Positions 1-64,000 of a stretch of 64,000 nucleotides of DNA are shown piece after piece. Below the pieces are notes generated by a model. That model was not told where the DNA came from. It did no database searches and saw only the letters and a list, made by a program, of their open reading frames with translations. The translations under genes were made by a program, and so were the position numbers. Source of the stretch: a virus; IMG/VR virus record IMGVR_UViG_3300047470_000115, positions 15,488 through 79,487 of that record. One strand, 5' to 3'. Numbering within the stretch: position 1 is the stretch's first letter; the number at the start of each line of letters is the position of its first letter.

Positions 1-369
1 GACCTGGTCAAGCGCGCGTGCAACCTCGACGAGTGGATCGAGTACGACTCGGTCTACCGTACTCGTCCCGTCGGGTCGAAGGTCACCACGGTGAACAGGT
101 TCTTCCCGGAGAACCGACTCCTGTTCCTCCCGGCCATCGAGGACATCAACTCCTTCGACGAGACCGAGATCGGCTTCGGACGTACGCTGACCTCGCCGCA
201 CCCGGAAGGTAACTGGTCCGCCGGTTACTACGAGTGGGAGAAGGACACTGGCCCCGACCCGTGGGGGCGTGACCGTGGGACCGGTGTCAAGGCGTTCCCC
301 GTTCTGCCGCACATGGACATGACGGCCGCCTTCGACCTGACCCTGCCCGCCACGATCAGCAGCCTGTAG
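1..369 (+). CDS. major capsid protein, C-terminal part (lambda gpE-like; 5' end outside window)
   Basis: Frame is open from base 1 (DLVKRACNLDEWIEYD...FFPENRLLFLP...DPWG...AFPVLP). The C-terminal pattern resembles gpE-type capsids, codon bias is strongly GC3, and it lies upstream of head-tail genes. Confidence 0.75.
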   Translation, partial: DLVKRACNLDEWIEYDSVYRTRPVGSKVTTVNRFFPENRLLFLPAIEDINSFDETEIGFGRTLTSPHPEGNWSAGYYEWEKDTGPDPWGRDRGTGVKAFPVLPHMDMTAAFDLTLPATISSL

Positions 370-381
370 GAGGTCGCCGGT

Positions 382-576
382 ATGGCACAGCGAAACGCTG
401 ACGGTACAGTCACCATCAAGACCAAGGGCAAGACCGGGCGCCCCGGCGGCACCACTGTCGCCAAGGGTACACCGGGCGGTGTCCCCGCCAAGGACATGGG
501 TGCCGCGAGTCCCAAGCGTGTCCGCACCAAGAACAAGGCGACTCCGAAGAACCAGCCGAACAGCACGGAGTCCTGA
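382..576 (+). CDS. small basic Lys/Gly/Thr-rich protein
   Basis: AGGAGG RBS at 369-374, GC3-biased codons, followed by a hairpin. Confidence 0.7.
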   Translation: MAQRNADGTVTIKTKGKTGRPGGTTVAKGTPGGVPAKDMGAASPKRVRTKNKATPKNQPNSTES

Positions 577-580
577 TTGT

Positions 581-612
581 CCGTCGGGGTCTTTTGGGGA
601 AGGCTCCGACGG
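581..612 (+). terminator. hairpin after the capsid-proximal genes
   Basis: ccgtcgggg(tc)...(gg)ctccgacgg imperfect inverted repeat. Confidence 0.4.
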
Positions 613-635
613 GCCTCTAATCGGAGGGATGGGTC

Positions 636-1001
636 ATGGCGGACACCGCCGAAGAGAAGGCCGACAAGGCCCCGGAGAACATCACCGGTGACTGGCTGGG
701 CGACGACGAGGCGCGAAACTTCGGCGTCGAGGGCAACGACCTGAGCGGGTACATCGGAGTTTCGCCCGAGTACATGACGTACGCGGACGACACGCACAAG
801 CCGTACTCTACGGACGAGGAGGTGCTTCCGCCTGCGGAGCAGCTCATGTTCGCCGAGGACGGCGCGGATGCAACCGAGGCCGACGACAAGTCAAGCGACG
901 CGGACTCAAAGAAGGAGGAGCCGAAGAAGACTGCGGCTCCCTCTTCCGCCAAGGCACCGACCGGCGCGACGACAAGCAAGACGGCTTCTACCTCGAAGTG
1001 A
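636..1001 (+). CDS. acidic/low-complexity virion-region protein
   Basis: GGAGG RBS, GC3 bias, position between capsid and adaptor genes. Confidence 0.7.
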   Translation: MADTAEEKADKAPENITGDWLGDDEARNFGVEGNDLSGYIGVSPEYMTYADDTHKPYSTDEEVLPPAEQLMFAEDGADATEADDKSSDADSKKEEPKKTAAPSSAKAPTGATTSKTASTSK

Positions 1002-1010
1002 GGCTCGGGC

Positions 1011-1502
1011 GTGGCGTATTCTGAAGTTGGCGATCTGCTGTTCGGGTCGGTCCCGACCGTCGGTCAGGATCTGGCCGCATGGGTGGATCGTGCTGACGAA
1101 GAGATCGACGCAGCAATCGGCAACATCTACGTCACGCCAGTCTCCTTCCCCTCGACCACAGAGGCGCGACCCGGCAAGCTCCTGGTCAAAAAGATCAGTT
1201 CGCAGCTGGCCACCGGTCGCGCCATCATGTCTATGGACGCTGGCAGTGAGGAGAGTACCCTCCACCAGTATGGACTGTATCTGATCAAGGAGGCCAACGC
1301 CTCTCTCAAGTGCATCAAGGATGGCGACGTTATCCTCCCTGGTGTACAGATGATCAGCCCCGATGACTTGACGTCGGCGCCGAAGGTCTACAACGTCGAC
1401 AGTAGTAGCGCAGTCGAGGATTTCTTCGGGCAGTTCAACACTGCCAATCGAGGGCCGCAAGGCGTGCCCTACTGGATCAATGCAGATAGGTGGGGAGGCT
1501 GA
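1011..1502 (+). CDS. head-to-tail adaptor (Mu gp36/DUF1320-like)
   Basis: MAYSEVGDL start, ADEEIDAAIG.IYV.P motif, ending with IKDGD; synteny. Confidence 0.65.
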   Translation: MAYSEVGDLLFGSVPTVGQDLAAWVDRADEEIDAAIGNIYVTPVSFPSTTEARPGKLLVKKISSQLATGRAIMSMDAGSEESTLHQYGLYLIKEANASLKCIKDGDVILPGVQMISPDDLTSAPKVYNVDSSSAVEDFFGQFNTANRGPQGVPYWINADRWGG

Positions 1503-2065
1503 TGGCAAGGGCTAGCCGCACACCCTCCTCATCTGGTAGCGGTGGATCTGTTTCGGTAAGTCTCATCGGTGACTCTAAGGCCGTGGATCTTATGATCACA
1601 CGGCTTGAATATCTGTTGGGGCCGCTCGGGATGAGCGCCTTCCTGGTCGGGCAGGTCACTCCCTACCTCAAGGCTCGCGCCGCAAACAGGTTTGCGAACG
1701 AGGGCGACTCGGTCTCTGGGCCATGGCCTGCACTCTCCCCTGTGACAGTGTCGATTCGAAACAGCCTGGGCTATGGCGGAGAACATCCGATCAACCGTCG
1801 ATCTGGGGCACTAGAGCGTTGGGTTACCGGATCGACGCCGACACTAGTAACCAGTCCTGTCCTGTCGGTCCTCACGTACCCAGGCAACCCTCCTTCGGGA
1901 CGATTGAAGGACAAGGTTGTCACTGCCCAGACGGGACAGATCGCTGGAAAGACATCTGGCACTGTTCCCCGCCCGGTGCTCGGCATGGACGCGACAGACT
2001 ATGTCGCCATTCTCGGAATGCTCGCACTTAGTGTCGAGGCCGTTGGAAGGACTGGCAGGATTTGA
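1502..2065 (+). CDS. virion morphogenesis/tail completion protein (Mu gpG-like)
   Basis: RFANEG...W.ALSP.T...R...SG.L...PRPVLG pattern; start overlaps the upstream stop (TGATG). Confidence 0.6.
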   Translation: MARASRTPSSSGSGGSVSVSLIGDSKAVDLMITRLEYLLGPLGMSAFLVGQVTPYLKARAANRFANEGDSVSGPWPALSPVTVSIRNSLGYGGEHPINRRSGALERWVTGSTPTLVTSPVLSVLTYPGNPPSGRLKDKVVTAQTGQIAGKTSGTVPRPVLGMDATDYVAILGMLALSVEAVGRTGRI

Positions 2066-2550
2066 TTAACGCCGACTCGACAGCTTTCCCCGGCAATGTC
2101 ATCGAGAAGGTCCGTCCGCGAGCGCAGGCTCTGGATGCAGACCTGTTCGTTGTGGCACGTCCACTGCAGCCCACTGATCCGATTCAATCGGTGGGAATTT
2201 TCCCGGCGCAATGGGGGCCGCAAGAAGGATCGCAGGAGATGGGACGCCAGTTCCCTGGCGAGCCAACACTCCAGAGGTACGACTTCGTGATCCAGGCACT
2301 CGTCAAGCATACGGATCAGGTTGAGGGCACTGCAATCATTTCAGCATTGTCGTCGATGATCCGTCGGATGCTGTACCGGGACGCAGCCTTGACGGTAGCT
2401 TTGACAAGCCTGAGCTCGTCGGCCCTGGGCTCAATCGAGAGGACCCAGCGCTGGGGTGTTGGGAGTCAAAGGTATCTGACGAACGAAATCTCGGGCAACT
2501 GGGTGTTCGTCAGCACATCCGAGTTCTGGGTCGAGACAGAGTCCACATAG
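2062..2550 (+). CDS. tail terminator-like protein
   Basis: Size and position immediately before the tail tube gene; 4-bp overlap with upstream gene. Confidence 0.5.
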   Translation: MINADSTAFPGNVIEKVRPRAQALDADLFVVARPLQPTDPIQSVGIFPAQWGPQEGSQEMGRQFPGEPTLQRYDFVIQALVKHTDQVEGTAIISALSSMIRRMLYRDAALTVALTSLSSSALGSIERTQRWGVGSQRYLTNEISGNWVFVSTSEFWVETEST

Positions 2551-2559
2551 GGAGTACGC

Positions 2560-2916
2560 GTGGCGACGACGGATGAGGAACTGCAGCAACTGCAGAGTGA
2601 GATCAAAAACAAGAAGAAGTCGCTGGAGGAGAAGCAGCGCAAGGGCGCAGAGCTGCAGCGACTCATTCAGAACGACCAGACCAAGGACGCCCTCGCCAAG
2701 GAGTCCGAGAACCTGGACGCCGCGCTCGCGCAGGCCGACGCCCACCTCGGCGCCCTCGAAGAGGCGTCCGGCGTGAGTGCCGATTCCATCAAGCTCGCGG
2801 TCACCCGCAGTGCGTCGGAAACGCCTGCAACTCCAGCTGTCGCAACTGCGCCGGTTCCGGACAGCGCAACGCCGACCGAGGCTGCGACCTCGACCAGCGC
2901 CAAGCGCGGCAAGTAG
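2560..2916 (+). CDS. coiled-coil hypothetical protein
   Basis: GGGAG RBS; heptad-rich N-terminus and Ala/Pro/Thr tail. Confidence 0.7.
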   Translation: MATTDEELQQLQSEIKNKKKSLEEKQRKGAELQRLIQNDQTKDALAKESENLDAALAQADAHLGALEEASGVSADSIKLAVTRSASETPATPAVATAPVPDSATPTEAATSTSAKRGK

Positions 2917-2929
2917 AGGGGGCAGTTAA

Positions 2930-3940
2930 GTGGGATTCTCTTCCCAGGGCGGCGCGGTACTCGTCAAGACGCAGGCGGTCAAGGGCACCTTCCCGGCCGA
3001 CTTCGACGCGACAGCGATCGGCGTCAAGCTTCGTTCTGGAGCACTCGGCGCCAGCCGAGACCTCCTCATTCCGGACCCCGAGATCGGTGGCGGTCGAGAC
3101 ACTGCCGACGCATACCTCGGTGCGATCTCGTTCTCCGGAGACTACGAGTTCTATGCGCGCATGGAGAGCGTCGGCTCGTTCCTGGCTGCCGCCCTCGGTG
3201 TCACGAACAGTGCACTCGTGACCGGCGTGGGAACTCACACCATCACGCCGAGCGATGCGGCGCAGTTGCCGTACATCGCAGTCCAGGAGCAGATCGGCGC
3301 CGGTCTCGATGCCTTCAACTACACGGACGCTGTCGTCAACACCTTTCACCTCGAAGCCGAGGCGAACGGGTACCTGATGGGCACGGCGGGTTTGATCGCG
3401 CGCACCCAGCTGCCGGTCGCATCGCCTGTGGCCTCGCCCGAGTTCGACAACACGCCGATGACTGTTGGCACGAACATCACGGCGACTTACAACGGCGTGA
3501 CCGTACCCGCGAAGTCCTTCAGCCTCGACATCAACAACAACTTCGAAGACGACGACTTCCGCCTCGGCTCGTTCTTCCTCGGGGACCTGACTCCGAAGAC
3601 TCGCGAGATCACGGCCCAGCTGTCGATCCGTCACGACTCGAAGGACATCTGGCGGCAGGCCACCTACGGGTCTTCGGCAGCCGTGGCCCCGGGCGGCATC
3701 GCGACGAAGCAGCCGCTCGTCATCACGATGACGACGTACGAGGACATCGTCGGCAGCACGCCGCTCACCAAGGCGAGCCTCCAGTTCACGATCCCCAAGG
3801 CGATCATCAGTCCGTTCGCGTACGGACCCTCGGGTGACGACATCCTGGAGAACGACATCGACCTGCGCGGACTTCGCCCCGACCCGGCGAACCCGATCCT
3901 CACGGCCGTGCTGAAGAACAGCCTGGCAACCCTCCCGTAA
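2930..3940 (+). CDS. major tail (tube) protein
   Basis: 336 aa, highly biased codons, tube-like pattern (SLDINNN, REITAQL), directly upstream of chaperones and tape measure. Confidence 0.85.
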   Translation: MGFSSQGGAVLVKTQAVKGTFPADFDATAIGVKLRSGALGASRDLLIPDPEIGGGRDTADAYLGAISFSGDYEFYARMESVGSFLAAALGVTNSALVTGVGTHTITPSDAAQLPYIAVQEQIGAGLDAFNYTDAVVNTFHLEAEANGYLMGTAGLIARTQLPVASPVASPEFDNTPMTVGTNITATYNGVTVPAKSFSLDINNNFEDDDFRLGSFFLGDLTPKTREITAQLSIRHDSKDIWRQATYGSSAAVAPGGIATKQPLVITMTTYEDIVGSTPLTKASLQFTIPKAIISPFAYGPSGDDILENDIDLRGLRPDPANPILTAVLKNSLATLP

Positions 3941-3987
3941 CCCAGATCAATTCGAGATAGCTAGACCTAGAAAGGGTCATCAGTCTC

Positions 3988-4548
3988 ATGGAATCCACCA
4001 TGGAAGTGAAGCACTTGAGCGAGAGCGCGGACGCTGCGATGTCGGCTGCTGGAGTCGACGTCGCGGTCTCACAGGAGGTCGACTACTTCGACTTCGAGGA
4101 GCTTGGTGAGTTCCTCATGCCGGACGGCCGCCAGAAGATCTTCCTGAAGGCGCTGAACGAGGGCGCCAAGCGGAAGTTCCAGAAGGAGACCAGCCGGGAC
4201 CTTCGCGTGCAGCGATCGAGCGGTGACGCGCTCGTGAAGATGGACCCGGGCCAGGAGCGTTACACGCTCTGCATGGAGTCCATCACCGGCTGGACGCTGC
4301 GTCGGCGGAACCCGAAGAACCGCGAGGTTTGGGAGAACGCACCGTTCGACCCCTCCAACGTCAAGCGGTTCTTGGAGGCGACGAACCCGGCCCTCATCGA
4401 GGATCTGGAGAAGGAGATCCGCAAGCTCAACCCCTGGCTGCTCGACGAGTTGTCGGTCAAGGAGATCGACAAGGAGATCGAGAACCTCCAGGAGCTTCGC
4501 GCGAAGGCGGTGGAACGGGAAGCGGCAAAAGCCGATTCCGCGAGCTAG
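3988..4548 (+). CDS. tail assembly chaperone (gpG-like)
   Basis: Lies between tail tube and tape measure; overlapped by a -1 frame ORF. Confidence 0.8.
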   Translation: MESTMEVKHLSESADAAMSAAGVDVAVSQEVDYFDFEELGEFLMPDGRQKIFLKALNEGAKRKFQKETSRDLRVQRSSGDALVKMDPGQERYTLCMESITGWTLRRRNPKNREVWENAPFDPSNVKRFLEATNPALIEDLEKEIRKLNPWLLDELSVKEIDKEIENLQELRAKAVEREAAKADSAS

Positions 4549-4787
4549 TCTTCAACTGGGCCTTCGATAAGAAACTCGAATGGATTCCAGAAAGTCTCCG
4601 ACTGTACGTCTTCTGTAAATCGATCAAGTTCACGCACCTCCCGGTCGCCGGTGGCCTGTACGATCAGCACCCGGACTTGATTGAACAGTGGGAAGTCATC
4701 ATGGAGGCCGAAGCTACTCGCCAGAGGCGCGACGAGGAAAAACGCGAGGCGGAATCTCGCCGAAATCAAAGGCGTCGCGCTAGATAG
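4524..4787 (+). CDS. tail assembly chaperone gpGT extension, via probable -1 frameshift at G GCA AAA (4524-4530)
   Basis: The -1 frame reads KSRFRELV...HLPVAGGLYDQ, a motif typical of gpT parts; no convincing start of its own. Confidence 0.65.
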   Translation, partial: GKSRFRELVFNWAFDKKLEWIPESLRLYVFCKSIKFTHLPVAGGLYDQHPDLIEQWEVIMEAEATRQRRDEEKREAESRRNQRRRAR

Positions 4788-4814
4788 CCCCCGGTGCTTT
4801 ACGGTGCCGGGGGT
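4786..4814 (+). terminator. hairpin after tail chaperones
   Basis: agcccccggtgc...gtgccgggggtt followed by T-rich sequence. Confidence 0.45.
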
Positions 4815-4883
4815 TGTCCTTTATCTTCAACAGTAGTCGGGTACGTGAGACCCTTTTGGACACTATAAGTCCTAGGGGTCTCG

Positions 4884-7800
4884 TTGAGCGCAGCAGTGAT
4901 GAACATCCAGGTCCGAGTTATCAACGGCAATGCCCGCTCGGTTCTTCGGTCTCTGCGCTCCGACATCGACAACGTGAACCGTGCACTTGGGGACACGAAT
5001 AAGCGGTCTGCACTTTCAGGTCGAGGCATGACCTCCCTGGGTAACCAGATCCAATGGACTGGACGACAGATCCAGACCAACTTCACCTTGCCACTCATCG
5101 CTGCAGGTGCTGCTGCAGTCCATTGGCAACTCCAAAACGAACAGGCGATGACAAGAGTCGCCAAGGTTTACGGGGACGCCTCTCTCTCTGCAGCCACAAT
5201 GAAGAACGAGCTCCATGCACTGAGTGGTGCATTCGAGGAACTGTCGAACCACTTCGGCGTGCAGCAGTCCGAGGTCATCGGCATCGCGGGTGACTGGGCT
5301 GCAGCCGGTGCATCAGGCCTTGCCCTCGCCAAGAGTGTCAAGCTCACCCTTGAGACCATGGTCCTCGGCGAGATGGACGCAGCCGAAGCGACGCAGGCAC
5401 TCATCGCGATCCAGGCACAGTACGGATTCAGCACTACTCGCCTCGCTGAAACGATCGGCTACCTGAACGCCGTCGAGAACCAGACCGGTATCTCGATGAA
5501 GGGCCTCATTCAGGGCTTCGCGCGTTCTGCTGGTGTAGCACGTCAGGCAGGTGTCGACGTCCGGCACCTGGCCGCCATGCTCGCAGCCATCAGCCCCGCT
5601 GCAGGTGGTGCGGCTGAAGCCGGTAACGCACTCAAGACTATCTTCTCTCGACTTGCATCTCCAACTCGCGAAACAAGTCAGGTGCTGAACCTCATGGGTA
5701 TCAGCATGAAGGACTTGGAGTGGAAGTCGTCGACGGCCACCGAGCAGCTTCAGATCATGTCGAAGAAGTTCAAAGAGCTGTCGGACAAGCAGAAGGAAGT
5801 CGTCTCGACGGTTGTCGCGTCGCGTTGGCAGATCAACAAGTTCTCCATCCTCATGCGTGAGTTGTCATCGGAGAACGGCTACTACCAGAAGGCGCTTGAT
5901 GCGACAGCGAGTCGTCAGCACGTCTTCAACCTGTACCAGAAGGAGCTCAACACTGTACTGAGCTCTAATCCGCGTCGGCTGCAGATCATCTGGACGATGA
6001 TGCAGAACGCTGCGACCGACATCATCCAGCCGATGATCCCACTTCTCCTGTATGTGGCGAACTCGGTTCGCATGGTGGTCCAAGCATTCTCGAGCTTGGA
6101 CCCGGCACTCCAGAAGCTTATCCTGTTCGGACTGGTAGCCCTCGCGTTTGTTGGGCCGTTCGTCAGGTACGTCGGATCGTTGCTGACGCTGATTGGCGCA
6201 CTCGTCACGATCGTCAGTGCCATGGCTGCGCCATTTATAGCTGGCTTCGCGGCCATCGGAACTGGCGCAGCAGCATTCGCTAAGGGTATTGGTTTCGTCT
6301 GGACCACCATCATGGTGAACCTGAGAGCCATTACTTATATCGGGATGGCCTGGATTCAAGGTGTCTGGGCTGCTGGCATGTTTGGACTGCGCCCCATCCT
6401 GTCGCTGGTCGGAATGATCATCGCGAGCAGGTGGGCAACGCTGATGGCAGCGCTCCCCCGTACCATGGCGGCAGCCCAGATCCTCATGAGGACGATCTGG
6501 ATCAATGGTCTGCTCGCCCTGGCCGCAGCACAGATCGTGGTAGGTGCCCTACTGACCCGCGCTTGGCTGGCGACCATGAGGGCGCAGGCTGTGATCACCT
6601 CGGTTGCGGGTACCGCAATCAGGGCAGCCTATACAGGTTTGATGCTGAGTATCGCGGCTATCTCGTCCGTGGTGTACCCGCTCGTTGTGCGCATGTGGAC
6701 TGCGATGATGACAGGCGTCTTCATCGTGGTGAACGCTTGGAGCAGGTTCACTACGATGATCTACCGCGCCTTTGCGATGGGCCTTACGCCCATCAGCGTG
6801 GCGGCTGGCGCGCTCCTCACTGCAGCCTGGACCGCAATTACCACTGCTGTACAGTACGTGCTCCTCGCTGGCACGATTGCGTACACAGCTATTTGGCGCC
6901 TGTTCGCCTTCGGCCTCGCGCCCATCACCGCAGCTGCAGGCAGGCTACTCACTGCAGCGTGGGTCGCGACAATGCGCGCCCAGATGATCGTGATGGCGGC
7001 AGCTCAGAGAGCGTGGGCTCTTGCGTGGTCCGGCATGGTCGCGATTGCTGCAGCTGGCTCCAGAGCCATCGCCCTCGTAACCACCATGGCCACGGGCGCG
7101 ATCACCCTCCTGGCGGCGTTCCCCGGACGCGTGGCAGCCCTCTTCCGTGGCGGTTGGGCCCTATTGCTAATAGTGGCGAGAGCCGGACTTGCCGGTCTCG
7201 CGTCGCTCATTACCGGCGCGGTTGGTGCGATCAGTTGGCCCGTCGTAGCAGTGATTGCTGCCGTCGTTCTGTTGATCGCAGGGTTCTGGGATCAGATCCA
7301 GGCCATCTGGAACAACATAGTCAACTACTTCAGCAACAGTGGGAACTCGCTAGTTACGGCAGTCAGGAACACCTTTGGCAGCCTGGGCAGCATGATGTCC
7401 AGGGTGTTCAACAAGCTGCCCGAGAGTGTGAAGAACGCAATGCTGGCGGTGGTCAGCCTGGTCGCCGCAGCCGCACGCAAGGTGTACGAACTCTTCAGCT
7501 ACATCAACCCGTTCGCGCATCACTCGCCCTCGCTCGTCGAGAATGTCACGAACGGTATGGCGATAGTTCGCAAGCAGTTCGCGACACTCTCCGAGGTTGA
7601 GGGTTACGTCAAGTCTGCCTACGCAACGATCAGTGCATTCGGGCGCGCGACGGCAGGCCTCGCCTCGAAGAACCAGGCAGCCGACTTCGCGGAGAAGCGC
7701 GCCTCGATCGTCAAGCAGTCCCCGAGTGCCGGGCCTGCGTTTGACTCGATGGTGGCACAGATCAATAAGCTGACGCCTGTACTTAACCAGCTGAAGTCTG

Positions 7801-10800
7801 CAGTAGCAGCACAGCAGGCTGTCGTTGATCAGTGGTCCAAGGCTCTTGACGATGCCAACGCCAAGCTGGACGTTCAGCAGGATAAGCTAGAGAAGCTGAA
7901 GAAGGTTGCTGACGACCTACAGAACCAGCTCGATGCTGCGAAGTCGACTCTCGACACCTGGGCGGACACTCCCATCCAGGGTCAGCAGGCAATGTCTGAT
8001 GCGATCTTCGATAACACGATGGCGCAGAAGAAGCTCCAACTTCAGATGATGGAGATGGAGAAGATCACCGGCCCGCTTGATGACATCAAGAGTAAGATGT
8101 CTGCGATCAACGGCCAGATGGATCAGCTGCAGGGCATGCGTACAAGCCTTCAGCAGGGTGGCGCTGGATCTGACATCCTCAAGTTCTATGACGACCAGCT
8201 CGCTGGCCTGCAGGGTCAGAGTGATGGACTTGGAGAGCAGGCGAAGGCGCTCCAGGATATGCAGGATCAGCTCGACGAGTTGGCGCGCAAGGGCCAGGAG
8301 CTTGACCTGCAAAACAGCATCCAGTTCGATCCGCTGATTCGGCAGATCGAGCAGGCGTCGAAGGATATGAAGGAGATGCCCTTCGACACCATCATGGCTG
8401 GGATTAAGGGCAGCAAGGCTGAAGTCGACAGCCTGACTGATGCGTACAACAAGGCTAACGCCGAGGTCGAGAAGCAGCAGAAGGTCGTTGACGCAGCCAC
8501 GGCGGCGCGTGACGCGATCCAGAAGCGTTACGATGAAGAGAACAAGAAGCTTCAGACCCTCAAGGACTCGTACGACAAGATCAACCAGGCCATCCAGGAC
8601 ATCACCAACAGCCTGAATGACATGGCATCGGCAGCTGATGCTGCTACCCGTCGGGCTACCGATAAGAAGGCAAAGAAGAAGGGTGGCGACAGCCTCAGCC
8701 CTGGTGCGCAAAACTTTATCGATGCAGCCGGTGGCAACTTCCCCGACCCGGGCATGGATGCCGCGATTGGCCGAGAAGGCGGTATAGGGGATCAGTCGTC
8801 GGCCATTGACGACTTCACGAAGGATCTTGCTAAGCAGACGTCCGGTATGTTTGCTGGACTCAATCCCCTTGGCCCGCTCAAGAAGTGGTGGGACAAGGCG
8901 TGGAGCTGGCTCAAGAAGTACATCGGCCCGCTGTTCTCCGGACTGGGAGACTTCATCGGCTCCGCCTTCGAGGGTATGGGAGACCCCTTCGGTGGCGCGA
9001 TGAGCGGATGGATGGACAGCATCAAGGGTTTCGTTGACACTTCGGTAAAGGTGTTCGGCGAGATCGTTAGCGGCGTGTCCACATTCGTCGGACAAGTCTG
9101 GGGATTCATCCAAGGGTTCTGGGACTTTGCGCAGCCTATCTTTGAGCACCTATGGGACGGCATTGTCGATGGACTCAAGAAGATGTGGGACAAGATTGGT
9201 CCACAGCTTGCAGCGTTCGGCGACCTCGTCAAGCCCGTCGGTGACGCGATCAGTAACCTGTGGACACTGATCGGACCTATCATTGGACTGATCTTCGCTG
9301 ATCTTGCTGCAGGCGTAATGCTCGTGGTGGACATCATCGCGCACACCATCGGTCCAGTACTCGAGACCATTGGTGCCATCATCGGTGGAGTCATCCGCAT
9401 CATTCGAGGAGTCATCGAGTTCCTCGTCGGAGTCTTTACCCTCGACTGGGATATGGCCTGGAAGGGCATCACTGATATCTTCGGTGGCGTCTGGGACATC
9501 ATTGCAGGCATCGTTACAGGCGCCTGGAATATCGTGGTCGGTATCCTCGTAGGTGCACTTGACTGGGTTGGCCATGTCTTCGCGTTCATCTGGAACAAGG
9601 TCAAGGGGCCGTTCAAGGATGCATGGGACTGGATCACAAAGAAGCTGACAGGCTGGAAGGATAGCTTCGTCGGCACTATGCGAGACCTGTCGAACTGGCT
9701 CGGCACGAAACTCGCCAACGCATGGAAGCCCGTAAGTGACTGGTGGAGCTCGACTTGGGGCACCATCAAGAAGAATGCGATCGGCGCCAAGGACGCGATC
9801 ATTAAGCCCTTCGTCGATATGTATAACTGGATCTCCAGCAAGCTCACTGGTGTCATGGGGACCATGTCGGCGAAGTGGAAAGAAAAGTGGACAGACCTTA
9901 AGAAGTGGTTCAACGACGCGAAGAAGTGGATCAGCGATCCGCTGAAGGACGGCATCAACTTCGCGATCTCGGCGATCAACCTGCTCATCAGTGGACTGAA
10001 CAAGGTAGCCGACCTACTGCCAGGTCTGGACTGGCACATCAGCCCCATCCCGAAGCTGGCAGCCGGTGGTGGCATTCCGACTAAGCATGTCGGCGGAGGC
10101 TTCAAGACGACTGGTCCGAGGGCCATCGTCGGCGAGGGTAACCAGCGATACCCAGAGTATGTCATCCCGACTGATCCGATGTATCGAGGTCGAGCGTTCA
10201 ACCTGCTCGGCGGTCTTACGTCTGACCTTGGAATCGCGCAGAGTTCGATCGGAGGCGTCCCGGCCTACAAGGGCGGTGGCATCCTCGGCTCGATCGGTGA
10301 CGCGATCGGAAGTGCAGGAAACTTCTTCAAGGGCCTGGGCGACGACCTACTGAGTCACATCAGCGACGGTGTGGCAAGTTACATTGTCGATCCATTCTTC
10401 AAGATGGCTGACCCCTGGGTAAGCAAGATTAATTGGAAGTTCGTCAAGGGTATGTGGAATGCCGGAAAGGCGAAGATCAAGGACTGGCTGTCGTTCACTG
10501 ATGACGCCGCGAAGGAGAAGTACGAGGAGGGTGGCGCCGCTGGAATCCCTGCTGGAAAGCTGAAGACCTGGATCACCAAGGCCCTCGGCATCATCAAGGA
10601 ATCCCTGAGTCTCTCCAAGGGCGTCTACAACATCGCCATGCATGAGTCTGGCGGTAACCCTCGGGCTATCAACCTCACGGACAGCAATGCCAAGGCGGGT
10701 CACCCGTCCAAGGGCGTTATGCAGACTATCGACGGCACGTTCAACGCGTACTCGATCAAGGGCCACAAGGATATCTGGAACCCGGTCGACAACATCATCG

Positions 10801-11147
10801 CGGGTACCAGGTATGCAATCTCTAGGTACGGACGCAAGTGGCTCCAGAAGGGTGGCAACCGAGACAAGAACGGAAATTACATTGGTTACGAGATGGGTGG
10901 CATTTTGGGGTCCATCCCGAGCCTCGCGCAGGGTGCTTACATCCGGCGCAAGGCGGGCGGTACGATCGTCCGGGTTGGAGAGGGTCAGCACGACGAAGCT
11001 GTTCTGCCACTGCCTAGGGGTGCACAGGATCTCAAGGGTGGGACGACGAACAACTTCTACGGCGACCTGTCCTTCCCGAACATCAAGTCTGGCGACGACG
11101 CCCAGGCGTTCCTCGATAACCTTGAGACCCTAACGGCAGGTAAGTGA
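4884..11147 (+). CDS. tape measure protein with C-terminal lytic transglycosylase (SLT) domain
   Basis: 2087 aa; TP901-type N-terminal region, hydrophobic Trp-periodic segment, coiled coil, and HESGGNPRAIN...GVMQ...NIIAGTRY SLT motifs. Confidence 0.95.
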   Translation: MSAAVMNIQVRVINGNARSVLRSLRSDIDNVNRALGDTNKRSALSGRGMTSLGNQIQWTGRQIQTNFTLPLIAAGAAAVHWQLQNEQAMTRVAKVYGDASLSAATMKNELHALSGAFEELSNHFGVQQSEVIGIAGDWAAAGASGLALAKSVKLTLETMVLGEMDAAEATQALIAIQAQYGFSTTRLAETIGYLNAVENQTGISMKGLIQGFARSAGVARQAGVDVRHLAAMLAAISPAAGGAAEAGNALKTIFSRLASPTRETSQVLNLMGISMKDLEWKSSTATEQLQIMSKKFKELSDKQKEVVSTVVASRWQINKFSILMRELSSENGYYQKALDATASRQHVFNLYQKELNTVLSSNPRRLQIIWTMMQNAATDIIQPMIPLLLYVANSVRMVVQAFSSLDPALQKLILFGLVALAFVGPFVRYVGSLLTLIGALVTIVSAMAAPFIAGFAAIGTGAAAFAKGIGFVWTTIMVNLRAITYIGMAWIQGVWAAGMFGLRPILSLVGMIIASRWATLMAALPRTMAAAQILMRTIWINGLLALAAAQIVVGALLTRAWLATMRAQAVITSVAGTAIRAAYTGLMLSIAAISSVVYPLVVRMWTAMMTGVFIVVNAWSRFTTMIYRAFAMGLTPISVAAGALLTAAWTAITTAVQYVLLAGTIAYTAIWRLFAFGLAPITAAAGRLLTAAWVATMRAQMIVMAAAQRAWALAWSGMVAIAAAGSRAIALVTTMATGAITLLAAFPGRVAALFRGGWALLLIVARAGLAGLASLITGAVGAISWPVVAVIAAVVLLIAGFWDQIQAIWNNIVNYFSNSGNSLVTAVRNTFGSLGSMMSRVFNKLPESVKNAMLAVVSLVAAAARKVYELFSYINPFAHHSPSLVENVTNGMAIVRKQFATLSEVEGYVKSAYATISAFGRATAGLASKNQAADFAEKRASIVKQSPSAGPAFDSMVAQINKLTPVLNQLKSAVAAQQAVVDQWSKALDDANAKLDVQQDKLEKLKKVADDLQNQLDAAKSTLDTWADTPIQGQQAMSDAIFDNTMAQKKLQLQMMEMEKITGPLDDIKSKMSAINGQMDQLQGMRTSLQQGGAGSDILKFYDDQLAGLQGQSDGLGEQAKALQDMQDQLDELARKGQELDLQNSIQFDPLIRQIEQASKDMKEMPFDTIMAGIKGSKAEVDSLTDAYNKANAEVEKQQKVVDAATAARDAIQKRYDEENKKLQTLKDSYDKINQAIQDITNSLNDMASAADAATRRATDKKAKKKGGDSLSPGAQNFIDAAGGNFPDPGMDAAIGREGGIGDQSSAIDDFTKDLAKQTSGMFAGLNPLGPLKKWWDKAWSWLKKYIGPLFSGLGDFIGSAFEGMGDPFGGAMSGWMDSIKGFVDTSVKVFGEIVSGVSTFVGQVWGFIQGFWDFAQPIFEHLWDGIVDGLKKMWDKIGPQLAAFGDLVKPVGDAISNLWTLIGPIIGLIFADLAAGVMLVVDIIAHTIGPVLETIGAIIGGVIRIIRGVIEFLVGVFTLDWDMAWKGITDIFGGVWDIIAGIVTGAWNIVVGILVGALDWVGHVFAFIWNKVKGPFKDAWDWITKKLTGWKDSFVGTMRDLSNWLGTKLANAWKPVSDWWSSTWGTIKKNAIGAKDAIIKPFVDMYNWISSKLTGVMGTMSAKWKEKWTDLKKWFNDAKKWISDPLKDGINFAISAINLLISGLNKVADLLPGLDWHISPIPKLAAGGGIPTKHVGGGFKTTGPRAIVGEGNQRYPEYVIPTDPMYRGRAFNLLGGLTSDLGIAQSSIGGVPAYKGGGILGSIGDAIGSAGNFFKGLGDDLLSHISDGVASYIVDPFFKMADPWVSKINWKFVKGMWNAGKAKIKDWLSFTDDAAKEKYEEGGAAGIPAGKLKTWITKALGIIKESLSLSKGVYNIAMHESGGNPRAINLTDSNAKAGHPSKGVMQTIDGTFNAYSIKGHKDIWNPVDNIIAGTRYAISRYGRKWLQKGGNRDKNGNYIGYEMGGILGSIPSLAQGAYIRRKAGGTIVRVGEGQHDEAVLPLPRGAQDLKGGTTNNFYGDLSFPNIKSGDDAQAFLDNLETLTAGK

Positions 11148-14100
11148 TGGCGACGGAACCGGCAAGCATTCAGAACTCTTCGTTCGTGACTGATTTCACG
11201 AACGCGGTGTCGCCGATCATCAAGCGTCCGATCCACATTCTGGATGACGGAGCGCTCGTCGCAGTAATCCCCCAGCAGAACTCCCCTGATTCGCCCTACG
11301 GATCAGGGGATAGCGTTAACAAGATCGAGATCTGGTACAGTCCTGCGGACAGGTCTACATGGACCAAGAAGGCTACTTACAACCTTCCAACCGCCTTTGA
11401 TATTTCACCGGGTGCTCATATCCACTGTGGATCGGTCCTGCTGAACGATGGAAGTGTCTACTTCGCGTGGCGCACTCCATCCCCAGACTTCATCATTAAG
11501 GCTGTAGTATTTAGCAAGACTGCAACCGCAACCTGGACGGCACCAGGCTCGGTTGAGACTGTATTCACGCCCGTCGGTCGCTTCCCGTACCGGCTCGACC
11601 TGGACGTGAACCGAGCTAACAATCGAGTCTTCCTCGGTTGGGCGTATCGAGGTATCAACTCGACCACCGACACCATCGGCGCAGATGTCATCGTTCGTAC
11701 GGCAGCCAATACGTACGACTTCATTACGGGGTCGTACGACCTCGGAGGCAACGCTCAGCAGAAGGACAGCACTGAAGACTTCACGATTGCGATCGACCCA
11801 GCGTCCACCACTACCTGGACACGCCTTGCCTACTGCGTCACCGTGGTCAGTACGACCAAGGATTACGGCGACAAGGTTTACATGCAGGTAGTGCGAAACT
11901 CTGACAACACCACACAGGGGAGTCAGCTGTATCGCACGATCAACACGGGAAGGTCTGCGAGTCGCAGGAGCAGCTGGCTATTCGCACCCAAGAACGGCAT
12001 TTTCACTCTAGTAGGCGTGGGCGGTGCCGGGGCGGGGAGCGAAGCGTGGGGGATGCGCTTCAAGACATCTGACCCCATCACGGACACTACGCCTGCAATC
12101 GCGCAAGTCGCGCCGATTACCTACTCGCCGCTCAAGTTCAACACGAACCGGAGTAACTCGCTCTTCTCCGACGTGACTGTAACTTACGCGAACGACAACT
12201 TCAACATCCTTTGGCATGACACGTCTTACGTCTACAACATGCCTGGAAAGTTCAAAGGCGTTTCGATCTTCAACGCCGACACTCTTGCGAGTGTCAGCTT
12301 TGAGACCTCGCAGTACTCGTGGGACAACAGGCGTGTTTACGATCCAGCGACCGGGCGAGGTGCTGGTGTCGCCTCCGGCCTGTACGGCGGAGCACGAAAT
12401 GCGGCTGCCACAAATATGCACGATGTGCTGATGTCATACTTCGTGCGTACGTCGATCAGCAACAAGGATGCCGCCTGGCTGCACCAGTATAACAGGCCGT
12501 CGCGAGCGCCACAGAGTGCCGTTCCCGGAAAGAATACCGTTCAGAACACTAGCTTGCCACTGATCGGGATCTACGCTGACCTGGATCAGAAGTACCCACG
12601 CACTCCGATCAGGCCGAAGATTCAGATTGCTAAGGATGCCGGATTCACGACCGGCCTTATCGAGTACACCAAGTCTGGCTACACGGCAGTAAACAACACC
12701 AACGCCGATAACACTTATGTCTACATCGCAGAGAAGCTCGCGCAGGGAAATGCGCTCCAGTCCGGCGCGTGGTACATCAGGGCGGCACACGAGGATTCGT
12801 TCGGAACTCGTGGAGCCTGGACTGTGGCGCAGCCGTTCAGTGTTCTACACAAGCCCTTCGCTTCGCCGGTGTCGCCTGTTCGTGGGGCAACGTTCAACTA
12901 CGGGGCGTCTGGACAGGTAACGTTCACCTGGACATTCGGTGATGGCTACGAGTTCGACTCTCAGACTGCGTATCGCATTCTGATCGAGACGAACGACAGC
13001 GACGATCCCGTAGTGGTACTCGATACTGGCAAGATCGCCTCGACCGATACCTTCGTGACGCTGGAGATCCCAAGCACCTCCAAGAACATCCAGCTGCGCT
13101 GGAGTATGCAGGTCTGGGACATCGACGACACTGCTGGTGACATGAGCGACTATGGCCTGTTCATGGTCGCTGATCCGCCGACGATAACCATTACGACACC
13201 AGTCGATGGCTCTGTCGTGGATAACGCCCGACCCTTTGTGCAGTGGACTTACGTGGACCCGACCGACTCGACACAGGCAGCGTACCGAGTTGTCATCCTC
13301 AAGGAGGGTGTCGCTGTATTCGACTCGGGATGGAAGACTGGAGTTGAGACTGTCTTCCAGGCGGACTCGCTTCTGTTGAGTAACGAGTCGTCGTACACGA
13401 CCGTGCTGTATGTACGAAACAGTATTGCGCTAGAGTCAAGCGTATCTTCGTCGTACACGACAGAGTGGATTGCACCACCAGACCCTGACCTGAGTAGCCT
13501 GTTCATTGACGTGACGGGATACGATCAGCGCGGCCAGGGGTATGTGCTCATCTCGTGGGCGAACCTGACGGCGGATGACGAGTTCCTGTCGTGGAGGCTA
13601 TACAGGCGATACAAGCTGTCGGACTCGGCCATCGTGGAGGACCCCGGAATCGACTGGGAGCTCGTTCACGAGGAATTCTCCGTCTCGCCTCCACTGGACG
13701 AGCCTGCATACACGTTCCTGGATTACACGGCTCCGTCTGGGTATGACGTGCACTATACACTCACTCAGACTGTGATGCGCTTTGGGTCCATCGTGGAGTC
13801 TCGGAAGGTGACGATTGACGATCTCGGGAAGATGGTGCACCTCGCGTCCGCCTCGTACTGGCTGATCGATCCAGAGGCTGACGGCAATCCAGACGATGCC
13901 ATTCAGCTGTATGGAGCCTCTTCGGACTCATACACGGACGAGTACGAGACCGAGATCATGAACATCATCGGTCGAGGACGGCACGTCGAGATTGGCGACC
14001 GCCTCGGATACTCTGGTTCACTCAAGGTGCCGCTCCGGTTCATTCGAGGTAGCGAGGCACTTGATGGACCGCGCAGGCAAAAGCTTGACCTTGAGCGATT

Positions 14101-14251
14101 CAAGGCGAAGGGCAAGGCCGTGATTCTTCGATCTCCGTTTGGAGACGTGTTCATGGCCAACACGGGAGACCTTCAGTTCGACCGCATCCCCGGGGTAGGG
14201 TCGAGTGAGTTCATTGATGTCACTCTGCCCTACTCGGAGGTGTTCAAGTGA
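11144..14251 (+). CDS. minor tail protein (beta-rich, Ig/FN3-like domains, distal-tail-like C-terminus)
   Basis: Follows tape measure; FTWTF..SQTAYRI and QWTY...QAAYRV repeats; LRSPFG near the C-terminus. Confidence 0.8.
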   Translation: MMATEPASIQNSSFVTDFTNAVSPIIKRPIHILDDGALVAVIPQQNSPDSPYGSGDSVNKIEIWYSPADRSTWTKKATYNLPTAFDISPGAHIHCGSVLLNDGSVYFAWRTPSPDFIIKAVVFSKTATATWTAPGSVETVFTPVGRFPYRLDLDVNRANNRVFLGWAYRGINSTTDTIGADVIVRTAANTYDFITGSYDLGGNAQQKDSTEDFTIAIDPASTTTWTRLAYCVTVVSTTKDYGDKVYMQVVRNSDNTTQGSQLYRTINTGRSASRRSSWLFAPKNGIFTLVGVGGAGAGSEAWGMRFKTSDPITDTTPAIAQVAPITYSPLKFNTNRSNSLFSDVTVTYANDNFNILWHDTSYVYNMPGKFKGVSIFNADTLASVSFETSQYSWDNRRVYDPATGRGAGVASGLYGGARNAAATNMHDVLMSYFVRTSISNKDAAWLHQYNRPSRAPQSAVPGKNTVQNTSLPLIGIYADLDQKYPRTPIRPKIQIAKDAGFTTGLIEYTKSGYTAVNNTNADNTYVYIAEKLAQGNALQSGAWYIRAAHEDSFGTRGAWTVAQPFSVLHKPFASPVSPVRGATFNYGASGQVTFTWTFGDGYEFDSQTAYRILIETNDSDDPVVVLDTGKIASTDTFVTLEIPSTSKNIQLRWSMQVWDIDDTAGDMSDYGLFMVADPPTITITTPVDGSVVDNARPFVQWTYVDPTDSTQAAYRVVILKEGVAVFDSGWKTGVETVFQADSLLLSNESSYTTVLYVRNSIALESSVSSSYTTEWIAPPDPDLSSLFIDVTGYDQRGQGYVLISWANLTADDEFLSWRLYRRYKLSDSAIVEDPGIDWELVHEEFSVSPPLDEPAYTFLDYTAPSGYDVHYTLTQTVMRFGSIVESRKVTIDDLGKMVHLASASYWLIDPEADGNPDDAIQLYGASSDSYTDEYETEIMNIIGRGRHVEIGDRLGYSGSLKVPLRFIRGSEALDGPRRQKLDLERFKAKGKAVILRSPFGDVFMANTGDLQFDRIPGVGSSEFIDVTLPYSEVFK

Positions 14252-16095
14252 TCCAGCCTCCTGCGTCAGTACTCAATGCGGTAATGGCACCAGTCACTAC
14301 GGTGACGCGTCGTGTCGAGTTCTATGAGGCGGATGGCGTAACACCTTGGGGTGACAGCGAGGAGGCGTCGAGTTCACTCAAGGACGGCAGCGTTAGCGTA
14401 GACTCTACGCGGGATGAGCGCCGCTCTCTGGACATGACCCTCGATAACTCCAGTGGCGCCTTCGTGCGAGATCCGAACAACGGATTCTGGTACGACAAGG
14501 TTGTCAAGGTCTATCGCGGTATTCAGTACACATCATTCGAGGAGTACGAGCAGCTCATTCTCGGATTCCACCCAGACCTCTACTGGCGGATGGACGGGGC
14601 GCTTGTAACTCGCGACCGATCCAACAACGGGATGCATGCCAGGCGAGTCGGATGGCCTGTGCTCACGCGCCCCCTCGTGGACACGCCCGACTCGATGGGG
14701 AGTGTTCGGTTCGGCGAAGATGCGACGTTCATGAGGACGGCCGACATCTTGACGACCCATCCGGCGTACGCTGGCGCTACCTGGACGCTAGAGGCGTGGG
14801 TCAGGCCGATTGGACTTAGCCCAGCATTCGGTGGTCAGATCTTCGGACGTGACGGCATAGACTGCCGAATCCAGATCGCAACCGACCTGAAGATTCAGGC
14901 CATCGTCCGCAATGCAGCTGGTACGCTATTCGTTGCGAGTCCATCGTGGTCCGCGACGCCAGGCAACATCTATCACGTGGCTGCCACACTCGACGGCTCG
15001 TTTCTGCGGCTCTATGTTAATGGCAACCTTGAGGCGAGCGTAACCTTCTCTGGAGTTTCAATCCAGTCAACGACTGGATTTTCGACAGGTAATGCAGGCG
15101 ACGGCTCGACAAAACAGCTTCGGGGTGACGTGGACGAGTGCGTCTACTTCGCGCGCGTACTTCGTCAGGATGAGATCGCACAGCACTACCAGTCCGGTCG
15201 TGGTCGCCGCGAGGTAAAGCACAGCTGGGAAGCGCAGATCGGAGAGTTCCTCATCGATAAGATCGATGAGGCTCGCTTCCCAAAGGAGACGAAGATCACG
15301 GGGAGGGACTACACCAAGAAGTGCCTCCTTGCCCAGTTGCCTGTGGCGATGAGCTTCGACACGAAGACGCCACTCGAAGACTTCGTCCGCGCCATGGCCG
15401 CCAACGCTGGCATCAAGAAGATGACGCTGCCGAAGACTGGTGTCACGATCGGTACGGCAACCGACTTCGACCAGGGCACTGAGCGCTGGAATGTCATGAG
15501 CAAGGCGTGCGAGACGGCAGCCTACGAGCTGTTCTTTACGCCCGATGGATACCTGACGATGCGCAAGCAGCTCGACCCGTCAACGAGTCCCGTGACGCTA
15601 ACCTTCGAGACTGGACCCAAGGGCAACCTGGTCGACTGGAGCAAGTCTAGTACTGACACCGAGATCCGTAACAGGATCATCTGCGTGAGCGACGGAAGCG
15701 ACCAGGTGCTCCCGTTCTATGGCGAGGCTGTTAACACTGAGATAACTTCGCCCACCAATACCACTCGGCTGGGCGAGCGTACGTTCATCTACACCTCGCC
15801 ATTCTTTACCAGTAACGATCAGTGCAAGGCCACGGCGCAACAGATGCTGAAGATCAAGGCACTAGAGAGCTTCAACGTCGACTTCAGTTCACTGGTGTTC
15901 CCGTGGACCGAGGCCGGAGAGATTGTCGAGTTCCTTGATCCAGATGCTGCTGCGTATGACCCGACGCGCTTTCTGCTCAGTTCGTTCACGATCCCGCTCA
16001 AGCTCGGACCGATGACTGCGACCGCAAAGCGCATCATCATCGTTGGCGAGTTGGCCAACCCCCTGGATGTAGCGCTCGCGGCAGTGGAGGACTGA
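14248..16095 (+). CDS. minor tail/hub protein with inserted LamG (concanavalin A-like) domain
   Basis: LYWRMD...WTLEAWVRP...YHVAATLDG..LRLYVNG...GDVDE LamG motifs inside a hub-like protein. Confidence 0.8.
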   Translation: MIQPPASVLNAVMAPVTTVTRRVEFYEADGVTPWGDSEEASSSLKDGSVSVDSTRDERRSLDMTLDNSSGAFVRDPNNGFWYDKVVKVYRGIQYTSFEEYEQLILGFHPDLYWRMDGALVTRDRSNNGMHARRVGWPVLTRPLVDTPDSMGSVRFGEDATFMRTADILTTHPAYAGATWTLEAWVRPIGLSPAFGGQIFGRDGIDCRIQIATDLKIQAIVRNAAGTLFVASPSWSATPGNIYHVAATLDGSFLRLYVNGNLEASVTFSGVSIQSTTGFSTGNAGDGSTKQLRGDVDECVYFARVLRQDEIAQHYQSGRGRREVKHSWEAQIGEFLIDKIDEARFPKETKITGRDYTKKCLLAQLPVAMSFDTKTPLEDFVRAMAANAGIKKMTLPKTGVTIGTATDFDQGTERWNVMSKACETAAYELFFTPDGYLTMRKQLDPSTSPVTLTFETGPKGNLVDWSKSSTDTEIRNRIICVSDGSDQVLPFYGEAVNTEITSPTNTTRLGERTFIYTSPFFTSNDQCKATAQQMLKIKALESFNVDFSSLVFPWTEAGEIVEFLDPDAAAYDPTRFLLSSFTIPLKLGPMTATAKRIIIVGELANPLDVALAAVED

Positions 16096-16865
16096 TGGCC
16101 GGGTTCGATGAGTACGCGTTCGCGCTGAAGTTTCGCGACACCATCAAGCGCATCGTTCGGGACATCCTGGATCAGGAGAGACCTCAGCCAAAGATCGGCC
16201 GAGTTGTCGACATAGATCGTGCATCGGGTATCGCTTACGTGGTCTACCCAGGTAGTGACGAGACCACGATGAAGGTCACTGTTTACCCAGGCGGTCAGCC
16301 GCTCAACACGGACCGACTTAACGGAGAAGGTCAGGGCAGTGTTGTCCGCGTGGCTGGAACACTCGGCTCGCGCTACATCGCTGAGGTTCTGAGTACCGGC
16401 AAGCAGTTCATGAACCCGAGGCTGTTCCGGGCAGCGTTCGCTGGCGGTGGATCTGGTGACACTACAGTTCGCAACATCTTCAGTTTTAACTCGCCGACCG
16501 TCCCACCAGCCGACGGTAGCGATTTGCCAGTCGCAACCTTCTTGTTTCCGAACCTGTGCGGCCGAGCTCGAATCTACCTTGAGCTTGCGAGTGACACGGA
16601 CGGCTGGAACCTGTACAGCGACATCCCGTTCGATCAGACTACAACGAAGAACACGCTACTGAACTGGAGTGGCGGACTTCAGAGTTCGGCGGGGATGCTG
16701 GCCAGTATGAACTACACGATCACGGCAGATCCTGGCGGACTCCTGGTCGTATTCAGTATTACCAGGAGTGCATCAAGTACGCGAACACCTACTCGTACGG
16801 CTATCGACTTCGACATGGCGGGAGCCAACGTAACCCTGACGGCAGTAGGGGATACCTTCGTATAG
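16095..16865 (+). CDS. minor tail protein
   Basis: Translationally coupled to the upstream gene; N-terminal GRVVDID OB-like segment. Confidence 0.65.
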   Translation: MAGFDEYAFALKFRDTIKRIVRDILDQERPQPKIGRVVDIDRASGIAYVVYPGSDETTMKVTVYPGGQPLNTDRLNGEGQGSVVRVAGTLGSRYIAEVLSTGKQFMNPRLFRAAFAGGGSGDTTVRNIFSFNSPTVPPADGSDLPVATFLFPNLCGRARIYLELASDTDGWNLYSDIPFDQTTTKNTLLNWSGGLQSSAGMLASMNYTITADPGGLLVVFSITRSASSTRTPTRTAIDFDMAGANVTLTAVGDTFV

Positions 16866-16939
16866 GGCCCTATGCGTCGAATGATTGCTCGCGGGCAACT
16901 CTGAAGCTTAGTCTCGTGGTCTACCTAGGAGGTCACGGC

Positions 16940-17248
16940 ATGGTGGGAGAGAACAAGAACTGGTTCCGTCGTCTGGTCGAGGCGAACCCGGTCATGGTGC
17001 GCGGCGTGATCGTCGCAATCTTCGGCCTCGTCGCCATGGGGCTGAACATCCAGTTCGCCAGCGGTGCCGTCGAGAACATCGCGAACGGCGTCATCAGTGT
17101 CTTCGCGCTGATATCCAGCTCCTGGGCGCGGCCGAAGGTCACGCCGAACACGAAGGTCGTGAGCTACATGCCGCGACCGGACACGAACCCCAGCGTCGTA
17201 CTGCCGGGGAAGGCCAACGACTCGGTGATAGGCGGAGTACAACAGTGA
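16940..17248 (+). CDS. holin
   Basis: AGGAGG RBS; two hydrophobic helices; R.KVTP motif; overlaps the endolysin start. Confidence 0.8.
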   Translation: MVGENKNWFRRLVEANPVMVRGVIVAIFGLVAMGLNIQFASGAVENIANGVISVFALISSSWARPKVTPNTKVVSYMPRPDTNPSVVLPGKANDSVIGGVQQ

Positions 17249-18222
17249 CAAGAACAGGCCCGCAGATCTACCCCGGAGCCATCCAGGGCAGCCACTGGTA
17301 CCAGGACACCTGGGGCGGTGACGCGATGGAGAGCAACGTCATCCTCGTGCACAGCACCGAGGGTACTGACGTCACGAGCTACCGGGCAGGCGCCGACGCG
17401 CCGAACTTCACCCTGATGCCGAGGATCTCGAAGAAGAAGCTGGACGTCTACCAGCACTTCGGCGTGGACACCTCCTCGCGTGCGCTCGTCAACCTGTACG
17501 GCGGCGTCGAGACGAACACGATGAACGTCGTGCAGTTCGAGCTCGTCGGCACCTGCGACGAGCGGCACAAGAGCAGCTGGGGAAGCCTCAAGGCGGGCGT
17601 CGACTACATCTTCTGGCCGGACGCCCCGGACTGGCTTCTCAACGAGGTTGGCAAGGTCTTCGGCTGGCACAACCTGCACCACGGCATCAAGCTGCAGTCG
17701 TCCGTCTCCTGGGCGCCGTACAACAAGGGCCAGGTCGGCGGCTCGTACGGCAAGAACAACGGCGTCCGCCTCACCGGCACGCAGTGGGTCGAGTACTACG
17801 GCATCCTGGGCCACCAGCACGCTCCGGAGAACGAGCATGGCGACCCCGGCAACATCAACATCAAGAAGATCATCGACTACGCGAAGGCGTGGGTCAAGGC
17901 CCAGACCGGCACTTCAACGGGCGGCACCACCCCGACCAAGCCGAACGCGCCCAAGTTCAAGCCGTACCCCGGCGTCGCCTTCTTCATGAACGGCAAGGAA
18001 CCGGCGTTCGGTAAGTCCTCGGTCGTCTTCACGAACATGGGCAAGCAGCTCGTGAAGAAGGGCTTCGGCAGGTACTACAAGGAAGGTCCCGGGCCGAAGC
18101 TGGGAAGGGCTGACGTGAACGCGTACGAGTCCTTCATGCGGAGCCTCGGCCTCACCGACAAGGATGCCGAGTGGCCGCCCGGCCCGTGGAGTTGGGGCAA
18201 GCTCGAAGTCCCCAACAACTGA
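17245..18222 (+). CDS. endolysin: N-acetylmuramoyl-L-alanine amidase with C-terminal peptidoglycan-binding domain
   Basis: HSTEG...GHQHAPENEHGDPG Zn-amidase motifs; Thr/Gly/Pro linker; C-terminal GPGP...AY...LG...PGP.SW domain. Confidence 0.9.
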   Translation: MTRTGPQIYPGAIQGSHWYQDTWGGDAMESNVILVHSTEGTDVTSYRAGADAPNFTLMPRISKKKLDVYQHFGVDTSSRALVNLYGGVETNTMNVVQFELVGTCDERHKSSWGSLKAGVDYIFWPDAPDWLLNEVGKVFGWHNLHHGIKLQSSVSWAPYNKGQVGGSYGKNNGVRLTGTQWVEYYGILGHQHAPENEHGDPGNINIKKIIDYAKAWVKAQTGTSTGGTTPTKPNAPKFKPYPGVAFFMNGKEPAFGKSSVVFTNMGKQLVKKGFGRYYKEGPGPKLGRADVNAYESFMRSLGLTDKDAEWPPGPWSWGKLEVPNN

Positions 18223-18233
18223 CACCCCAAGTT

Positions 18234-18272
18234 CCCCAGGGGCAGTCCATGAGCCCTTGCCTGCCCCTGGGG
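18234..18272 (+). terminator. hairpin after endolysin
   Basis: ccccaggggcag / ctgcccctgggg perfect 12-bp inverted repeat. Confidence 0.6.
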
Positions 18273-18294
18273 TCCCCCGATTGTAGAGGTTGAG

Positions 18295-18534
18295 ATGACG
18301 AAGAAGGGTAACACCGAGAAGATCTTGCCCAACCCGAATCGCATGACCATCTTCAATGCGTTCGGGCTGGACTCGGAGGGGATGTGGGTACCCAAGGGGG
18401 AGCAGCTTATCCTCTGCGCCTGCGGCTGGAAGGATGGGTTTCGGGTCTTCCCGGAGGGTGACATCTCCAAGTCGGTCCAGGACCACAACCAGAGCTGCGA
18501 ACTCCTCGAAGGCCGCGACCGCTCGAAGATTTAG
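18295..18534 (+). CDS. small hypothetical protein (CxCGW...H...C Zn-finger-like)
   Basis: GAGG RBS; fills the gap between endolysin and spike. Confidence 0.6.
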   Translation: MTKKGNTEKILPNPNRMTIFNAFGLDSEGMWVPKGEQLILCACGWKDGFRVFPEGDISKSVQDHNQSCELLEGRDRSKI

Positions 18535-18545
18535 GGGAGAGCTTC

Positions 18546-20717
18546 ATGGCATTGCCGGGAAACCTGACACTGCGTCCGGTTCAGGGTACTTACCTCAATC
18601 TAGAGGGTACGCCCTTGACCGGCACGATCGAGTTCACGATCGAGCCGATCCTCACTGATCCGACAGCGGGTGTCGTGATCATCCCGACAGCGCTGATCGC
18701 GAAGCTCGACGCGAACGGATTCTTCACCAAGTCGATCCTCACCACAGACGATCCCGACACTGACCCAACCGGGTTCAGGTACAAGGTCGTCGAGAAGTTC
18801 AACGGCGCGACAGGTCGAACCTTCTATCTGGATGTACCAGGTGACTCGGCCACCCCGATCGACCTCTCGACTGTCGCGGTAACGGCACCGCCTTCGGGGG
18901 GTAGCACCTCGTACGCAACGGCCGCTGCCCTGACCGCCGAGATTGGCGCCAGGCAGTCAGGTGACAATGACCTGATTGCGCGCTCGTATGACATCGTCAA
19001 CGCTGGCGGCTTCCCGTACTACGTCAAGTGTGACGACGTCACTGACGACACGAGCGCACTACAGACGGCGCTGTATTCGTGCCCCGAGGGCGGAACGGTC
19101 TATGTGCCGGTTGGCAAGTGCCGCACGAGTGTACCCATCATTATTCCGCCTCACGTCACGTTCCAGCAGAGCCACGCGAACGGTGAGCAACTCCCGACTG
19201 ACACGGCACCCAGGTCTTGCATCAAGCCTCTCGCTAGCTTCGTCGGCGACGCGGTAATCAAGATCAACGACAAGCTCACGGGCGGTTACGCCGACGAGTC
19301 GCGCGAGCAGCGCCTGTACAACGTCAGCATCGACGGTAGTGCAGTGCCGGGCGGGACCGCAGTCGATGGCATCAAGATCTACGGGTACGTGCAGTCGGTC
19401 GAGCTGCGAGACGTGTGCATCTGGAAGGTGACAGGCAACGGCATCATCTGCCTGGTCAACGGTTCGGTCACGTCGGGCTCGCAGGCGCCGCTCGCGATGA
19501 AGTGGCAGCGCGTCATCGCGTACGAGGTCGGAGCAACAGGCTTCATTGCCTTCAACTGCACTGACTGCACCTTCACGGATGTCCTCGCCCTTGGCTGTAA
19601 CGGTGACGGCTGGTACATCGAGGGTCCGGCGAACAGCACCTTCGCCGAGTGCCGCGCCGAGTGGTCGTCGGGTGAGGGCTTCAAGATCCAGCCGAAGTTC
19701 GGTCCTGTGACGCTGACCGGCTGCAGTACTGACCGTAACGACAAGAACGGCATCAGCATCATCGGTGGCGACTGGGACAGCTCGGTCATCATCAGTGGAG
19801 TCAGGCTTAACCGCGATGGTCGCAACGGAGGCGCCGGGGGAGGCGGGTATTCTGGCCTTCGCGTGGACAGCAATTGCCCGGTCCTGGTCAGCGGCATCAT
19901 GGTCAACGCGCGCCGTGACGACAACGTCACGGGTCCTCTCGGGCCGGACTATGCCGTGTCCGCCATCAATTCGCAAGAGGTTGTACTTCACTCTGGTTAC
20001 CTCAACGCGATCCTCGGAGGCGTCAACGACCTGGGTGGCAACTCCACACTTCTTCGAGGCATCAACGTCGAGGAGAAGATCGGAAACATGATCGGCTCGG
20101 CCACCGTTCGTAAGCGCGGTGTGCGAGCTGACCTGACCTCGGTCGCCTTCTTCGACACAGCAGGTGTCGAGACGAACCTGCTTCGTCCGGCGGTGCCTGT
20201 ATCTACAGATCAGAACGTCGCGGCTTGGTCGGCAGACTTCGCGCTGGTGACGTCTGGTGCGCAGATCACTGCGGGGCAGATTCACCTAACAAAGGTCATC
20301 CTGTCTTCGCCGCGCAGCATCAGCAAGCTGGCGCACCACGTATTCACGGCAGGTGCCACGCTGACGGCAGCGCAGAACCTCATCGGGCTGTATGACGCCA
20401 CAGGTCTGAAGCTCGCACAGTGTGCCGACCAAGCCACAGCCTGGACGACTGTCGGCTACAAGAACCCAGCCCTTGTGGGCGGAGCCCTGAACCTCGCGGC
20501 AGGTGTGTACTACGTCGCGCTGCTTTCGAACGGTACGACTCCACCGTTTATCTCTCGAGTCGGTTCGGGCGCCGGTTCGCTGATGAACGCAGAGCTCGCC
20601 GCCACGGCGGTACGATCTGCAACCTACGGCACAGGACAGACCACGCTACCGACAAACCTGACCATGGCGAGCATGGCTGTCAACTCGGCCCTGTTCGCCG
20701 TCGGTCTGGTCGCGTAA
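18546..20717 (+). CDS. tail spike/fibre with pectate-lyase-like right-handed beta-helix (depolymerase)
   Basis: Fibre-anchor-like N-terminus; DDVTDDTSALQTAL...GGTVYVPVG beta-helix cap; repeated xGxGF/I rungs. Confidence 0.85.
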   Translation: MALPGNLTLRPVQGTYLNLEGTPLTGTIEFTIEPILTDPTAGVVIIPTALIAKLDANGFFTKSILTTDDPDTDPTGFRYKVVEKFNGATGRTFYLDVPGDSATPIDLSTVAVTAPPSGGSTSYATAAALTAEIGARQSGDNDLIARSYDIVNAGGFPYYVKCDDVTDDTSALQTALYSCPEGGTVYVPVGKCRTSVPIIIPPHVTFQQSHANGEQLPTDTAPRSCIKPLASFVGDAVIKINDKLTGGYADESREQRLYNVSIDGSAVPGGTAVDGIKIYGYVQSVELRDVCIWKVTGNGIICLVNGSVTSGSQAPLAMKWQRVIAYEVGATGFIAFNCTDCTFTDVLALGCNGDGWYIEGPANSTFAECRAEWSSGEGFKIQPKFGPVTLTGCSTDRNDKNGISIIGGDWDSSVIISGVRLNRDGRNGGAGGGGYSGLRVDSNCPVLVSGIMVNARRDDNVTGPLGPDYAVSAINSQEVVLHSGYLNAILGGVNDLGGNSTLLRGINVEEKIGNMIGSATVRKRGVRADLTSVAFFDTAGVETNLLRPAVPVSTDQNVAAWSADFALVTSGAQITAGQIHLTKVILSSPRSISKLAHHVFTAGATLTAAQNLIGLYDATGLKLAQCADQATAWTTVGYKNPALVGGALNLAAGVYYVALLSNGTTPPFISRVGSGAGSLMNAELAATAVRSATYGTGQTTLPTNLTMASMAVNSALFAVGLVA

Positions 20718-20781
20718 GGAACGGATCTAGACGGGGGAGAGGGGTGTGGTACTGAAAGTGCGCATGTAACGGGAGGACTGC

Positions 20782-21114
20782 GTGAACGAGGTTATGCAAC
20801 TCCTTCCGTCGCTCGCAGTACCCGGCAGTGCATTGGGTGCGCTGGCAATCGGCATCGTGTCACTGCTGCGGGTACGAAGTACGGACAGAGACGCACTATC
20901 AACTTCACAGCGAACCTATATCGAGATGGTCGAGAAGGCTCGCAACGACGCCGAGGCTAGAGCTCAGCGTTACATCGATCAAGTTGATGCCGAACGACAG
21001 AAGAGAATCGAGACCGAGTATTCACTGGCCACCTCGGAGGCTACTAAGGGGGAGCTTCAGCGCCAGGTGGAACGCCTGCAGGAGCTTCTACAGCAAAGTA
21101 GACCTCGTGAGTAA
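20782..21114 (+). CDS. membrane-anchored coiled-coil protein (lysis accessory-like)
   Basis: GGAGG RBS; N-terminal TM helix followed by coiled coil. Confidence 0.65.
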   Translation: MNEVMQLLPSLAVPGSALGALAIGIVSLLRVRSTDRDALSTSQRTYIEMVEKARNDAEARAQRYIDQVDAERQKRIETEYSLATSEATKGELQRQVERLQELLQQSRPRE

Positions 21115-21907
21115 CGCCAAACATAAGACTCGGAGTGGTGACAGGATGAGTGCCTTGAAGGTCGTGGACAGGTGGTGGAGTAGGCGGGCGCCCATATTCT
21201 TGGGCGGGGCACTCCTTGTTCTCGCTACCATGACGGTGATGCTCTATATCGGTCAGCTTCAGAGTGCTGATGCTAACAGCAGGCAGACCGATCAGATCGC
21301 GAGCCTCGCAAAGGCGCTCGATGATCAGCGCGAAGCAGCTCGCGAGGGTGGCGCCAAGGTTGTAGCGCCTCCCGCATCCAAGATCAAGGAAGACCCCAAC
21401 ATCATTGAGGGGGTCAAGGGCGACAAGGGAGACACTGGTGCATCAGGAGCGTCCGGCCCGTCAGGGCCTCCCGGGCCCTCGGGTCCGCCTGGACCATCCG
21501 GCACGCCCGGCTCAGAGGGAAGCGACGGGTCCAACGGGCAGAACGGCGCTAACGGAGCTGATGGAACAGACGGCTCGAATGGTGCGGACGGCGTGGGACA
21601 AGTTGGTCCAACTGGTCCGCCTGGCCCGACCGGCCCTGCAGGCAGCGATGGAGCGGATGGCAAGGATGGTGCAGATGGTAAAGACGGCAAGTCGCCATCT
21701 TCAATCCGCATCCCAGTCGGAGCGATCACGTACGTCTGTACGCCGACAGAGTCTGGCTCGACGGACTACACCTGCAGCCCGGAGGTCGGAGATGGCGGGT
21801 CTCAGGCGTCAGCAAACAAGTCAAGCCAGCTCCCCGTACCAGTACATCCCGCCGCGATACTCCCGGCCCTCGCGTTCATACGCAGGGTGAAAATGAGCTC
21901 GCGGTGA
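21107..21907 (+). CDS. membrane-anchored collagen-like (Gly-X-Y) protein
   Basis: GTG overlaps the upstream stop; TM helix, coiled coil, about 30 G-X-Y triplets, YVC...YTC. Confidence 0.8.
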   Translation: MSNAKHKTRSGDRMSALKVVDRWWSRRAPIFLGGALLVLATMTVMLYIGQLQSADANSRQTDQIASLAKALDDQREAAREGGAKVVAPPASKIKEDPNIIEGVKGDKGDTGASGASGPSGPPGPSGPPGPSGTPGSEGSDGSNGQNGANGADGTDGSNGADGVGQVGPTGPPGPTGPAGSDGADGKDGADGKDGKSPSSIRIPVGAITYVCTPTESGSTDYTCSPEVGDGGSQASANKSSQLPVPVHPAAILPALAFIRRVKMSSR

Positions 21908-22157
21908 TTGCGTGGTTCAAGGCCGAGTGGGAGTTCCTTCTCTGGAGGATCAACTTCCGAAGGTACTGTCAGCAGTGTGACGAGATTTACGATTGGCCCA
22001 CAGGGAAGCACAAGACCTGCACCTGTGCCGGGTTCTGGCGAATTTGATCAGGCCGTGAAGAGCTTGTAAAGATAATGCCAGTACGTGTCACCCGAATGCA
22101 AATTCGGATTGTTCCCCATTTGATACGAAGTCGGAACAATGTTCTTGCGGAAACCAC

Positions 22158-22185
22158 TAGACAATGGGTCAACAGGGGGTAATAT
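22158..22185 (+). promoter_or_regulatory. possible sigma70/HrdB-type promoter TAGACA-N16-TAATAT
   Basis: AT-rich intergenic island; points towards the convergent terminator. Confidence 0.35.
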
Positions 22186-22227
22186 ATTACCAGCAGGTAG
22201 GACACGTGGGACAGGTGACACCAGCAG

Positions 22228-22284
22228 AGATGACCCACCATGCGCTTTCCTCCGAGTGCGCATGGTGGGTCATCTTCTGTTTCG
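22228..22284. terminator. strong hairpin between the convergent late and early operons
   Basis: 18-bp perfect stem agatgacccaccatgcgc/gcgcatggtgggtcatct, 12-nt loop, T-rich 3' side on the + strand. Confidence 0.75.
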
Positions 22285-22316
22285 AAGTCTTCTTATTGAG
22301 CGTATGGCTTGCGCTC

Positions 22317-22583
22317 TTACGGCTCCTCGCTGTCCAGCTGTATCACCTTGCCGAACTCGCCAAGTGCGCCGATCAGCTCTTCATCCCGTTCGGTCTCGGT
22401 CATCCCAGGGCGCAACCGTTCCATCAGGACGCGATACACCTTCCAGGCGAACTCGTACTCCGCGCTGTTGGGGTAGTCTTCGAGCTTCGGCATCGGAGGC
22501 AGTATCGGGGGAGGTGGATCGGGCAGCTTCGCGGGCTGTAATGCACTGAAGCTGGTACCAGTCTCCGATGGCTTCGAGCTCAT
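22317..22583 (-). CDS. hypothetical protein
   Basis: ORF in tightly packed minus-strand operon; GGAG RBS. Confidence 0.6.
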   Translation of the reverse strand: MSSKPSETGTSFSALQPAKLPDPPPPILPPMPKLEDYPNSAEYEFAWKVYRVLMERLRPGMTETERDEELIGALGEFGKVIQLDSEEP

Positions 22584-22598
22584 CGAGTATGACTCCGT

Positions 22599-22817
22599 TC
22601 ATTCCGACCTTGCCTCCTGGTACGGGATCTCCTCGCCCTCGTATCCGACGTACGGCTCGATGATCCCACGTACTGTGATGTGATGACCGCACTTCTTCTG
22701 GCCAGGAACCTTGCCAGCCTCCGTGGTGACGACAGATCGCCACTCGCGATCACCATCAGACGGCAGGATCACGAGATCGCCGATCTCTAGATCCTCGATG
22801 GCCTTCTTGATGGCCAT
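22599..22817 (-). CDS. hypothetical protein (SH3/KOW-like EDLEIGDLV start)
   Basis: Coupled start; GGGAGAGG RBS. Confidence 0.65.
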   Translation of the reverse strand: MAIKKAIEDLEIGDLVILPSDGDREWRSVVTTEAGKVPGQKKCGHHITVRGIIEPYVGYEGEEIPYQEARSE

Positions 22818-23074
22818 CAGAACGTTTGCCTCTCCCGAATGCCCGGGGTCGACGTGTCCCCGGCGTGGGAGTGGTTGATGGGGGAGTCCTCCATGTCCGC
22901 CGTGACGGCCGGTGTTTCCCGCCCTTCGAGCAGCTTCTGCGCTCGCGTTACGCGACTGTCACCCGTCGGATGGTGCTGACAGGTCTGACAGTTCCGACCG
23001 TACTCGCCCGGCTTGCCGCAGTGGAGACTCTGGTCCCCGGTAGTGGCGGCATCCATACAGCCCTGACACATCAT
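22817..23074 (-). CDS. small Cys/His-rich protein
   Basis: AGGAGG RBS; CxxC...HC...CxxCxH. Confidence 0.65.
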   Translation of the reverse strand: MMCQGCMDAATTGDQSLHCGKPGEYGRNCQTCQHHPTGDSRVTRAQKLLEGRETPAVTADMEDSPINHSHAGDTSTPGIRERQTF

Positions 23075-23082
23075 GAGTCCTC

Positions 23083-23277
23083 CTAGGAGGCGTCGTTGTT
23101 CATGCTGGCGAGGCGACGCTCGACAGGAAAGGGGATGACGGTGGCGAGCGGACGAGTGTCCCAGTGACTCGCATGCGCCATCATGAGGCCGTCCACGTAC
23201 CTTGACTCCGTCTTGAGTGCCCTCAGAACGGTCCTGGGCGCTATCTTGACTCCCTGACCCATACGCAGTACAGCCAT
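23083..23277 (-). CDS. hypothetical protein
   Basis: Fills the operon gap, with RBS. Confidence 0.55.
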   Translation of the reverse strand: MAVLRMGQGVKIAPRTVLRALKTESRYVDGLMMAHASHWDTRPLATVIPFPVERRLASMNNDAS

Positions 23278-23279
23278 GG

Positions 23280-24443
23280 TTATCCCTTCTTCTCCTTGAA
23301 GTCGAGCGACATCGGCTTCGCAGTGCGCTTGCGAAGTTCCTTTAGACTGACGACCTGCTCGGGGGAGAGCCGCTCGTCGTTGAGCATCCTCTTGTGACCG
23401 GCCGTGCCGATCTTTGCGTACTCGAAGTAGACTTTATCGCCAACGAGTGCCCGCACGTCTTCCTCGATCACGAACGACGTGTAATGAGCTTTCATGCGAG
23501 CTTCGAGCTCGGTTCCGTCTTCCTTTGTGTGGTACAGTTCGCTATCCTCGTCAGCGTCCACGCGAGCCTGCAGGAGCTGCTCGATCTCCGTTAGGGCCGA
23601 CGCGATCATCGAAGAGGTACTCTTGAGTTCTACAGCGCGCACCAGAATCTGCTCGTCCGTGAGGCCGTGAATCCCACCAGCCTCCTTGTGCTTACGGAAC
23701 GAACCGCAGTTGTTCTTCTTAACGCAGAACCCGCACTCGGGGTTGATCGTCTCCTTGATGTCCTCGTCTTCGAGGGCAAGCAAGTACTTTACCCGGCCCT
23801 GCAACCAGCGCCAGCATTCCGCTAGGTCCCGCTCGTTGAAGTAAACCCCGACCTCGGTGTATCTGAGCTGATCGTACACGACGTGTACGCGCTTGACGTC
23901 GGGGTAAAGAATCTTCGTCGCGACAGCGTAGATGCGCGCCTGGGTTGTTCTCTTGACGTCTTCGGGGTAGAGCTTCTTTTGCCACGACTTGTAGTCGACA
24001 ACTCGCATCGTGGTCTCATCGATCCGGTCGAGACGGTCGATGATGAAGTTGCAAGGCACCTCCCCCGCGGAAGTGCTAACCTGCACCGTCCTCTTTGACT
24101 CAAGAGAAACCACCTCGAATTCCCAGGGCGCCTTGTTCCGCTTGAACCAGGTACGCATCATGGCGACGCCGTCCTGATACTGCGGAAGCTCGAACTCGTG
24201 ATCCTTGAAGATCTTCAGGTAATACATCTGATAGAAGTCAAGGAGCGTCTGCTCGGTGTGCGGGTGGCTGCCATTGATCACGGCCGTCTTGACGAACCAC
24301 TCAAGAGCAGAGTGGCACACGGTACCGAGATCGGCGGCCGAGCTGCTGAAGCCTCGACCGCCGATTACGTTCTCCGCGTACCACCGTGATGTGCACAGCC
24401 CCGCCGTCAAGAGTGCTGTCGGACTTACGGAGCGGAACTTCAT
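23280..24443 (-). CDS. RecB-family/Cas4-like PD-(D/E)XK exonuclease
   Basis: GTVCHSALE; IIDRLD...VVDYKS; QARIYA; C-terminal CGFC...C cluster. Start placed at the coupled ATG (MKFRSVS). Confidence 0.85.
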   Translation of the reverse strand: MKFRSVSPTALLTAGLCTSRWYAENVIGGRGFSSSAADLGTVCHSALEWFVKTAVINGSHPHTEQTLLDFYQMYYLKIFKDHEFELPQYQDGVAMMRTWFKRNKAPWEFEVVSLESKRTVQVSTSAGEVPCNFIIDRLDRIDETTMRVVDYKSWQKKLYPEDVKRTTQARIYAVATKILYPDVKRVHVVYDQLRYTEVGVYFNERDLAECWRWLQGRVKYLLALEDEDIKETINPECGFCVKKNNCGSFRKHKEAGGIHGLTDEQILVRAVELKSTSSMIASALTEIEQLLQARVDADEDSELYHTKEDGTELEARMKAHYTSFVIEEDVRALVGDKVYFEYAKIGTAGHKRMLNDERLSPEQVVSLKELRKRTAKPMSLDFKEKKG

Positions 24444-24688
24444 TAGCTCGCCTTCTTTGTGCCTTGCTTCTTCGTTGCACTCCCCCGACGAATTATTCCG
24501 CCAGCCCATACGCCGTACTCAGGCTTAACGCTCAAGCGCAATTCTTTGCACTCAAGCCTGACCGGACACCAGAAGCACGTTTCCATCGCACTTCGATACC
24601 CCTGGCCGCGTTCCGGGAAGAACGCATCGCGGTATACCTCGTCACGCCTGCGAGAAGGCGCCGACCCCAGGCAGGCCGCTCGATCCAT
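24443..24688 (-). CDS. whiB: WhiB-family Fe-S transcription factor
   Basis: AAC...FFP...C..CPVR.EC...GVWAG and a basic C-terminus. Confidence 0.9.
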   Translation of the reverse strand: MDRAACLGSAPSRRRDEVYRDAFFPERGQGYRSAMETCFWCPVRLECKELRLSVKPEYGVWAGGIIRRGSATKKQGTKKAS

Positions 24689-24729
24689 CCACTGGAGTTC
24701 GGATGAGCGCTGCGCGGGAAGCGAGTACC

Positions 24730-25041
24730 CTACTCCGTCGGAGTCTTGTCCTTCGTCAGGCTGGCCTTCTCCGCATTCGCAGGGTCCGCCTCGCTCGCCG
24801 GGTTCGCACCCTTGTCGCTGATCGGCGGAGAGGTAGGCGCAGATGCCGGTGCAGATGAGGGGGCAACTTTTGGGTCAGCACCATCTCCCGTCTCTCCCCC
24901 GTCGGCGACCGTGGCCTCGTCCTCATCGGGAGCGCTAGCAGGAAGCACGGCTGGGGAGAAATCTTTCAGGCCGTCGTTGTCCGCGTTCGCCGTAAGAAAG
25001 GTGAACGGCACAACCACGCGAGGAAACTTGATGTCGGACAT
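24730..25041 (-). CDS. Ala/Pro/Asp-rich hypothetical protein
   Basis: MSDIKFPRV start after AAGGA; GC3 bias. Confidence 0.6.
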   Translation of the reverse strand: MSDIKFPRVVVPFTFLTANADNDGLKDFSPAVLPASAPDEDEATVADGGETGDGADPKVAPSSAPASAPTSPPISDKGANPASEADPANAEKASLTKDKTPTE

Positions 25042-25074
25042 ATTCGGCCTGAATCCTTTCGATGGTGCACTTAC

Positions 25075-25113
25075 ACAACAGCACCAGCTCCCTGAATGAG
25101 CTGGTGCTGTTGT
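25075..25113 (-). terminator. 16-bp hairpin downstream of the methylase
   Basis: acaacagcaccagctc / gagctggtgctgttgt. Confidence 0.65.
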
Positions 25114-25139
25114 ATGTGCCTGGTATGGTCTGTGCGTCG

Positions 25140-25880
25140 CTACAGGAGCTGGTCTCCAGTGTTGCGCCACTTTTCCATAGCGAGTTTGTGGTTTTTCTCG
25201 TCGTACTCGGTCGACACGCAGGATCTGTCGGTCGCTCGCGCCGCGCGTGCAGTCGCGTACGAGCCTCCATAGGGATCGACCACCAGCTCGCCGGGCTCCG
25301 TACTGAACTGGATCAGGTCAGTCAGAAGCTTCAGTGGCTTCTCGTGCGGATGGATGATCTTGCTGGAAGGAAGTTTCGGGCAGTCGATCACGGCACCTCG
25401 ACGGTCACCGTACATCGGCTTGCGACCCTTCTTGGCGTAGAGAATAAACTCCACGCCACTCCCCCACGTAGCCAAGTCCCCGATCCCAGGCGTCATCGCG
25501 CCGTTCTCCAGCCCCTTGCGCCAGATGAGCGTACGGGTGAACTTGAATCCGTGAGTCTTCTCGACCCATCCCCTCATCAGCTGCAGCCATTCCATCAGGA
25601 CGGCGTCGTTGCAGAAGACGTAGAGGTCACAGTGTTCTTTTGTCTTCGGAAGCAGCACATCCATGACAGACTTGAACGTAGCTTCCGCCTTCTCGAAAGT
25701 ATCGTCGTTCTCGATCTTCCGAGCGAACGTCTGACCCTCTGATGTGGTCGACATGTTCGAGTGGTTGTCCGACCCGAAGGGCGGGTCAGTCAAAACCAGG
25801 TCCACCGAGTCTGCAGGCAGTACGGCGAGCCGGTCTTCGGCCTTGCCCTGCCAGAGGCGGTGAAAAGGCTCGTTACTCAT
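25140..25880 (-). CDS. DNA N6-adenine/N4-cytosine methyltransferase (beta class)
   Basis: DSVDLVLTDPPF catalytic motif, HPHEKP, VVDPYGGS SAM-binding motif. Confidence 0.9.
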   Translation of the reverse strand: MSNEPFHRLWQGKAEDRLAVLPADSVDLVLTDPPFGSDNHSNMSTTSEGQTFARKIENDDTFEKAEATFKSVMDVLLPKTKEHCDLYVFCNDAVLMEWLQLMRGWVEKTHGFKFTRTLIWRKGLENGAMTPGIGDLATWGSGVEFILYAKKGRKPMYGDRRGAVIDCPKLPSSKIIHPHEKPLKLLTDLIQFSTEPGELVVDPYGGSYATARAARATDRSCVSTEYDEKNHKLAMEKWRNTGDQLL

Positions 25881-26017
25881 TGGCAAGAATCTCCACGGTT
25901 GGCGTAGCTCTCCCAAACGTGGCGGATGACCAACGTCTGGAGTATATGCGTTTTAGTCGGAGCGTGACAATCCGTTGGTACAACTCTGTCCGACCCCGAA
26001 ATGGTTGTACTCAATTA

Positions 26018-26527
26018 TCACAAAACTTCCACCAATTCATCACGGATCAGTTGCGGGACTAGGGAACGAATATCTTCATCCTCTACGACTCGCACGCCGA
26101 TGGCGACGTAGGGCTCAAGTTCTGGACCCTGCTCCAGGATGATCGAGCTGACCACCCGGTTCTGGTTGTCGTTGTGAAACAGGATGCCTTGCAGTGCATC
26201 CTCGACAGCCTTCTGCATGTTGGTCGCGTCAGCCTGGTGGGCACGCGACTTGCGAGTCCCTCCCCTGTGGATCTCGTCGAGCGACCTGACGAAGACGAAG
26301 GTCACGTCCATGTCATCTGCGAACGGGATGGTGATCCAGCGCTCCATCTCCTGCTGTACTGCAGACTGGAACGTCTTGAGGTCTTTGCTCGGCCGCATGT
26401 ATACGCGCTTCTTGCCGCCAGTCCCTGCCGCAAAGGCCACCTCGCCCGGCGTCCAGGGGACCGGGTTCAGGTTCAGAACGTACCACAGTCGCCCCTCGTG
26501 CCTGATGGGCTGCCTTAGCTTGGCCAT
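26018..26527 (-). CDS. rusA: RusA-like Holliday junction resolvase
   Basis: DATNMQKAVEDALQGILFHNDNQ matches the RusA DxDNxxKxxxDAL...DD pattern (divergent). Confidence 0.8.
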   Translation of the reverse strand: MAKLRQPIRHEGRLWYVLNLNPVPWTPGEVAFAAGTGGKKRVYMRPSKDLKTFQSAVQQEMERWITIPFADDMDVTFVFVRSLDEIHRGGTRKSRAHQADATNMQKAVEDALQGILFHNDNQNRVVSSIILEQGPELEPYVAIGVRVVEDEDIRSLVPQLIRDELVEVL

Positions 26528-26727
26528 GACTCGTCCTCCGTCGTGGGCAGGGGCTCCGTGGGAAGTGTAGCGGAAGATCCTACCGGAACGTGATTGTGCT
26601 CATTCCAGCAGTACCCGTGAAGAACTCTGAACTCGCAAGTGCCCCACTTGGCCTCTGCCTGACAGAGTGGAACACCATCCCCGTCATAGAACTTTGACTC
26701 TTCGGTTTCGTCGTCCCCTGCAGTCAC
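26515..26727 (-). CDS. small Cys/His protein
   Basis: Overlaps neighbours in operon fashion. Confidence 0.5.
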   Translation of the reverse strand: MTAGDDETEESKFYDGDGVPLCQAEAKWGTCEFRVLHGYCWNEHNHVPVGSSATLPTEPLPTTEDESWPS

Positions 26728-26820
26728 TTCTTTGCTCTCCGGGAATCGGCGGATTGGGTCACACGCAAGCCGGAGGGGCCGCTACACGCGGCCCCCGGCC
26801 GCCCTCCTGGGGCCCCTCCG

Positions 26821-27102
26821 CTACCCCCCACCCTGCATGGGCGGCAACGTCGGCAGCCCTGATGTGGGACGAGTTTTCGGTGGAGGTGTAGCTCTTTTGC
26901 CAGCCTCGACACGGATCGGCTTCTCGATCGTACCCTCCTCGTACTCCTTGAGGCGGGCCAGCAAGACGACGACGTGCGACATGAGCACGGCGTAGCGCAT
27001 CTCGCCCAGGGTCAGCGCGTGATTGCGATGCTCGACCAGTTCACCGCGAATCTGCTCGATCCCCTCGGGCGAGTAGTCGACTCCCTCGACCTCGACTGTC
27101 AC
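26821..27102 (-). CDS. hypothetical protein
   Basis: 4-bp overlap with upstream gene; GC3 bias. Confidence 0.65.
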   Translation of the reverse strand: MTVEVEGVDYSPEGIEQIRGELVEHRNHALTLGEMRYAVLMSHVVVLLARLKEYEEGTIEKPIRVEAGKRATPPPKTRPTSGLPTLPPMQGGG

Positions 27103-27317
27103 TTGTTCGTCACCACCTTGCTGTAGTAGTACCTGAACATACGAGTCGGCATGGCACCTGAATTACCCCCGGCAGTGTCGGCAGCGTAGAAAGTCTTACT
27201 ACCGATCACCTCCGTGACGAGTACCTTTCCAGTGCCATGGTTTGACGACCAGTATTCCCCTGGTTCGGGGATGTCTTCTGTGATGTCTGATGTCACGCGC
27301 GCCCGTCTCCCTGCCAT
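27099..27317 (-). CDS. hypothetical protein
   Basis: AGGGG RBS; PEPGEYW motif. Confidence 0.6.
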   Translation of the reverse strand: MAGRRARVTSDITEDIPEPGEYWSSNHGTGKVLVTEVIGSKTFYAADTAGGNSGAMPTRMFRYYYSKVVTNK

Positions 27318-27328
27318 GATTGCCCCTG

Positions 27329-28507
27329 CTACTTACGCGCCTTGCCTGTGTTCGGCATGCACCAAGCCTGGAAGTTCCGCCCCAGCGTGAACCGCAGGTT
27401 GGATGCCATCTTCATCGACTTCGGAGTGTTCTCCGGGTGGTCGGTGTACTGATGGCCTGCACGGTAATGCATCGTGATCAGTTCGTCGCCCGCCTGGATC
27501 ATGTCCAGGAAGAACTCGGGCATCACTCTGATCTTCGTAACCTCGTGCGTCGCCTGGCCGGGAAGATCCATCGCGTCGCCCAGGTACCCCATATCACTGT
27601 CGGCACAGAATACTGCCAACTGCTCCTGGCCGACGAACAGGTCCAACTTCGCCGTGCGCTTCGAGGTGTTCATCTGAAGTGCACGGCGACACATCGCCAC
27701 GAGGTCATCGCGTGAGAACTCGATGGAGTGCGTCTGATCGACACGCTCCAGGAACGTCCTCACGTTCGGCCACTTGACTGAGTACAGCCGAGACGAGTAC
27801 TGCGTATCCTCGTCGATCTGGGCGAGGAAGTTGTTGCCGTCCTTCGAGACCGCGACGTCAGGCTCCACCTTCAGGTTCGCCATGACTGTGCGCGGCACAG
27901 CGAGCGGGACGCAGTGGTCTTCCGTGAAGGGCAGCCCATCCAGGTGAACAGCTGCGAACCGGAGTCCATCGAAGGCGGCGACCATGTCGGACGCGAGCAT
28001 GAGGCCGATCTTCGGCGGCGTGCCGTCCTTGGAGACCGCGAACGAGACCCTGTTCATCGCCTCGCGGAGGCCGGGAACCTTTACGAGGTCTACATCCACG
28101 AAGGGGTCCCAGTTCGGGTATCCGTCAGGATCGATCAGGTTGAAGCTCGCCTGCGCCTTACCTGAGTTGACCTTGAGCTGCCTGCCCTCCTGTTCTAGGG
28201 AGACAACCTTGCCAGCCCCACCTGGCAGCGACCCGATCACTCCACTGAACGCCTTCGAAGGCAGACGCCACACCTGGTCGGAAAGGTCACCAGCGAGAAG
28301 CTCAACTTCGCAAGGAATCCAACTGCTATAGAAGGTCTCGGCATCGGTCGAGCGCACGCGAACGGTCTTCTCGGTCACGTTGACCTCGATGATCACGCCC
28401 GCGAAAGCGGTGATATCTTTCCCGCTGTTCGGCGAGACGTCGGCGGCACGCTTAAGCGTCTCCGCGAACAGCCCGGTCTCGATATCAACTCGTACTCGCC
28501 CAGGCAT
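27329..28507 (-). CDS. dnaN: DNA polymerase III beta sliding clamp-like protein
   Basis: About 392 aa; RSTDAE...LPSKAF; L...DGYP; VSFAVSKD; AFDGLRFA; SRLY..KWP, all characteristic of beta clamps. Confidence 0.85.
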   Translation of the reverse strand: MPGRVRVDIETGLFAETLKRAADVSPNSGKDITAFAGVIIEVNVTEKTVRVRSTDAETFYSSWIPCEVELLAGDLSDQVWRLPSKAFSGVIGSLPGGAGKVVSLEQEGRQLKVNSGKAQASFNLIDPDGYPNWDPFVDVDLVKVPGLREAMNRVSFAVSKDGTPPKIGLMLASDMVAAFDGLRFAAVHLDGLPFTEDHCVPLAVPRTVMANLKVEPDVAVSKDGNNFLAQIDEDTQYSSRLYSVKWPNVRTFLERVDQTHSIEFSRDDLVAMCRRALQMNTSKRTAKLDLFVGQEQLAVFCADSDMGYLGDAMDLPGQATHEVTKIRVMPEFFLDMIQAGDELITMHYRAGHQYTDHPENTPKSMKMASNLRFTLGRNFQAWCMPNTGKARK

Positions 28508-29159
28508 CGATGCCCCCCTTGCTGAAGAAGAATTCCTGTGCCCACTGGTAGTAGTGGATCGCGTCCTTGATGTCATCCAGGACGCGGTGATTGCCTCGCT
28601 TTTCGGGCTCGTTCTTTGCGAGGTCGGGTCGAAGCAGAGCCACGGCCTTGCGGATAGTGCTGACGTCAAAGTTCCTGTAGTGGAACCCCTCCTCCACCGA
28701 CGGCCAGAAATGAGCGAGCCATCGCCTGTCGAAGTGCGGAGTGGCGCCCGCCATGGTGAGTCCATGGGTGCCGTACTCGACACCCATCTCCGCCAGGGCC
28801 TCCTGGGTGAGGTACATCGCCGACATCATCGGATAAGTCCGAATGGCCATCATCCAGGCTTCGGCCGGTGCTCGCTTGTGGCCCTCCTCGAAGTCTTCAA
28901 CCTCTCCGATTTGCACATCACGCAGCTCGTCCATCAAGCCAGACTTTGTGTGCATGTCCGTACACACCTCGTCCATCTTGCTGAAAGTGTAATCCAAGAA
29001 GTTAGTCGGATACCGCGGAACTACCGAGTACTCACCGAGGATCGTGCCGAACTTGTCGGTAAGGACGAAGCCAGCCTCGAAGATCGCCGACCACGGTTCG
29101 AGGTGCTCCAGGCCCGGAGTCTCCAGATCGGTCCAGAGAAGTGCAGCGTCCTTGTTCAT
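28485..29159 (-). CDS. orn: oligoribonuclease (DEDDh 3'-5' exonuclease)
   Basis: WTDLETPGL; MHTKSGL; FDRRWL; HYRNFDVSTI; HRVLDDI. Confidence 0.9.
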   Translation of the reverse strand: MNKDAALLWTDLETPGLEHLEPWSAIFEAGFVLTDKFGTILGEYSVVPRYPTNFLDYTFSKMDEVCTDMHTKSGLMDELRDVQIGEVEDFEEGHKRAPAEAWMMAIRTYPMMSAMYLTQEALAEMGVEYGTHGLTMAGATPHFDRRWLAHFWPSVEEGFHYRNFDVSTIRKAVALLRPDLAKNEPEKRGNHRVLDDIKDAIHYYQWAQEFFFSKGGIDAWASTS

Positions 29160-29356
29160 GTCTTTCTCCGTCCATACCGTCGGTTGACGTATTCAACCAG
29201 GCTGTCAGTGTCGATGTCGCGATAACCCATCTCCCCGACGTATTTGAGGTCACCTGAATGCGCCAGGGTCTTGATAGTCGCAACACTCAAACCGAGCATA
29301 TCGGCCGTCTCGTTCACCGTCAGCTTATCCGGCAATTCATCACGGGAGACCATCAT
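29156..29356 (-). CDS. excisionase-like HTH DNA-binding protein
   Basis: LTVNETADMLGLSVATIKTLAHSGDL. Confidence 0.8.
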   Translation of the reverse strand: MMVSRDELPDKLTVNETADMLGLSVATIKTLAHSGDLKYVGEMGYRDIDTDSLVEYVNRRYGRRKT

Positions 29357-31032
29357 GACGCCTTGGCTAGCAGCTTGCGGGCGTCATCGCGAACACTGTT
29401 CATGACGTCCTTGATGAGGTCTCGCTCGTCCACGATGGTGTCGAACAGGTCCCGTTTGGCCTTGCAGATGTCTTCGACTCGAACCTCAACCGAGAATCGA
29501 GTGATGATCTCGTAGACCGTAACAGGATGCACAGTCTGCTGGCCGATCCTGTTCGCCCTGTCGATAGCCTGATCGTTGAGCTTCGGAACCAACAACTTAT
29601 CCAAGAAGATCACATCTCGGGCCGCCGTCATGTTCAGGCCCTCGGCCGTAACCTGCAGACCACAGACGATTACACCTGGTCCATCATGGTTGCTCCACTC
29701 GCGGATCACGCTTGTACGATCACGACCAGGCACGTCACCGTGAAGCTGCCAGGCCGCCATGTTGCGACCTTCGCGCAGGCGCTTGACCATCAGGTCGTTG
29801 ATAGCTCGGAACGTCGTGAAGACGATGACCTTACGTCCGCCCTTGGTTGCCCCCTCGTCATCTTTGATGATGTCGTCGATTAGATCGATAGCACGATCTA
29901 GTTTCGCACTGTGATCCTCGCCGGTGAAGTCGAACGTCGACCCACAGATCTGACGCAGGCGAGTGAACTTCGCCCGGTCGTCAGTGATGTCCTTGTCCTC
30001 CTTGCCGGGGCGCTCGATGACCATGTCCTCGATGGCTTTCAAGTACAGCGCGCGCTGCTTGTCGTTCATGTCGACCCATACCTGCTGCTTCACAACAGGC
30101 GGCAGTTCAAGGTCAGGAATCTCACTCTTGAGTCGGCGAATCATCCTGCCGTACACGCGCACCCTGAAGTCCGGATCGTCCTTGACTTGTTGCTGCAGCT
30201 CGGGACTCGCTGCAACCTGAGCCTGCAAGTCAGTATTACCGTAGAGAAGCTGGCGCAACTCAGATACACGCTTTGCGCCAGTGACAACCTTCTCGTTCTT
30301 CGTGAGGGCGGGCCTGTAATCCGGGTCGCCCTCTTTTCCGTGGGCAGGTCGCACAGTAAAGGTGCGAGTCTCGAACTGGGCATACCTGTTCATGAACGAG
30401 TCGACCGGCCTGTCGATCGCCCCAACCATGGTGAGCGGCGCCCACAGGCTGCCTACGTCGTTCATGTACAGTGTGCCAGTCAACGCAAAGACTCGCGTCA
30501 CCGATTTGGCGAATGCGACTGACGCCTGCGTACGGTTAGACTCGGGATTCTGTGTCTTGTGGGCCTCATCAAAGACGCCGAGGTGAAAGTTGAGCTTGGA
30601 TAGTAGGGTGCCATGCTTGATGAGCATCTCATAGCTGCAGATCAGTGCGGAGGGCCCGTCGCCGTCGTAACTGGCAAACTCGGCAATCTGGAGCTTACGG
30701 GCCCTCGCGTCCAGGCGAGTCTTGCGACCCTCCGCTTGTCCAAGTACCGTGACGGGAAAGGTGCAGAACGAAGCAATCTCCTCGGCCCAGTTGGGGACGA
30801 CCGAGTTGGGCGCCACGACGACGAGACGCTTAGTCCCCGCCATGCCTGCCTTGACATCTACACCAAAGGCTACAAGGGTCTGCAGCGTCTTGCCGAGGCC
30901 CATATCGTCACCCTGGATGAGGTGTCGACGATGCCTCATCCACTCGACGCCGCGCATCTGATGTTTGTAAAACTCAATTCCATCTTTGAGGTAAAATGCG
31001 GTCAGATTCACCCGAGTCACCCTACTTATCAC
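29353..31032 (-). CDS. SNF2-family helicase
   Basis: GDDMGLGKT, DEAH, LTGT, EGLN, QAIDRANRIGQ. Confidence 0.92.
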   Translation of the reverse strand: MISRVTRVNLTAFYLKDGIEFYKHQMRGVEWMRHRRHLIQGDDMGLGKTLQTLVAFGVDVKAGMAGTKRLVVVAPNSVVPNWAEEIASFCTFPVTVLGQAEGRKTRLDARARKLQIAEFASYDGDGPSALICSYEMLIKHGTLLSKLNFHLGVFDEAHKTQNPESNRTQASVAFAKSVTRVFALTGTLYMNDVGSLWAPLTMVGAIDRPVDSFMNRYAQFETRTFTVRPAHGKEGDPDYRPALTKNEKVVTGAKRVSELRQLLYGNTDLQAQVAASPELQQQVKDDPDFRVRVYGRMIRRLKSEIPDLELPPVVKQQVWVDMNDKQRALYLKAIEDMVIERPGKEDKDITDDRAKFTRLRQICGSTFDFTGEDHSAKLDRAIDLIDDIIKDDEGATKGGRKVIVFTTFRAINDLMVKRLREGRNMAAWQLHGDVPGRDRTSVIREWSNHDGPGVIVCGLQVTAEGLNMTAARDVIFLDKLLVPKLNDQAIDRANRIGQQTVHPVTVYEIITRFSVEVRVEDICKAKRDLFDTIVDERDLIKDVMNSVRDDARKLLAKAS

Positions 31033-31126
31033 TATCCCTCTCCGGATCGCAGCGTATCGGCGTCGCTACAATCCGAAGAGGGAATCCATTCCCACCACAC
31101 AGCCCCGCGATGAGGTACAGACTCGC

Positions 31127-31630
31127 CTAGAGTTCAAGCAACTCCTGGGTCGTATCCTTCTTCGCGAGTTGGGCCTCGATACATTTCTTGTGTGCGTACG
31201 CTCCCGTGTACGTCCGCATGCGTGTGTTCTGCGACTTCGGACCCGACACCCACAGGGTCGCCTGCTTGCAGGCGTTCTCGACGTCGGCGAGGTCGACCAC
31301 CTCCAGGCAGTAGTCGCAGACAGGCTCCTGACCCTCCATGGCCTTGACGACCACCAGAAGCATCTCGGTCAGTGACCGAGTGAACAGGTACTCGACACCT
31401 GGCGGGACCTCGACTCCCGTGACGTCCTGACCCGTCGCCGAGAAGCTCTGTGATCCCCTGGATGCGAGAAGTTCGATCAGGGCTACCCTCTGGCGGTCAT
31501 TCAGTTCGGTAGCCCGCTGCGCGAATTCATCACGGGCCAGGTCGGCGTCAACGACGCTCTTGTGGCCCACAAGCTCTCCGACTCCGAAGAGTGCCTCGGA
31601 GAGCCAGTCTTCCCCCTTGCGCTCACCCAT
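31127..31630 (-). CDS. hypothetical protein with C-terminal CxxC...HxxC Zn site
   Basis: AGGGG RBS; CDYC...HKKC. Confidence 0.65.
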   Translation of the reverse strand: MGERKGEDWLSEALFGVGELVGHKSVVDADLARDEFAQRATELNDRQRVALIELLASRGSQSFSATGQDVTGVEVPPGVEYLFTRSLTEMLLVVVKAMEGQEPVCDYCLEVVDLADVENACKQATLWVSGPKSQNTRMRTYTGAYAHKKCIEAQLAKKDTTQELLEL

Positions 31631-31649
31631 CTTTGCCCCTAGCTCCTAC

Positions 31650-32192
31650 TCAGATCTTTTTTGCTGCGGTGGCTGGTGTGCATCCCGGGCAGGCAGGTTC
31701 CCCCGAAGCGACCATACGTGCAGCAAGAGTGTCGTACACCGAACCGCAGTCTCGGCATGTGACAGATCCAGATGCGAAATCGCCTGAAGTAAGCGCTTCG
31801 GGAGTGACATTAAATCTGTCGCAGGCTGCCCGGTATCCTCGTTTTGAGGACATCACCTCGTCGTAGCACTGGTTCGTCTCGTGCGACTTCATACAACGAG
31901 GACAAAGCCCGAACTTAAATCGCAGAAGAGACTCGGCATAGCCAAGGTGGTAGAGGGCGTTCGGGTCTACGTTCTCGCCTGCACCCGCTATTCCGAGCAT
32001 CATCACGCGGATGTAGTGAAGCTGTTCTGCGTCCAGCGAGCCCCAGAACTGCGCAGTCCTGACCTCGTGGTCAAGGTGCTCCAGTTTGGGCACTTCTGTT
32101 TGATCCGACTCCGAGGTGTCACCGAGCATCTTCATAATGCGATCGATGTCATCTTCGGCGCCCTCTCCAGTCCAGCTAAAGTAGCCATCCAT
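31650..32192 (-). CDS. hypothetical Zn-ribbon protein
   Basis: AGGAGG RBS; CPRC, CRDC and CPGC motifs. Confidence 0.7.
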   Translation of the reverse strand: MDGYFSWTGEGAEDDIDRIMKMLGDTSESDQTEVPKLEHLDHEVRTAQFWGSLDAEQLHYIRVMMLGIAGAGENVDPNALYHLGYAESLLRFKFGLCPRCMKSHETNQCYDEVMSSKRGYRAACDRFNVTPEALTSGDFASGSVTCRDCGSVYDTLAARMVASGEPACPGCTPATAAKKI

Positions 32193-32220
32193 TCTTACGA
32201 TTCACCTCCTAGGTGAAATA

Positions 32221-32274
32221 GAAAAAGCGAGACTACGCCCAACCAGTCGCGAGGACCGGTTGGGCGTAGTCTCG
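32221..32274 (-). terminator. intrinsic terminator
   Basis: 17-bp stem cgagactacgcccaacc/ggttgggcgtagtctcg; A-run on + gives a U-tail on -. Confidence 0.8.
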
Positions 32275-32284
32275 TATGAAGTTG

Positions 32285-33730
32285 TTACGTCCAGGGCAGG
32301 GCGCCTTCGGTTTCATCCGCAGGCTCTTCGTACTGATCCACGCCAGGCTCTGCGAAGCCCTGGGGCGGACCGGGTACTTCTGCTGCCCAGACGGGCATGC
32401 TACTGCTTACCGCACCCCCCGCACCGTCGGGCACGACTTCAGCGACCTGTACGGCTTGCGGCATGCCCATTGGAGCGAAGGGAATGCCGCTTGACGCGCG
32501 GGCCGGTGAAGGTGCACTCTGTGCGGGGGGCGGAGGTGCAGCTGCCGTTGCGACCGGGGTTCCGGAGGGCTGTCCGGTCTGGACCGGCGCGGCGGCGGGC
32601 TGCGGTTGCGGAGCAGGCTGTACCTGCTGTGCTGGAGCAGGCGTCTGTTGTGCCATGTACTGCGGTTGCGGTTGCTGCTGCTCTTGCTGCGGCTGCGGTT
32701 GCGTGGGTGCAGTATTCGGAACCACACTCCCCTGAATGGTCTGATGACCACCCATGAGGCGGGCCAACGGGTCGGGGGCTCCCGACGAGACGAGCTCCTT
32801 CACCCGACTGGGCGGCGGCGCACTTCGGCGACCTCCACCCATCGAGGACGGGTCTACGCCGTCCTTCAGTTCGTCGACACTCATGACGAAGTTCGGGTCC
32901 TCCGAGCGCGGCGGCTGGAGGCCGTTGACCGCGTGCTCCTTGTCTTCGGCTTCGATGATGATGTTCTTGGTGAAGTCACGCATCTGCGAGAATTGACCCG
33001 ACAGTGCAGCCCAGTGGTCTGCAGGAATCGTTCCGGTCACCTCGACACGCGGGGTGCAGAACTGCACTTCCCCGCTGGTGTGCATATCGAGCGCAAGGTT
33101 GACCATGAACTGGTACGGCGACGCGTTCTTGCCGCTGCTGAACACCTTCCTGAAGAACTTCTTCATCGGCTTGATGCCCGCGCCCTTGATAGACAGGAAC
33201 GCGGTGACCGGCTGCTCTGCACCAGGGGGCTGGTACATCACATACACGTTCATGATCAGGCCGCACGCCGGACGGCTGCCGTCGCTGCCCCAGATCTGGA
33301 AACTGCACTTCGTGCAGTCCAGAATCACCCGGTTGTAAACCGGGTTTACCTGGGCCTTTGTCGGCTCGAAGACGCTCGTGTTCCAGGGGAACAGGACCGG
33401 CTTCTCGACGTCCGTGTTGGGCTGGCCGTGCTCGTTGTCGTTCGACCTGCACTGAGGCATTTCGTCCGACTTGAAGCCCTGGCCTGGCTTGGTGGGCTTC
33501 CACATGACGCGCGAGTAGCTGAAGCCGAGGATCACGACGTTCGCGAGAATGTCGTACTCGGTGTCGCTGACGGACTCGACGAATCGGCCGTCCTTGTGGT
33601 TGATCCTGAGTCGGGGATAACCTCCCTCCTCAAGTTCATCCATGCCGGTTTCGAGGTCTTCCGGCACACCACCCGCGTGCTGCTTTACGAGTTCAGACCC
33701 AACCATCGAGTCTTCGACGGGTACGCTCAA
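32285..33730 (-). CDS. putative ssDNA-binding/annealing protein with long Pro/Gln/Ala tail
   Basis: N-terminal YPRLRI...PQCRSND...C..C...W...C domain; disordered tail ending in acidic EEPADETEGALPWT; strong codon bias. Confidence 0.6.
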   Translation of the reverse strand: MSVPVEDSMVGSELVKQHAGGVPEDLETGMDELEEGGYPRLRINHKDGRFVESVSDTEYDILANVVILGFSYSRVMWKPTKPGQGFKSDEMPQCRSNDNEHGQPNTDVEKPVLFPWNTSVFEPTKAQVNPVYNRVILDCTKCSFQIWGSDGSRPACGLIMNVYVMYQPPGAEQPVTAFLSIKGAGIKPMKKFFRKVFSSGKNASPYQFMVNLALDMHTSGEVQFCTPRVEVTGTIPADHWAALSGQFSQMRDFTKNIIIEAEDKEHAVNGLQPPRSEDPNFVMSVDELKDGVDPSSMGGGRRSAPPPSRVKELVSSGAPDPLARLMGGHQTIQGSVVPNTAPTQPQPQQEQQQPQPQYMAQQTPAPAQQVQPAPQPQPAAAPVQTGQPSGTPVATAAAPPPPAQSAPSPARASSGIPFAPMGMPQAVQVAEVVPDGAGGAVSSSMPVWAAEVPGPPQGFAEPGVDQYEEPADETEGALPWT

Positions 33731-33862
33731 GGTTTCCTGCCTTGTTTGATCCGATATGGACTGGTGTTTTGTCTCAGCGTAAACCGCTCGAAGCGGCGTG
33801 TACCCCGAAGAGTACGACGTCGCCCACCACTTGACGACCCCAAGGCGCTACCCTCGCAGTCG

Positions 33863-34156
33863 CTAGTGATAAGCGACGATCCCAACCCGGAAGCACCAAT
33901 CGACAAGGTCTGCTTCAGACACTCGCCATTCGGGCTGCCGATCCTTTGGGGCTATATTTACCGCCTTAAGGCGGTCGCCGTTCGCAAGGTAACTACCCTC
34001 GCTCCTGCCCCAAAAGTATATGTAGTTATTCTCCAGCTCGGGCTGCGTCAACGCCAGCAGTCCGGCGACTTGGTCCATGGTGTACAGAAAGGGTCGCACC
34101 GGAAGGCCGACCTTTTGCGCTTTGGCCAACCTACTCGATGTGCGACCCTGACTCAC
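33863..34156 (-). CDS. HTH DNA-binding protein (excisionase-like)
   Basis: LYTMDQVAGLL...WRVSEADL. Confidence 0.65.
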   Translation of the reverse strand: MSQGRTSSRLAKAQKVGLPVRPFLYTMDQVAGLLALTQPELENNYIYFWGRSEGSYLANGDRLKAVNIAPKDRQPEWRVSEADLVDWCFRVGIVAYH

Positions 34157-34200
34157 GAGACCCCCAGGTCGATCTGGACGCCCCCGCTATGAGTAGTGCT

Positions 34201-34229
34201 ACCATAGCAAACGGGCTCGTCTTTGTCAA
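34201..34229 (-). promoter_or_regulatory. promoter TTGACA-N17-TATGGT (extended TG)
   Basis: Near-consensus match upstream of the HTH/SSB genes; overlapped by two CAAACGGGC direct repeats. Confidence 0.75.
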
Positions 34230-34243
34230 ACGGGCAAACTCTC

Positions 34244-35293
34244 CTAGCGCCGATGGAACCCGTGGAGCTCTTTGGTGGCAGCTCCGCGTGCACTACGCCC
34301 CTGATTCGAGATCAGGGCTGCAATGCCCTGCTCGATACCTTCAGGCGTGTATCCACCGAACCGGTGAGGTCCCGTTTGATGCACTGCGAATCCTACCTCA
34401 GACCATCGCTTGAGGACATTCGTAATCGCGCCGGTCGATGGCGGGTTATCAACGTTGATCGCTCTTGCGATCTCGGTGACGGTGAGCTCTGTCACCTCGA
34501 CCATGAGACCGATGGTGTACTTGTCGCACACCTCCTTGACCTCACGCTCCAGCTGGCCAGCCTTGCGAAGGTTCTTGGACTCAACCTCGGGAGCCACACC
34601 CTCGCGGAGCGACAGGCCCATGTGCTTGAGGCCGGTCGCGAGCGCCTGCTCCTCACTGACACTGTTGGACGCGCGCCGACCAGACTCCACGTAGTCCGGA
34701 TTCGGCGGCAGAATGCCCACCTTGATGGCCCGACGCACACGCATCTGATCCTTGGTCAGCTCGCCCTTCTCGGCGAGCTCCTCCTCGCGCTGGTTGGCAG
34801 TCACCGTGGGCGCAACCTCGGATGCAGCCTGCGCTCGATTGAGGCCGTAGCTCGGGTCATCCCAGGGTCGCACGAAGTGCTCGACGGGAACGATGCCCTC
34901 GTCGTCCTCTCTCCACCACTTGCCGGTGAACCAGATGCGCTCGCCCGGTTCCCACGCGATGGACGTAAAGAACTCCGGCTGGCGGGCGACCCTCTCCACC
35001 ACATCGGGGGTAGTATCGCACATCTCCGCGAGCAGGTCCACCTCCAGGCCGGTGACCGACCCCTTAATGATGCGGAGGATCGCCTTTCGTTCGAGCTTCA
35101 TCACGCGAGTGATCACATCGTGGCAGCCACAGGCGCATGAGTGATGGGTATGAGTGCCGTGCAGGTGCGTGGTCCAATCCCCACGACAGAACTGCATCGG
35201 CTCGCCTCGGTAGTTCCGATTCTGCTCGGCCTCGTGATTGCCGTTCTGGCAAAAACCCGTCACGTACCCAGACGGCAAATTCTTAGTAGCCAC
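34244..35293 (-). CDS. hypothetical protein with C-terminal winged-HTH
   Basis: N-terminal Cys/His cluster; LTVTEIARAI...PPSTGAITNVLKRW..VGF. Confidence 0.7.
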   Translation of the reverse strand: MATKNLPSGYVTGFCQNGNHEAEQNRNYRGEPMQFCRGDWTTHLHGTHTHHSCACGCHDVITRVMKLERKAILRIIKGSVTGLEVDLLAEMCDTTPDVVERVARQPEFFTSIAWEPGERIWFTGKWWREDDEGIVPVEHFVRPWDDPSYGLNRAQAASEVAPTVTANQREEELAEKGELTKDQMRVRRAIKVGILPPNPDYVESGRRASNSVSEEQALATGLKHMGLSLREGVAPEVESKNLRKAGQLEREVKEVCDKYTIGLMVEVTELTVTEIARAINVDNPPSTGAITNVLKRWSEVGFAVHQTGPHRFGGYTPEGIEQGIAALISNQGRSARGAATKELHGFHRR

Positions 35294-36217
35294 TCACGCA
35301 CTCCTCTGATCCTCGTCGTGCCCTTCGAGTGCGGCTCGAAGTTCGCTCTGCTTGATATCGACATAAACAGCGGCACTGCGTATGTCTCTCTGTCGCAGTA
35401 CCCGTTGAACCAGTAGTAGACTCTTGCTCTTGTCGTACACCCTCGTGCCAACCGTATGCCGTCCCGAGTGTGAACCCTCCGACCCGTCGGTCTTGGTCGG
35501 CCGCCCTAACGCCAGTTCAAGAAGCTCGCTCCACCACAGTCGAGCGGTGCGATCGGCTGCACTGATAATCGAAGATCGACCCTCATTCTCGGCAGTCATC
35601 GCAGCCATGAACAGGGGTCGGCGAGCCTTCTTCGGGATCGGGTAGCGCTTGACCTGGCCACCCTTGCCGATCATAATCAGTTCCCAGTTCACGAAGTCGA
35701 GCTGCTCGGGTGCGATCGACCTCGCCTCACTGATGCGGAAGGCCATGTAGCCCGTGAAGGCTACGAGTGCCTCCTTCTCGTTGTGGCCGTCAGCCTTCTC
35801 CATCATCTTGTCTATGGTGGCATCGCCACCCTCGACCGGGTGAGGCTTCCCGTCCGGTGACGAAGGCTGCTTGTAATCCTTGAGGGGCTCCACCATCCCC
35901 AGCGAGGCCATGAATCGCCGGAACCCAGCCAGGTGACGAAGGCAGGACTTTACGCGCTCCGGATCGGCAGCCTCCTCGTTGAGGAACTCGGCGGCGATGA
36001 ACTCCGCCTCCTCCTGGGAGACCTGTATCGAAAGCCGCTCACGCTCGACCTCGATCCACTTGAGGTCAAGTCGCTCCAGCTTCACCTGCATCAGGAGGAG
36101 CGTCAGCACCTTGGCGTCCGACTGATACGCCCTTCGGGTGTTGGGCTTTCTTCCTTGCGAAATCAGTTGACGTCGGAGACGCTCGAGTGAGTCGGTAGAG
36201 ACCGTAAAATCCTTCAT
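35294..36217 (-). CDS. tyrosine recombinase (integrase/XerC-like), divergent
   Basis: G.KPNTRRAY; FRISEA (R); GKGG (K); HSGRH (HxxR); VQRVLRQ (LGH replaced); AVYV (Y). Confidence 0.85.
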   Translation of the reverse strand: MKDFTVSTDSLERLRRQLISQGRKPNTRRAYQSDAKVLTLLLMQVKLERLDLKWIEVERERLSIQVSQEEAEFIAAEFLNEEAADPERVKSCLRHLAGFRRFMASLGMVEPLKDYKQPSSPDGKPHPVEGGDATIDKMMEKADGHNEKEALVAFTGYMAFRISEARSIAPEQLDFVNWELIMIGKGGQVKRYPIPKKARRPLFMAAMTAENEGRSSIISAADRTARLWWSELLELALGRPTKTDGSEGSHSGRHTVGTRVYDKSKSLLLVQRVLRQRDIRSAAVYVDIKQSELRAALEGHDEDQRSA

Positions 36218-36632
36218 CTTCTGCCTGCCTAGCCCTTTCATCACGGCGCTTCACCTCGGGCAAGGCTGCTTCGACTGCTCGATTTACGGCGTCCTGAAGG
36301 GCTAGCAACTCTTCCTCAGTGCATCGGGACAGATTCGTTCGCATCGTGCGACCATCTGGCTGCGACGTCCAGCCGAACCACACGGCAGTCCCGGATTCGA
36401 GATTGCCATACTCGGCGTAGAGTTGTGCACCTTCAGCGCCTTCCTCGACCAGCCGAGCAGCTTCTTCCTCGAATCCCTCCCTTCCGGGGTCCTTGGCTTT
36501 GTCTACGACAATCACGCCAGGGTAGAAATCGAGTTGGAACTGTCGACCCAGTGGAACTGCACTGAAGCCACCTAGGGGGCGCCTGCCCCCACCGTCTTTT
36601 TGATTACGCCTGCCAGGCTGATAGAGAGTCAC
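36066..36632 (-). CDS. hypothetical protein overlapping the recombinase 5' end
   Basis: Coupled start; protein-like composition. Confidence 0.6.
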   Translation of the reverse strand: MTLYQPGRRNQKDGGGRRPLGGFSAVPLGRQFQLDFYPGVIVVDKAKDPGREGFEEEAARLVEEGAEGAQLYAEYGNLESGTAVWFGWTSQPDGRTMRTNLSRCTEEELLALQDAVNRAVEAALPEVKRRDERARQAEDEGFYGLYRLTRASPTSTDFARKKAQHPKGVSVGRQGADAPPDAGEAGAT

Positions 36633-37156
36633 TGCGCAGCACCCCTCGACTCTGCTTCACGGGCTCCAGGTGATGACCTGTATTCGGGGAGGTTGTATAC
36701 CTCATCCTTCGCCATGCAGCATGTCGGTTCAAGCACCACGTTGCGCCCGGAAGCGTCCGCCTCAAGGACGATGTAGCACTTCCAGGCACGAGTGCGAGAC
36801 CGGACAGTCCGGCTCGCCTCGCCGAGTGGGTAGAAGATTACCTTCGAGACCATGATCTGACCCCGAGGGAACTGTCCACTGCACTCGTCACAGGTGACTT
36901 CACCCTTACCAACCTTGGTGTGGCTGCGCTGCGGAATGTTCCACTCGTCAGACTTGCCGAGGCATTCCGGGCACAGCCAGTCAACCGTTCGAGACCTCTT
37001 CTGGCTCGACGGTTCACCAAGCATATGAAAGGCGACCTTCATCACGAAGATTTCAGATCGCCTCACGTCGTTGCCACACCTTGTGCACCTTTTCATGGTG
37101 TCACTGGCAGCATTGACGGCCTTTTTTAGAGTCACCCGTACCTCGCTTGGGACCAT
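36629..37156 (-). CDS. tandem Zn-finger-repeat protein
   Basis: Two copies of CxxC-x(~9)-I-x(3)-KV.F..LGE.S...RSRT..W.C. Confidence 0.7.
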   Translation of the reverse strand: MVPSEVRVTLKKAVNAASDTMKRCTRCGNDVRRSEIFVMKVAFHMLGEPSSQKRSRTVDWLCPECLGKSDEWNIPQRSHTKVGKGEVTCDECSGQFPRGQIMVSKVIFYPLGEASRTVRSRTRAWKCYIVLEADASGRNVVLEPTCCMAKDEVYNLPEYRSSPGAREAESRGAAQ

Positions 37157-37506
37157 TCGCCAACTTCCGAACGGAACCTTTTGCGACGCTCTTCAAGCAT
37201 AGGCGCCCGAAGCACTCCAGTGTGGCGACGAAGTTCGGCGTCGCTCAGTAGTGGAGCCAGACACATAATCGCAGCCAGGAGGGCGGGATCGTCTTCCTCG
37301 GATACAGTTTCTGTGTCGATGGGTTCTTTTGTTTGAGCGGCTACCCCGACAGGGGCGCTACTAAACTTGGGAACACCCTTTCGAATCGGTTTTACCTGCG
37401 CCGGTTCTGCTGTCAAGCGACGAGAGGCCCGCGCGGTTACCTTCTTGACTGGTTTGTCATTGGGGCATTCGCACGGGCTCTCACAGCAGATCAAGCATTC
37501 GTCCAT
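37132..37506 (-). CDS. hypothetical protein (N-terminal CxxCCxxPCxC)
   Basis: GAGG RBS before MDECLICC. Confidence 0.6.
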   Translation of the reverse strand: MDECLICCESPCECPNDKPVKKVTARASRRLTAEPAQVKPIRKGVPKFSSAPVGVAAQTKEPIDTETVSEEDDPALLAAIMCLAPLLSDAELRRHTGVLRAPMLEERRKRFRSEVGEWSQARYG

Positions 37507-37555
37507 GACGACCTCACTAAATCCGCTTCGCATCGTTCCATGGTCGATTATAGAC

Positions 37556-38242
37556 CTATCCCCCGGTCGGGGCAAACCTATTCGGCTGAGCGGCAATTCG
37601 CTTAACCAAGGGAAGTTCGACGTTGTTGACCTCGGCGAGGAAGTCCGCATCCATACCGGCGCGCAGGCCCTTGATCAGGCGAGACAGAACCTTGCTGTCC
37701 AGCGCCTCGATCTTGAAGTCGAGAGGATGCTTGGTTACCGGCACCGCCTTGGCAGTGGTCACGCGGGTTCGGGCGCCAAGTTCCTGCACCGAGTGCGGTA
37801 CCTCGCAGCCGGGCGTGGCACGCTTCGGGATCTCACCCTTGCGCATCTTCAGGCGCTCGGCACCTTCAGCCATCACGGCATGCGGCGACTTCCAGAACGG
37901 CTGGTCCATCAGGAAGATGCACTTGGCGATGCCGAGGATCTCGCCCTTGGCCTGCTCCTTCTGGGGCGGGTCAGTCTCGGGGTCAACTGCGCGGTCAACC
38001 GCCAGGTCGAGCTGGTCCCACTGCATCTCGCGAAGACTCTTACCAACGGGCATGAACTGTGATGCCTCTCGTGCTCCGAACGGGCAGGGCCCGTTGGTCT
38101 CATGCTTCAGGAGGATGCCGTCAGCCTCTTCTACGGAGCCAGCACACACGTAGAAGTTGCAGCTGATCGCACTGCAACTTACCGAGTACGGCCAACGAGC
38201 CGAATCGTACGTGTTAGTGAAACCGCGAGTGTTAACTGGCAT
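37556..38242 (-). CDS. hypothetical protein
   Basis: MPVNTRGF start overlapping the upstream gene; GC3 bias. Confidence 0.65.
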   Translation of the reverse strand: MPVNTRGFTNTYDSARWPYSVSCSAISCNFYVCAGSVEEADGILLKHETNGPCPFGAREASQFMPVGKSLREMQWDQLDLAVDRAVDPETDPPQKEQAKGEILGIAKCIFLMDQPFWKSPHAVMAEGAERLKMRKGEIPKRATPGCEVPHSVQELGARTRVTTAKAVPVTKHPLDFKIEALDSKVLSRLIKGLRAGMDADFLAEVNNVELPLVKRIAAQPNRFAPTGG

Positions 38243-38597
38243 CCGTGGGACCGTCTTTCTGGGTGAACGTGAACGCCTTGCCGTCCTCGGTGCGGATGAT
38301 GCCCCATGCTTCCAGCATGGTAGAGTACACGTCCCAGAGGTGCGACGCACGCAACTTGCGCACGTCATCCAGCTTCGGGTCCGGCTTGGGATCGTCAGGC
38401 GGTCCGTACTCGTCTACGATGTTGTTTGCGTACTGCAGGAGGATGCGACGAAGGTGCGTGTACCTGTGCTCCCAGGTGCGCTCCTCCCCCTGGATGGCCT
38501 CGTCATTCTCGACCCACGGCTCTATGGCGGTGTTGCACGCCCAGAGGAGGTGCTTAAGGTGAGCCAATGCTCGATCCACCGTAATCTCCTGATCCAT
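38232..38597 (-). CDS. hypothetical protein
   Basis: AGGGG RBS; GC3 bias. Confidence 0.65.
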   Translation of the reverse strand: MDQEITVDRALAHLKHLLWACNTAIEPWVENDEAIQGEERTWEHRYTHLRRILLQYANNIVDEYGPPDDPKPDPKLDDVRKLRASHLWDVYSTMLEAWGIIRTEDGKAFTFTQKDGPTDAS

Positions 38598-38621
38598 TGC
38601 TAGCCCCTACCCCATACAAAG

Positions 38622-38659
38622 AGACCTGCACGGCAGCCTTGCGACTGCCGTGCAGGTCT
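38622..38659 (-). terminator. intrinsic terminator
   Basis: 15-bp stem agacctgcacggcag/ctgccgtgcaggtct with a U-rich tail on -. Confidence 0.75.
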
Positions 38660-38673
38660 TCGAACTTCTGATA

Positions 38674-39177
38674 CTACGCCGACCGCTGAAGCGAGGCCGC
38701 CTCGATGCGCGCCCTCACGTCGGGCGACACGCCCTGAAGTGCGTTGGACGACTTGGTGTTGCTACCCGAGTCGTTGTGGTCGTGCGCGAGGGGCTCGTGG
38801 TCGATCTTCTCATGCTCGACCAGTGCCGCCTCGTCACTCATGCCGTTCACCTTGTCGAGCGACCAGCCGTGAGCGTCGGCAAGGTGGCGCCGCACCGTGG
38901 CCGCCTTGGCGGGGTGCAGGCTACGCTTGCTGACGAGACGAAGGCGTGTCTCGGTGGCCTCGAACCCGAGGATGTTCCCGCCCTCCACGAGGATGGGAAC
39001 TCCGCGACCTCGCGGATTGAAGAACACCAGAGGGTCCTTGATGTTGACCTTGAGATTCTTGATCTCCCCCGTCTTGGAGACCTCTTCGTCGTCCTCGATG
39101 TATCGAAGAGTGATGGTCTTGCCGACGTAGGGGACCAGCTGCTCAAGGTCGAACGATGTCTGAGTGTCGCCAGGCAT
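38674..39177 (-). CDS. hypothetical protein
   Basis: GAGGAG RBS; strong codon bias. Confidence 0.75.
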   Translation of the reverse strand: MPGDTQTSFDLEQLVPYVGKTITLRYIEDDEEVSKTGEIKNLKVNIKDPLVFFNPRGRGVPILVEGGNILGFEATETRLRLVSKRSLHPAKAATVRRHLADAHGWSLDKVNGMSDEAALVEHEKIDHEPLAHDHNDSGSNTKSSNALQGVSPDVRARIEAASLQRSA

Positions 39178-39336
39178 CCCGTTTTCTCCTCATCGCCGAA
39201 GGCCGATCCGACTACCATTGCTCGACAGTCTCTCAAGACTTGACCGCCGTTACCGCTAGTATGCATATTACCGGAACACACCGCACTCAGCAAGCGAAAT
39301 AAAACGGGGTGTTGCGGGTACGGTAACGGCGGGCTC

Positions 39337-42213
39337 TTATGACAGAAGCCTCTCGCGAAGTTTCTCGGAGACGAGATGAACATCCTGCGGACCGCTGACG
39401 ACCACCGTATCAAGGCCATACGCCGAAGGGCTATCCGTGTTAATGCCCACACCCACGAGGTGAATTCCGGCAGCCTTGCACAGTTCGATGTTGTCCGTGA
39501 GGATATCCAGTTCCTCGTTGTAGTTGGCTTGCGGCATGCGGCCGTCAGTGAAGTAGAAGAATACCTTGTCGGTCGCTCGAATCCCCTGCATCTGCTTACG
39601 GTAGAACTCGAGCGTATGTCCGTCGAGGTTCTCCGAGTCCGGGCCGAGAGTCGACACGGCCTCACGCGCACGAGCACTCCACGGCTCATTGAACGGCTTA
39701 CACTCGTACATGTTCGCAACGAGCTTCGTGTCGTACGTCATGACAGGCTGACGGCTACGTCCGCGCCCCTGCCACTGCCTCCACTGCCACTGCGCCGAGT
39801 GACCCCAGACTGCGAACTTGACACCAGGCAGGGCGTTCATCGCATCAGCCATGACCAGGGCACACTGCTTGAGTAGCAGGAGGTTTATGCCGGTCGTGCT
39901 GGCCGACAGGTCAATGCCCATACCAACTGCATACTCGCGCTTAGCGGGACGCTGCTTCTTCTGGAAGACGCGATCGTCTCCGAAGGGGACGCGTCGCGCC
40001 AGCATCGAGCCTGCAATGTCGCCAGTCTTGCGGTTTCGAACCTGACTCGACCTTTTATTGAAGTCGAAGATCGGCCTGACCGCACCAATGAAACGACTGA
40101 TGTCCGCAATGCTCGGCTCGAATGCACCCTCGATGCCGAGCTGCGCATTGTTGTAGTTCGCAAGCGACCGATAAGGCTCGTAGGCATGCGTCCAGGCGAG
40201 TGCTGCATCTCGACCGTTCTCGTCGAGTGCATGTCGATCTGGGCGTGAAATCAACAGGCCAGTGACATCTCGACGGACAACGTCGAAGGCCATGATCTGG
40301 GAATCTGCTGTTCCCATCTCCTCTTCGAGTGTCTTGATCTGCTCTGGACTGACGGTGTCCTTGCTGGCCGTAGCCTGGTGGGCGAACTGCTCGAAGCCCT
40401 TCTCTAGATCTTCCGGCGTGCCGTACTCGCTCGGATCGATCTGCTGCGGCTGGCGGTCTAGAGGCTCATCACCCTTCTCGTCAAGGTTCTCGCGATCGAA
40501 GTCCTCGTCCTCGTCGCCATCCCACGGACTGTCTTCGGAGTCGTCGTCGCCCTGCTCTGTCGAGTCGGAAGCCTCACCATCAGCCTCGCCGTCAACTTCA
40601 CCGTCAGAGTCGTCATCAGAGTCACCGTCACCCTCGCCTTCGCCAGAGCCGGTGCCGCCCGATCCACTTCCGCCATCGGGCGCCTCGTCCTCTCCGTCAC
40701 CGTCCCCGGTATCGGGCGTGACTGATGAAGAGGAGTCGTCGTCCCCGTCCTCCGAGCCATCCTGGGCCGGTTCCCCGCCACCGTCCGACGATTCCGAATC
40801 GTCGCCTTCACCCTCAGATTCCTCGCCTGTGCCGCCAGGGCCACCAGAGTCCGACTCCTTGTCGGCATCTTCGGCGTCTCCCTGACCGCTACCCTCGTCG
40901 GCGTCGTCGCCGCCTTCATCCTCGTCGGACTCATCCGACCCCTGGCCGCCGTCAGCGTCGTCGCCCTCGTCGGAGTTCGACTCATCATCCTGCTGGTCAG
41001 TACCACCAGACGAGTCAGACTCCTCGGCATCTTCCGACTCCTCGTCGGACTCGCCATCACTCTGGCCGCCGTCGGAGTCGGAATCCGAGTCAGACTCTTC
41101 TTGCCCGTCGTTGTCACCAGAGTCTTCGTCGGAATCCTCGTCGGACGAGTCATCGGACTCTTCGAACTGAATTTCAGTCTGTTCGCCAGGTCCAGCCGAG
41201 TCGTCCGGCTCGCTGTCGTCCTCATCCTTCGGCTCGGGCTGCGGCTGGGGCTCGCCGTCCTGGTCGTCCTCGTCCTCGTCCTCGCTGTCCTGCTCCGGGA
41301 AGAACCCGAGCTCCTGCGCGATAGACAGGAAGTCCTGTGATGCATGGAAGGCGTCGCGAACGGTCCTCATGCCGCCTTCGAGCGACCTCGCGAACTCCTG
41401 CATGACGGGATTCTCGATCGCCTCTACGACCGGCTCGCTGTACGCAGTTGGCACAAACGAATCCAGCACCAGGTTATAGAACGCGACCACGAGCTGGACG
41501 TTGAGGGGCTGACCCCTGAAGGGCATCCACACCTTCTCGCCCTCGTCACCCTCGATCATCTCGCCGCCGGACTCCTGGCGACGGATAATGTCAGCGCGAC
41601 GCACGCGAGCTGAACCAGGGCGAACCTTACCCATCTTCAGGTCGACGCGCACATCTTCCATGATGTTGACGATCGCCGGAAGATACGGCGACGAGACGGC
41701 TGCGACAGTCATCCAGTCGGGCGACCGCATCAGTGCCTCGCGGAGCTTCTCACCCGTAGCCTGATCGACCTTTCCGGTCGAGATCATGCGACGGATGGCA
41801 GACATGATGTCAGCATCCTTAGCGGGCTCGAAAGTATTGTGTGCTACGTGCGAGATCTCGTGAACCATGCGGGACATAACGAGATCGTTGATAGCGCAGC
41901 GCCTGCACCTCGACTCGCCATAGGAGGTCCGAAGATCACAGAAGTTCGGCTGGTGCGAACCGGCCTTGCCGAGGGCGAGAGGCGGACGCACGTAGATGTC
42001 CTGGTTGTCGGTCCAAGACTTGTCCCATGTCAGCCGCACTCGAAGTGAAGGCCGCTTAGTGACTACCCTCGCGAACGACTCAAGCATCGGACGCATGGCT
42101 GCGAACTCCTGCGCCGTCTGTCGAACCAACTCGCGCAGGGCGTGATTCGCCATGTCCTGCGTATCGACTGCAACCTCAAGGGGATCTCCCCCCTCGTACA
42201 CACTGCTAACCAT
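39337..42213 (-). CDS. CobT-like VWA protein: HExxH N-terminal domain, ~290-aa Asp/Glu/Gly/Ser linker, C-terminal VWA
   Basis: HEISH and NIMEDVRV in the N-terminal domain; DLSAS MIDAS motif; FTDGRMP; VGVGI. Confidence 0.9.
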   Translation of the reverse strand: MVSSVYEGGDPLEVAVDTQDMANHALRELVRQTAQEFAAMRPMLESFARVVTKRPSLRVRLTWDKSWTDNQDIYVRPPLALGKAGSHQPNFCDLRTSYGESRCRRCAINDLVMSRMVHEISHVAHNTFEPAKDADIMSAIRRMISTGKVDQATGEKLREALMRSPDWMTVAAVSSPYLPAIVNIMEDVRVDLKMGKVRPGSARVRRADIIRRQESGGEMIEGDEGEKVWMPFRGQPLNVQLVVAFYNLVLDSFVPTAYSEPVVEAIENPVMQEFARSLEGGMRTVRDAFHASQDFLSIAQELGFFPEQDSEDEDEDDQDGEPQPQPEPKDEDDSEPDDSAGPGEQTEIQFEESDDSSDEDSDEDSGDNDGQEESDSDSDSDGGQSDGESDEESEDAEESDSSGGTDQQDDESNSDEGDDADGGQGSDESDEDEGGDDADEGSGQGDAEDADKESDSGGPGGTGEESEGEGDDSESSDGGGEPAQDGSEDGDDDSSSSVTPDTGDGDGEDEAPDGGSGSGGTGSGEGEGDGDSDDDSDGEVDGEADGEASDSTEQGDDDSEDSPWDGDEDEDFDRENLDEKGDEPLDRQPQQIDPSEYGTPEDLEKGFEQFAHQATASKDTVSPEQIKTLEEEMGTADSQIMAFDVVRRDVTGLLISRPDRHALDENGRDAALAWTHAYEPYRSLANYNNAQLGIEGAFEPSIADISRFIGAVRPIFDFNKRSSQVRNRKTGDIAGSMLARRVPFGDDRVFQKKQRPAKREYAVGMGIDLSASTTGINLLLLKQCALVMADAMNALPGVKFAVWGHSAQWQWRQWQGRGRSRQPVMTYDTKLVANMYECKPFNEPWSARAREAVSTLGPDSENLDGHTLEFYRKQMQGIRATDKVFFYFTDGRMPQANYNEELDILTDNIELCKAAGIHLVGVGINTDSPSAYGLDTVVVSGPQDVHLVSEKLRERLLS

Positions 42214-42305
42214 TTCGCGTCACGCCCCAAAGTATTACGCCCCAACTTCCACTGCCCAGCCCGGAGGCATCGCTACCCCCGGACCAGGTCGAAGCTGCTG
42301 GTACG

Positions 42306-42575
42306 TCAGTTCGTGCGGAGCTTCTCGCCGATGATCTCCAGGCCGACCTCGTCGGACAGCTCGGCCAGTCGCTCCAGCGCCGCCCGGTCCCACGTGGACA
42401 GCTGCGCCTTCTCGTCGAGGGTCAGTCGCTCCCAGAGGAGCGACGCGAACCCGAGGGCTGCCACCGATGCCTCGGCAGGCAGCTCGTCGACCAGCTCGTA
42501 GGCGACCTCGGGGAACTCGGGCATCGCCGACTCGTCGTCGAAGACCGTGTGCGTGTTGATGGTGGACTCAGTCAT
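42306..42575 (-). CDS. acidic hypothetical protein
   Basis: GGAGG RBS; very strong GC3 bias. Confidence 0.7.
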   Translation of the reverse strand: MTESTINTHTVFDDESAMPEFPEVAYELVDELPAEASVAALGFASLLWERLTLDEKAQLSTWDRAALERLAELSDEVGLEIIGEKLRTN

Positions 42576-42828
42576 TGGATTCCTCCGAGTTGATACCTGT
42601 TGCGTCACCGACGGCCTGCGTGGACTCGTCGGGGCTTGTGGGCGGCGCAGGCCAGTAGAGCTCGACCTGTATCTTCGAGTGCATGAACTCGATGGCGCCG
42701 GTGTGGGTCGCGGCCAGCTGGTCGAAGATCGGCGTGCCGGGGTCTGCCTGCGGACGTACGAACCAGTCAGCCGACTCGTCGGTAGTGGGCCTGGGTCCTG
42801 TTCGCTGGAAGAATGCTGTCGCGTTCAC
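42568..42828 (-). CDS. hypothetical protein
   Basis: GAGGAG RBS then GTG (NATAFFQR). Confidence 0.55.
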   Translation of the reverse strand: MNATAFFQRTGPRPTTDESADWFVRPQADPGTPIFDQLAATHTGAIEFMHSKIQVELYWPAPPTSPDESTQAVGDATGINSEESND

Positions 42829-42836
42829 GCTGCTCC

Positions 42837-43178
42837 TCAGTGTGAGAACTGGTTTCGGCGCCCCCATGGACGTCGCTCTGCGGCCAGAGCCAAGTTTTCC
42901 ATGTTGCTGATCTGCTTCAGGTGAACGGGGTTGCAGCACCCCTTGTTGTTGCACTTGTGGTCAACAACAAAGCCTTCGATCAGGTCACCCACCCAGTGAT
43001 CGAAGGCTAGTCTGTGAGATAGAACCGTCTTGCCGCTCGCAATGCAGAAGCGACCGTACCCCTTGCCAGTGACAGATCCCTGCCACACCCAGCAGGGACC
43101 GAGTTCCCAGTCGGGATCTGTCACGATTCTGACCCGGCGAACCTTTGCCAGGAACTTGTCTAGTTGCTCGCGTGTCAT
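42837..43178 (-). CDS. HNH endonuclease
   Basis: CWVWQG...GYG...HRLAF...VDHKCNNKGCCNPVHL...EN. Confidence 0.9.
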   Translation of the reverse strand: MTREQLDKFLAKVRRVRIVTDPDWELGPCWVWQGSVTGKGYGRFCIASGKTVLSHRLAFDHWVGDLIEGFVVDHKCNNKGCCNPVHLKQISNMENLALAAERRPWGRRNQFSH

Positions 43179-43238
43179 CGTAGCCTCCCCGACCAGATCT
43201 TAGGAGGCTACGATGACGAAACCATGCGCACAACTATT

Positions 43239-44846
43239 TCAGCCGACGCGCGTTTTGACCGTTCCGCGTACCAAGTCGCGTTCGCGCGGGTCGAGGAAGT
43301 TGACCAGCGCGATGTCGTACGCCTTAGTGAGCGGCCAGATGCGAGACAGCTTCGCCACCTTGATGCTGTGACGGACACCCCATGAAGTCGTGATCGAGTG
43401 ATTGGCGGCGAGGCCACGCAGATCTTCGGCGATCCCGACGATCTGATCGAGCGTCTCCTCGCCGATCTTCCAGCCGATGTCAGGGTCGTCGGCCCACTCG
43501 CGCAGAATCTCGCGCTCGATATCGAACGGCGGATAGTCCACAGCGAGGTGCGCGAGACGAGAACTGTCTGCGTCGGCGATCATGTCAGCGCCCACGTTAC
43601 GTGTATCCCAGGCAGGGTTCATCGCCAGGGCGAACACCGAGTCGGGATGGCGCTCGATGATCTCGCCAGCGTTCTTGTCGATGACGAACTGCTTCGAGTT
43701 GTCCGTGAGTGGACGCACCGCCTGCCAGACCTCGACCGGCCCCACGTTGGGCTCGTCAAGGCAGATGACACCGGGCGACTGCCACGCACGAGGGAGGCGA
43801 CCGTGGGCGAACTTGGTCGCGTTGTCCTGCAGGGTGAACTGGCCGACCAGTTCCTCGACCTCGGTGCTGGCCGTGATGCTGATCCGATGGAACGGCAACT
43901 GCATCAGCCACGCCATGTGTCGCAGGACTTCGGTCTTGCCGACACCTGCCGGACCCCACAGGGCGGGCGTCTCGTCCATCTCCCACCACAGGGCGGCGAG
44001 CATGAACACAAGGCCCAGGTAGTCGATGAAGTTCTCGGGGTGCTCGTCGTCGCCAGTGGTCGGTACCAGAGCCTGCAGGTTCTTGGGGAATCGCGCCTTG
44101 TCGTAGACCGGAATGAACACCGAGGCTCCAGTGTCATGGTCAACGATCTCACGCCATGCCCTTATGCCGCGATCCTTGTCCTCGACACTCAGGGTGCGAT
44201 CCGTCGGATACTGTGACGGATCGACGAAGTTGACACGCTCCGACTTCCACCGCTCCAAGGGTGTCATCATCTTGAAGTACGCGTCAACGAGCTCGGGGAT
44301 GAGCCGCATCTGACCGTCCATCTGACGATTGTGCACCGGCGTACCGCCGTAGCGCATCAGGCGAACAGCCGACCCGCACCGCTGCGACTTCTCGGCGACC
44401 TGCCCCTGAAAGACCAGCTCGTTGCGTGAGCTGCAAATGCCGGTCCCCCGCCAGCCGAGACGAACCGTCTCGGCCCTGTTGTAGAAGATGCACTCCGTAC
44501 AGGTCTCGACCTTCGGGATTCCATCGTTCTCGTCATCCTCCCCGAGCATGACCTGTGCCGCAACAGCCTCCCTACTCGGGAGCGTGACAGGCGGATTCAC
44601 CTTCGACCAAGTCACAGTCGACGGACGGGGCAAGCCGTACTCCTGGCACTTCCCCGCCGTCGCCTTGCGGAGTCCGTCGGCCTGCCTCGGATGCATCTCT
44701 TCACGTCCGAGAATGTACCCGAACCTTGCGCAGTGGTCCATGCCGGTTCGAGTTCCGAAAAGCTTCTCGGACTCGGGACCGTCAGGAACGAACGAAGGGC
44801 ACCCTACGCAAGAGCGCTTCTTCTCGCCGACAGCCTCGGTTGTCAT
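43239..44846 (-). CDS. MoxR/CobS/CbbQ-like AAA+ ATPase with Cys-rich N-terminal extension
   Basis: Walker A GPAGVGKT, Walker B ICLDEPN, AMNP sensor; two CxxCxx(F/Y) modules at the N-terminus. Confidence 0.9.
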   Translation of the reverse strand: MTTEAVGEKKRSCVGCPSFVPDGPESEKLFGTRTGMDHCARFGYILGREEMHPRQADGLRKATAGKCQEYGLPRPSTVTWSKVNPPVTLPSREAVAAQVMLGEDDENDGIPKVETCTECIFYNRAETVRLGWRGTGICSSRNELVFQGQVAEKSQRCGSAVRLMRYGGTPVHNRQMDGQMRLIPELVDAYFKMMTPLERWKSERVNFVDPSQYPTDRTLSVEDKDRGIRAWREIVDHDTGASVFIPVYDKARFPKNLQALVPTTGDDEHPENFIDYLGLVFMLAALWWEMDETPALWGPAGVGKTEVLRHMAWLMQLPFHRISITASTEVEELVGQFTLQDNATKFAHGRLPRAWQSPGVICLDEPNVGPVEVWQAVRPLTDNSKQFVIDKNAGEIIERHPDSVFALAMNPAWDTRNVGADMIADADSSRLAHLAVDYPPFDIEREILREWADDPDIGWKIGEETLDQIVGIAEDLRGLAANHSITTSWGVRHSIKVAKLSRIWPLTKAYDIALVNFLDPRERDLVRGTVKTRVG

Positions 44847-44858
44847 CCCGCACACCCC

Positions 44859-45305
44859 TCACTCGGCGGCCTTGCATTCCTTCTCGTACCGTCGATAGTA
44901 CGGAAGAAGGTCCACCTCTAGATTCTTGACATGTTCAGTAGTCTTGTCGTTCAACTTGTTCTGCCGGTCCTGAAGTTTAACCAGCCTCTGGAAATCCTTC
45001 TCCGCGATGGCCTCATGAGCCTGACTCATGAGATCGAGTTGCGGATTGCCAGCATCCCCCAGACCTGACGCCGCCTTGATGATGGCATCCAGGTTCTCCA
45101 ACGCCTTCATACAAGAGCCAGGCGTCTTGTACTTCGTTACCGTCTTCGTGTCACCCTTTACAACCTCGGTGACTACAGGTGCCGGTTCCCTCTCCGATTG
45201 GTCGGGCCCATCGGGACCCCCGGGGGCGGAGCACCGTCCCATACTGAACACCATGGCCCCCACGAGGACCACCGCACCCGCACACCTGAGCGGAGTCATC
45301 GTCAC
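44859..45305 (-). CDS. secreted/lipoprotein-like protein
   Basis: Hydrophobic N-terminal signal followed by GRC; helical C-terminal part. Confidence 0.65.
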   Translation of the reverse strand: MTMTPLRCAGAVVLVGAMVFSMGRCSAPGGPDGPDQSEREPAPVVTEVVKGDTKTVTKYKTPGSCMKALENLDAIIKAASGLGDAGNPQLDLMSQAHEAIAEKDFQRLVKLQDRQNKLNDKTTEHVKNLEVDLLPYYRRYEKECKAAE

Positions 45306-46024
45306 TCCTCGGTGTCGTCGAGTTCCGCCATGGTCTCCAGGTAGTGCGGGTTATCGCGCAGGCAGATGGGACCGATGCCAAGTGATGTCGACTGCGGGTC
45401 GGTCAGCTCCTTGCCACATACGCCGCAGTATCCTTCCTGGCGTCCATAGATGATCTGCATCTTCGGGCCCTCAATGAAGATCTTCTTGAGGACCAGGTTG
45501 ATGTGATCTGCCATGCTCTCGACAATCGACGCCCAGGGCTTTACGCCTCGGTTGTCAATCAGGAGAACCTCGCGCAGCTTAAGCTGCGTCTTGGCCGTGC
45601 GCTTCGGCACGGACTGAAGGCGCCAGCTGACGATCTTCTTCTCGTCACCCTCGCCCTCGGTCTGGACACCGATACGCCAGAACTCGTAGGACTGCCCGTC
45701 AGGCTTCGCCATGGCGAAGTAACCTTCAGGGATACCCATGATCATGTCCGGCTGCCACTTCAGGTGCTGAAGTCCGCCGGTCTTCTGTGGCTGCGCCACG
45801 GTCATCCCTCCTAGCCCACCAGTCCCCTTACGGAGATTAGCCACGTACGTAAAGCACTCATCGAAGGACATGGCCGCAGCCTTAACGAGGTCGCCACGCA
45901 TGCGCCTCACCTCGTTAAGCATGCTCTCGGTCGGCTTGCGCTGACCCTGAACACAACTCCGAACCTCGGCAACACTTTCGTGACTGTGAGGCTCACCCCC
46001 CGACGTGCAGCGAATCCTTGCCAT
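45302..46024 (-). CDS. hypothetical protein with C-terminal DUF6011-like Zn finger
   Basis: YG...CGVCGKELTDPQS...GIGPIC. Confidence 0.75.
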   Translation of the reverse strand: MARIRCTSGGEPHSHESVAEVRSCVQGQRKPTESMLNEVRRMRGDLVKAAAMSFDECFTYVANLRKGTGGLGGMTVAQPQKTGGLQHLKWQPDMIMGIPEGYFAMAKPDGQSYEFWRIGVQTEGEGDEKKIVSWRLQSVPKRTAKTQLKLREVLLIDNRGVKPWASIVESMADHINLVLKKIFIEGPKMQIIYGRQEGYCGVCGKELTDPQSTSLGIGPICLRDNPHYLETMAELDDTEE

Positions 46025-46048
46025 GAGACCCTAACCTCCGGATCAAAT

Positions 46049-46083
46049 CGGACGCACGCATTGCACGCATTGGCGCATCATAC
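46049..46083 (-). repeat. conserved upstream element, copy 1 (contains a -10-like TATGAT on -)
   Basis: 28/31 identical to 50878-50908; 18/18 identical to 55342-55359. Confidence 0.8.
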
Positions 46084-46096
46084 ACTATGGACAAAG

Positions 46097-46130
46097 TCAG
46101 GCCCCTCACTCACGGGAGTGAGGGGCCTGA
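46097..46130 (-). terminator. hairpin terminator
   Basis: tcaggcccctcact(c)/(g)agtgaggggcctga. Confidence 0.75.
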
Positions 46131-46149
46131 TGCTCATTGTGGATCTCGC

Positions 46150-46608
46150 CTAGGAGCCCAGACGTTTGATCTGTTCCTTGCGTGCAGTGTTCATCATGGG
46201 GTGTCGAGACGACCCAGGCCGGTGACACATCTCCTCATGGGCGATGCGTTCCATTACCTCGTCGGGAGACTCGACACGACCCCGGTGAATCTCTTCCACC
46301 GGCCTGTCAGTGTCAGTCAGAGCCGACGTGTCGTTTACGACACTCCAGGTCTCTACGACCTTCGTCAGCATCACGGCACGAATACCCTCGCGGGCGAGGA
46401 TGCGACCCCGCCGAGTGCGAGTGAACTCTTTTACCGTGAACACCAACTTAATGAGTGTCGGTGTGGCGATCACGCGCGCCAGGGTATCCTCCCTGACTTC
46501 GCTACGCTCCGCGTGAACCAGGATGCCAGTATCAGTCCGAACTCGACCAATGACTTGCATGGGAGTGAGGTTGTCAACGCCCCCGTACTGCAGCTGCCCA
46601 GTTTTCAA
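46150..46608 (-). CDS. hypothetical protein
   Basis: 4-bp overlap with upstream ORF; ends just before a terminator. Confidence 0.55.
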   Translation of the reverse strand: MKTGQLQYGGVDNLTPMQVIGRVRTDTGILVHAERSEVREDTLARVIATPTLIKLVFTVKEFTRTRRGRILAREGIRAVMLTKVVETWSVVNDTSALTDTDRPVEEIHRGRVESPDEVMERIAHEEMCHRPGSSRHPMMNTARKEQIKRLGS

Positions 46609-46892
46609 CTCTGCTCTACCCCCACCAACTTGTCGAAGCAGTCGCCAGGCTCAGCCGTGACAATTCCGTGGGAAGTGCCACTCTGACCATGGATCGTAAC
46701 ACGGATGCGGCATTTGGGCCGCTTCCTAGCACGCATCGACGACCCGGGGGAATGCAGGGTCACGGGCCCAACTGTCGCAATCGAACCGTCAGGCATGACG
46801 ATCTGATCGGTTGCGACGAGCTGGACTGCAGCTATCGGTTCGGTTCTCACTCCCTCCGCCTGTTCGACACTCATGTTGCGCTTATCACTCAT
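46605..46892 (-). CDS. hypothetical protein
   Basis: GGGGAG RBS before MSDKRN. Confidence 0.6.
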   Translation of the reverse strand: MSDKRNMSVEQAEGVRTEPIAAVQLVATDQIVMPDGSIATVGPVTLHSPGSSMRARKRPKCRIRVTIHGQSGTSHGIVTAEPGDCFDKLVGVEQS

Positions 46893-47067
46893 TCGCTGCT
46901 CCCCAGGTGGAGATCCGAATACAACGAAGAGACCTGCTGTACGGCTTGCGACCGTATACCTCAACAAGTCAGGACCACCACCCAGTATAGGAAACGCGGC
47001 GCAGCGTGCGCATACTGGGGGGTGGACCTCACTTGATCGAGTACTCGACTCGATCATGGTGATACCG

Positions 47068-47097
47068 ATTCTAGCACTACGTGCCCCCAACCGTCAA
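47068..47097 (-). promoter_or_regulatory. promoter TTGACG-N18-TAGAAT (extended TG)
   Basis: HrdB-type consensus match. Confidence 0.75.
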
Positions 47098-47319
47098 CAG
47101 TTAGGGTACCCTAACCTAGCGCTGACGATTTGTCGACATGTCGCTACTCGCCCGGAGTGGCCATACTCAGATCAAGTTTGGCGCGGATGTTGTGATAGTT
47201 GGTCTCGTCACTCTCCGACCAGTCGCCGTCGTCAGAGTACTTCTGGCGGTGCGCGTCAAGCGCCTCCAGGACCAACGCATACTCGCCTTCAGTGAATTGC
47301 ATACTTGACCTTCCCCGGT

Positions 47320-47445
47320 AAGTAAAAACAAGGCGCTAGGGCGCTGCGCCGCAACCCAGAACTCAGGGCCACCCGAGTCTGGTTACCGGTCCAACCCGTT
47401 CAGGAAGACCGTGCGGCGCAGCTTCCTAGCGCCTTGTGTTTCGTT
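47320..47445 (-). ncRNA. candidate small regulatory RNA (~125 nt, three-way junction)
   Basis: Own promoter at 47451-47479; 13-bp plus 11-bp closing stems, two inner hairpins, U-tail at 47324-47328; no credible ORF. Confidence 0.7.
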
Positions 47446-47450
47446 GCCCG

Positions 47451-47479
47451 ATGATAACACGGGTGATCGCATCACACAA
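47451..47479 (-). promoter_or_regulatory. promoter TTGTGT-N17-TATCAT (extended TG) for the small RNA
   Basis: Sits between the upstream gene's terminator and the structured RNA. Confidence 0.6.
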
Positions 47480-47489
47480 CCCCCAACAA

Positions 47490-47532
47490 GTACTGAATCC
47501 CCCCGCATCTTGCTCTCGGGGGGATTCAGTAC
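47490..47532 (-). terminator. intrinsic terminator
   Basis: gtactgaatccccccg/cggggggattcagtac 16-bp stem. Confidence 0.8.
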
Positions 47533-47550
47533 CGGGCTGGGAGACCCGCG

Positions 47551-48666
47551 TCAGGCAGTCCGACGCGCACCCTTCTTGCCCTCCGGCGAGTCCTCGGCCG
47601 TGACACCCTCGATGTTCGGGATGGTGCTGGGGCCGCCGGACGACGGGAACAGGCGGGCGCTGACGGCACCGGCCGAGGGCGGGTTCTTGCCCTCGTACTC
47701 CTTCGACGGGAACTTCGAGATCCAGGCGATGGCCTTGAACTCGCCGACCGGCACGTCAGCCATGGCCTCGGCGACGTGCTTGCCGATGTCACCCTGGGCA
47801 CCACCCGGGACGCGCGGACGACTGCCGCCACCCGCCGAGGCGCGGCGCCGGGCACCGGCCGCCTTGCCGTCGGCCGCCTTGAAGGCGCGCTTCACGTACT
47901 CGGGCACCTCGGGCTCGTCGCCCCGGTTCTCGGTGTCCGTGTTCCGGTACCACTCGGCGTACGCCTCGAAGGACTTGTGCTCGTTGGTCTCCGGGTCCTG
48001 GTACGCGTTGACCAGGGCGTGGATCGACTCGCCCGCCTTCTCCTTGTCGACCTCGTCCGCGATCGGCAGCGCCATGGTGGCGAGCGACAGGGACAGGAAC
48101 TGGTCGACGTACGCCTCGGTCGGGTCGACCTTCGCCGCCGTCGCGGTGGCGCGGGTCGCCGTGGCCGCCTTCTTGGTCTCGTTGACCAGGAGGTTGTACG
48201 ACTTGGCGCGCATGATCGAGTCGTACATCGTGTCTTCGCCCTCGTCGTCCAGGAGCTCCTGGACCTTGCCCGTCAGCATCGGGCGGGCCTTGCGCTTCTC
48301 GCTGGCGTCGAGCTTGCGGTACGCCTCGCCGAACTTGGCGATGAGGGCCTCGGGGAGGGAGCCGGTCTGCTTGTCGCGACCCTCGTCCTCCATGATCTCG
48401 GCGCACAGCTTCATCAGGTCGGCGACCGGGTCGGCCTCGGGCTCGGTGGTCGCGTCCGCCTCGGCGGGCGCGTCGCCCTCGGAAGCCTGGGCCTCGCCGG
48501 TCGCCTCGGTGACCTCGGCCGGGGCCTCGTCGGTCGCTTCGGCCTCGGTCACCTCGGGCTCGGCCGCTGTTGCGGTCACGGTCGCCTCCTCGTTCCCGGT
48601 CTGCTCCGGGGTCTCGTTCGCCGTCTCGTCGGCAGTGGCAGTGTTGCGGGGGTTACGGCGAGCCAT
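47551..48666 (-). CDS. probably highly expressed protein: acidic Glu/Ala/Thr N-terminus, C-terminal wHTH-like domain
   Basis: Near-exclusive GC3 codons; GGAGG RBS; own promoter and terminator; NPPSAGAVSARL motif. Confidence 0.8.
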   Translation of the reverse strand: MARRNPRNTATADETANETPEQTGNEEATVTATAAEPEVTEAEATDEAPAEVTEATGEAQASEGDAPAEADATTEPEADPVADLMKLCAEIMEDEGRDKQTGSLPEALIAKFGEAYRKLDASEKRKARPMLTGKVQELLDDEGEDTMYDSIMRAKSYNLLVNETKKAATATRATATAAKVDPTEAYVDQFLSLSLATMALPIADEVDKEKAGESIHALVNAYQDPETNEHKSFEAYAEWYRNTDTENRGDEPEVPEYVKRAFKAADGKAAGARRRASAGGGSRPRVPGGAQGDIGKHVAEAMADVPVGEFKAIAWISKFPSKEYEGKNPPSAGAVSARLFPSSGGPSTIPNIEGVTAEDSPEGKKGARRTA

Positions 48667-48772
48667 GATGGAATCCTCCGAGATTCACAGTGCGGCAGGA
48701 ATACTTGCGTGGAATGTTGCTTATCAGTTTTAGGGCCTATGCGCCTAGGCGCGTCGCCCGTTCAATACGACT

Positions 48773-48801
48773 ACAGTAGCCTGGCCTACGTACCGGGTCA
48801 A
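48773..48801 (-). promoter_or_regulatory. promoter TTGACC-N17-TACTGT
   Basis: Consensus-like, about 100 nt upstream of the 48666 start. Confidence 0.7.
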
Positions 48802-49088
48802 GCTGACATGCCCTGAGTGACCACTATTGACAATTACGTGACCAACGATCGGAACGTTCATTGCACGATAGGTGCATCGCACAGTTACGTTGATTACCGA
48901 TCGTCTTGGTGCATCTTGTCAAGGTATGCGGACGCAAGAACGGGCACCGTCTCCACAGAGGCGATGCCCGTTCCCTGCCACCCGTCAACCGGGCTCTTCG
49001 GAGTGCGCTGACACTATCACACGAGCCGCAACGCGCAACACCTACACGAGGTAGACGAACGCTCCCTTAAAACGAACTTAAGGGCAGC

Positions 49089-49613
49089 TTAAGCGGTAGG
49101 CTCGCCGAAGGTGAGGAACCTGAGCTGCTCGTGGAACGCGCGAGGCTCCAGTGCCCAGTCGCCACCGTGCTCGTCCCGGAAGTGAATCCAGATAGCTTCG
49201 GGGGTCTCGTCGTACTTGGTGACAGTGACCGTCGTCGTACGACTGCTGTCGCCAGGACTCCAGAGCCAGAGCGATCTGAGCGGAACCGCCTCGGACATGA
49301 GCTCGTCGGTCGGGCCACCGATCGGCTCTTCGCTCAGACGCAGAACGTTGACCTTCGGCATGATACCGAAGGTGTAGTTCTGGTGACGAAGGCCGCCGTC
49401 GCCGTACAGGTAGACACCCGGCATGACGCGAGATACATCGGAACCGACCGCCTCGGCGAGTGTCACACTGACGTACTCGACCTTAGATAGCGCAGTCTCC
49501 TCGCGGATGACCTTGTCTACCGTGCCCTCGATCTTGTGCAGACCGAAGTCACTCTTGAAGAAGTGACGGATGACGTCACCCTTCTTGATCTCGCTGGCGG
49601 GAATCTCTCCCAC
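49089..49613 (-). CDS. hypothetical protein
   Basis: GGAGG RBS; IPASEIKKGDVI SH3-like start. Confidence 0.7.
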   Translation of the reverse strand: MGEIPASEIKKGDVIRHFFKSDFGLHKIEGTVDKVIREETALSKVEYVSVTLAEAVGSDVSRVMPGVYLYGDGGLRHQNYTFGIMPKVNVLRLSEEPIGGPTDELMSEAVPLRSLWLWSPGDSSRTTTVTVTKYDETPEAIWIHFRDEHGGDWALEPRAFHEQLRFLTFGEPTA

Positions 49614-49638
49614 TGTACCTCCAGGTAGCTACAAAAGA

Positions 49639-49683
49639 GAGCACCGGGATATCCTGCTTTATGAGCAGGATATCCCGGTGCTC
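49639..49683 (-). terminator. long hairpin terminator
   Basis: gagcaccgggatatcctgct/agcaggatatcccggtgctc 20-bp stem, U-tail on -. Confidence 0.8.
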
Positions 49684-49692
49684 GTTCTTGGA

Positions 49693-50841
49693 TTACGCAG
49701 CCAGTTCGGTGACGAAGCCGCGAAGGCCACGCACTGACTGGGTGTCACCGAACCTCGCCTCCAGGTCGTCCGCGAACTGCTGCGAACGGCCCTGCACGAC
49801 AGCCGTCTGGCGGTCGACGAGGCGGAGGTTACTTACGGCGTTCATAGTGACCTCTACTGCTGCATCGGCGTCAGCTTCGGGGCCAGACGCCTTGATGCGC
49901 GCGTCCGCCATGCGCGCCAGGAAGGCGTTCATGCCGTTGATCGAGTCGAGCCTGCCGAGCACCAGGTGGGCAGTCGCATCGAACCGACTGATGTCTGCCT
50001 TGCGCCCCTCGGCGAACGCCAGTATGGCCACGGTGTCCATGGTGTACTGGGAGTTCTGGAGGAGCGTCCAACGGAGCAGGTTCGGGTCAGCGCTCGGGTC
50101 GCCAGTCCCACTGGAGAACAGGAACTGACTGGTTGCGTTGGACAAGTGCTCGCGCGCTTTGTTGTTCTGTCCGTCCATGGCGTATGCGCGGGCCAGCTGG
50201 TGATAGCCGAACGCGCCCCGATCGCGACTGAAGTACGTGGCGAGGCTTGCGGAGCGTGCCGCATTCCTCTTCGCGCCCTGTGCATCCCCACTGTACAGGT
50301 AGAGCCACGCTCTACAGCCGTACAGCCATGACCTGGTGTCGTCGTCCGGTGCATGCTTCAGTGCCGAACGATACCAGTGTTCGGCGTCAGCCAGCTCTCC
50401 CCGGTCGCCGAGGAACTGCGCGACAAGGCCAGCCGCCGTGGCTTCGAGCTTGTACGCCTTGCCCGACAGTGTGGCGGACTTCAGGTGCATGTTACGCAAT
50501 GCACTGGAATCTCTCCACGCGGCCAGGGCGTTGGACATGAGCTCGCTGGGGTTTGCACCAGGCTGCATGTGCTCGCGACCGATGCGGAAGAGCTGCATCT
50601 CGATGGCCCCGAGGGCGCCGCCCACGTTCGAGTTGGTCTCTATGGTCGTCGCTTCGGCACTGGCTGCCGAAACGAGATTCTCGGTCACCGCAAGGCTTGC
50701 GGCACCGAGCATCGAGACAAGGAAATCTCGTCGATGCTGCACCACGTCCCCCTTCAAGTCGATCGAGGACCTGAACTTGCCGAGGATGGCCAGTGCCGAA
50801 CGACTGTCGACAAGGCTATCATCGTCATAGTCAGTCATCAA
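49693..50841 (-). CDS. TPR-like helical protein resembling the Streptomyces NsdA/XRE-regulator C-terminal region, without an HTH
   Basis: RRDFL...GAASLA motif, then D.G....AEHWYRSAL..A and LARAYAMDG...AREHL repeats. Confidence 0.65.
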   Translation of the reverse strand: MMTDYDDDSLVDSRSALAILGKFRSSIDLKGDVVQHRRDFLVSMLGAASLAVTENLVSAASAEATTIETNSNVGGALGAIEMQLFRIGREHMQPGANPSELMSNALAAWRDSSALRNMHLKSATLSGKAYKLEATAAGLVAQFLGDRGELADAEHWYRSALKHAPDDDTRSWLYGCRAWLYLYSGDAQGAKRNAARSASLATYFSRDRGAFGYHQLARAYAMDGQNNKAREHLSNATSQFLFSSGTGDPSADPNLLRWTLLQNSQYTMDTVAILAFAEGRKADISRFDATAHLVLGRLDSINGMNAFLARMADARIKASGPEADADAAVEVTMNAVSNLRLVDRQTAVVQGRSQQFADDLEARFGDTQSVRGLRGFVTELAA

Positions 50842-50877
50842 GTGTCCCTTTCCCGAGCGCTATGCAGAGGGCAGGGG

Positions 50878-50908
50878 CGCACACATTGCACGCATAGGCG
50901 CACCATAC
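50878..50908 (-). repeat. conserved upstream element, copy 2
   Basis: 28/31 match to 46053-46083. Confidence 0.8.
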
Positions 50909-51044
50909 CCTAAACTTGTAGCGTTCATGTATGCGCCAAGAGTATGGCGATCCTTTCTAGCCAAGCCGATCTGTCGCCCGAATGGACGTGACCGTGCTGG
51001 GTGCGGAGTCGGGGGTACTCACGCGCCCAGCACGGACATCTCCA

Positions 51045-51536
51045 TCAGTTCGACGTCACACCCGTCACTACACCGATCTTTTCATCGGCATGGAATGTGA
51101 ACGTGAACACAGGGACACCTTCTTCGCCATGCTCGGCGAAGCGGTACTGCTCGGTCATGCCAGTGCCGTGCATGATGCAGTCCGACCACATCTGAACCGT
51201 GAGCTTCTTGCGCACGTTGTAGTCGTCGACCTGCACTTCCTCGGCCTTGCTGACCCTTCCGTTCACCGTGATCATGATCGGAAGTGTGTCGATGCTGCGC
51301 AACAGGCCCATGTGACTCGGACCGAAGAACTGCGAGAAGACGACCGTGTCACCGGCCTCGACCTCGAACGCGCCCTTCTCTTCCCACCCAAGGGGCTCAA
51401 CCGAGTCAGGGTCACCCTTGACTCCTGTCTTGCCGCACCCGAAGCACCGCCACTCCCCCGTCTCCTCGTTGATACTCGCAGACGGGAACCTGTCCTCGTG
51501 ATCCGGGTTCGGACAGTTGACCATCACAACAGGCAC
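51045..51536 (-). CDS. protein with N-terminal CHC2 (primase-type) zinc finger
   Basis: CPNPDHEDRFPSASIN....WRCFGCG..G. Confidence 0.7.
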   Translation of the reverse strand: MPVVMVNCPNPDHEDRFPSASINEETGEWRCFGCGKTGVKGDPDSVEPLGWEEKGAFEVEAGDTVVFSQFFGPSHMGLLRSIDTLPIMITVNGRVSKAEEVQVDDYNVRKKLTVQMWSDCIMHGTGMTEQYRFAEHGEEGVPVFTFTFHADEKIGVVTGVTSN

Positions 51537-52093
51537 TATGCGACCTGACCTTTCAGGCGGAACTCGTCCACCTTAGCGACGAACTCGTCCGGTGTCAAGA
51601 CCGGGCGCAGTATTGCAGCCTCGCCAATGCCGAGGTGATTGTAGAACGAGTCTACCAGGTTCAGCCACAGACTGGCGTCCTGGGTACTCGCGAAGATCCC
51701 GATGGGAACAGTCACGATGCTGAGCCCTGACGGTTGCTCCGTGTCGCGCGTAGGCACGCGCGTGACGACCACCGTAGGCACTCCATCGCGCGTCTCTCCG
51801 GAGGCGGGCACCACGCCATACCCGGCACGGAAGAACCCATCTGACATCTGGTTTGCGCTACCTACATAGCGACCTGTCAGAATTCTCCCGGCACCCACGG
51901 GGGTAATGACTCGGTACCCGACGGGACGATGCAGGCCGTGTGTGAGTATAGCCGAGCCGTCAATGTCAGCCCACTCTTGACACTGCCTCTGGTCGTCGAA
52001 GTGACCGACCACGGTCAGCGAGTCCTCGTCCGTGGTCCTGAAGATCAAGACAACACTGACAGGCTTCGGGCCGTACATCTCATCAGCAGGCAT
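51536..52093 (-). CDS. hypothetical protein
   Basis: GAGG RBS before MPADEMY. Confidence 0.6.
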   Translation of the reverse strand: MPADEMYGPKPVSVVLIFRTTDEDSLTVVGHFDDQRQCQEWADIDGSAILTHGLHRPVGYRVITPVGAGRILTGRYVGSANQMSDGFFRAGYGVVPASGETRDGVPTVVVTRVPTRDTEQPSGLSIVTVPIGIFASTQDASLWLNLVDSFYNHLGIGEAAILRPVLTPDEFVAKVDEFRLKGQVA

Positions 52094-52177
52094 TGCAACC
52101 TCACCCCCACAACTACGAGTCACTGAATGGTTACCCTATCAAACGGGCGGTGATAGCACTACCCGTTTGGGAGAACT

Positions 52178-52209
52178 GCGGCCCCCCGAAAGGATGATCG
52201 GGGGGCCGC
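52178..52209 (-). terminator. hairpin terminator
   Basis: gcggccccccga/tcggggggccgc. Confidence 0.7.
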
Positions 52210-52244
52210 GTATTTCACAGACTCGACTGACGTTTAGCGAACGT

Positions 52245-52880
52245 TTATCCGCGAGGCGTTACATCTCGCGTAGTGAGTCCGCCCGCCTCGTTGCACTCGT
52301 TGTCCGTGAGCTGGATCAGCTTCACACTGGACACAGGCGGAACGGATGCGTCACCGACCGAGATGGCCCAGCCGTTCTGTGGATGCTTCTGGATTTCGAG
52401 CACCACGGGGTTTGAACCCTCACCCATGAGACGCTTGGAGAATCCGAGAACAGTCTCCTCGCCGCGAGGCGGCAACTCCATGATGACCTTGAGGTCTTCC
52501 GGAGAGTACCCACGCTCGATCTCGGGAGGATAGACCTCGCCATCCTCGGATGTCCCATCCCAGCGTACGGTCAGGCACATGAGGCCACGCTTCGACTCGT
52601 CGAAGTCGTCCATGTCCTCCCAGTCGCGCTCGTACTGCTCCTCGGCGGTCATGATCTGCACCACGGTGCCGGGCACGGCATCGCTGTCAGTGTTGACCCT
52701 CTTGCCGAGGAAGTCAAGGGCGACCGTGATCTGAGTGTCCAGCGCCTTGATCTTCTTGCGAAGTTCGGGCGTGGTCTCGTGGTCGTCCATGAGGTTGAGC
52801 TGGACGAGGGTGTTGACGACCTTCGCCTCTGCCATGGTCAGCGGAGGCAGACGGAAGACATCCTCGCGAGGCTTGCTCAC
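52245..52880 (-). CDS. hypothetical protein
   Basis: GTGA-coupled start (SKPRED); GC3 bias. Confidence 0.7.
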   Translation of the reverse strand: MSKPREDVFRLPPLTMAEAKVVNTLVQLNLMDDHETTPELRKKIKALDTQITVALDFLGKRVNTDSDAVPGTVVQIMTAEEQYERDWEDMDDFDESKRGLMCLTVRWDGTSEDGEVYPPEIERGYSPEDLKVIMELPPRGEETVLGFSKRLMGEGSNPVVLEIQKHPQNGWAISVGDASVPPVSSVKLIQLTDNECNEAGGLTTRDVTPRG

Positions 52881-53245
52881 TTGACATCCCCCATCGAGGC
52901 ACGCACGAGCTGGAGCGCAGCAATCTCGGTGTCGAGCTGCTCCGCCGTCATCTTCTCCGTGGGGTACGGACCATACCTGGTCATACCCTTGAAGTCGTCC
53001 AGATTGGGGCGCAGGCCATCGGGCAGGCCCGCGAAGGCCGCGACCGTCTCTGCCAGCCAGACCTGCTCGTGCTTGGCGGCACCGCGACACTCTGCCGAGA
53101 ACACCTTGCGCCGCTCCTCGGGGTCGGCGTCGATCTCGTCAGCCGCCTCACGGAGGTACTTGATGCGGTCACTCGTGAAGTGCAGCGCGCGACCCAGTGC
53201 AGTGCGGACGTAGAACTCCGCCTCGTCCGGAATCTCAATCGCCAT
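52877..53245 (-). CDS. hypothetical protein
   Basis: TGATG-coupled start (MAIEIPD). Confidence 0.7.
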   Translation of the reverse strand: MAIEIPDEAEFYVRTALGRALHFTSDRIKYLREAADEIDADPEERRKVFSAECRGAAKHEQVWLAETVAAFAGLPDGLRPNLDDFKGMTRYGPYPTEKMTAEQLDTEIAALQLVRASMGDVK

Positions 53246-53715
53246 CAGAACCCCGCACCTTCCATGAGTGACTTGAGGAGATTCCACTCCTTCTGGATGC
53301 GGGGCACGAAGAACGCGATGGAGTCAGCGTCATCAGCGTAGCCCTGATCCACCAATGCACGCATAGCGCTCAGAGCGGTCATCGGCTTCTCGATCGCGAA
53401 GAACGAATTGCGATGGAAGGACTGCGCCCAGGAGTACCCGACCACGATGGCGAGTTCAGTGGCCTTGCGACGCTGACCGCCACCGCCCTCGAAGGTGACG
53501 TACATCTCACCCTCGTCGTTCTCGAACTTCGACTCGTCGTAAGGGCGAATCGACTCCACGGTGCGCGGTGCCAGGTCGGGCTCATCCTTCTCCACGACCA
53601 GCATGCCAGGCCTTACGGCCTCCCACTCGAAGTTCGCCGGAAGTGCCGTGACGACTTCACCAGTCACGCCACTGTGGCGGTACGTCGTGGAGTATGGCTT
53701 GTCTTTCTGTGTCAT
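53245..53715 (-). CDS. hypothetical protein
   Basis: AGGGGG RBS; GC3 bias. Confidence 0.7.
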   Translation of the reverse strand: MTQKDKPYSTTYRHSGVTGEVVTALPANFEWEAVRPGMLVVEKDEPDLAPRTVESIRPYDESKFENDEGEMYVTFEGGGGQRRKATELAIVVGYSWAQSFHRNSFFAIEKPMTALSAMRALVDQGYADDADSIAFFVPRIQKEWNLLKSLMEGAGF

Positions 53716-53727
53716 TCCCCCTGCTCT

Positions 53728-54288
53728 CTATCCGAGAATAGCACGAACACTGCCGAAAAGCAACTTCATGGCCGCCACAGTAGCAGGCGCGGGCCTGCGT
53801 CGGCTTGCCACGAGTCCAAGCACGTACGCCTCGGCGTTAGCCTGCACGCTAAGATCGTTGATGATCTCCTCGACAGCCGCGAGATCATTGCCGTGCTTCA
53901 CCGCATCCGGCCTGCAATGCGCTTGCGGTCCGACCTGGCCGAATTCCTCCTGATCGATGATAGCACAAAGGCGCTCGACATTGTCGAGCGCCTCGCCTAT
54001 CGAGTTGACCGCCAGCCGGATTGCTCTCAGGCTGTCATCGTCGTACTGGTATCCGGCAACCATCTCGGACAACCTGGCCTGCGCATTACACTGAAGTGCG
54101 ATACGCTCGGACAGTTGCTCGATGGCGCCGAGTTCCGTACGGATGGCAACCTTATGCTTGTTGGCTGCCCAGCGCTTCGACTCCTCACCGTTACCGGCAA
54201 GGCCGCGCGCCAGTTCACCCGTTCCGTTCGGCTGTATCATCCTGTCCTCCAAGTGTATCGCGCAGGTCCCCCAGGTCGTCAAGTCCAT
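53728..54288 (-). CDS. helical hypothetical protein
   Basis: ORF in operon; true start may be near 54240 (GGAGG then MIQPNG). Confidence 0.6.
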   Translation of the reverse strand: MDLTTWGTCAIHLEDRMIQPNGTGELARGLAGNGEESKRWAANKHKVAIRTELGAIEQLSERIALQCNAQARLSEMVAGYQYDDDSLRAIRLAVNSIGEALDNVERLCAIIDQEEFGQVGPQAHCRPDAVKHGNDLAAVEEIINDLSVQANAEAYVLGLVASRRRPAPATVAAMKLLFGSVRAILG

Positions 54289-54544
54289 CGACTAGCTCGA
54301 TGTTGTCGAGCTCCTGGCTGGTCTGCACTAGGAGGCGGATGGTTTCACCCAGACCCTGGTGTAGCTTGAGAAGTGCAGCAAGTGCAACAGGGTCTGGCCT
54401 GACGTGGCGGGGAACGTTCCGGACTCGGTACGCTTCCGCATTCAGCTGGACCCCTGCAGTGTCGCACAGTCCCTCGGCCTGCTCAAGGGCCCCAGCTATG
54501 ATTTCTTTGTACTTAGCCTTCTGGGCCCCGGTGAGCTCGGCCAC
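54215..54544 (-). CDS. hypothetical protein
   Basis: ORF in operon. Confidence 0.55.
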   Translation of the reverse strand: MAELTGAQKAKYKEIIAGALEQAEGLCDTAGVQLNAEAYRVRNVPRHVRPDPVALAALLKLHQGLGETIRLLVQTSQELDNIELVDGLDDLGDLRDTLGGQDDTAERNG

Positions 54545-54549
54545 GGGGG

Positions 54550-55104
54550 TTACTGCCCTTGATGCTTCGTGATGTTGATGAGGTCATTGGTGACCCTCGC
54601 GCGTACGACAGCCTTCATTGCATCGCTGCCGGTCGTACGAAGGTCAACCGCGACGGTCTCGCTGAGCTCGGCGCGAAGCGTGGCACGCTCCATACTGGTC
54701 AGAGTGTTCCACAGCTCCAGGAAGTCTGCAAGGGTACGCTCCTGAACTTCGGGCTGCCCCGCCCTGGCAAGGGTGCACTCGGCGCGCACGTCGGCCACGA
54801 GCGCGCGAACACGCTCGACAGACGATCGCGCCTCCTGCCTCACGATGTTCACATCGCGCAGCTTGTCACCGATGCTGTGCACGGTCGAGGTCATGCGCGC
54901 CCAGGTCTCACCCGAGAGACTCAGGCCACGACCGACCGAGAGCTCTACGAGCTCGACCTCGCCGATCGCGTCACGAAGGCGACGCGACAGCTCGGCCAGC
55001 TCGCTGGCCAGGTCAGTCGTCGTCGGGGTCGTGGGGGTTGCGGAAGCGTCGCTCGAAAGGCTCGTCGACACCTTCGACCCCCTTGTACTGCTCGCGCCAG
55101 TCAC
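54550..55104 (-). CDS. coiled-coil hypothetical protein
   Basis: GAGGAG RBS before GTG. Confidence 0.55.
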   Translation of the reverse strand: MTGASSTRGSKVSTSLSSDASATPTTPTTTDLASELAELSRRLRDAIGEVELVELSVGRGLSLSGETWARMTSTVHSIGDKLRDVNIVRQEARSSVERVRALVADVRAECTLARAGQPEVQERTLADFLELWNTLTSMERATLRAELSETVAVDLRTTGSDAMKAVVRARVTNDLINITKHQGQ

Positions 55105-55213
55105 TTACGGACTCCTCCTCGTGTCGCCAACCTCTGACGACATGACTTATCGCGGAGACGATGGCAATCGCCATCAGTCCGACGAGCGACCACTCGATCA
55201 CTTCGATGAACAT
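55013..55213 (-). CDS. small membrane protein
   Basis: MFIEVIEWSLVGLMAIAIVSAI TM segment; overlaps the next gene. Confidence 0.4.
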   Translation of the reverse strand: MFIEVIEWSLVGLMAIAIVSAISHVVRGWRHEEESVSDWREQYKGVEGVDEPFERRFRNPHDPDDD

Positions 55214-55341
55214 CGGCGTTTGCCACCATTTCGATGTTGGGACTACGGTATCACAACCCGATGAGTTCTGCAACTCACCACGCAATGACGCCAGTACGAG
55301 TCCATGATGAACCATGCTGACATCATTGCGCGGCGCTCGGC

Positions 55342-55359
55342 CGGACGCACGCATTGCAC
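55342..55359 (-). repeat. conserved upstream element, partial copy 3
   Basis: cggacgcacgcattgcac identical to 46049-46066. Confidence 0.75.
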
Positions 55360-55394
55360 ACGTAGGGGCACAACCCCTGCATCCGGCCGAGTCG

Positions 55395-56045
55395 CTACTT
55401 GCTGCTCTTCCAATCCATGTAAACCTGGCGAAGGGTCTTGCCGTCCTCCGTCTTCCAGGTGTCGTACGGGTTACTGACCGTACCTCGAATGAACCGCGCC
55501 AGGCTACTCGGCGAATAGGCAGGCTCGCTCAACGGCGTACCGTCATCCGAGATCATGCGCCACGAGATGGACGACCAGGCATCATCGCAGGTGAACTCGA
55601 TGATGACGGCGAGGTTCTTACGCTTGAACACGTCATAGAAACGCATCCCGTCACGCAAGATGCCTGCCTTGGCCATCGCGAAGATGTCAGACCGGGTCGG
55701 CGTACTCCCCGTGGTGTACGAGGAGCGACTCGGCATGTCTGCCAGCTCGCGAACAATGCTGATCGTAGGACGATCAGGCAGTGACTTCGCCCTACCGGCA
55801 TAGTCAACCGCCTCCTCCTCCAGGTTCTCGTGCAACGCCTGCACGGTAGCCCAAAGGTCACGCCCCGACCAGCCTGCACCTTCTTCGATACCCGGATAGG
55901 TCGACAGGTACTCCCGCGCAGCCTCGCATAGGACAACGAACAGTGTCTCGTCAACACTGTCGAATTCCTGACTACCCTCGCGAAACAGTCGCGCGGCGAG
56001 GTTCGCAACCTCTTCGCGAACCTCGCCCCTCTTTTCGGGTTCCAA
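55395..56045 (-). CDS. hypothetical protein (C-terminus RAMA-like DNA-binding)
   Basis: AGGAGG RBS; AGILRDG...SPSSLA....NPYDTWK..DGKTL resembles the RAMA domain pattern. Confidence 0.6.
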   Translation of the reverse strand: MEPEKRGEVREEVANLAARLFREGSQEFDSVDETLFVVLCEAAREYLSTYPGIEEGAGWSGRDLWATVQALHENLEEEAVDYAGRAKSLPDRPTISIVRELADMPSRSSYTTGSTPTRSDIFAMAKAGILRDGMRFYDVFKRKNLAVIIEFTCDDAWSSISWRMISDDGTPLSEPAYSPSSLARFIRGTVSNPYDTWKTEDGKTLRQVYMDWKSSK

Positions 56046-56119
56046 GGTGCCTCCTAGCGTTGCCCCGATGTTCTAGGTACATCATATCACATCGGGGCCG
56101 AACTTGGTAACTGAGTGTT

Positions 56120-56668
56120 TCAAGCGGCGAGGAGTTCTCCGTGCACGTTATCGGAGTTCCACTCTCGCTCCGTGGCGAGCTGCTTGGAGTAGAACCTGAT
56201 GAACGGGTACGTGTCGCCCCGGAAGATGGAAACCTTCCACTCCATGCCGGACTCCAGCTCCGTAAAGTACACGGTGAACTGATTCATGGCGTGACGAGTC
56301 CACCGGTCCAGGCGGATGCGCGTCTGCGTGAGGCGGTAGCCCTCGGCGATGGACTTCTTCGCCTTGCCCTTCGCCATGATCCAGATGGTCAGCGCCCACA
56401 TGGGCAGCGTGTCGTAGCTGGTGCCCTCGGTGGCGTAGCCGAGCGACTCGACCTCCGCCTTCCTGCAGCACTCGTAGTAACCGTAGTGCGAGTGGGCGAA
56501 CCTCGTGATGGCACCCTGCTTGCGAGCCACCAACTTGCACGATCCCCAGCCGACGATCTCCGTCCAGGTGGACGTGATCCGACCCGCGAGCGCGTCCCGC
56601 TTGATGTACGGGAGGAACGCCTCGGGGATGTCTGCCTTCTTCACCGGAACCATCAGGCCCTGACTCAT
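56120..56668 (-). CDS. hypothetical protein
   Basis: AGGGGG RBS; strong GC3 bias. Confidence 0.75.
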   Translation of the reverse strand: MSQGLMVPVKKADIPEAFLPYIKRDALAGRITSTWTEIVGWGSCKLVARKQGAITRFAHSHYGYYECCRKAEVESLGYATEGTSYDTLPMWALTIWIMAKGKAKKSIAEGYRLTQTRIRLDRWTRHAMNQFTVYFTELESGMEWKVSIFRGDTYPFIRFYSKQLATEREWNSDNVHGELLAA

Positions 56669-56720
56669 TGTGCCCCCTACGTGTACTGGATGTCAAGTCG
56701 TGAACCGTCGCGTAAAGTCG

Positions 56721-56757
56721 TGAGGCCCTTGGGGGTAGCCATCCCCCAAGGGCCTCA
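56721..56757 (-). terminator. hairpin terminator
   Basis: tgaggcccttggggg/cccccaagggcctca. Confidence 0.75.
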
Positions 56758-56775
56758 TCACTCAACGTGAAGGTG

Positions 56776-57159
56776 TTACCGATTTACTCCAGGTCCCATG
56801 AGCTCCCAGACTGCGATCCTGTCATCCTCACATAGGTCATCGACCATGACCCAGGCGAGCGCACCATTCTGGACGATCTGCACGCACGTGACCAGGACGG
56901 GCGACCACTCGAGCATATACGCTCGAGTCCTGCTACCCGCGAGAACCTGAATCGCGCCCTCGTGGTGTTCGAGGTACATGACCATGAACGCATCGAGACT
57001 GTACTGGTCGGGGTCGGTAATGCGGACCTCGTCCTTGACTTGCCAGGTCGGACCCTCGATCACCAGACGACTGTATATCGACGAAGGCGACTCCGTCAAG
57101 CGGAAGTCCTTCCGAAGTTCAGCTCGAACCCACTTCGGACCTTCGGGAACCTCAACCAC
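56776..57159 (-). CDS. hypothetical protein
   Basis: GAGG RBS; bounded by hairpins. Confidence 0.65.
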   Translation of the reverse strand: MVEVPEGPKWVRAELRKDFRLTESPSSIYSRLVIEGPTWQVKDEVRITDPDQYSLDAFMVMYLEHHEGAIQVLAGSRTRAYMLEWSPVLVTCVQIVQNGALAWVMVDDLCEDDRIAVWELMGPGVNR

Positions 57160-57191
57160 ACTGCCTCACTTTCATCAGGTCTACACAAGCA

Positions 57192-57234
57192 GCCGTACGC
57201 CCACACTAGCACTAGGCTGGTGTGGGCGTACGGC
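57192..57234 (-). terminator. hairpin terminator
   Basis: gccgtacgcccacac/gtgtgggcgtacggc. Confidence 0.75.
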
Positions 57235-57270
57235 AAACGGCACAGATTGGCCACGTAGCGGCACAACCCT

Positions 57271-57393
57271 CTAATCCTGGTAAGTCCCGTCACAGTCGAT
57301 GTGACGGCAACGCGAGCCCTTGCTGTTGAGGCCACCCGAACTGTGCTGCTCCGGGTCGGGCACCTCGTCGGCACACTTGTTACACGTGAGCAT
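57271..57393 (-). CDS. 40-aa Zn-ribbon peptide (not in the ORF track)
   Basis: AGGAGG RBS; MLTCNKCADEVPDPEQHSSGGLNSKGSRCRHIDCDGTYQD. Confidence 0.6.
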   Translation of the reverse strand: MLTCNKCADEVPDPEQHSSGGLNSKGSRCRHIDCDGTYQD

Positions 57394-57401
57394 AGCGCCT
57401 C

Positions 57402-58025
57402 CTAGCACTTGCATTCAAGCGTGAACGGACTTGGTACGACCTTGCAGTCCGGGCATGCCCGACGAAGGTTGGGCCGCTCGACCGCACGCTCACTGTACGC
57501 GCCTGCCGTAAGGGGGCGCTGGTCGCCGATGAGATAGACCTTGCGATCGGCTACCTCCTGGGACGACGGCGGACGCCAGATATCCTGGATGCCGTGATCA
57601 TCCCACGAGATGACCGACATCTCACCCTCGTCGTGATCATCGAGGGTGGGCTCGCGGACGAACTCATCCTCGTCGTCAGGGTCCGAATCGATCCCGACTG
57701 GATCGATTATAGAGGACCAAGTCGACCTGATCAACCCGCCGTGATTGGTGAGGTGCCATACCTCATCCGGCGCCTTGTCGGGCTCGGGTATGTCACGCGA
57801 CAGCCACATCAGGTACATGGCTGACATGTCAGCACCGTTGAATGCCTCGATCGGCGTCAACTGCCCCGGTACCTTCGAGCCAGGGTAATGCACTCGACTG
57901 TACTGCTTGCGGGCACGAGACTTCAACGTCTGCGCGGGGTTCTCCGCGTTGCGGAAGTGCTCCCACTCTTCGGCCTGTGATCCGTTGACCACGGATCGCA
58001 CAAACTTACCCCAGTAGTGCGCCAC
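57402..58025 (-). CDS. hypothetical protein
   Basis: GGGGAG RBS; C-terminal CPDC...ECKC. Confidence 0.65.
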   Translation of the reverse strand: MAHYWGKFVRSVVNGSQAEEWEHFRNAENPAQTLKSRARKQYSRVHYPGSKVPGQLTPIEAFNGADMSAMYLMWLSRDIPEPDKAPDEVWHLTNHGGLIRSTWSSIIDPVGIDSDPDDEDEFVREPTLDDHDEGEMSVISWDDHGIQDIWRPPSSQEVADRKVYLIGDQRPLTAGAYSERAVERPNLRRACPDCKVVPSPFTLECKC

Positions 58026-58216
58026 TACTTACTCCCCGCCCCACGGTACCTCTTGATCCGACGGCACGCGGCCCAGTACGTAACCTTACCGAGCCGTACT
58101 CCGTAGACCATAGCTGCCCACGACCCGAAGAACAACCCCGTCATCCGGAATGTTATCTCCCAGTAGCCTGCATCAGGCGCACCCGTGATCCACGCGATCA
58201 GGTTTACGATGCTCAC
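58025..58216 (-). CDS. small membrane protein
   Basis: Hydrophobic segment; coupled to neighbours. Confidence 0.55.
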   Translation of the reverse strand: MSIVNLIAWITGAPDAGYWEITFRMTGLFFGSWAAMVYGVRLGKVTYWAACRRIKRYRGAGSK

Positions 58217-58464
58217 GTGCGATCACTCGCCTTGGCGAGGCTGACACCAGGCCCGCCGAACGCTCGGTTGTGGTGTCCGACCAGCTCGACGTCACGCATG
58301 AGAACTCCCAGACCCACGTAGCCCTTGCGATACAGGGCTTCGAGCCTACCGATCTTCCCCGGCTTGCACAGCATGCACAGGTGTTCGGTATTGGTGGGCA
58401 TCAACACGCTGACCTTCGCGGCCGACCTGATCCCTACGCCCAAGTCTACCAGGCGGGGGCTCAC
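58213..58464 (-). CDS. hypothetical protein
   Basis: GTGA overlaps on both sides. Confidence 0.55.
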   Translation of the reverse strand: MSPRLVDLGVGIRSAAKVSVLMPTNTEHLCMLCKPGKIGRLEALYRKGYVGLGVLMRDVELVGHHNRAFGGPGVSLAKASDRT

Positions 58465-59603
58465 GCCGCAACCGCCAGGGCACCCTGGGCGTACTTGGCG
58501 CGCTGCATGTTCAACTCGAAGAACTCGAGCATTCCGCTCACCTGCTGCCGTGTCGGCTCGGTGATGCCCTGCTTGGCGAGGATCTCACGTGCCAGGGTAC
58601 GCAGACGACGACGCTCGGCGAGGGCTTCCTCGCGGGCAGGGTCAGGTGCGGACTCCACCACCTTACGCGCCGCACGCTCACCGGCACGCGCCGCCTTCGA
58701 GAGTTCACGCTGTTCGCGCTTGTCCGCCCGGAGGTCAGCCTTATCCGCCTTGCGCTGCGCGGAGTTCTGCTGCTTCTCGAACTTCTCGGCGCTCACCACC
58801 TGGGCGAGGCGACGGATGCCGGGCAGGCCGTTGGCACGAGCGTACTCGACCGGGGTCTGTCCGTCAAGGCGGCGGAACTCCTCCACCTCCACGGACACGG
58901 CCAGGCCCTGCCTGTTGCGGTACTGCCGCGTGACGGTCGCACGGGTGACCTCACAGTCAGCCATGTCAGTTGTCCTCATCACACGGCCGAGACCGTCGCG
59001 GAATACACCCCTAGCGGCATCATCCACGTCTCGCTGTGCGCCCGTCTGGTACGCGAGGTAACCCTGCGACCTGTCCGCATCATACGCCACCTGCTCGGCG
59101 TGTGAACGCGTAACGGTCTTGGCCGTCTCACTGGCCATGGCGTTACGGTCAGGCATGTCGGACGACCAGTGCGGCTTGAGGACCGCACGGCTGGCCGCGC
59201 TGGTGTCACGTGAACTGGGATCAGTCCAGTCACCAGGGTTGCCCGGGATGTAGTCCCTGAACGGGGTCAGGCGGTAGCCCTTGGGGCGAGACACCTTACC
59301 CTTCGGGGGCATGACCTGCACACTGCCCGTGTTGAACTTCGGCACGTCACCCGGACGAGTGGCGCCAATGGCGACCTCGATCGGGGAGGTGTTGCCCGTG
59401 ATCAGGGACGCACCACGCTGGGCGGCACGCTTCCTGGCGGACTTGCTGGACCCCGCACGGTGTGCGAGAGCGGTGGCTTTGCGGCTGTCCGCCTCGGCAA
59501 CCAGCTCCACGCGGAGGGCTGCCAACTTGGACATGGTCGGGTCGGTCTTCGAGCCCGGCGTACTGCGTACGGCCTGGGCCCGACGCCTGGCGGCGCTGGA
59601 CAT
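58461..59603 (-). CDS. basic Arg/Lys/Ala-rich putative early protein
   Basis: First gene after a consensus promoter; GGGAG RBS. Confidence 0.75.
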   Translation of the reverse strand: MSSAARRRAQAVRSTPGSKTDPTMSKLAALRVELVAEADSRKATALAHRAGSSKSARKRAAQRGASLITGNTSPIEVAIGATRPGDVPKFNTGSVQVMPPKGKVSRPKGYRLTPFRDYIPGNPGDWTDPSSRDTSAASRAVLKPHWSSDMPDRNAMASETAKTVTRSHAEQVAYDADRSQGYLAYQTGAQRDVDDAARGVFRDGLGRVMRTTDMADCEVTRATVTRQYRNRQGLAVSVEVEEFRRLDGQTPVEYARANGLPGIRRLAQVVSAEKFEKQQNSAQRKADKADLRADKREQRELSKAARAGERAARKVVESAPDPAREEALAERRRLRTLAREILAKQGITEPTRQQVSGMLEFFELNMQRAKYAQGALAVAA

Positions 59604-59635
59604 GTGAGCTCCCGTGGCTAGCGGGTGAACGGGTT
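59601..59635 (-). promoter_or_regulatory. conserved 5'-leader element, copy 1 (AACCCGUUCA plus RBS hairpin)
   Basis: 31/35 identical to 60332-60366. Confidence 0.8.
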
Positions 59636-59659
59636 AGGTGGTGCGAAGTGCTGTGCAAC

Positions 59660-59688
59660 AGTCTAGCGAACTGGGTGGGCGGTGTCAA
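59660..59688 (-). promoter_or_regulatory. consensus promoter TTGACA-N17-TAGACT
   Basis: Exact -35, 17-bp spacer, HrdB-type -10. Confidence 0.85.
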
Positions 59689-59743
59689 CACCAGGTGATG
59701 CTTGGTGGTGGCGCCGCATACCCAGCATACCAGGCTGGGTGGT

Positions 59744-59772
59744 GCGTGGCCAGGTGTGGGGCCTGGCCACGC
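59744..59772 (-). terminator. hairpin after the 59789-60334 gene
   Basis: gcgtggccagg/cctggccacgc. Confidence 0.6.
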
Positions 59773-59788
59773 TATCCCGTGGGGGAGG

Positions 59789-60334
59789 TCAGGCCTTGGC
59801 GAGGCTGACACCGGTGGCGCTGTTCCGCGCATCGGCCAGCATCAGGTACAGGTAGCTCTTGGAGATCAGGCCCTCGCCGTACTGCCGATCGGCCTCGTTG
59901 GCGTGCTGGGCCGCCTCGCGCTGCTTCCTACGGCGACCGAGTCGACCGACCTCGGTGACGATAGCACGGAACTTGACCTCGGTCATCCGGCCCCGACGAA
60001 ACAGGCTCTCCGCCCGAACGATGGGGGTCACGGTCAGGCCGGTCCAGTTCTGGGTGGCACTGTTCGAACCTACGGGCACCGGGTCCGTGATGCGGCCCTG
60101 GGCACGGAGGTGCTCCTCGCTGGGCTGCTCCTCGGGGTACAGGTCGGACACGATGCTGACCCGCATGTACAGACTGGTGGTGAGGTACTCGGCGCAGGGG
60201 ACGCACACGTTGTACTCGTGCGTCGACTGATTCTCGCCGGAGGTCTCGCCCATGAATTCCGAGACACGGAACCTGGCGAACGGGATGACGGTGTTGCCCT
60301 GGTGGGCAAGGGTGTCCTCGCAAAGGGACTTCAT
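59789..60334 (-). CDS. hypothetical putative early protein (first leftward gene)
   Basis: AGGAG RBS; GC3 bias. Confidence 0.7.
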   Translation of the reverse strand: MKSLCEDTLAHQGNTVIPFARFRVSEFMGETSGENQSTHEYNVCVPCAEYLTTSLYMRVSIVSDLYPEEQPSEEHLRAQGRITDPVPVGSNSATQNWTGLTVTPIVRAESLFRRGRMTEVKFRAIVTEVGRLGRRRKQREAAQHANEADRQYGEGLISKSYLYLMLADARNSATGVSLAKA

Positions 60335-60366
60335 GTTTGCTCCTGTGGCTAGCAGGTGAACGGGTT
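60332..60366 (-). promoter_or_regulatory. conserved 5'-leader element, copy 2
   Basis: See copy 1; compensatory C-G to U-A change in the stem. Confidence 0.8.
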
Positions 60367-60369
60367 GAC

Positions 60370-62620
60370 ACTGACGCTATCGGATTGGACCAGGTTTAGC
60401 AACCTGGCCCGCTTCCCATAGGTCAGGGAAGGGCACTTTCGGCTTTGCGTTACCGGCGCTCGCCCGTTTCCGGGGTCTACGGCTCGACGACAAGTCGGGC
60501 CTTGGCGCGGGCTTGGGGGAGAACCCAAGCCTTTTCGTTCGCCTAATCGTGTGGTGCGTTGCTACCAGTCTAGCACACCTTGCCGGGGCTGGTCGCCCCC
60601 ACCGACAGGTGGACGTGCAGGTCTACGGTACTGCACCCCCCATATGGGCGGGGCTGGTGTTGCTAGTCCGACTGTAGCACGTTCGGCTGGGGCCTCGTAC
60701 CCCCCATGTGTTGAACGCGTAATGCCAGGCTAACGGCTTACCTATGCGCGGCCCACACGCTAGGACAGGTAGCACCGGTACGGAACCTGGCGTGACATAC
60801 CTACCCCTACATATAGGCGCCGCCAGGTATCGACTCCCTAGCTACGTCCTACGTTGGAGGGCCCTACTCCCCGCGCCTAATGGTGCGGTGTGGGACCGGC
60901 GCCTGGTGGGGGGATAGAACCCCCATCGGGCTGTGCCCAGTCTAGCACAGGTGCACTGGGTGGAACCCCGTGCGGACTGTGCGGGTTGGGCCTCACTACT
61001 ACGTGCGCCGTGCTGGCCGTGCGTTGTGGTGACGGGGTCGACTATTCCGCAAACGGACCAAGATCGCAACACCTTGTATGTAACGGAATGGTAACGCAGA
61101 ATCGGACTTGTTGGGGCACATTGCCGATAACACGGATTATCGGCATGTGGTGAAATTCATACAGAATGGGATCAGTCGCAACGTACCATAGCAAATTAGG
61201 ACATAAGGGTACGTATAGGTACTTATCGATCGCCGGCATTGAGGCAGACATATCGGACAAATGGTGGGATAAGTAAAATAACGGGCGGGGGGGTATGCGC
61301 GGCGCCTTTATGCAGGTCCGATGCATATCAACTTTTACGAGGTAAGAATGTATTCTGGACCTAACCCCGACTAAAAAACGCCAGTCATTTCGCTGTCCGC
61401 GAAAATAACCGCAGGTCAATGGGGGTTTGGGGGTCGGACGCCAGCGAAATAGCGGTCGTACTTAGCCTAGGAAATCGACGTCTTTTGCTACAGAAATCGC
61501 TGATTAATCCGAAAGAATGCATCGATTGCAGCCAGGATGCACCCACATGGGTGCCAGCTAGACGTCGAATGGCAAAAGAATCCGCTTTCGGACGTAAAGA
61601 CGCCCCCTAACTGTAGATATTCGCGAAACGGACATTTCCAAAGTCTCCTATGTCGTCGACACCTTTTACCAATTTTGCAATCAAGGTGCACCCGTCATGG
61701 GTGACCTGCCCTCTGTTTTCGGACGCCCTGGCTCGATGTCGGTACACCTCGCCGTCCGCTTTCACGTAGCGTGATGGAGCGGCGCGCAAAGCGGGTCCGA
61801 AGTCGCACCCACATGGGCGGGAGTCGGTTTAGTTATCACTCAAAAGATTCCCAAATCCGACAGATTGCCGTTTTGGCGTCAGCGAAATCAGCGAAATTGT
61901 CAGCACAAATAACCGCAGGTCAACCCCTATATGGGAGTGGTTTAAGCAATTTCGCTTACACCCCCCCCCCCCCCCCTTTCTCTGTTTGTCACTCACCGTT
62001 ACCCGGCACCCCACCCATGGGTGCGTCACCGTGCGTGCCTGGGGGTCCCCGGGGGGTCGGCCAAGCGTCAGCACAAATAATTCTGACCTGCGGTTTTGTA
62101 CGGCCACACCCCGTTTGGCGTGCGCATATTTTCGCGTACGGGGCCGTCAGCGCTATCAGCAGAATGACTGGTCTAATTCGGACATTCGGGTGACGATTAT
62201 CGTGATTCTGCAACAAGGCGTCCGTCCGCGGTTTCGCTGAACGTAGCCTTGCGTAGCACTGCATCTCACGCTCCGTATACACTGCTACGCCTTTTCGACT
62301 ACGCGGTACCCAGAATTTCCACGAGTCGTCCGTCATAGCCAGCCTTCGTGTCGAAATCCAGCATTCTGCATAGCGTGACGGGTATTTCTGGTGTCATCTC
62401 TGACGGTCCGTCAGATCCGTACATGATCAAATGTTAGATGTACCTTCAACCCACCGACAAAGTCGTTCCGCTGACGCTCAAAGTCGTATTCGCGGCCAAA
62501 AACTTGCACAAGAATCTAGCCCGGCGCCGTCCGCGCAATTCGCTGACCTGCGGAAACGTCCGTCAGCGGAATTGTTTGCCCCGTTATGTCCTATGTGCAA
62601 GTCGTGCACATACTTGGGCT
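60370..62620. other. large non-coding divergence region with several repeat families (candidate origin or genome-end/packaging region)
   Basis: No ORF with phage-like codon bias; AT-richer core; repeats CCGCAGGTCA, CCCAYATGGG and TCAGCRMAAT; C16 tract. Confidence 0.65.
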
Positions 62621-62622
62621 AT

Positions 62623-62651
62623 TTGGCAATTATCGCCCATGGTGCTAACAT
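62623..62651 (+). promoter_or_regulatory. promoter TTGGCA-N17-TAACAT (extended TG)
   Basis: 35 nt upstream of the 62686 start. Confidence 0.65.
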
Positions 62652-62685
62652 TCTGCATATTCACACTCGAAGAAGGGGGAACTGG

Positions 62686-63084
62686 ATGGCGAACGAAGAA
62701 GCCACGTCAGAGAACTTCATTCAGAGGGCTGTCGAGGCTCTCATGGGCGGGGCCAACAATGAGGCTTTCAGCGTACTGACGGATGGTGAACTGTTCGGCT
62801 TCGGTATCGCGCTGATCGCGGTGGAGCGCGGTCACACTGTCGCTCGCGCCTCCTGGGGAAATCCCGGCAAGTACGTGTTCCTTCAGGCCGGGGAGGAGAT
62901 GTTCGACCCCGAGACGCATCAGCCTGCGCCACTCAAGCAGCATCTCGTCTGGAAGAACGACAGGGGCGAGTTCATCCCCTGGACTCCGTCGCAGGATGCT
63001 GTGCTGGCGCGTGACTGGTTCATCGGAAAGTCCGGTGACTATCCTTACGGCAGGTTCCCGGCTGCAGAGCCGATCCAGAACTGA
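62686..63084 (+). CDS. DUF2829 family protein (Tad2-like anti-defence signal sponge)
   Basis: FGIAL...G..VAR..W....YVFL...WTPSQDAVLARDW matches the DUF2829 pattern; AGGGGG RBS. Confidence 0.85.
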   Translation: MANEEATSENFIQRAVEALMGGANNEAFSVLTDGELFGFGIALIAVERGHTVARASWGNPGKYVFLQAGEEMFDPETHQPAPLKQHLVWKNDRGEFIPWTPSQDAVLARDWFIGKSGDYPYGRFPAAEPIQN

Positions 63085-63254
63085 TGATGGGGCCCGAGGC
63101 ACATCTCGTCTGGAAGTGCCCACACGAGATGTGTGCATCAGAGCAGCTCGGCGACATGGATTCGCCGTACGATGAGTACAGGTGTGTTACGCACCAGGTG
63201 GATCTCGTGCTGAGTGATCGTGTCATTCACGCGCCGGACGGTCGGGGTATGTAG
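63084..63254 (+). CDS. small Cys/His protein (56 aa, not in the ORF track)
   Basis: TGATG-coupled to the DUF2829 gene; WKCPHEMC...RCVTH. Confidence 0.5.
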   Translation: MMGPEAHLVWKCPHEMCASEQLGDMDSPYDEYRCVTHQVDLVLSDRVIHAPDGRGM

Positions 63255-63359
63255 CCCCGACACGGCACACAGTGGCCCCGTCCTGCCATCCTCTCCGGCT
63301 CCGCACACACGGACCGGGGCGGGGGCGGAGCGGGGCCACGTTCCTACTTAGGGGGCAAA

Positions 63360-63572
63360 ATGAAGTATCATGCCATCTGGTACAGCTCGGCAAACAAGGT
63401 GCGCATCTTCGAGGTCGACGAGGCAGGCAATGAGGAAGTTCTCCATGAAGAAAGTGCTCATGACCACCAGGTCGCTGCCGAGTTCGTCAAAGAGCAGGGC
63501 TTCGGCTTCACTGACCTCTGGGTGCACGACTCGAAAACATTTAACTATCAGGCACCCCTCAAGGCCATGTAG
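63360..63572 (+). CDS. hypothetical protein
   Basis: AGGGGG RBS; acidic 70 aa. Confidence 0.65.
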   Translation: MKYHAIWYSSANKVRIFEVDEAGNEEVLHEESAHDHQVAAEFVKEQGFGFTDLWVHDSKTFNYQAPLKAM

Positions 63573-63625
63573 CGCAAACTTCCCCCCCGTGAAACAAGTA
63601 TCTTGGTAACTACGCGCCGAATGGC

Positions 63626-63655
63626 TAGACACGCACCGCGCACGCACGCTAGCGT
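63626..63655 (+). promoter_or_regulatory. possible promoter TAGACA-N18-TAGCGT
   Basis: Directly upstream of the structured region. Confidence 0.5.
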
Positions 63656-63661
63656 GTGAGT

Positions 63662-64000
63662 TGTTGCACAGCTGGTGTTGAAGGACAGCAGAGGTGTTGC
63701 GCCCCGTTGGGTCCGGCCTTGACCCTCGTAGCTTGCCAACGCCCCACGTTGCAGGCGCGAGGTGCCAAATCCCCCCCTGCCGCCTCGCGAGTGTCGAGGC
63801 CGGACCCGCCCCCAACTTAATAAGCAAGGCTGCGCGGTGCTGAGGTGCCGCTGGGGAGTGTCATGTCTCGTTCCGCGCAGCCTGATACCCCCTCCGCTAC
63901 CTCTAGGTAGCCAGTTGTATCGCAGGAAAGTCGTCCGGCCGACACTCCACCTGCGACGCGAGGGGAAAGAGCGAAGGCCCGACACCTAGCCTGCAGGTGT
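63662..64000 (+). ncRNA. candidate large structured RNA (may continue beyond the window)
   Basis: Successive nested stems with G-U pairs that work only on the + strand; no credible ORF. Confidence 0.55.

Follow-up and report, generated by a model that had tools for sequence, protein, structure and literature searches.

A candidate Y-shaped small RNA of a soil actinophage and its complementarity to a leader module duplicated before two putative early genes

The virus record IMGVR_UViG_3300047470_000115 is 79,487 bp long, has a GC content of ~60%, and is rated complete in IMG/VR. The window described here is the 64,000-nucleotide stretch that comprises bases 15488–79487 of this record, and positions refer to the window unless they are given as genome positions. 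We called 99 genes, arranged as a rightward structural block and, after it, a long leftward block extending from 60334 to ~22300. The phage is a lytic-looking soil actinophage, and its kin are all distant: Gordonia phages of the Montyvirus type, the Tsukamurella phages TIN3/4, and one IMG/VR contig (G001). Only about one-third of the proteins are shared with these phages, and the few shared ones show 31–38% amino-acid identity. The right end of the record (window 63869–64000) repeats the left end (genome 1–132) over ~130 bp with few mismatches, which reflects either terminal redundancy or the assembly wrap-around of a circularly permuted genome. In the intergenic regions of the leftward block, a 38-nt element is observed three times (46050–46087, 50875–50912, and 55343–55380) with 68–87% identity; its minus-strand copies start with −10 sequences resembling TAGTGT, and it is probably a repeated promoter or leader module.

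The locus of interest lies on the minus strand between a gene for a 371-aa protein (47551–48666, minus strand) and an acidic 52-aa ORF (47144–47302, minus strand). Per codon, no other gene of the genome reaches the coding score of the 371-aa gene. Its product matches a single family, phrog_6708, to which no function is assigned; no Pfam family was matched, and nothing usable was found in the ESM Atlas. The AlphaFold model of the protein (pLDDT 78.5) comprises a disordered acidic N terminus (residues 1–75), a helical domain, and a C-terminal winged-helix-like domain. Foldseek found no PDB match for this model, and VIA-align returned generic helical-bundle matches only. The protein had been proposed as a possible partner of the neighboring RNA when the DNA was read on its own, a proposal that found no backing, as nothing in the domain or structure searches ties the protein to RNA. 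The 371-aa gene is closed by a 15-bp terminator-like hairpin (47490–47532, minus strand), read directly and giving generic Rfam hairpin matches only, that separates the gene from the small-RNA promoter; because the gene has this hairpin of its own, the Y-shaped element is not needed to terminate it. On the other side of the RNA, 18 nt lie between the U-tail and the start of the 52-aa ORF; the ribosome-binding site of this ORF is good, its per-codon coding score is like that of its neighbors, and no homologue was found. There is no room for a separate promoter before this ORF, so it would be transcribed only by read-through of the small-RNA terminator, and the small RNA may therefore also be its attenuating leader. 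Beyond the ORF, a perfect 14-bp palindrome, TTAGGGTACCCTAA (47098–47125, minus strand), adjoins the −35 element of a strong promoter, TTGACG-18-TAGAAT (47068–47097, minus strand), which has 10 of 12 consensus matches plus a TG and drives the structured ~170-nt leader of a gene starting near 46892.

The RNA between these two genes (47322–47444, minus strand) is ~120 nt long and is delineated by its fold, a consensus structure of 44 base pairs, and a covariance model. When positions 47320–47445 of the minus strand are folded, a 13-bp closing helix (47425–47437 with 47328–47340) and an 11-bp closing helix (47412–47422 with 47343–47353), split by a 2×2 internal loop, lead into a three-way junction that bears two hairpins, hairpin 1 (47387–47411) and hairpin 2 (47356–47382). 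The unit ends in a UUUUU tail (47323–47327). Folding thus reproduces the ~125-nt unit that the sequence-only reading had described, with its closing helices, two inner hairpins, and U-tail at the same coordinates. The minimum free energy is −78.5 kcal/mol as compared with a shuffle mean of −44.9 kcal/mol (z −8.9), and none of 200 shuffles folds as well. The plus strand of the element folds nearly as well (−73 kcal/mol, z −9.3), and both strands end in U-rich tracts. Since the fold is nearly strand-symmetric, the strand call is based on the promoter, the uninterrupted U-tail, the three G·U pairs used in the minus-strand fold, and the orientation of the genes; the covariance-model scores of the two strands are 147 bits (minus) and 51 bits (plus).

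No described RNA family accounts for this element. At gathering thresholds, no Rfam 15 family matches anywhere in the window, in agreement with the earlier impression that the RNA belongs to no recognized family; with relaxed thresholds (E up to 10, 46800–47700), the only matches are to a generic miRNA hairpin and to Ms1, both chance matches far below threshold. No tRNA or tmRNA is called in the region, and these identities were set aside, as was a phi29-type pRNA, which has no Rfam match. A retron non-coding RNA and the omega RNA of TnpB/IscB were also set aside, given that the neighboring proteins that were scanned contain none of the Pfam domains these systems need. Y RNAs of the YrlA type are recognized by a long stem formed by the 5′ and 3′ ends, a tRNA-like module, and a neighboring gene for the TROVE-domain protein Rsr. 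For a Y RNA or YrlA acting with Ro/Rsr, there is no Rfam match, no tRNA-like call, and no TROVE domain in the neighboring proteins scanned. The unit contains no convincing ORF.

The putative promoter of the RNA (47451–47479, minus strand; read directly) consists of TTGTGT, a 17-nt spacer, and TATCAT at 47451–47456, which is directly preceded by TGT to give an extended −10 element. The elements and spacing named in the sequence-only reading are therefore present, and the extended −10 adds to them, but the −35 element is poor, matching TTGACA at only three of six positions, and the promoter was not listed by a consensus promoter scanner. Approximately 22 of 25 positions of the promoter, covering the spacer, the −10 element, and 3 nt downstream, recur on the plus strand at genome 7237–7268. 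This paralogous promoter precedes a second non-coding unit of ~150 nt with a strong terminator (genome 7237–7425, plus strand; ~8,060–8,250 bases before the window start), and this second unit carries the box core ACCCGUUC, described below for the leaders, in the sense orientation at genome 7350. That the two paralogous promoters each stand before a structured, terminator-ended non-coding unit is the best internal evidence that the small-RNA promoter is real. With its own promoter on one side and, on the other, an intrinsic terminator composed of the GC-rich closing helix followed by U5, the locus is well supported by its sequence as a stand-alone, terminator-ended structured RNA unit. It is a genuine candidate for a small-RNA gene that matches no described family.

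The sequences complementary to hairpin 1 are found at the other end of the leftward block, in the leaders of its first two genes. The first gene of the block (59789–60334, minus strand; gene call) encodes a 181-aa protein, and the second (58461–59603, minus strand; gene call) encodes a 380-aa protein; both are putative targets, and both products are basic orphan proteins. No Pfam or PHROG family and no phage homologue was found for either protein, including a tblastn search of 50,697 phage records with the 380-aa protein, for which the ESM Atlas also returned nothing. Leader module 1 (59601–59637, minus strand) contains the box CU-AACCCGUUCA and a weak hairpin that overlaps the Shine-Dalgarno sequence, followed by the ATG at 59603. 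Leader module 2 (60332–60368, minus strand) contains the box UC-AACCCGUUCA and a hairpin with a compensatory change from C-G to U-A, followed by the ATG at 60334. The two modules, assigned to repeat family D10, are identical at 31 of 35 positions, and their similarity stops at the ATG. This 35-nt module is the only duplicated start-site module among the 99 genes; its core before the ATG, GCUAGCCAC-R-GGAGC, is present in two copies only. Folded alone, the two leader hairpins have little stability (−3.9 and −5.6 kcal/mol, z about 0). Leader 1 is preceded by a promoter, TTGACA-17-TAGACT, and in leader 2 a −10-like TAGCGT (60374–60379) is followed ~7–8 nt later by the start of the box. Upstream of the first leftward gene, nearly 2 kb (60335–62298) is devoid of a convincing gene and contains several −10-like TAGACT/TAGCGT sites and hairpins.

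The putative seed, UGAACGGGUUGG (47391–47402, minus strand; read directly and from folding), forms the apical part of hairpin 1. The window contains three copies of the 10-mer AACCCGTTCA (47393–47402, plus strand; 59626–59635, minus strand; 60357–60366, minus strand) as compared with 0.11 copies expected, a count reached by none of 100 shuffles, and there is no fourth copy anywhere in the 79,487-bp genome. One copy lies antisense in hairpin 1, and the other two end 23 nt before the start codons of the leader genes, placing the box at about −33 to −23. The observation from the letters that both leaders carry the complement of the seed before the ribosome-binding-site hairpin, with 12 nt of pairing that include one G-U in each leader, is correct. 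Both leaders have two pyrimidines directly 5′ of the box (CU and UC), which can pair with the GG of the small RNA. Hairpin 1 has a stem of 6 bp and an inner stem of 3 bp (CCU/GGG), together with a GAAC tetraloop and a UU bulge; of these, only GAAC and UU are freely accessible. The sequence and place of the seed had been given correctly, but it is partly paired inside the hairpin rather than presented as a free loop, so that its full use costs 4–6 kcal/mol of opening energy. The leader box, on the other side of the interaction, is predicted to be accessible, at an opening energy of 0.7–1.2 kcal/mol.

Pairing was scored for contiguous helices of Watson-Crick and G·U pairs with nearest-neighbor energies and the opening energies of both partners; RNAcofold cannot model an interaction between a loop and its target (kissing), and the trivial 4-bp contact that it returned was discarded. 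In this accessibility-aware ranking of the small RNA against the phage leaders, which the sequence-only reading had called for, the two leaders rank first and second among 99 start regions (−70 to +25), at −10.4 and −9.4 kcal/mol, with the next region at −4.1 kcal/mol. They remain first and second in a genome-wide scan of both strands, the self-antisense site aside, which also contains one coding-region site at −8.6 kcal/mol. When the 13 nt of loop 1 are permuted, a best start-region match at least as strong is obtained in 14 of 150 trials (9%), and two equally strong matches are obtained in 2 of 150. Among all combinations of 43 intergenic regions with the 99 start regions, 127 non-trivial pairs reach −10 kcal/mol or lower; with so many comparable pairs, pairing energy alone is not unusual and does not constitute evidence. 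Once the search space is counted, the pairing of seed and leader is statistically modest. What is unusual is the placement of the best match: it lies at the 5′ side of the only duplicated start module, in a part that is conserved and single-stranded, a placement open to ~2 of 99 start regions. Taken together with the 9% of loop permutations, this placement has a joint chance of ~0.002–0.01, the two leaders being counted as one event as they are paralogues. A possible second contact is provided by GUGGC at the tip of hairpin 2 (47368–47372, minus strand; from folding), which had been noted before together with GCCAC in both leader hairpins; both are present, with GCCAC at 59614–59618 and 60345–60349. 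GCCAC is found within −40 to −1 in only 5 of 99 start regions, and the two leaders are among the five. The pairing scan also shows an 11-nt site inside the 380-aa ORF (59255–59265, minus strand) that is complementary to nt 41–51 of the RNA, and a weaker 8-nt complementary site inside the 181-aa ORF (60277–60284, minus strand).

Relatives of the locus are scarce. The region has no DNA match in 50,697 phage records in either near or distant mode, and when IMG/VR was scanned for exact patterns of the RNA, the leader and its hairpin, and the shared promoter, there was no match. Pattern scans of GTDB genome contigs gave no match, and the 16 matches to the hairpin pattern in JGI metagenomes are all in chance contexts. 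Protein-based locus searches of IMG/VR with the 371-aa protein, alone or together with the AAA-ATPase, also returned nothing. An IMG/VR locus search with an alignment of 371-aa homologues found one distant relative at 36% identity, which is G001; the closest relatives of the 371-aa protein (P0002–P0008), at 44–61% identity, are found only in Logan assemblies. A covariance model built from the single small-RNA sequence finds no homologue in G001, Hotorobo, or TIN4. In the related phages, strongly structured intergenic regions are observed downstream of the 371-aa homologue, and these regions lack complementarity to leaders.

Close variants are present in the DNA reads of three soil-metagenome runs of another study. 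In one contig from these (X2), which covers 58940–60420, the 35-nt module of leader 1 is unchanged and the 7 nt just upstream of it are deleted. The only changes in leader 2 are one spacer base and the replacement of the U of the terminal G·U pair by C, which creates a G-C pair; the box is unchanged. Across 47301–48236, X2 has 11 differences. The variation in the X2 leaders fits the pairing model but is very weak evidence. In G001 (the record of L004), three related start-site modules are found before the first leftward genes, at 7782, 8379, and 9102 (minus strand). Each is made up of TTGACCCGCTAGACGGAGGTAA, 3–4 nt, and ATG, with the core CCCGCTAG..ACGGAGG. The G001 modules have no upstream box, and no complementary intergenic RNA is found on the transcribed strand of G001, which argues that the start module is older than an antisense partner and workable without one. 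The box and the small RNA would then be an addition specific to the lineage of this phage. Hotorobo and TIN4 have duplicated start modules of their own, such as CACTACCGTAAGGAGTG, and the repetition of such modules appears to be usual in this phage group.

The best single explanation of these features is that the small RNA represses both early leaders in trans, a reading that we hold tentatively and at somewhat less than even confidence. The RNA would be transcribed from its own promoter, ended by its intrinsic terminator, and would accumulate. The GAAC tetraloop of hairpin 1 (UGAACGGGUUGG) would then nucleate on the open leader box AACCCGUUCA, and the pairing could grow to 10–12 bp as the weak inner stem opens. 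The GUGGC tip of hairpin 2 may add a 5-bp contact with GCCAC at −15 to −11, beside the Shine-Dalgarno sequence. Bound in this manner, the bulky three-way-junction RNA would cover −34 to −11 and block the standby or landing site of the 30S subunit, and translation of the first two leftward genes, presumably early genes, would be shut off. Activation is less likely than repression, since the leader hairpin is too weak to need opening. With imperfect termination, the same promoter could also express the 52-aa ORF, and the RNA would double as a 5′ leader. A trans-acting RNA that switches the two leader genes had been the central proposal of the sequence-only reading; the RNA unit and the top ranking of the leaders speak for it, but the pairing is statistically modest and the seed is partly sequestered.

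It is possible, although we consider it unlikely, that the RNA is real and its match to the leaders is coincidental, the RNA serving in cis as the 5′ leader of the 52-aa ORF, as its attenuator, or as a structure between transcription units that aids processing or stability, or else acting in trans on another target, for example in the host. The 52-aa ORF, with its normal coding score and lack of promoter room 18 nt after the U-tail, fits a role in cis, and the 24-bp closing helix with its internal loop appears to resemble intercistronic processing hairpins. Equally strong matches are common in the genome, and the structured regions that follow the 371-aa homologue in the related phages have no leader complementarity. 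Coincidence does not, however, readily account for a best match that lies exactly in the accessible, conserved part of the only duplicated module, with the joint chance given above; moreover, the 52-aa ORF has no homologue, and no riboswitch or leader family is matched. A role that involves no base pairing at all, in which the element is a protein-binding or decoy RNA or a mere bidirectional terminator or insulator, is very improbable. Such a role would fit the nearly equal stability of the plus-strand fold, the U-rich tracts at the ends of both strands, and the position of the element between two strongly expressed-looking units, one of which encodes the 371-aa protein with its top codon score and winged-helix-like C-terminal domain. 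Yet the upstream gene already has its 15-bp terminator hairpin, there are no plus-strand genes nearby to terminate, a simple terminator needs no three-way junction, a dedicated transcript is suggested by the paralogous promoter, and nothing ties the 371-aa protein to RNA.

The shared motif could also be a double-stranded DNA site for a DNA-binding protein of the phage or host, such as an early autoregulator, with the antisense relation a by-product of site orientation; this we judge distinctly unlikely. The 8-mer CCCGTTCA is over-represented, with seven copies as compared with 2.45 expected and none of 100 shuffles reaching seven, and four of the copies lie just downstream of −10 elements. The motif begins 8 nt after TAGCGT in leader 2 and is also downstream of the promoter in leader 1 and in the RNA gene. 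A second anti-box copy, UGAACGGGC (48757–48765, minus strand), begins 8–9 nt after TACTGT, the −10 element of the 371-aa gene, which places it at the 5′ end of the mRNA or close by; it could mark a DNA site or form 8 bp with the leader boxes. A DNA site permits the mixed orientation of the copies, and the basic orphan proteins encoded behind the leaders would suit an autoregulator. Taken together, the box and anti-box copies could belong either to a wider network of RNAs or to a short DNA site that closely follows several promoters. Against a DNA site, the distance from the box to the start codon is identical in both leaders (23 nt), whereas the distance from the box to the −10 element differs (8 versus 25 nt), and the box is contiguous with a start-site hairpin whose compensatory base change points to a unit at the RNA level. 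This fixed distance and adjoining hairpin would favor the RNA level over a DNA site. In addition, the flanking variation is only C/U, as pairing with G predicts, the motif is not palindromic, three of its seven copies are in ordinary coding sequence, and no DNA-binding protein could be tied to it. The same 7-mer core is seen again in the arms, GAACGGGCA and TGCCCGTTC, of a terminator-like hairpin upstream of the 371-aa promoter (48938–48975, minus strand). The seed core GAACGGGU (47394–47401) also lies within what we take to be a conserved stretch, GGCGAACGGGUGAGUAA, of actinobacterial 16S rRNA, a stretch that is probably buried. If this match holds, rRNA would in principle be a pairing partner of the leader box, and the small RNA a mimic of the stretch, a scheme of low probability.

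Repression of the two leaders in trans may itself be part of a larger box and anti-box RNA network, a doubtful but conceivable extension. In such a network, the trans ligand of the early start-associated leader module would be the Y-shaped RNA, perhaps together with the 5′ end of the 371-aa mRNA, and the second small RNA, which carries the box in sense, could be a sponge. If the small RNA and its duplicated leader pair were validated, they would give a compact system for the temporal shut-off of early genes. Should the motif instead prove to be coincidental or a DNA operator, the locus would still be a structured RNA gene of unusual stability and of no described family, one that deserves an Rfam entry when relatives can be added.

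Close parallels in function are the c4 RNA of phages P1 and P7 and the CI RNA of P4, small structured phage RNAs whose loops pair with short boxes duplicated in leader RNA. The expression of early or lytic functions is thereby stopped, either at ribosome binding or by termination. These RNAs are processed from the operon that they control and belong to temperate enterobacterial elements. Similar to these RNAs, the candidate presents a hairpin sequence complementary to a box that is duplicated in leaders. The main differences are that it has its own promoter and lies 12–13 kb from its predicted targets; with these differences and no Rfam match, it is not a member of the c4 or CI families. A model for the DNA-site explanation is provided by the stoperators of L5, which, as they are cited in PMC3203893, are asymmetric 13-bp sites present in tens of copies and in one orientation relative to transcription. 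The present motif, like the stoperators as so described, is short, non-palindromic, and located downstream of promoters in an actinophage, but it differs from them in its three copies of the 10-mer (seven of the 8-mer) and their mixed orientation.

The leader modules are reminiscent of the SAS and ESAS of Cluster K mycobacteriophages, short asymmetric repeats directly upstream of the start codons of non-structural genes of unrelated families (PMC3203893; PMC12699233). SAS, GGGATAGGAGCCC, is present in 11–19 copies per genome and includes the Shine-Dalgarno sequence; the authors left undecided whether its ligand is RNA or protein, and its function was still untested in 2025 (PMC3203893; PMC12699233). 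Assignment to SAS is by many copies of GGGATAGGAGCCC with two mismatches or fewer, 3–7 bp before a start codon (PMC3203893). As in SAS, the leader modules are repeats directly before start codons that include the Shine-Dalgarno sequence. Unlike SAS, the 35-nt module has only two copies and an additional box upstream, and it belongs to an unrelated phage group; since sequence, copy number, and phage group all differ, the leader modules are not SAS members. Abundant non-coding RNAs are also observed in actinophages: the phages D29 and Kampy and the Rhodococcus phage WC1 have strongly transcribed intergenic non-coding RNAs of unknown function, found by RNA-seq at genome ends or centers, for which no target pairing has been proposed (PMC10986025). 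The small RNA is likewise an intergenic non-coding unit of an actinophage; the difference is that it is known here from sequence alone and has a specific predicted target. The SAS/ESAS start-site repeats have had no known binding partner since 2011 (PMC3203893; PMC12699233), and the RNA network, if true, would provide the first identified ligand for SAS-like start-site repeats in actinophages. A validated pair of small RNA and duplicated leaders would thus join the start-site repeats of actinophages with their abundant non-coding RNAs, for which no targets are known.

Follow-up and report, generated by a model that had tools for sequence, protein, structure and literature searches.

Translation of early or antirepressor functions is blocked in phages P1 and P7 by the c4 antisense RNA, whose loops pair with two short sites lying apart in the icd-ant mRNA leader, one of them being the ribosome-binding site. 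The coat-replicase hairpin of MS2 and PP7 and the RegA sites of T4 are translational operators bound by proteins, and RegA acts on several early mRNAs. Lambda-type nut sites combine a boxA-like sequence and a boxB hairpin and are served by an N-like arginine-rich antiterminator. At the module junctions of mosaic phages, short conserved boundary or linker blocks flank unrelated cassettes and could guide homologous exchange. Actinophages have been known to carry start-associated sequences (SAS) since 2011, and how these work has never been established. SAS and extended SAS (ESAS) elements are known from mycobacteriophages of Cluster K and Microbacterium phages of Cluster EF (PMC3203893, PMC7302621). 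The SAS is a 13-bp motif, GGGATAGGAGCCC or GGGAAAGGACCCC allowing no more than two departures, which is located at the ribosome-binding site, 3-7 bp ahead of a start codon that is mostly ATG, and is found in 10-19 copies per genome before different gene families of the non-structural half. The ESAS consists of imperfect inverted repeats of 17 bp, separated by 4-13 bp and placed directly 5′ of the SAS, and roles for these elements have been discussed at both the RNA and the DNA level (PMC3203893, PMC7302621). The stoperators of Cluster A phages, as cited in PMC3203893, are 13-bp asymmetric sites to which the immunity repressor binds, and they number in the dozens.

The element described here is a duplicated leader that resembles the actinophage start-associated sequences and is not a member of the SAS/ESAS family. 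A search for the SAS motif GGGAWAGGASCCC with up to two mismatches in the window, i.e., the whole 64,000-nucleotide stretch analysed, gave two matches (35169 and 60911) with 5.1 expected, and none at the leader. The DNA belongs to an uncultivated soil phage that is probably a temperate, actinophage-like siphovirus; it carries a phage integrase and is related only distantly to Gordonia and Rhodococcus phages, the SNF2 helicase being about 33% identical. The two leader copies stand ahead of the two genes that open the leftward, presumably early block, and are organised as follows.

59601..59635, minus strand: leader copy A, heading the 380-aa gene P0001
59635..59626, minus strand: 5′ box of leader A, AACCCGUUCA
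59625..59622 and 59614..59611, minus strand: stem arms of leader A
59621..59615, minus strand: loop of leader A, CUAGCCA
59613..59609, minus strand: Shine-Dalgarno of leader A, GGGAG, followed by a 5-nt spacer
59603..59601, minus strand: AUG of leader A, start of the 380-aa gene
60332..60366, minus strand: leader copy B, laid out as copy A, heading the 181-aa gene P0002
60356..60353 and 60345..60342, minus strand: stem arms of leader B, CCUG and CAGG
60344..60340, minus strand: Shine-Dalgarno of leader B, AGGAG
60334..60332, minus strand: AUG of leader B, start of the 181-aa gene

On the minus strand, 59635..59601 reads AACCCGTTCACCCGCTAGCCACGGGAGCTCACATG (copy A) and 60366..60332 reads AACCCGTTCACCTGCTAGCCACAGGAGCAAACATG (copy B). 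The initial annotation had described a 35-nt repeat ahead of two genes, and the repeat is as claimed: 31 of the 35 positions are identical, the likeness ends at the ATG, and the flanks 5′ of the element are unrelated. The mismatches lie at element positions 13 (C/T), 23 (G/A), 29 (T/A) and 30 (C/A). Positions 13 and 23 pair with each other in a CCYG-N7-CRGG inverted repeat; the 10-nt 5′ part and the 7-nt loop CTAGCCA show no difference between the copies, which bears out the invariance that had been ascribed to the loop. Both leaders read GGAG, five nucleotides, then ATG, and two of the five spacer bases differ between them. The conserved 27-nt core is much longer than a Shine-Dalgarno requires, and it occurs no more and no less than twice in the window, against 0.00 expected (100 shuffles). 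The initial annotation had also proposed a search for more copies in the rest of the genome; the core is found only twice in the complete 79,487-bp virus genome, and no weaker third copy lies before any of its 80 modelled gene starts. Three other identities of the element were rejected. A coding N-terminal extension is precluded by stop codons in frame, TAA at the boundary of copy A and TAG upstream of copy B, with no start codon between these stops and the ATG. A promoter of a leaderless mRNA would need a TANNNT at a suitable distance, and there is none; the core sites of an integron attC-like site do not fit, and an integron integrase is absent.

Each leader heads a unit that ends in a second repeated sequence.

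59789..60334, minus strand: P0002, 181 aa, behind leader B, ORFan family
58461..59603, minus strand: P0001, 380 aa, behind leader A, ORFan family
58213..58464, minus strand: P0022, 83-aa ORF, sharing a GTGA start/stop overlap with P0001
59793..59812, minus strand: 20-nt block in the 3′ end of P0002, encoding GVSLAKA, 100% identical to 58229-58248
58229..58248, minus strand: second copy of the 20-nt block, 3′ end of P0022

P0001 and P0002 are unrelated proteins, in agreement with the initial annotation (BLASTP E 5.5 between them), and the start codons of both are backed by homologues conserved from the first residues. The P0002 family has invariant residues C5, H11, H39, C44 and C47, which are zinc-finger-like, and a conserved C-terminal GVSLAKA. 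P0001 is basic, with an Arg-rich N-terminus, and its family is known from metagenomes alone. Neither protein has a Pfam or PHROG match, and the predicted structures are poor (pLDDT 59 for P0002 and 66 for P0001). The C-terminus of P0022 is ...GPGVSLAKASDRT, and its family is conserved in three metagenome relatives. The first unit (P0002) thus has leader B at its 5′ end and the 20-nt block at its 3′ end, and the second (P0001 with P0022) has leader A and the same block in the same places. The 20/20-nt repeat at both 3′ ends, expected about 0.003 times in the genome, shows that exchange or homogenisation of DNA has taken place between these units, and it points to an origin of the leader pair by duplication or recombination.

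The relatives available for comparison at the DNA level are either about 97% identical variants or homologues of 45-58% protein identity. One ~97% variant is a 19.5-kb contig that covers the region in full; its leader A is identical, and its leader B is altered only in the spacer (60336). Just outside the leaders, this variant has lost 7 nt (59641-59647), is substituted at 60368 and 60376 and shows a cluster of changes at 59699-59707. Among the differences listed, none falls in the 54 core bases, where about two would be expected, which is not significant (P ~0.13). A ~90% identical metagenome contig of 151 nt also covers leader B, and contigs of roughly 90-94% identity occur in runs X3 and X7. 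Protein homologues of 54-89% identity are P0003-P0007, P0008-P0012, P0024 and P0025; of these, P0003 and P0024 are encoded on a single JGI contig of 15.9 kb, and P0004 on one of 53.7 kb. A scan of metagenome proteins found only two distant homologues (L003 and L004), of the N-terminal domain; the leader is absent upstream of these P0002 homologues, at about 45% protein identity. It is apparently absent at 58% identity as well, where an over-extended ORF (P0004) reads ...KSPAPRVM, which is not the in-frame reading of the leader. The element is thus young or short-lived. The region and both proteins had no match in 50,697 phage records (megablast, blastn, tblastn). Likewise, no relative was found by IMG/VR scans with both proteins, the neighbouring AAA protein and two family alignments, nor a homologue by a GTDB protein scan. 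The DNA pattern of the leader core has no match in IMG/VR; a relaxed pattern matched once inside a coding region (L012, ...EEINPFTRMGEEQA), and a GTDB genome scan matched a Desulfobulbus permease gene where about one hit is expected. Both are chance matches.

We infer the transcription starts of both leader mRNAs from the promoter-like sites upstream of them.

59660..59688, minus strand: promoter-like site A, TTGACA-17-TAGACT
60374..60402, minus strand: promoter-like site B, TTGCTA-17-TAGCGT, a reading of the sequence that is absent from the promoter scan list
60574..60566, minus strand: second candidate start for the leader B mRNA, farther upstream, with the extended -10 TGCTAGACT
59741..59769, minus strand: 11-bp G+C-rich hairpin past the P0002 stop, without a U-tail, a possible terminator between the units

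The -10 of site A ends 24 nt 5′ of leader A, or 17 nt in the 97% variant. That of site B, whose hexamers read TTGCCA and TAGTGT in variants, ends 7 nt ahead of leader B, so that the element would start at about +1. The distance from leader to promoter-like site therefore varies between the copies and that from leader to ATG is constant, which fits a role in translation or at the mRNA level more readily than one tied to the promoter. A different promoter- or operator-like motif is repeated in the non-coding DNA nearby, at 61394-61419, 61898-61923 and 62084-62102.

A small stem is possible in both leaders, and the C-G to U-A change at positions 13 and 23 preserves its pairing; either substitution alone would weaken the stem from -5.2 to -3.0 or -2.3 kcal/mol. 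The compensatory pair reported by the initial annotation is real, but it is one event only, with a chance of about 1.4-1.8% if two substitutions fall at random in the 27-nt core and of about 5-6% if four fall in the 32-nt leader. Evidence from one such event between two sequences is thin, and a symmetric DNA site would give the same substitution pattern. The sequestration of the ribosome-binding site by this hairpin, also proposed at the outset, is not supported by the folding calculations. The predicted stem energies are -5.2 (leader A) and -3.7 kcal/mol (leader B), and the leader folding z-scores range from -0.2 to +0.8. Opening of the Shine-Dalgarno window costs 6.2 (A) and 2.4 kcal/mol (B) against a genome median of 5.6, which ranks the leaders 31st and 77th among 80 genes; the ribosome site of leader B is among the most open in the genome, and neither leader is more closed than the other 78 modelled. 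Moreover, the minimum-energy fold of leader A contains an alternative stem, CCCGU/ACGGG, which is impossible in leader B. Searches with Rfam 15 covariance models gave no relevant match at E <= 1 in 56000-64000.

Altogether, these findings are tentatively accommodated by a model, to which we give a probability of roughly 0.4, in which the leaders are a duplicated 5′-leader/RBS module retained as a common recognition site for shared post-transcriptional control of both genes. The module would consist of the linear box AACCCGUUCA, a small CCYG-CUAGCCA-CRGG hairpin running into the Shine-Dalgarno, five nucleotides and the AUG. As a gene-boundary module, it would have been duplicated or recombined so as to stand ahead of two unrelated genes, and then kept as the site through which one post-transcriptional control reaches both. 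Since so weak a hairpin could not hide the ribosome site alone, it would serve as a handle for a trans-acting factor; the initial annotation had suggested recognition by an sRNA or an RNA-binding protein. Early expression, selection on the element and any such factor are things that we infer here.

The sole candidate for the trans-acting factor that is visible in the genome is a small RNA with the following features.

47322..47445, minus strand: candidate trans-acting RNA, 124 nt, with promoter TTGTGT-17-TATCAT and a U-run
47407..47389, minus strand: first inner hairpin loop of the candidate RNA, CUUCCUGAACGGGUUGGAC

This RNA has a predicted Y-shaped fold (-78.5 kcal/mol, z = -8.65), and its region has no Rfam match above chance. 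The loop, UGAACGGGUU, is complementary to the leader 5′ box (seed 47402..47393), and the CUUCC within it is complementary to the leader Shine-Dalgarno over 4-5 bp. Its perfect Watson-Crick runs are 10 and 11 nt with the two leaders and at most 7 with the other 78 ribosome sites, which makes the match an outlier among ribosome sites in seed length, but not in energy. Once accessibility is included, the interaction energies are -5.9 (A) and -2.4 kcal/mol (B), which places the leaders first and 16th among 80. In the loop-restricted calculation, about 1.3% of random windows equal this interaction, and 61 genome sites are equal or better in raw duplex energy with the candidate RNA. After energy and accessibility are taken into account, the pairing with the leaders is no better than chance; a 10-mer antisense match to part of the element is expected by chance in the genome, and what is unusual is just that it falls in a loop. 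It could be speculated that this phage-encoded RNA (47445..47322) silences the first two early genes in a c4-like temporal or immunity switch, with the duplicated leader as its two-gene regulon, in which a 17-nt loop, made up of the anti-Shine-Dalgarno CUUCC and a 10-12-nt address, UGAACGGGUUGG, would pair with the 5′ box and the Shine-Dalgarno and bridge the looped-out leader hairpin. We consider such a switch improbable.

Shared control through the leader has to be weighed against the possibility that the leader was copied along with a gene cassette that was duplicated, inserted or exchanged at conserved boundaries and is now an ordinary ribosome-binding site, the stem change being coincidental. 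The two units are bracketed alike, by the 35-nt block at the 5′ end and the perfect 20-nt block at the 3′ end, there are just two copies, on adjacent genes, and more distant homologues lack the element. The weak hairpin, the ordinary or open ribosome sites and a chance of up to 6% for the compensatory pair also agree with a relic of recombination. On the other hand, the repeat boundary lies exactly at the ATG, and the 27-nt core is intact save for a pair-preserving change, against two of the five spacer bases. The 97% variant, again without statistical significance, has changes in the flanks and not in the core, and contigs joined across either repeat pair were not found in four metagenome runs. 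A relic is somewhat unlikely. Far less can be said for the hairpin limiting translation by itself, by hiding the Shine-Dalgarno until it is melted. Its 3′ arm does overlap the Shine-Dalgarno, and the double change preserves the stem; yet z-scores near 0, opening energies on both sides of the genome median and a different best fold in copy A make this explanation scarcely credible.

The same symmetric change can also be read at the DNA level, as part of an operator or roadblock at which a phage or host protein binds the double-stranded element behind both early promoters and stops transcription, in the manner of Cluster A stoperators or of the conserved inverted repeats of phiC31. The CCYG-N7-CRGG dyad suits a dimer site as well as it suits an RNA stem, both copies lie just 3′ of promoter-like sites in the same orientation, and the integrase leads one to expect a repressor. 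For the inverted repeats of the ESAS, the authors of the original study preferred DNA binding (PMC3203893). However, it is the distance to the ATG that is fixed and not that to the -10 (7 versus 24 nt, or 17 nt in the variant), the dyad arms are merely 4 bp, and there are two sites only. In addition, the nearby non-coding region has a different operator-like motif, and no DNA-binding protein was identified adjoining the element, all of which makes an operator doubtful. The position behind two early promoters further raises the question of whether the leader is an RNA site for transcription or mRNA fate, i.e., a nut- or put-like antitermination site or a site of RNase processing or stability. 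The two-copy box-plus-hairpin layout recalls lambda nutL and nutR, a hairpin without a U-tail lies between the two units, and the Arg-rich N-terminus of P0001 would be compatible, though not diagnostic. Such a site is nevertheless very unlikely, given that there is no boxA-like sequence to be seen, no N, Q or Nus-related match in Pfam or PHROG, no Rfam match, and that the element is fused to the Shine-Dalgarno and ATG, unlike nut and put sites.

The leader represents a minimal two-copy system, with one box, a small hairpin, a compensatory change, two unrelated genes and one candidate RNA partner. If it is functional, a few reporter constructs could tell RNA from DNA action of such elements; if it is a recombination scar, the leader and the 20-nt 3′ repeat record how mosaic phages join cassettes precisely at their start codons. 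The result would be modest in both cases.

Compared with SAS and ESAS, the leader shares a well-conserved sequence that contains the ribosome-binding site near the ATG, a single orientation, unrelated non-structural genes behind it and an extra conserved part upstream. It differs in its copy number of two, against 10-19, and in having a 10-nt linear box and an inverted repeat of 4 bp around a 7-nt spacer in place of 17-bp inverted repeats; in addition, its sole observed stem change is a compensatory one, and the departures in ESAS lend no support to pairing. If the small RNA did act on the leader, the likeness to c4 would lie in a small structured phage RNA with a loop pairing to short leader boxes that include the ribosome-binding site. 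Unlike c4, the candidate RNA is located at a distance of 12 kb with a promoter of its own, would use one loop for both sites and would have two target mRNAs. With the MS2, PP7 and RegA sites, the leader may share the use of a short hairpin or sequence overlapping the ribosome-binding site as a handle for a protein and not as a stable block, but it has no sequence or structural similarity to them and no predicted binding protein. The stoperators, in so far as PMC3203893 describes them, are likewise asymmetric sites of one orientation in transcribed regions near gene starts, 3′ of promoters, from which the leader differs by its two copies of 27-35 nt, its fixed position relative to the ATG and the lack of an identified repressor. 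The boundary sequences of mosaic phages are matched by the blocks at the 5′ and 3′ ends of both units, with the difference that both copies stand here in tandem in one genome and that no alternative cassette arrangement is seen in relatives.

The minus strand carries the same leader before two genes, and its copies, at 59635..59601 and 60366..60332, agree at 31 of 35 positions, as the initial annotation had read. The window has exactly two copies of the 27-nt core, and so has the whole genome, where none is expected by chance; a search before the 80 modelled gene starts found no weaker third copy. The leader repeat is real and specific.

Duplicated leaders, associated promoter-like sites and a candidate partner RNA
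59635..59601 (-): leader A, ending in the ATG of P0001 (380 aa, 59603..58461)
60366..60332 (-): leader B, ending in the ATG of P0002 (181 aa, 60334..59789)
Before leader A: promoter-like site A, TTGACA-17-TAGACT, near-consensus, -10 ending 24 nt upstream of the element
Before leader B: promoter-like site B, TTGCTA-17-TAGCGT, weaker, -10 ending 7 nt before the element
47445..47322 (-): candidate non-coding RNA unit, 124 nt, with a promoter-like site and a U-run

P0001 and P0002 are unrelated proteins, and neither matches Pfam or PHROG. Both have metagenome homologues, whose conservation from the first residues supports the two start codons. The P0002 family shares an N-terminal module of ~60 aa with invariant residues C5, H11, H39, C44 and C47; at two metagenome loci (L003 and L004) the C-terminal domain fused to this module is another one, also Cys-rich, which marks the module as a mobile, zinc-finger-like domain.

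The virus record is 79,487 bp long (the window being bases 15488-79487), rated complete by CheckV, with a G+C content of 59.7%. Its 132-bp direct terminal repeat (window 63869-64000, genome 79356-79487, again at genome 1-132) reflects either genuine terminal redundancy or a circular assembly whose ends overlap. Late genes run rightward and include a 2087-aa ORF of tape-measure size, and a long leftward block holds replication and accessory genes, i.e., an SNF2 helicase, a PD-(D/E)XK nuclease, a CobT-like VWA protein with an AAA_5 protein, a tyrosine integrase and a TPR protein. In the replication arm, the CobT-like protein (958 aa) spans 39337-42213 (-) and the AAA_5/MoxR-like ATPase (538 aa) spans 43239-44855 (-). 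Several studies have metagenomes, from soil and rhizosphere, that contain DNA of this phage. The host is probably an actinobacterium, since the closest isolates are Gordonia and Rhodococcus phages, at a helicase identity of only ~33%.

The leaders differ at position 13 (C/U), at position 23 (G/A) and at two adjacent spacer bases between the Shine-Dalgarno and the AUG. Because positions 13 and 23 are pairing partners in CCYG-CUAGCCA-CRGG, the compensatory change proposed initially is real. It rests on a single event and is suggestive: in simulations, a double change that keeps a pair in some helix of at least 4 bp arose by chance in 1.4-1.8% of cases when two substitutions fell in the core, and in 5-6% when four fell in the leader. 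The energy calculations do not bear out the further proposal, that the hairpin hides the ribosome site. The stems are weak (-5.2 kcal/mol in copy A, reduced to -3.0 or -2.3 by either change alone, and -3.7 in copy B), the predicted folds are no more stable than those of shuffles (z ~0, for the 35-mers and for longer contexts), and the minimum-energy fold of copy A is an alternative stem, CCCGU/ACGGG, which copy B is unable to form. The energy needed to open the Shine-Dalgarno window, computed for the 80 modelled genes (genome median 5.6 kcal/mol), is ordinary for leader A (6.2, rank 31) and low for leader B (2.4, rank 77, among the most open), so the element alone does not hide the ribosome site. 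The structural argument is thus weak, and the hairpin, if relevant, would be a shape recognised by something else.

Among Logan contigs aligned to window 59000-60900, one of 19.5 kb is ~97% identical over the whole stretch. Its leader A is unchanged and its leader B is altered solely at 60336, in the spacer. The flanks carry a 7-nt deletion (59641-59647) that moves promoter A nearer, substitutions at 60368 and 60376 and a cluster of changes at 59699-59707; promoter B reads TTGCCA and TAGTGT at -35 and -10 and is still promoter-like. The 54 core bases show no change, which is weak evidence of constraint, as only about two changes were expected. A 151-nt contig, ~90% identical, also aligns over leader B. 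At two loci with ~45% identical N-terminal domains, the element is absent and an ordinary short junction takes its place, and the over-extended ORF call of a 58% homologue reads ...KSPAPRVM upstream, unlike the in-frame reading of the leader. Pattern scans of IMG/VR and of 185,579 genomes returned only two matches, both inside coding regions and attributed to chance.

Since the -10 of site B ends 7 nt upstream, element B would start at about +1. A second possible start, marked by an extended -10 (TGCTAGACT), is found ~190 nt ahead of leader B, so the P0002 mRNA could begin at either. The 13-nt motif TGTGCTAGACTGG, found at 60565-60577 and 60938-60950 (-), can be read as an extended -10 (TGcTAGACT) resembling that of promoter A; its copy at 60565-60577 could give P0002 a structured leader of ~190 nt (fold z -3.1). 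The ~2 kb upstream of leader B are largely non-coding, with their own repeated motifs and a rightward Tad2-like gene. This 217-aa ORF (62431-63084, +), with a Thoeris anti-defence 2 domain (PF11195, E 5.9e-17), is the sole clear rightward gene in the ~3.6-kb region from the early block to the genome end. In an AT-richer non-coding stretch, TTGACCTGCGGTTATTT occurs three times, as two direct copies and an inverted one (61394-61419 and 61898-61923, -; 62084-62102, +), which resemble promoters or operators repeated within a regulatory region. The non-coding DNA also has at least five small palindromic hairpins of the CACCCAUGUGGGUG type, at ~60635-62020 (-), and a run of ~20 G near 61955-61975 that could be an artefact of assembly.

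GVSLAKA is encoded by both copies of a perfect 20-nt direct repeat (58229-58248 and 59793-59812, -), at the C-terminus of P0002 and near that of P0022, an 83-aa ORF whose start overlaps the P0001 stop. With leaders and 20-nt repeats at matching ends, two units (P0002 alone; P0001 with P0022) are bracketed by common 5′ and 3′ blocks in the same order, with unrelated DNA within; an 11-bp, G+C-rich hairpin without a U-tail separates them. Both protein families, which are ORFan, conserve the motif; it may be a C-terminal peptide signal common to the two or may have been left by gene conversion. Because all 20 bases are identical, where ~0.003 such matches are expected per genome, the repeat points to duplication, exchange or gene conversion between the units, by which the leader most likely reached its second gene.

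The candidate 124-nt RNA has no Rfam match and is predicted to fold into a Y shape at -78.5 kcal/mol, where shuffles reach -45 (z = -8.65). Directly after it come a Shine-Dalgarno and an acidic ORF of 52 aa (47302..47144). Its first inner hairpin loop is CUUCCUGAACGGGUUGGAC, in which UGAACGGGUU is exactly complementary to the 5′ box that the two leaders share and CUUCC is predicted to pair with GGGAG or GGAG, the leader hairpin being looped out. Perfect Watson-Crick runs with the loop reach 10 and 11 nt in the two leaders, and none of the other ribosome sites among the 80 exceeds 7. With opening energies included, leader A ranks first (-5.9 kcal/mol, virtually tied with the second) and leader B 16th (-2.4); ~1.3% of random windows match the interaction energy, and raw duplex energy is equal or better at 61 genome sites. 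An antisense 10-mer to some part of the element is expected by chance somewhere in the genome, and the unusual feature is only that it falls within the exposed loop of a structured RNA. The pairing is a testable lead and does not count as support.

The most economical account is that a 5′-leader module was duplicated or exchanged along with gene-boundary DNA, and now stands in front of two unrelated early genes. As to function, a common recognition site on the mRNA is the best single reading (probability roughly 0.4), favoured by the long core, by a change that preserves pairing and by a constant spacing to the ATG. A close second is that the leader is a recombination relic without function, a reading that the bracketing repeats favour and that the unchanged core of the ~97% contig speaks weakly against. 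Still less probable is a DNA operator. A symmetric double-stranded site would give the same two-position change; against it, the distance from leader to promoter varies while that to the ATG does not. The element has its nearest known counterparts in the start-associated sequences described for actinophages of Cluster K and Cluster EF (PMC3203893, PMC7302621). Because the leader departs from these in the defining motif, in copy number and in the inverted repeat, it is not a member of either, although it is alike in kind.

Follow-up and report, generated by a model that had tools for sequence, protein, structure and literature searches.

A structured, terminator-bounded non-coding stretch between convergent phage operons, a candidate for a new RNA family

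The window analysed here is a stretch of 64,000 nucleotides, bases 15488-79487 of the 79,487-bp IMG/VR virus record IMGVR_UViG_3300047470_000115 of an uncultivated soil phage known only through metagenomes, and the candidate element that concerns us touches the end of that record. It belongs to a non-coding stretch that extends from 63573 to the window end plus 23 bases and sits where two transcription units converge. On one flank, a short rightward accessory arm closes with a Tad2-like gene (match to Pfam PF11195, E 6e-17), followed by the gene of a 70-aa protein (63360-63572, + strand), with which rightward coding ends and the non-coding stretch begins. Both genes have GGGGG-type ribosome-binding sites, that of the 70-aa gene being AGGGGG before its ATG. 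The 70-aa protein gave no match to any Pfam or PHROG family; by hand count, 10 of the 13 substitutions that separate its ORF from the closest relatives (X2 and X3, introduced below) fall on third codon positions, which identifies it as a real gene. On the other flank, a leftward operon runs from record base 7178 down to 156 and encodes a primase, an 883-aa primase-helicase and small proteins. Rightward from record base 7497 come a small terminase with a TGT-like part, the large terminase (9098) and the structural genes. The packaging genes thus begin 7.5 kb past the element and have another, divergent promoter region, with the oppositely oriented operon in between.

Several neighbours deserve a comment of their own. 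The ORF of the Tad2-like gene spans 62431-63084, and its start is probably the ATG at 62686, not 62431: this ATG has a AAGGGGGAA ribosome-binding site, a promoter-like TTGGCA-17-TAACAT lies ahead of it at 62623, and the third-position bias of substitutions against the relatives appears only after 62686. The rightward arm is a hot spot of small-gene turnover, where X2 and X6 have 45 other bases instead of 63086-63251 (166 bp, holding a 56-aa ORF at 63084-63254) and X6 has 86 bases in place of 62659-62713. Across the convergence point, a 142-aa gene (- strand, record bases 156-584) has its stop codon 10 nt past the terminator. The last ~40 residues of its product (...RWWDARLVELNKAI...) form a module that recurs at 65-80% identity in many hypothetical proteins of Streptomyces genomes and prophage-like contigs, and the protein is unique outside this C-terminal module. 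In the 534-aa protein encoded before the large terminase (record 7497-9101), the C-terminal part matches small-terminase PHROGs and the middle part gives a weak match to a queuine tRNA-ribosyltransferase family.

The end of the record within the element calls for an explanation. The first 132 bases of the record equal its last 132 (window 63869-64000) with one mismatch: 126 identical bases are followed by a mismatch at 127 (A at window 63995, T at record base 127) and then by 5 more. In a second, independent assembly, made from the probable source run, the stretch lies complete within a 79,379-bp contig whose break is about 7 kb to the left. Because this contig spans the stretch and breaks elsewhere, the assembly is circular, which makes of the window end a break in the assembly and no biological end. 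By our own inference, the overlap pattern points to a branch of the k = 127 assembly graph within the terminator hairpin loop and not to a terminal repeat, so that the 'linear' label of IMG/VR would sit on a complete circular assembly.

The element itself can be followed from left to right. After the 70-aa gene comes a conserved, unstructured spacer with a C7 run (63573-63625), and folding of 63573-63700 does not exceed that of shuffled sequences (z +0.8 on the + strand, +1.4 on the - strand), which means that the 5' part is not unusually structured. A promoter-like site, TAGACA-N18-TAGCGT, occupies 63626-63655 on the + strand and would place an RNA start near 63660. Its -10 hexamer is overlapped by a perfect 12-bp palindrome, CACGCTAGCGTG (63645-63656), found by self-match, which might be an operator; we estimate the chance expectation for such 12-bp palindromes at ~0.1 in 428 nt. 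A weak 5' hairpin (63662-63701) has some pair probabilities below 0.6 and alone is not significant. Then follows domain I (63708-63808), a predicted three-way junction in which a closing helix of 15-16 bp, extending to 20 nt at 90% complementarity, carries two hairpins with the apical loops CCCCA (63742-63746) and AAUCCCCCCC (63768-63777), with pair probabilities mostly close to 1. In the predicted fold, the A/U-rich linker CCCCCAACUUAAUAAGCA (63809-63826) is single-stranded and leads to hairpin II (63827-63883), whose 11-bp base is perfect, whose upper stem is imperfect and whose apical loop reads GGGG. Domain III (63889-63965) is a second predicted three-way junction, closed by CCCCUC/GAGGGG and bearing the arms GCUACC/GGUAGC and UCGCAGG/CCUGCGA. 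Finally, the 5' arm and loop of a terminator fill 63966-64000; its 3' arm and UUUU lie past the window, at record bases 127-149.

Much of this architecture had been proposed in an earlier note made from the letters of the window, and every structural element that it listed is found at the coordinates given. The promoter-like hexamers are present, the 11-bp helix (63827-63837 with 63873-63883) is perfect, and the multibranch closed by 63889-63894 with 63960-63965 is confirmed as a three-way junction with both of the arms that had been listed. The 15-bp helix proposed for 63709-63723 with 63793-63807 exists as well, but it encloses two hairpins and not a single nested one. The hairpin that had been seen at the window edge is completed by the first bases of the record into a 22-bp stem followed by UUUU, and extension of the sequence beyond the window end, which the note had advised, brought to light both this terminator and the convergent operon. 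Such a downstream context disposes of another proposal of the note, that the region is the leader of the packaging or head genes. Since the terminator and genes of the opposite strand lie directly downstream, and these genes continue to record base 7178 with the terminases starting from 7497 and 9098, no such leader is possible. Neither does a role in packaging, also put forward, find a basis, as nothing ties the element to proheads, and phi29-type pRNA is among the models of Rfam, where no family came near threshold.

How would transcription of the stretch be bounded? At the 5' side, a stricter consensus promoter scan did not pick up TAGACA-N18-TAGCGT. A looser rule (at least 5/6 of TTGACA, a spacing of 16-19 and TAnnnT) is satisfied at just 24 places when both strands (159 kb) are counted together, or 0.15 per kb per strand; many of them are before genes, including the site before the Tad2-like gene. 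Measured by the E. coli consensus, the site of the element is weak, with 3/6 in the -10, and as a putative promoter it is plausible. The structured part follows the 70-aa gene with no intervening terminator, and read-through is therefore an alternative source of the RNA. At the 3' side, the edge hairpin is a bidirectional intrinsic terminator between convergent genes. Its 22-pair stem has -45 kcal/mol on the + strand and -43.6 on the - strand, and the GC-rich stem has an A tract on one side and a T tract on the other, giving the tails UUUUG on the + strand and UUUCC on the - strand; a consensus terminator scan missed it because of its loop of 9 nt. Leftward transcription reaches this terminator before the element. 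By eye, the sole alternative pairing joins the 3' arm of the terminator to a similar GGCCGACAC word in domain III. A riboswitch or attenuator was rejected, because there is no downstream gene to regulate and the alternative pairing is far weaker than the terminator.

The region 63573-64000 carries no protein gene. The flanking genes show a clear third-position GC periodicity, which this stretch lacks. The longest ORF across it, 145 aa on the - strand, was never called as a gene and has no homologue among 5.8 billion proteins. In the relatives, indels of 1 and 2 nt at 63582, 63779, 63808, 63918, 63931 and 63949 disrupt every ORF of at least 49 aa on either strand. Missing periodicity, a homologue-free ORF and frame-breaking indels together rule out a protein gene on both strands. 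A tRNA or tmRNA was also rejected, with no gene called by ARAGORN in the window, in agreement with the earlier note, which had seen no such signature.

The stretch folds clearly better than shuffled sequences: 63626-64000 as a whole has a z of -6.56 on the + strand and -1.98 on the - strand. One of the refuting conditions named in the note, folding energy on a par with shuffled controls, thus did not apply. Its parts contribute unequally, with z of -7.47 and -2.85 (+ and - strand respectively) for domain I (63700-63812), -4.08 and -3.2 for hairpin II, -3.81 and -3.3 for domain III, and -10.4 and -10.6 for the terminator. After regression on composition, the 375-nt segment from 63696 on the + strand ranks third of 2120 over both strands of the whole genome. 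From 63660 to the U run, the fold comprises 124 predicted pairs, nearly all of high pair probability, and thus a well-defined ensemble. Its unpaired bases are C-rich (42 C versus 24 G among 113), which bears out the C-rich linkers that had been described. The helices shared by both strands contain 8 G.U against 1 A.C, favouring the + strand as the note had argued from its G-U pairs; the - strand, however, offsets part of this difference with other wobble pairs of its own, and we regard the preference for the + strand as moderate. Folded as DNA, the domains also beat the shuffles, with less strand asymmetry, and domain I still reaches z -5.7 as ssDNA. Taken with the missing coding signal, the 3' terminator and the conservation described next, these results support the structured non-coding + strand RNA of more than 340 nt that had been proposed.

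GC content is 0.59-0.73 throughout the stretch, with neither an AT-rich tract nor iterons. Self-comparison found no paralogue of the element in the genome, a covariance model of domain I detected no second copy in the window, and direct repeats are limited to two pairs at chance level, with no tandem repeats. On these grounds we rejected a type III antitoxin array, which would need tandem repeats; the iterons or AT-rich unwinding tract of a replication origin are likewise wanting. Elsewhere in the genome, ~47196-47650 (both strands), 32196-32570 (- strand) and 49446-49970 (- strand) are, relative to their composition, as over-folded as the element (residual z -3.4 to -4.2 across the genome-wide scan), and several structured non-coding stretches seem to be present in this phage.

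Relatives of the element come from soil-metagenome sequencing runs, here called X2 and X3 (about 96% identical) and X6 (about 90%); no RNA run is among the sequencing runs listed as holding it. Against X2 and X3, there are at most 10 substitutions in the 428 positions of 63573-64000 (2.3%), at most 3 in the 295 of 63523-63817 (~1%), and a single one in the 209 of the X3 piece 63562-63770 (0.5%), where the figures inside the element are totals per piece, given as upper limits, together with all indels. For comparison, third codon positions have changed at 10/71 (14%) in the 70-aa gene and at 16/133 (12%) in the Tad2-like gene. Substitution density is six times lower in the element than at adjoining synonymous sites (Fisher tests, p ~1e-4 to 1e-5), a degree of constraint equal to that seen at first and second codon positions. 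Two points bear on how this should be read. Another non-coding stretch nearby, 62400-62685, is likewise only ~2% diverged, so that low divergence is not peculiar to the element, and the near-identity of 63562-63770 could stem from a recent recombination patch.

Conservation is unevenly spread over the element. Domain I is its most conserved part in X2 and X3, and domain III is more variable, with 7 substitutions and 4 gap letters in X3 over 63818-63981. Most indels of the relatives lie within predicted loops, bulges and linkers, among them an extra C of X2 right at the start of the linker that follows domain I. X6 retains 63252-63813; 67 other letters replace 63814-63887, that is, the linker and hairpin II, domain III is kept at ~85% identity, and the sequence after 63973 is different. 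Since hairpin II and the terminator have been exchanged in X6, some parts of the element are dispensable.

More distant relatives were sought widely. With 11-base words, blastn found no match in 50,697 phage records, including the right-end region of L5 and D29, and none of 72,556 plasmids showed DNA similarity. In IMG/VR, scans by protein (four flanking ones and two alignments) and by one DNA pattern returned no usable relative; the one thing shared there is the 40-aa C-terminal domain, found in Streptomyces-type prophages of 70-72% GC whose non-coding part is dissimilar. No relative emerged from the JGI metagenomes searched by protein and DNA pattern, nor from species-representative genomes searched by protein alignment and DNA pattern. 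Relatives of the helicase at 50-98% identity, and of a 192-aa neighbour at 79%, occur only in sequencing-run assemblies. The comparison with Rfam that the earlier note had suggested matched no family: none of the 4227 models of Rfam 15 hit the whole window at gathering thresholds, and permissive filters on 63300-64000, 63695-63815 and 63810-64000 gave noise, at most 17 bits against thresholds of 35-100, so that no family attained as much as a quarter of its threshold. The element may therefore be considered a candidate new RNA family, matching no Rfam model. To its nearest cultured phages, which infect Rhodococcus, Gordonia and Tsukamurella, the helicase is 27-34% identical, and on this basis the host is probably one of the Mycobacteriales. 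Searched with the covariance model of domain I, the corresponding loci of these cultured relatives gave no hit.

What, then, is the element? The candidate RNA is non-coding, unusually structured, terminator-bounded and conserved in close relatives. We favour the reading that the element is the gene for a stable, structured phage non-coding RNA of ~358 nt, read rightward, and hold this about as probable as all other accounts combined. From the letters and the predicted fold we infer how such an RNA would be transcribed, where it would start and how it might act. Transcription would start near 63660 from a weak sigma-70/HrdB-type promoter, TAGACA-N18-TAGCGT, with the 12-bp palindrome over its -10; read-through from the 70-aa gene may contribute. 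It would stop at the strong bidirectional terminator, which is also the end of the convergent primase/helicase operon. The RNA is predicted to fold into two three-way-junction domains and a long hairpin, with C-rich or A/U-rich linkers between them, and the terminal 22-bp hairpin together with the compact domains would render it stable and let it accumulate. Against this reading, the domains also reach z ~ -3 on the - strand, as inverted repeats fold both ways, and the stretch at the syntenic place in Rhodococcus phage Perlina is AT-rich and unrelated.

The strongest competing explanation is that the structures are a 3' untranslated tail and terminator array of the rightward accessory operon (Tad2-like and 70-aa genes). 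The hairpins would then shield the mRNA from 3' exonucleases and, with the terminator, insulate the convergent operons from read-through and antisense transcription. In Perlina the genes are arranged alike: a short rightward cluster meets a leftward replication operon, and at the convergence point lie ~380 nt of non-coding DNA (3433-3811 of the examined locus) and a bidirectional terminator. Its non-coding stretch is AT-rich and moderately structured (z -3.7, -2.9), with a sequence unrelated to the element. At the syntenic place, Rhodococcus phage ReqiDocB7 has 2.5 kb of unannotated DNA (8371-10853 of the examined locus). A tail would fit the exact position of the element at the convergence point, the missing terminator between the 70-aa gene and the structures, and the exchange of hairpin II and terminator in X6; also in its favour, actinobacterial terminators often lack U tracts. 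Yet one 22-bp terminator would be enough for such a purpose, whereas two three-way junctions and ~250 nt of near-invariant sequence (within 63523-63817, with its 3 changes at most) exceed the needs of protection and insulation, and the conserved promoter-like site with its palindrome suggests separate control. We therefore deem a tail rather unlikely; should the element be a structured operon tail and nothing else, it would be ordinary.

A second alternative is that the inverted repeats act as DNA, at a place of packaging or genome termini, of replication start or of recombination. The ends of the record fall here with their 132-bp overlap, the element adjoins the replication operon, and domain I remains structured as ssDNA (z -5.7). 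In addition, the genome ends of the distantly related Rhodococcus phage Reynauld lie, downstream of its primase gene, in ~1.7 kb of non-coding DNA, and this DNA includes an exact direct terminal repeat of 362 bp (1-362 and 3620-3981 of the examined pieces), which keeps a DNA end at this place alive as an idea, with low weight. However, the independent 79,379-bp contig spans the element and breaks elsewhere, and the overlap seems to bear the signature of a k = 127 graph branch and not of a terminal repeat. Iterons and an AT-rich tract are absent, and the sole integrase-like gene, and hence any attP, lies 28 kb away; with no serine recombinase found either, an attP site was rejected. Nested three-way junctions with strand-biased wobble pairs are, moreover, atypical of protein-binding palindromes. 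All this makes a DNA-level element improbable. That the stretch is functionless, what is left of decayed genes or of a small mobile insertion and inverted-repeat-rich by chance, would agree with its variable accessory surroundings (63086-63251 replaced in X2 and X6, 62659-62713 in X6), with the exchanged hairpin II of X6 and with the lack of homologues in the phage, plasmid, IMG/VR, JGI and species-representative collections searched, but is the least probable account of all, given a substitution density six times below that of adjoining synonymous sites, folding that is extreme against both shuffles and genome background, and no repeated genomic copies or target-site-like flanks.

If the element does encode a stable RNA, what might this RNA do? 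It would most likely act through its exposed C-rich loops and linkers (CCCCA, the C7 loop and a CCCCC linker), which might pair with G-rich sequences of Shine-Dalgarno type in phage or host mRNAs in the manner of the 6C sRNA; alternatively, they might bind a host protein. Action through the C-rich loops in either way is thinkable, though we rate it as doubtful. The GGGGG-type ribosome-binding sites of the upstream genes are compatible with pairing to a C-rich loop and do not prove it, and within the phage genome the longest complementarities to these loops, 11-13 nt, are at chance level. Bolder, and in our estimate a good deal less credible than a stable RNA as such and somewhat more doubtful than action through the loops, is the idea that the element founds a new family of large multi-domain phage RNAs for host takeover or counter-defence. 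It is prompted by the fast-changing accessory arm, which starts with a Tad2-like signal sponge and is closed by the element, and by the most conserved part of the element, a predicted three-way junction with two C-rich loops. Were it true, the RNA could be a decoy or regulator that silences G-rich ribosome-binding sites in hosts of the Mycobacteriales, or it could sequester a host RNA-binding or defence protein. In any case, the element shows evident sequence constraint and stands last in an accessory arm with an anti-defence gene, and, if transcribed, would be a tractable candidate for studying how such phages control their own or host genes by means of RNA.

Comparison with known systems helps to place the element. 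Like GOLLD, ROOL and the pRNA of phi29, which acts in packaging, it would be a large multi-domain RNA carried by a phage; unlike them, it has no Rfam match, although all three are in Rfam, and it differs in size, architecture and genomic position. Bidirectional intrinsic terminators are matched exactly by the last ~50 nt of the element, and the ~300 nt of junction domains upstream are extra. In the actinobacterial 6C sRNA (RF01066; PMC6486639, PMC5014011), C-rich loops pair with G-rich mRNA sites without a chaperone (PMC6486639), and two adjacent predicted hairpins of the element, with their C-rich loops CCCCA and a C7 run, resemble it. The element, however, gives no RF01066 score even at E = 10, and its hairpins sit inside a 101-nt three-way junction of a predicted ~358-nt RNA, whereas 6C is stand-alone and shorter than 100 nt; besides, the element is phage-borne and 6C is a conserved chromosomal locus.

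The closest parallel may be found in the abundant RNAs of actinobacterial phages. The Cluster A mycobacteriophages L5, D29 and StarStuff make abundant, stable non-coding transcripts of ~500 nt from Pleft (PMC5712189), and Rhodococcus phage WC1 has the non-coding RNAs nc_1 to nc_3 (PMC10986025); abundance and stability of these RNAs have been measured and their roles are unexplained (PMC5712189, PMC10986025). They have no sequence similarity to the element, and they are 5' leaders transcribed from an early promoter before the first gene, whereas the element, known from sequence alone, closes a short operon at its 3' side, directly before a terminator. Nevertheless, the likeness extends to a high-GC Gram-positive host, a length of several hundred nt, the lack of a conserved ORF, and a position at the edge of the early or accessory arm, beside a transcription-unit boundary. 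Few of the very abundant non-coding RNAs of actinobacterial phages have a defined structure, and in this respect the element offers a compact and well-defined predicted fold.
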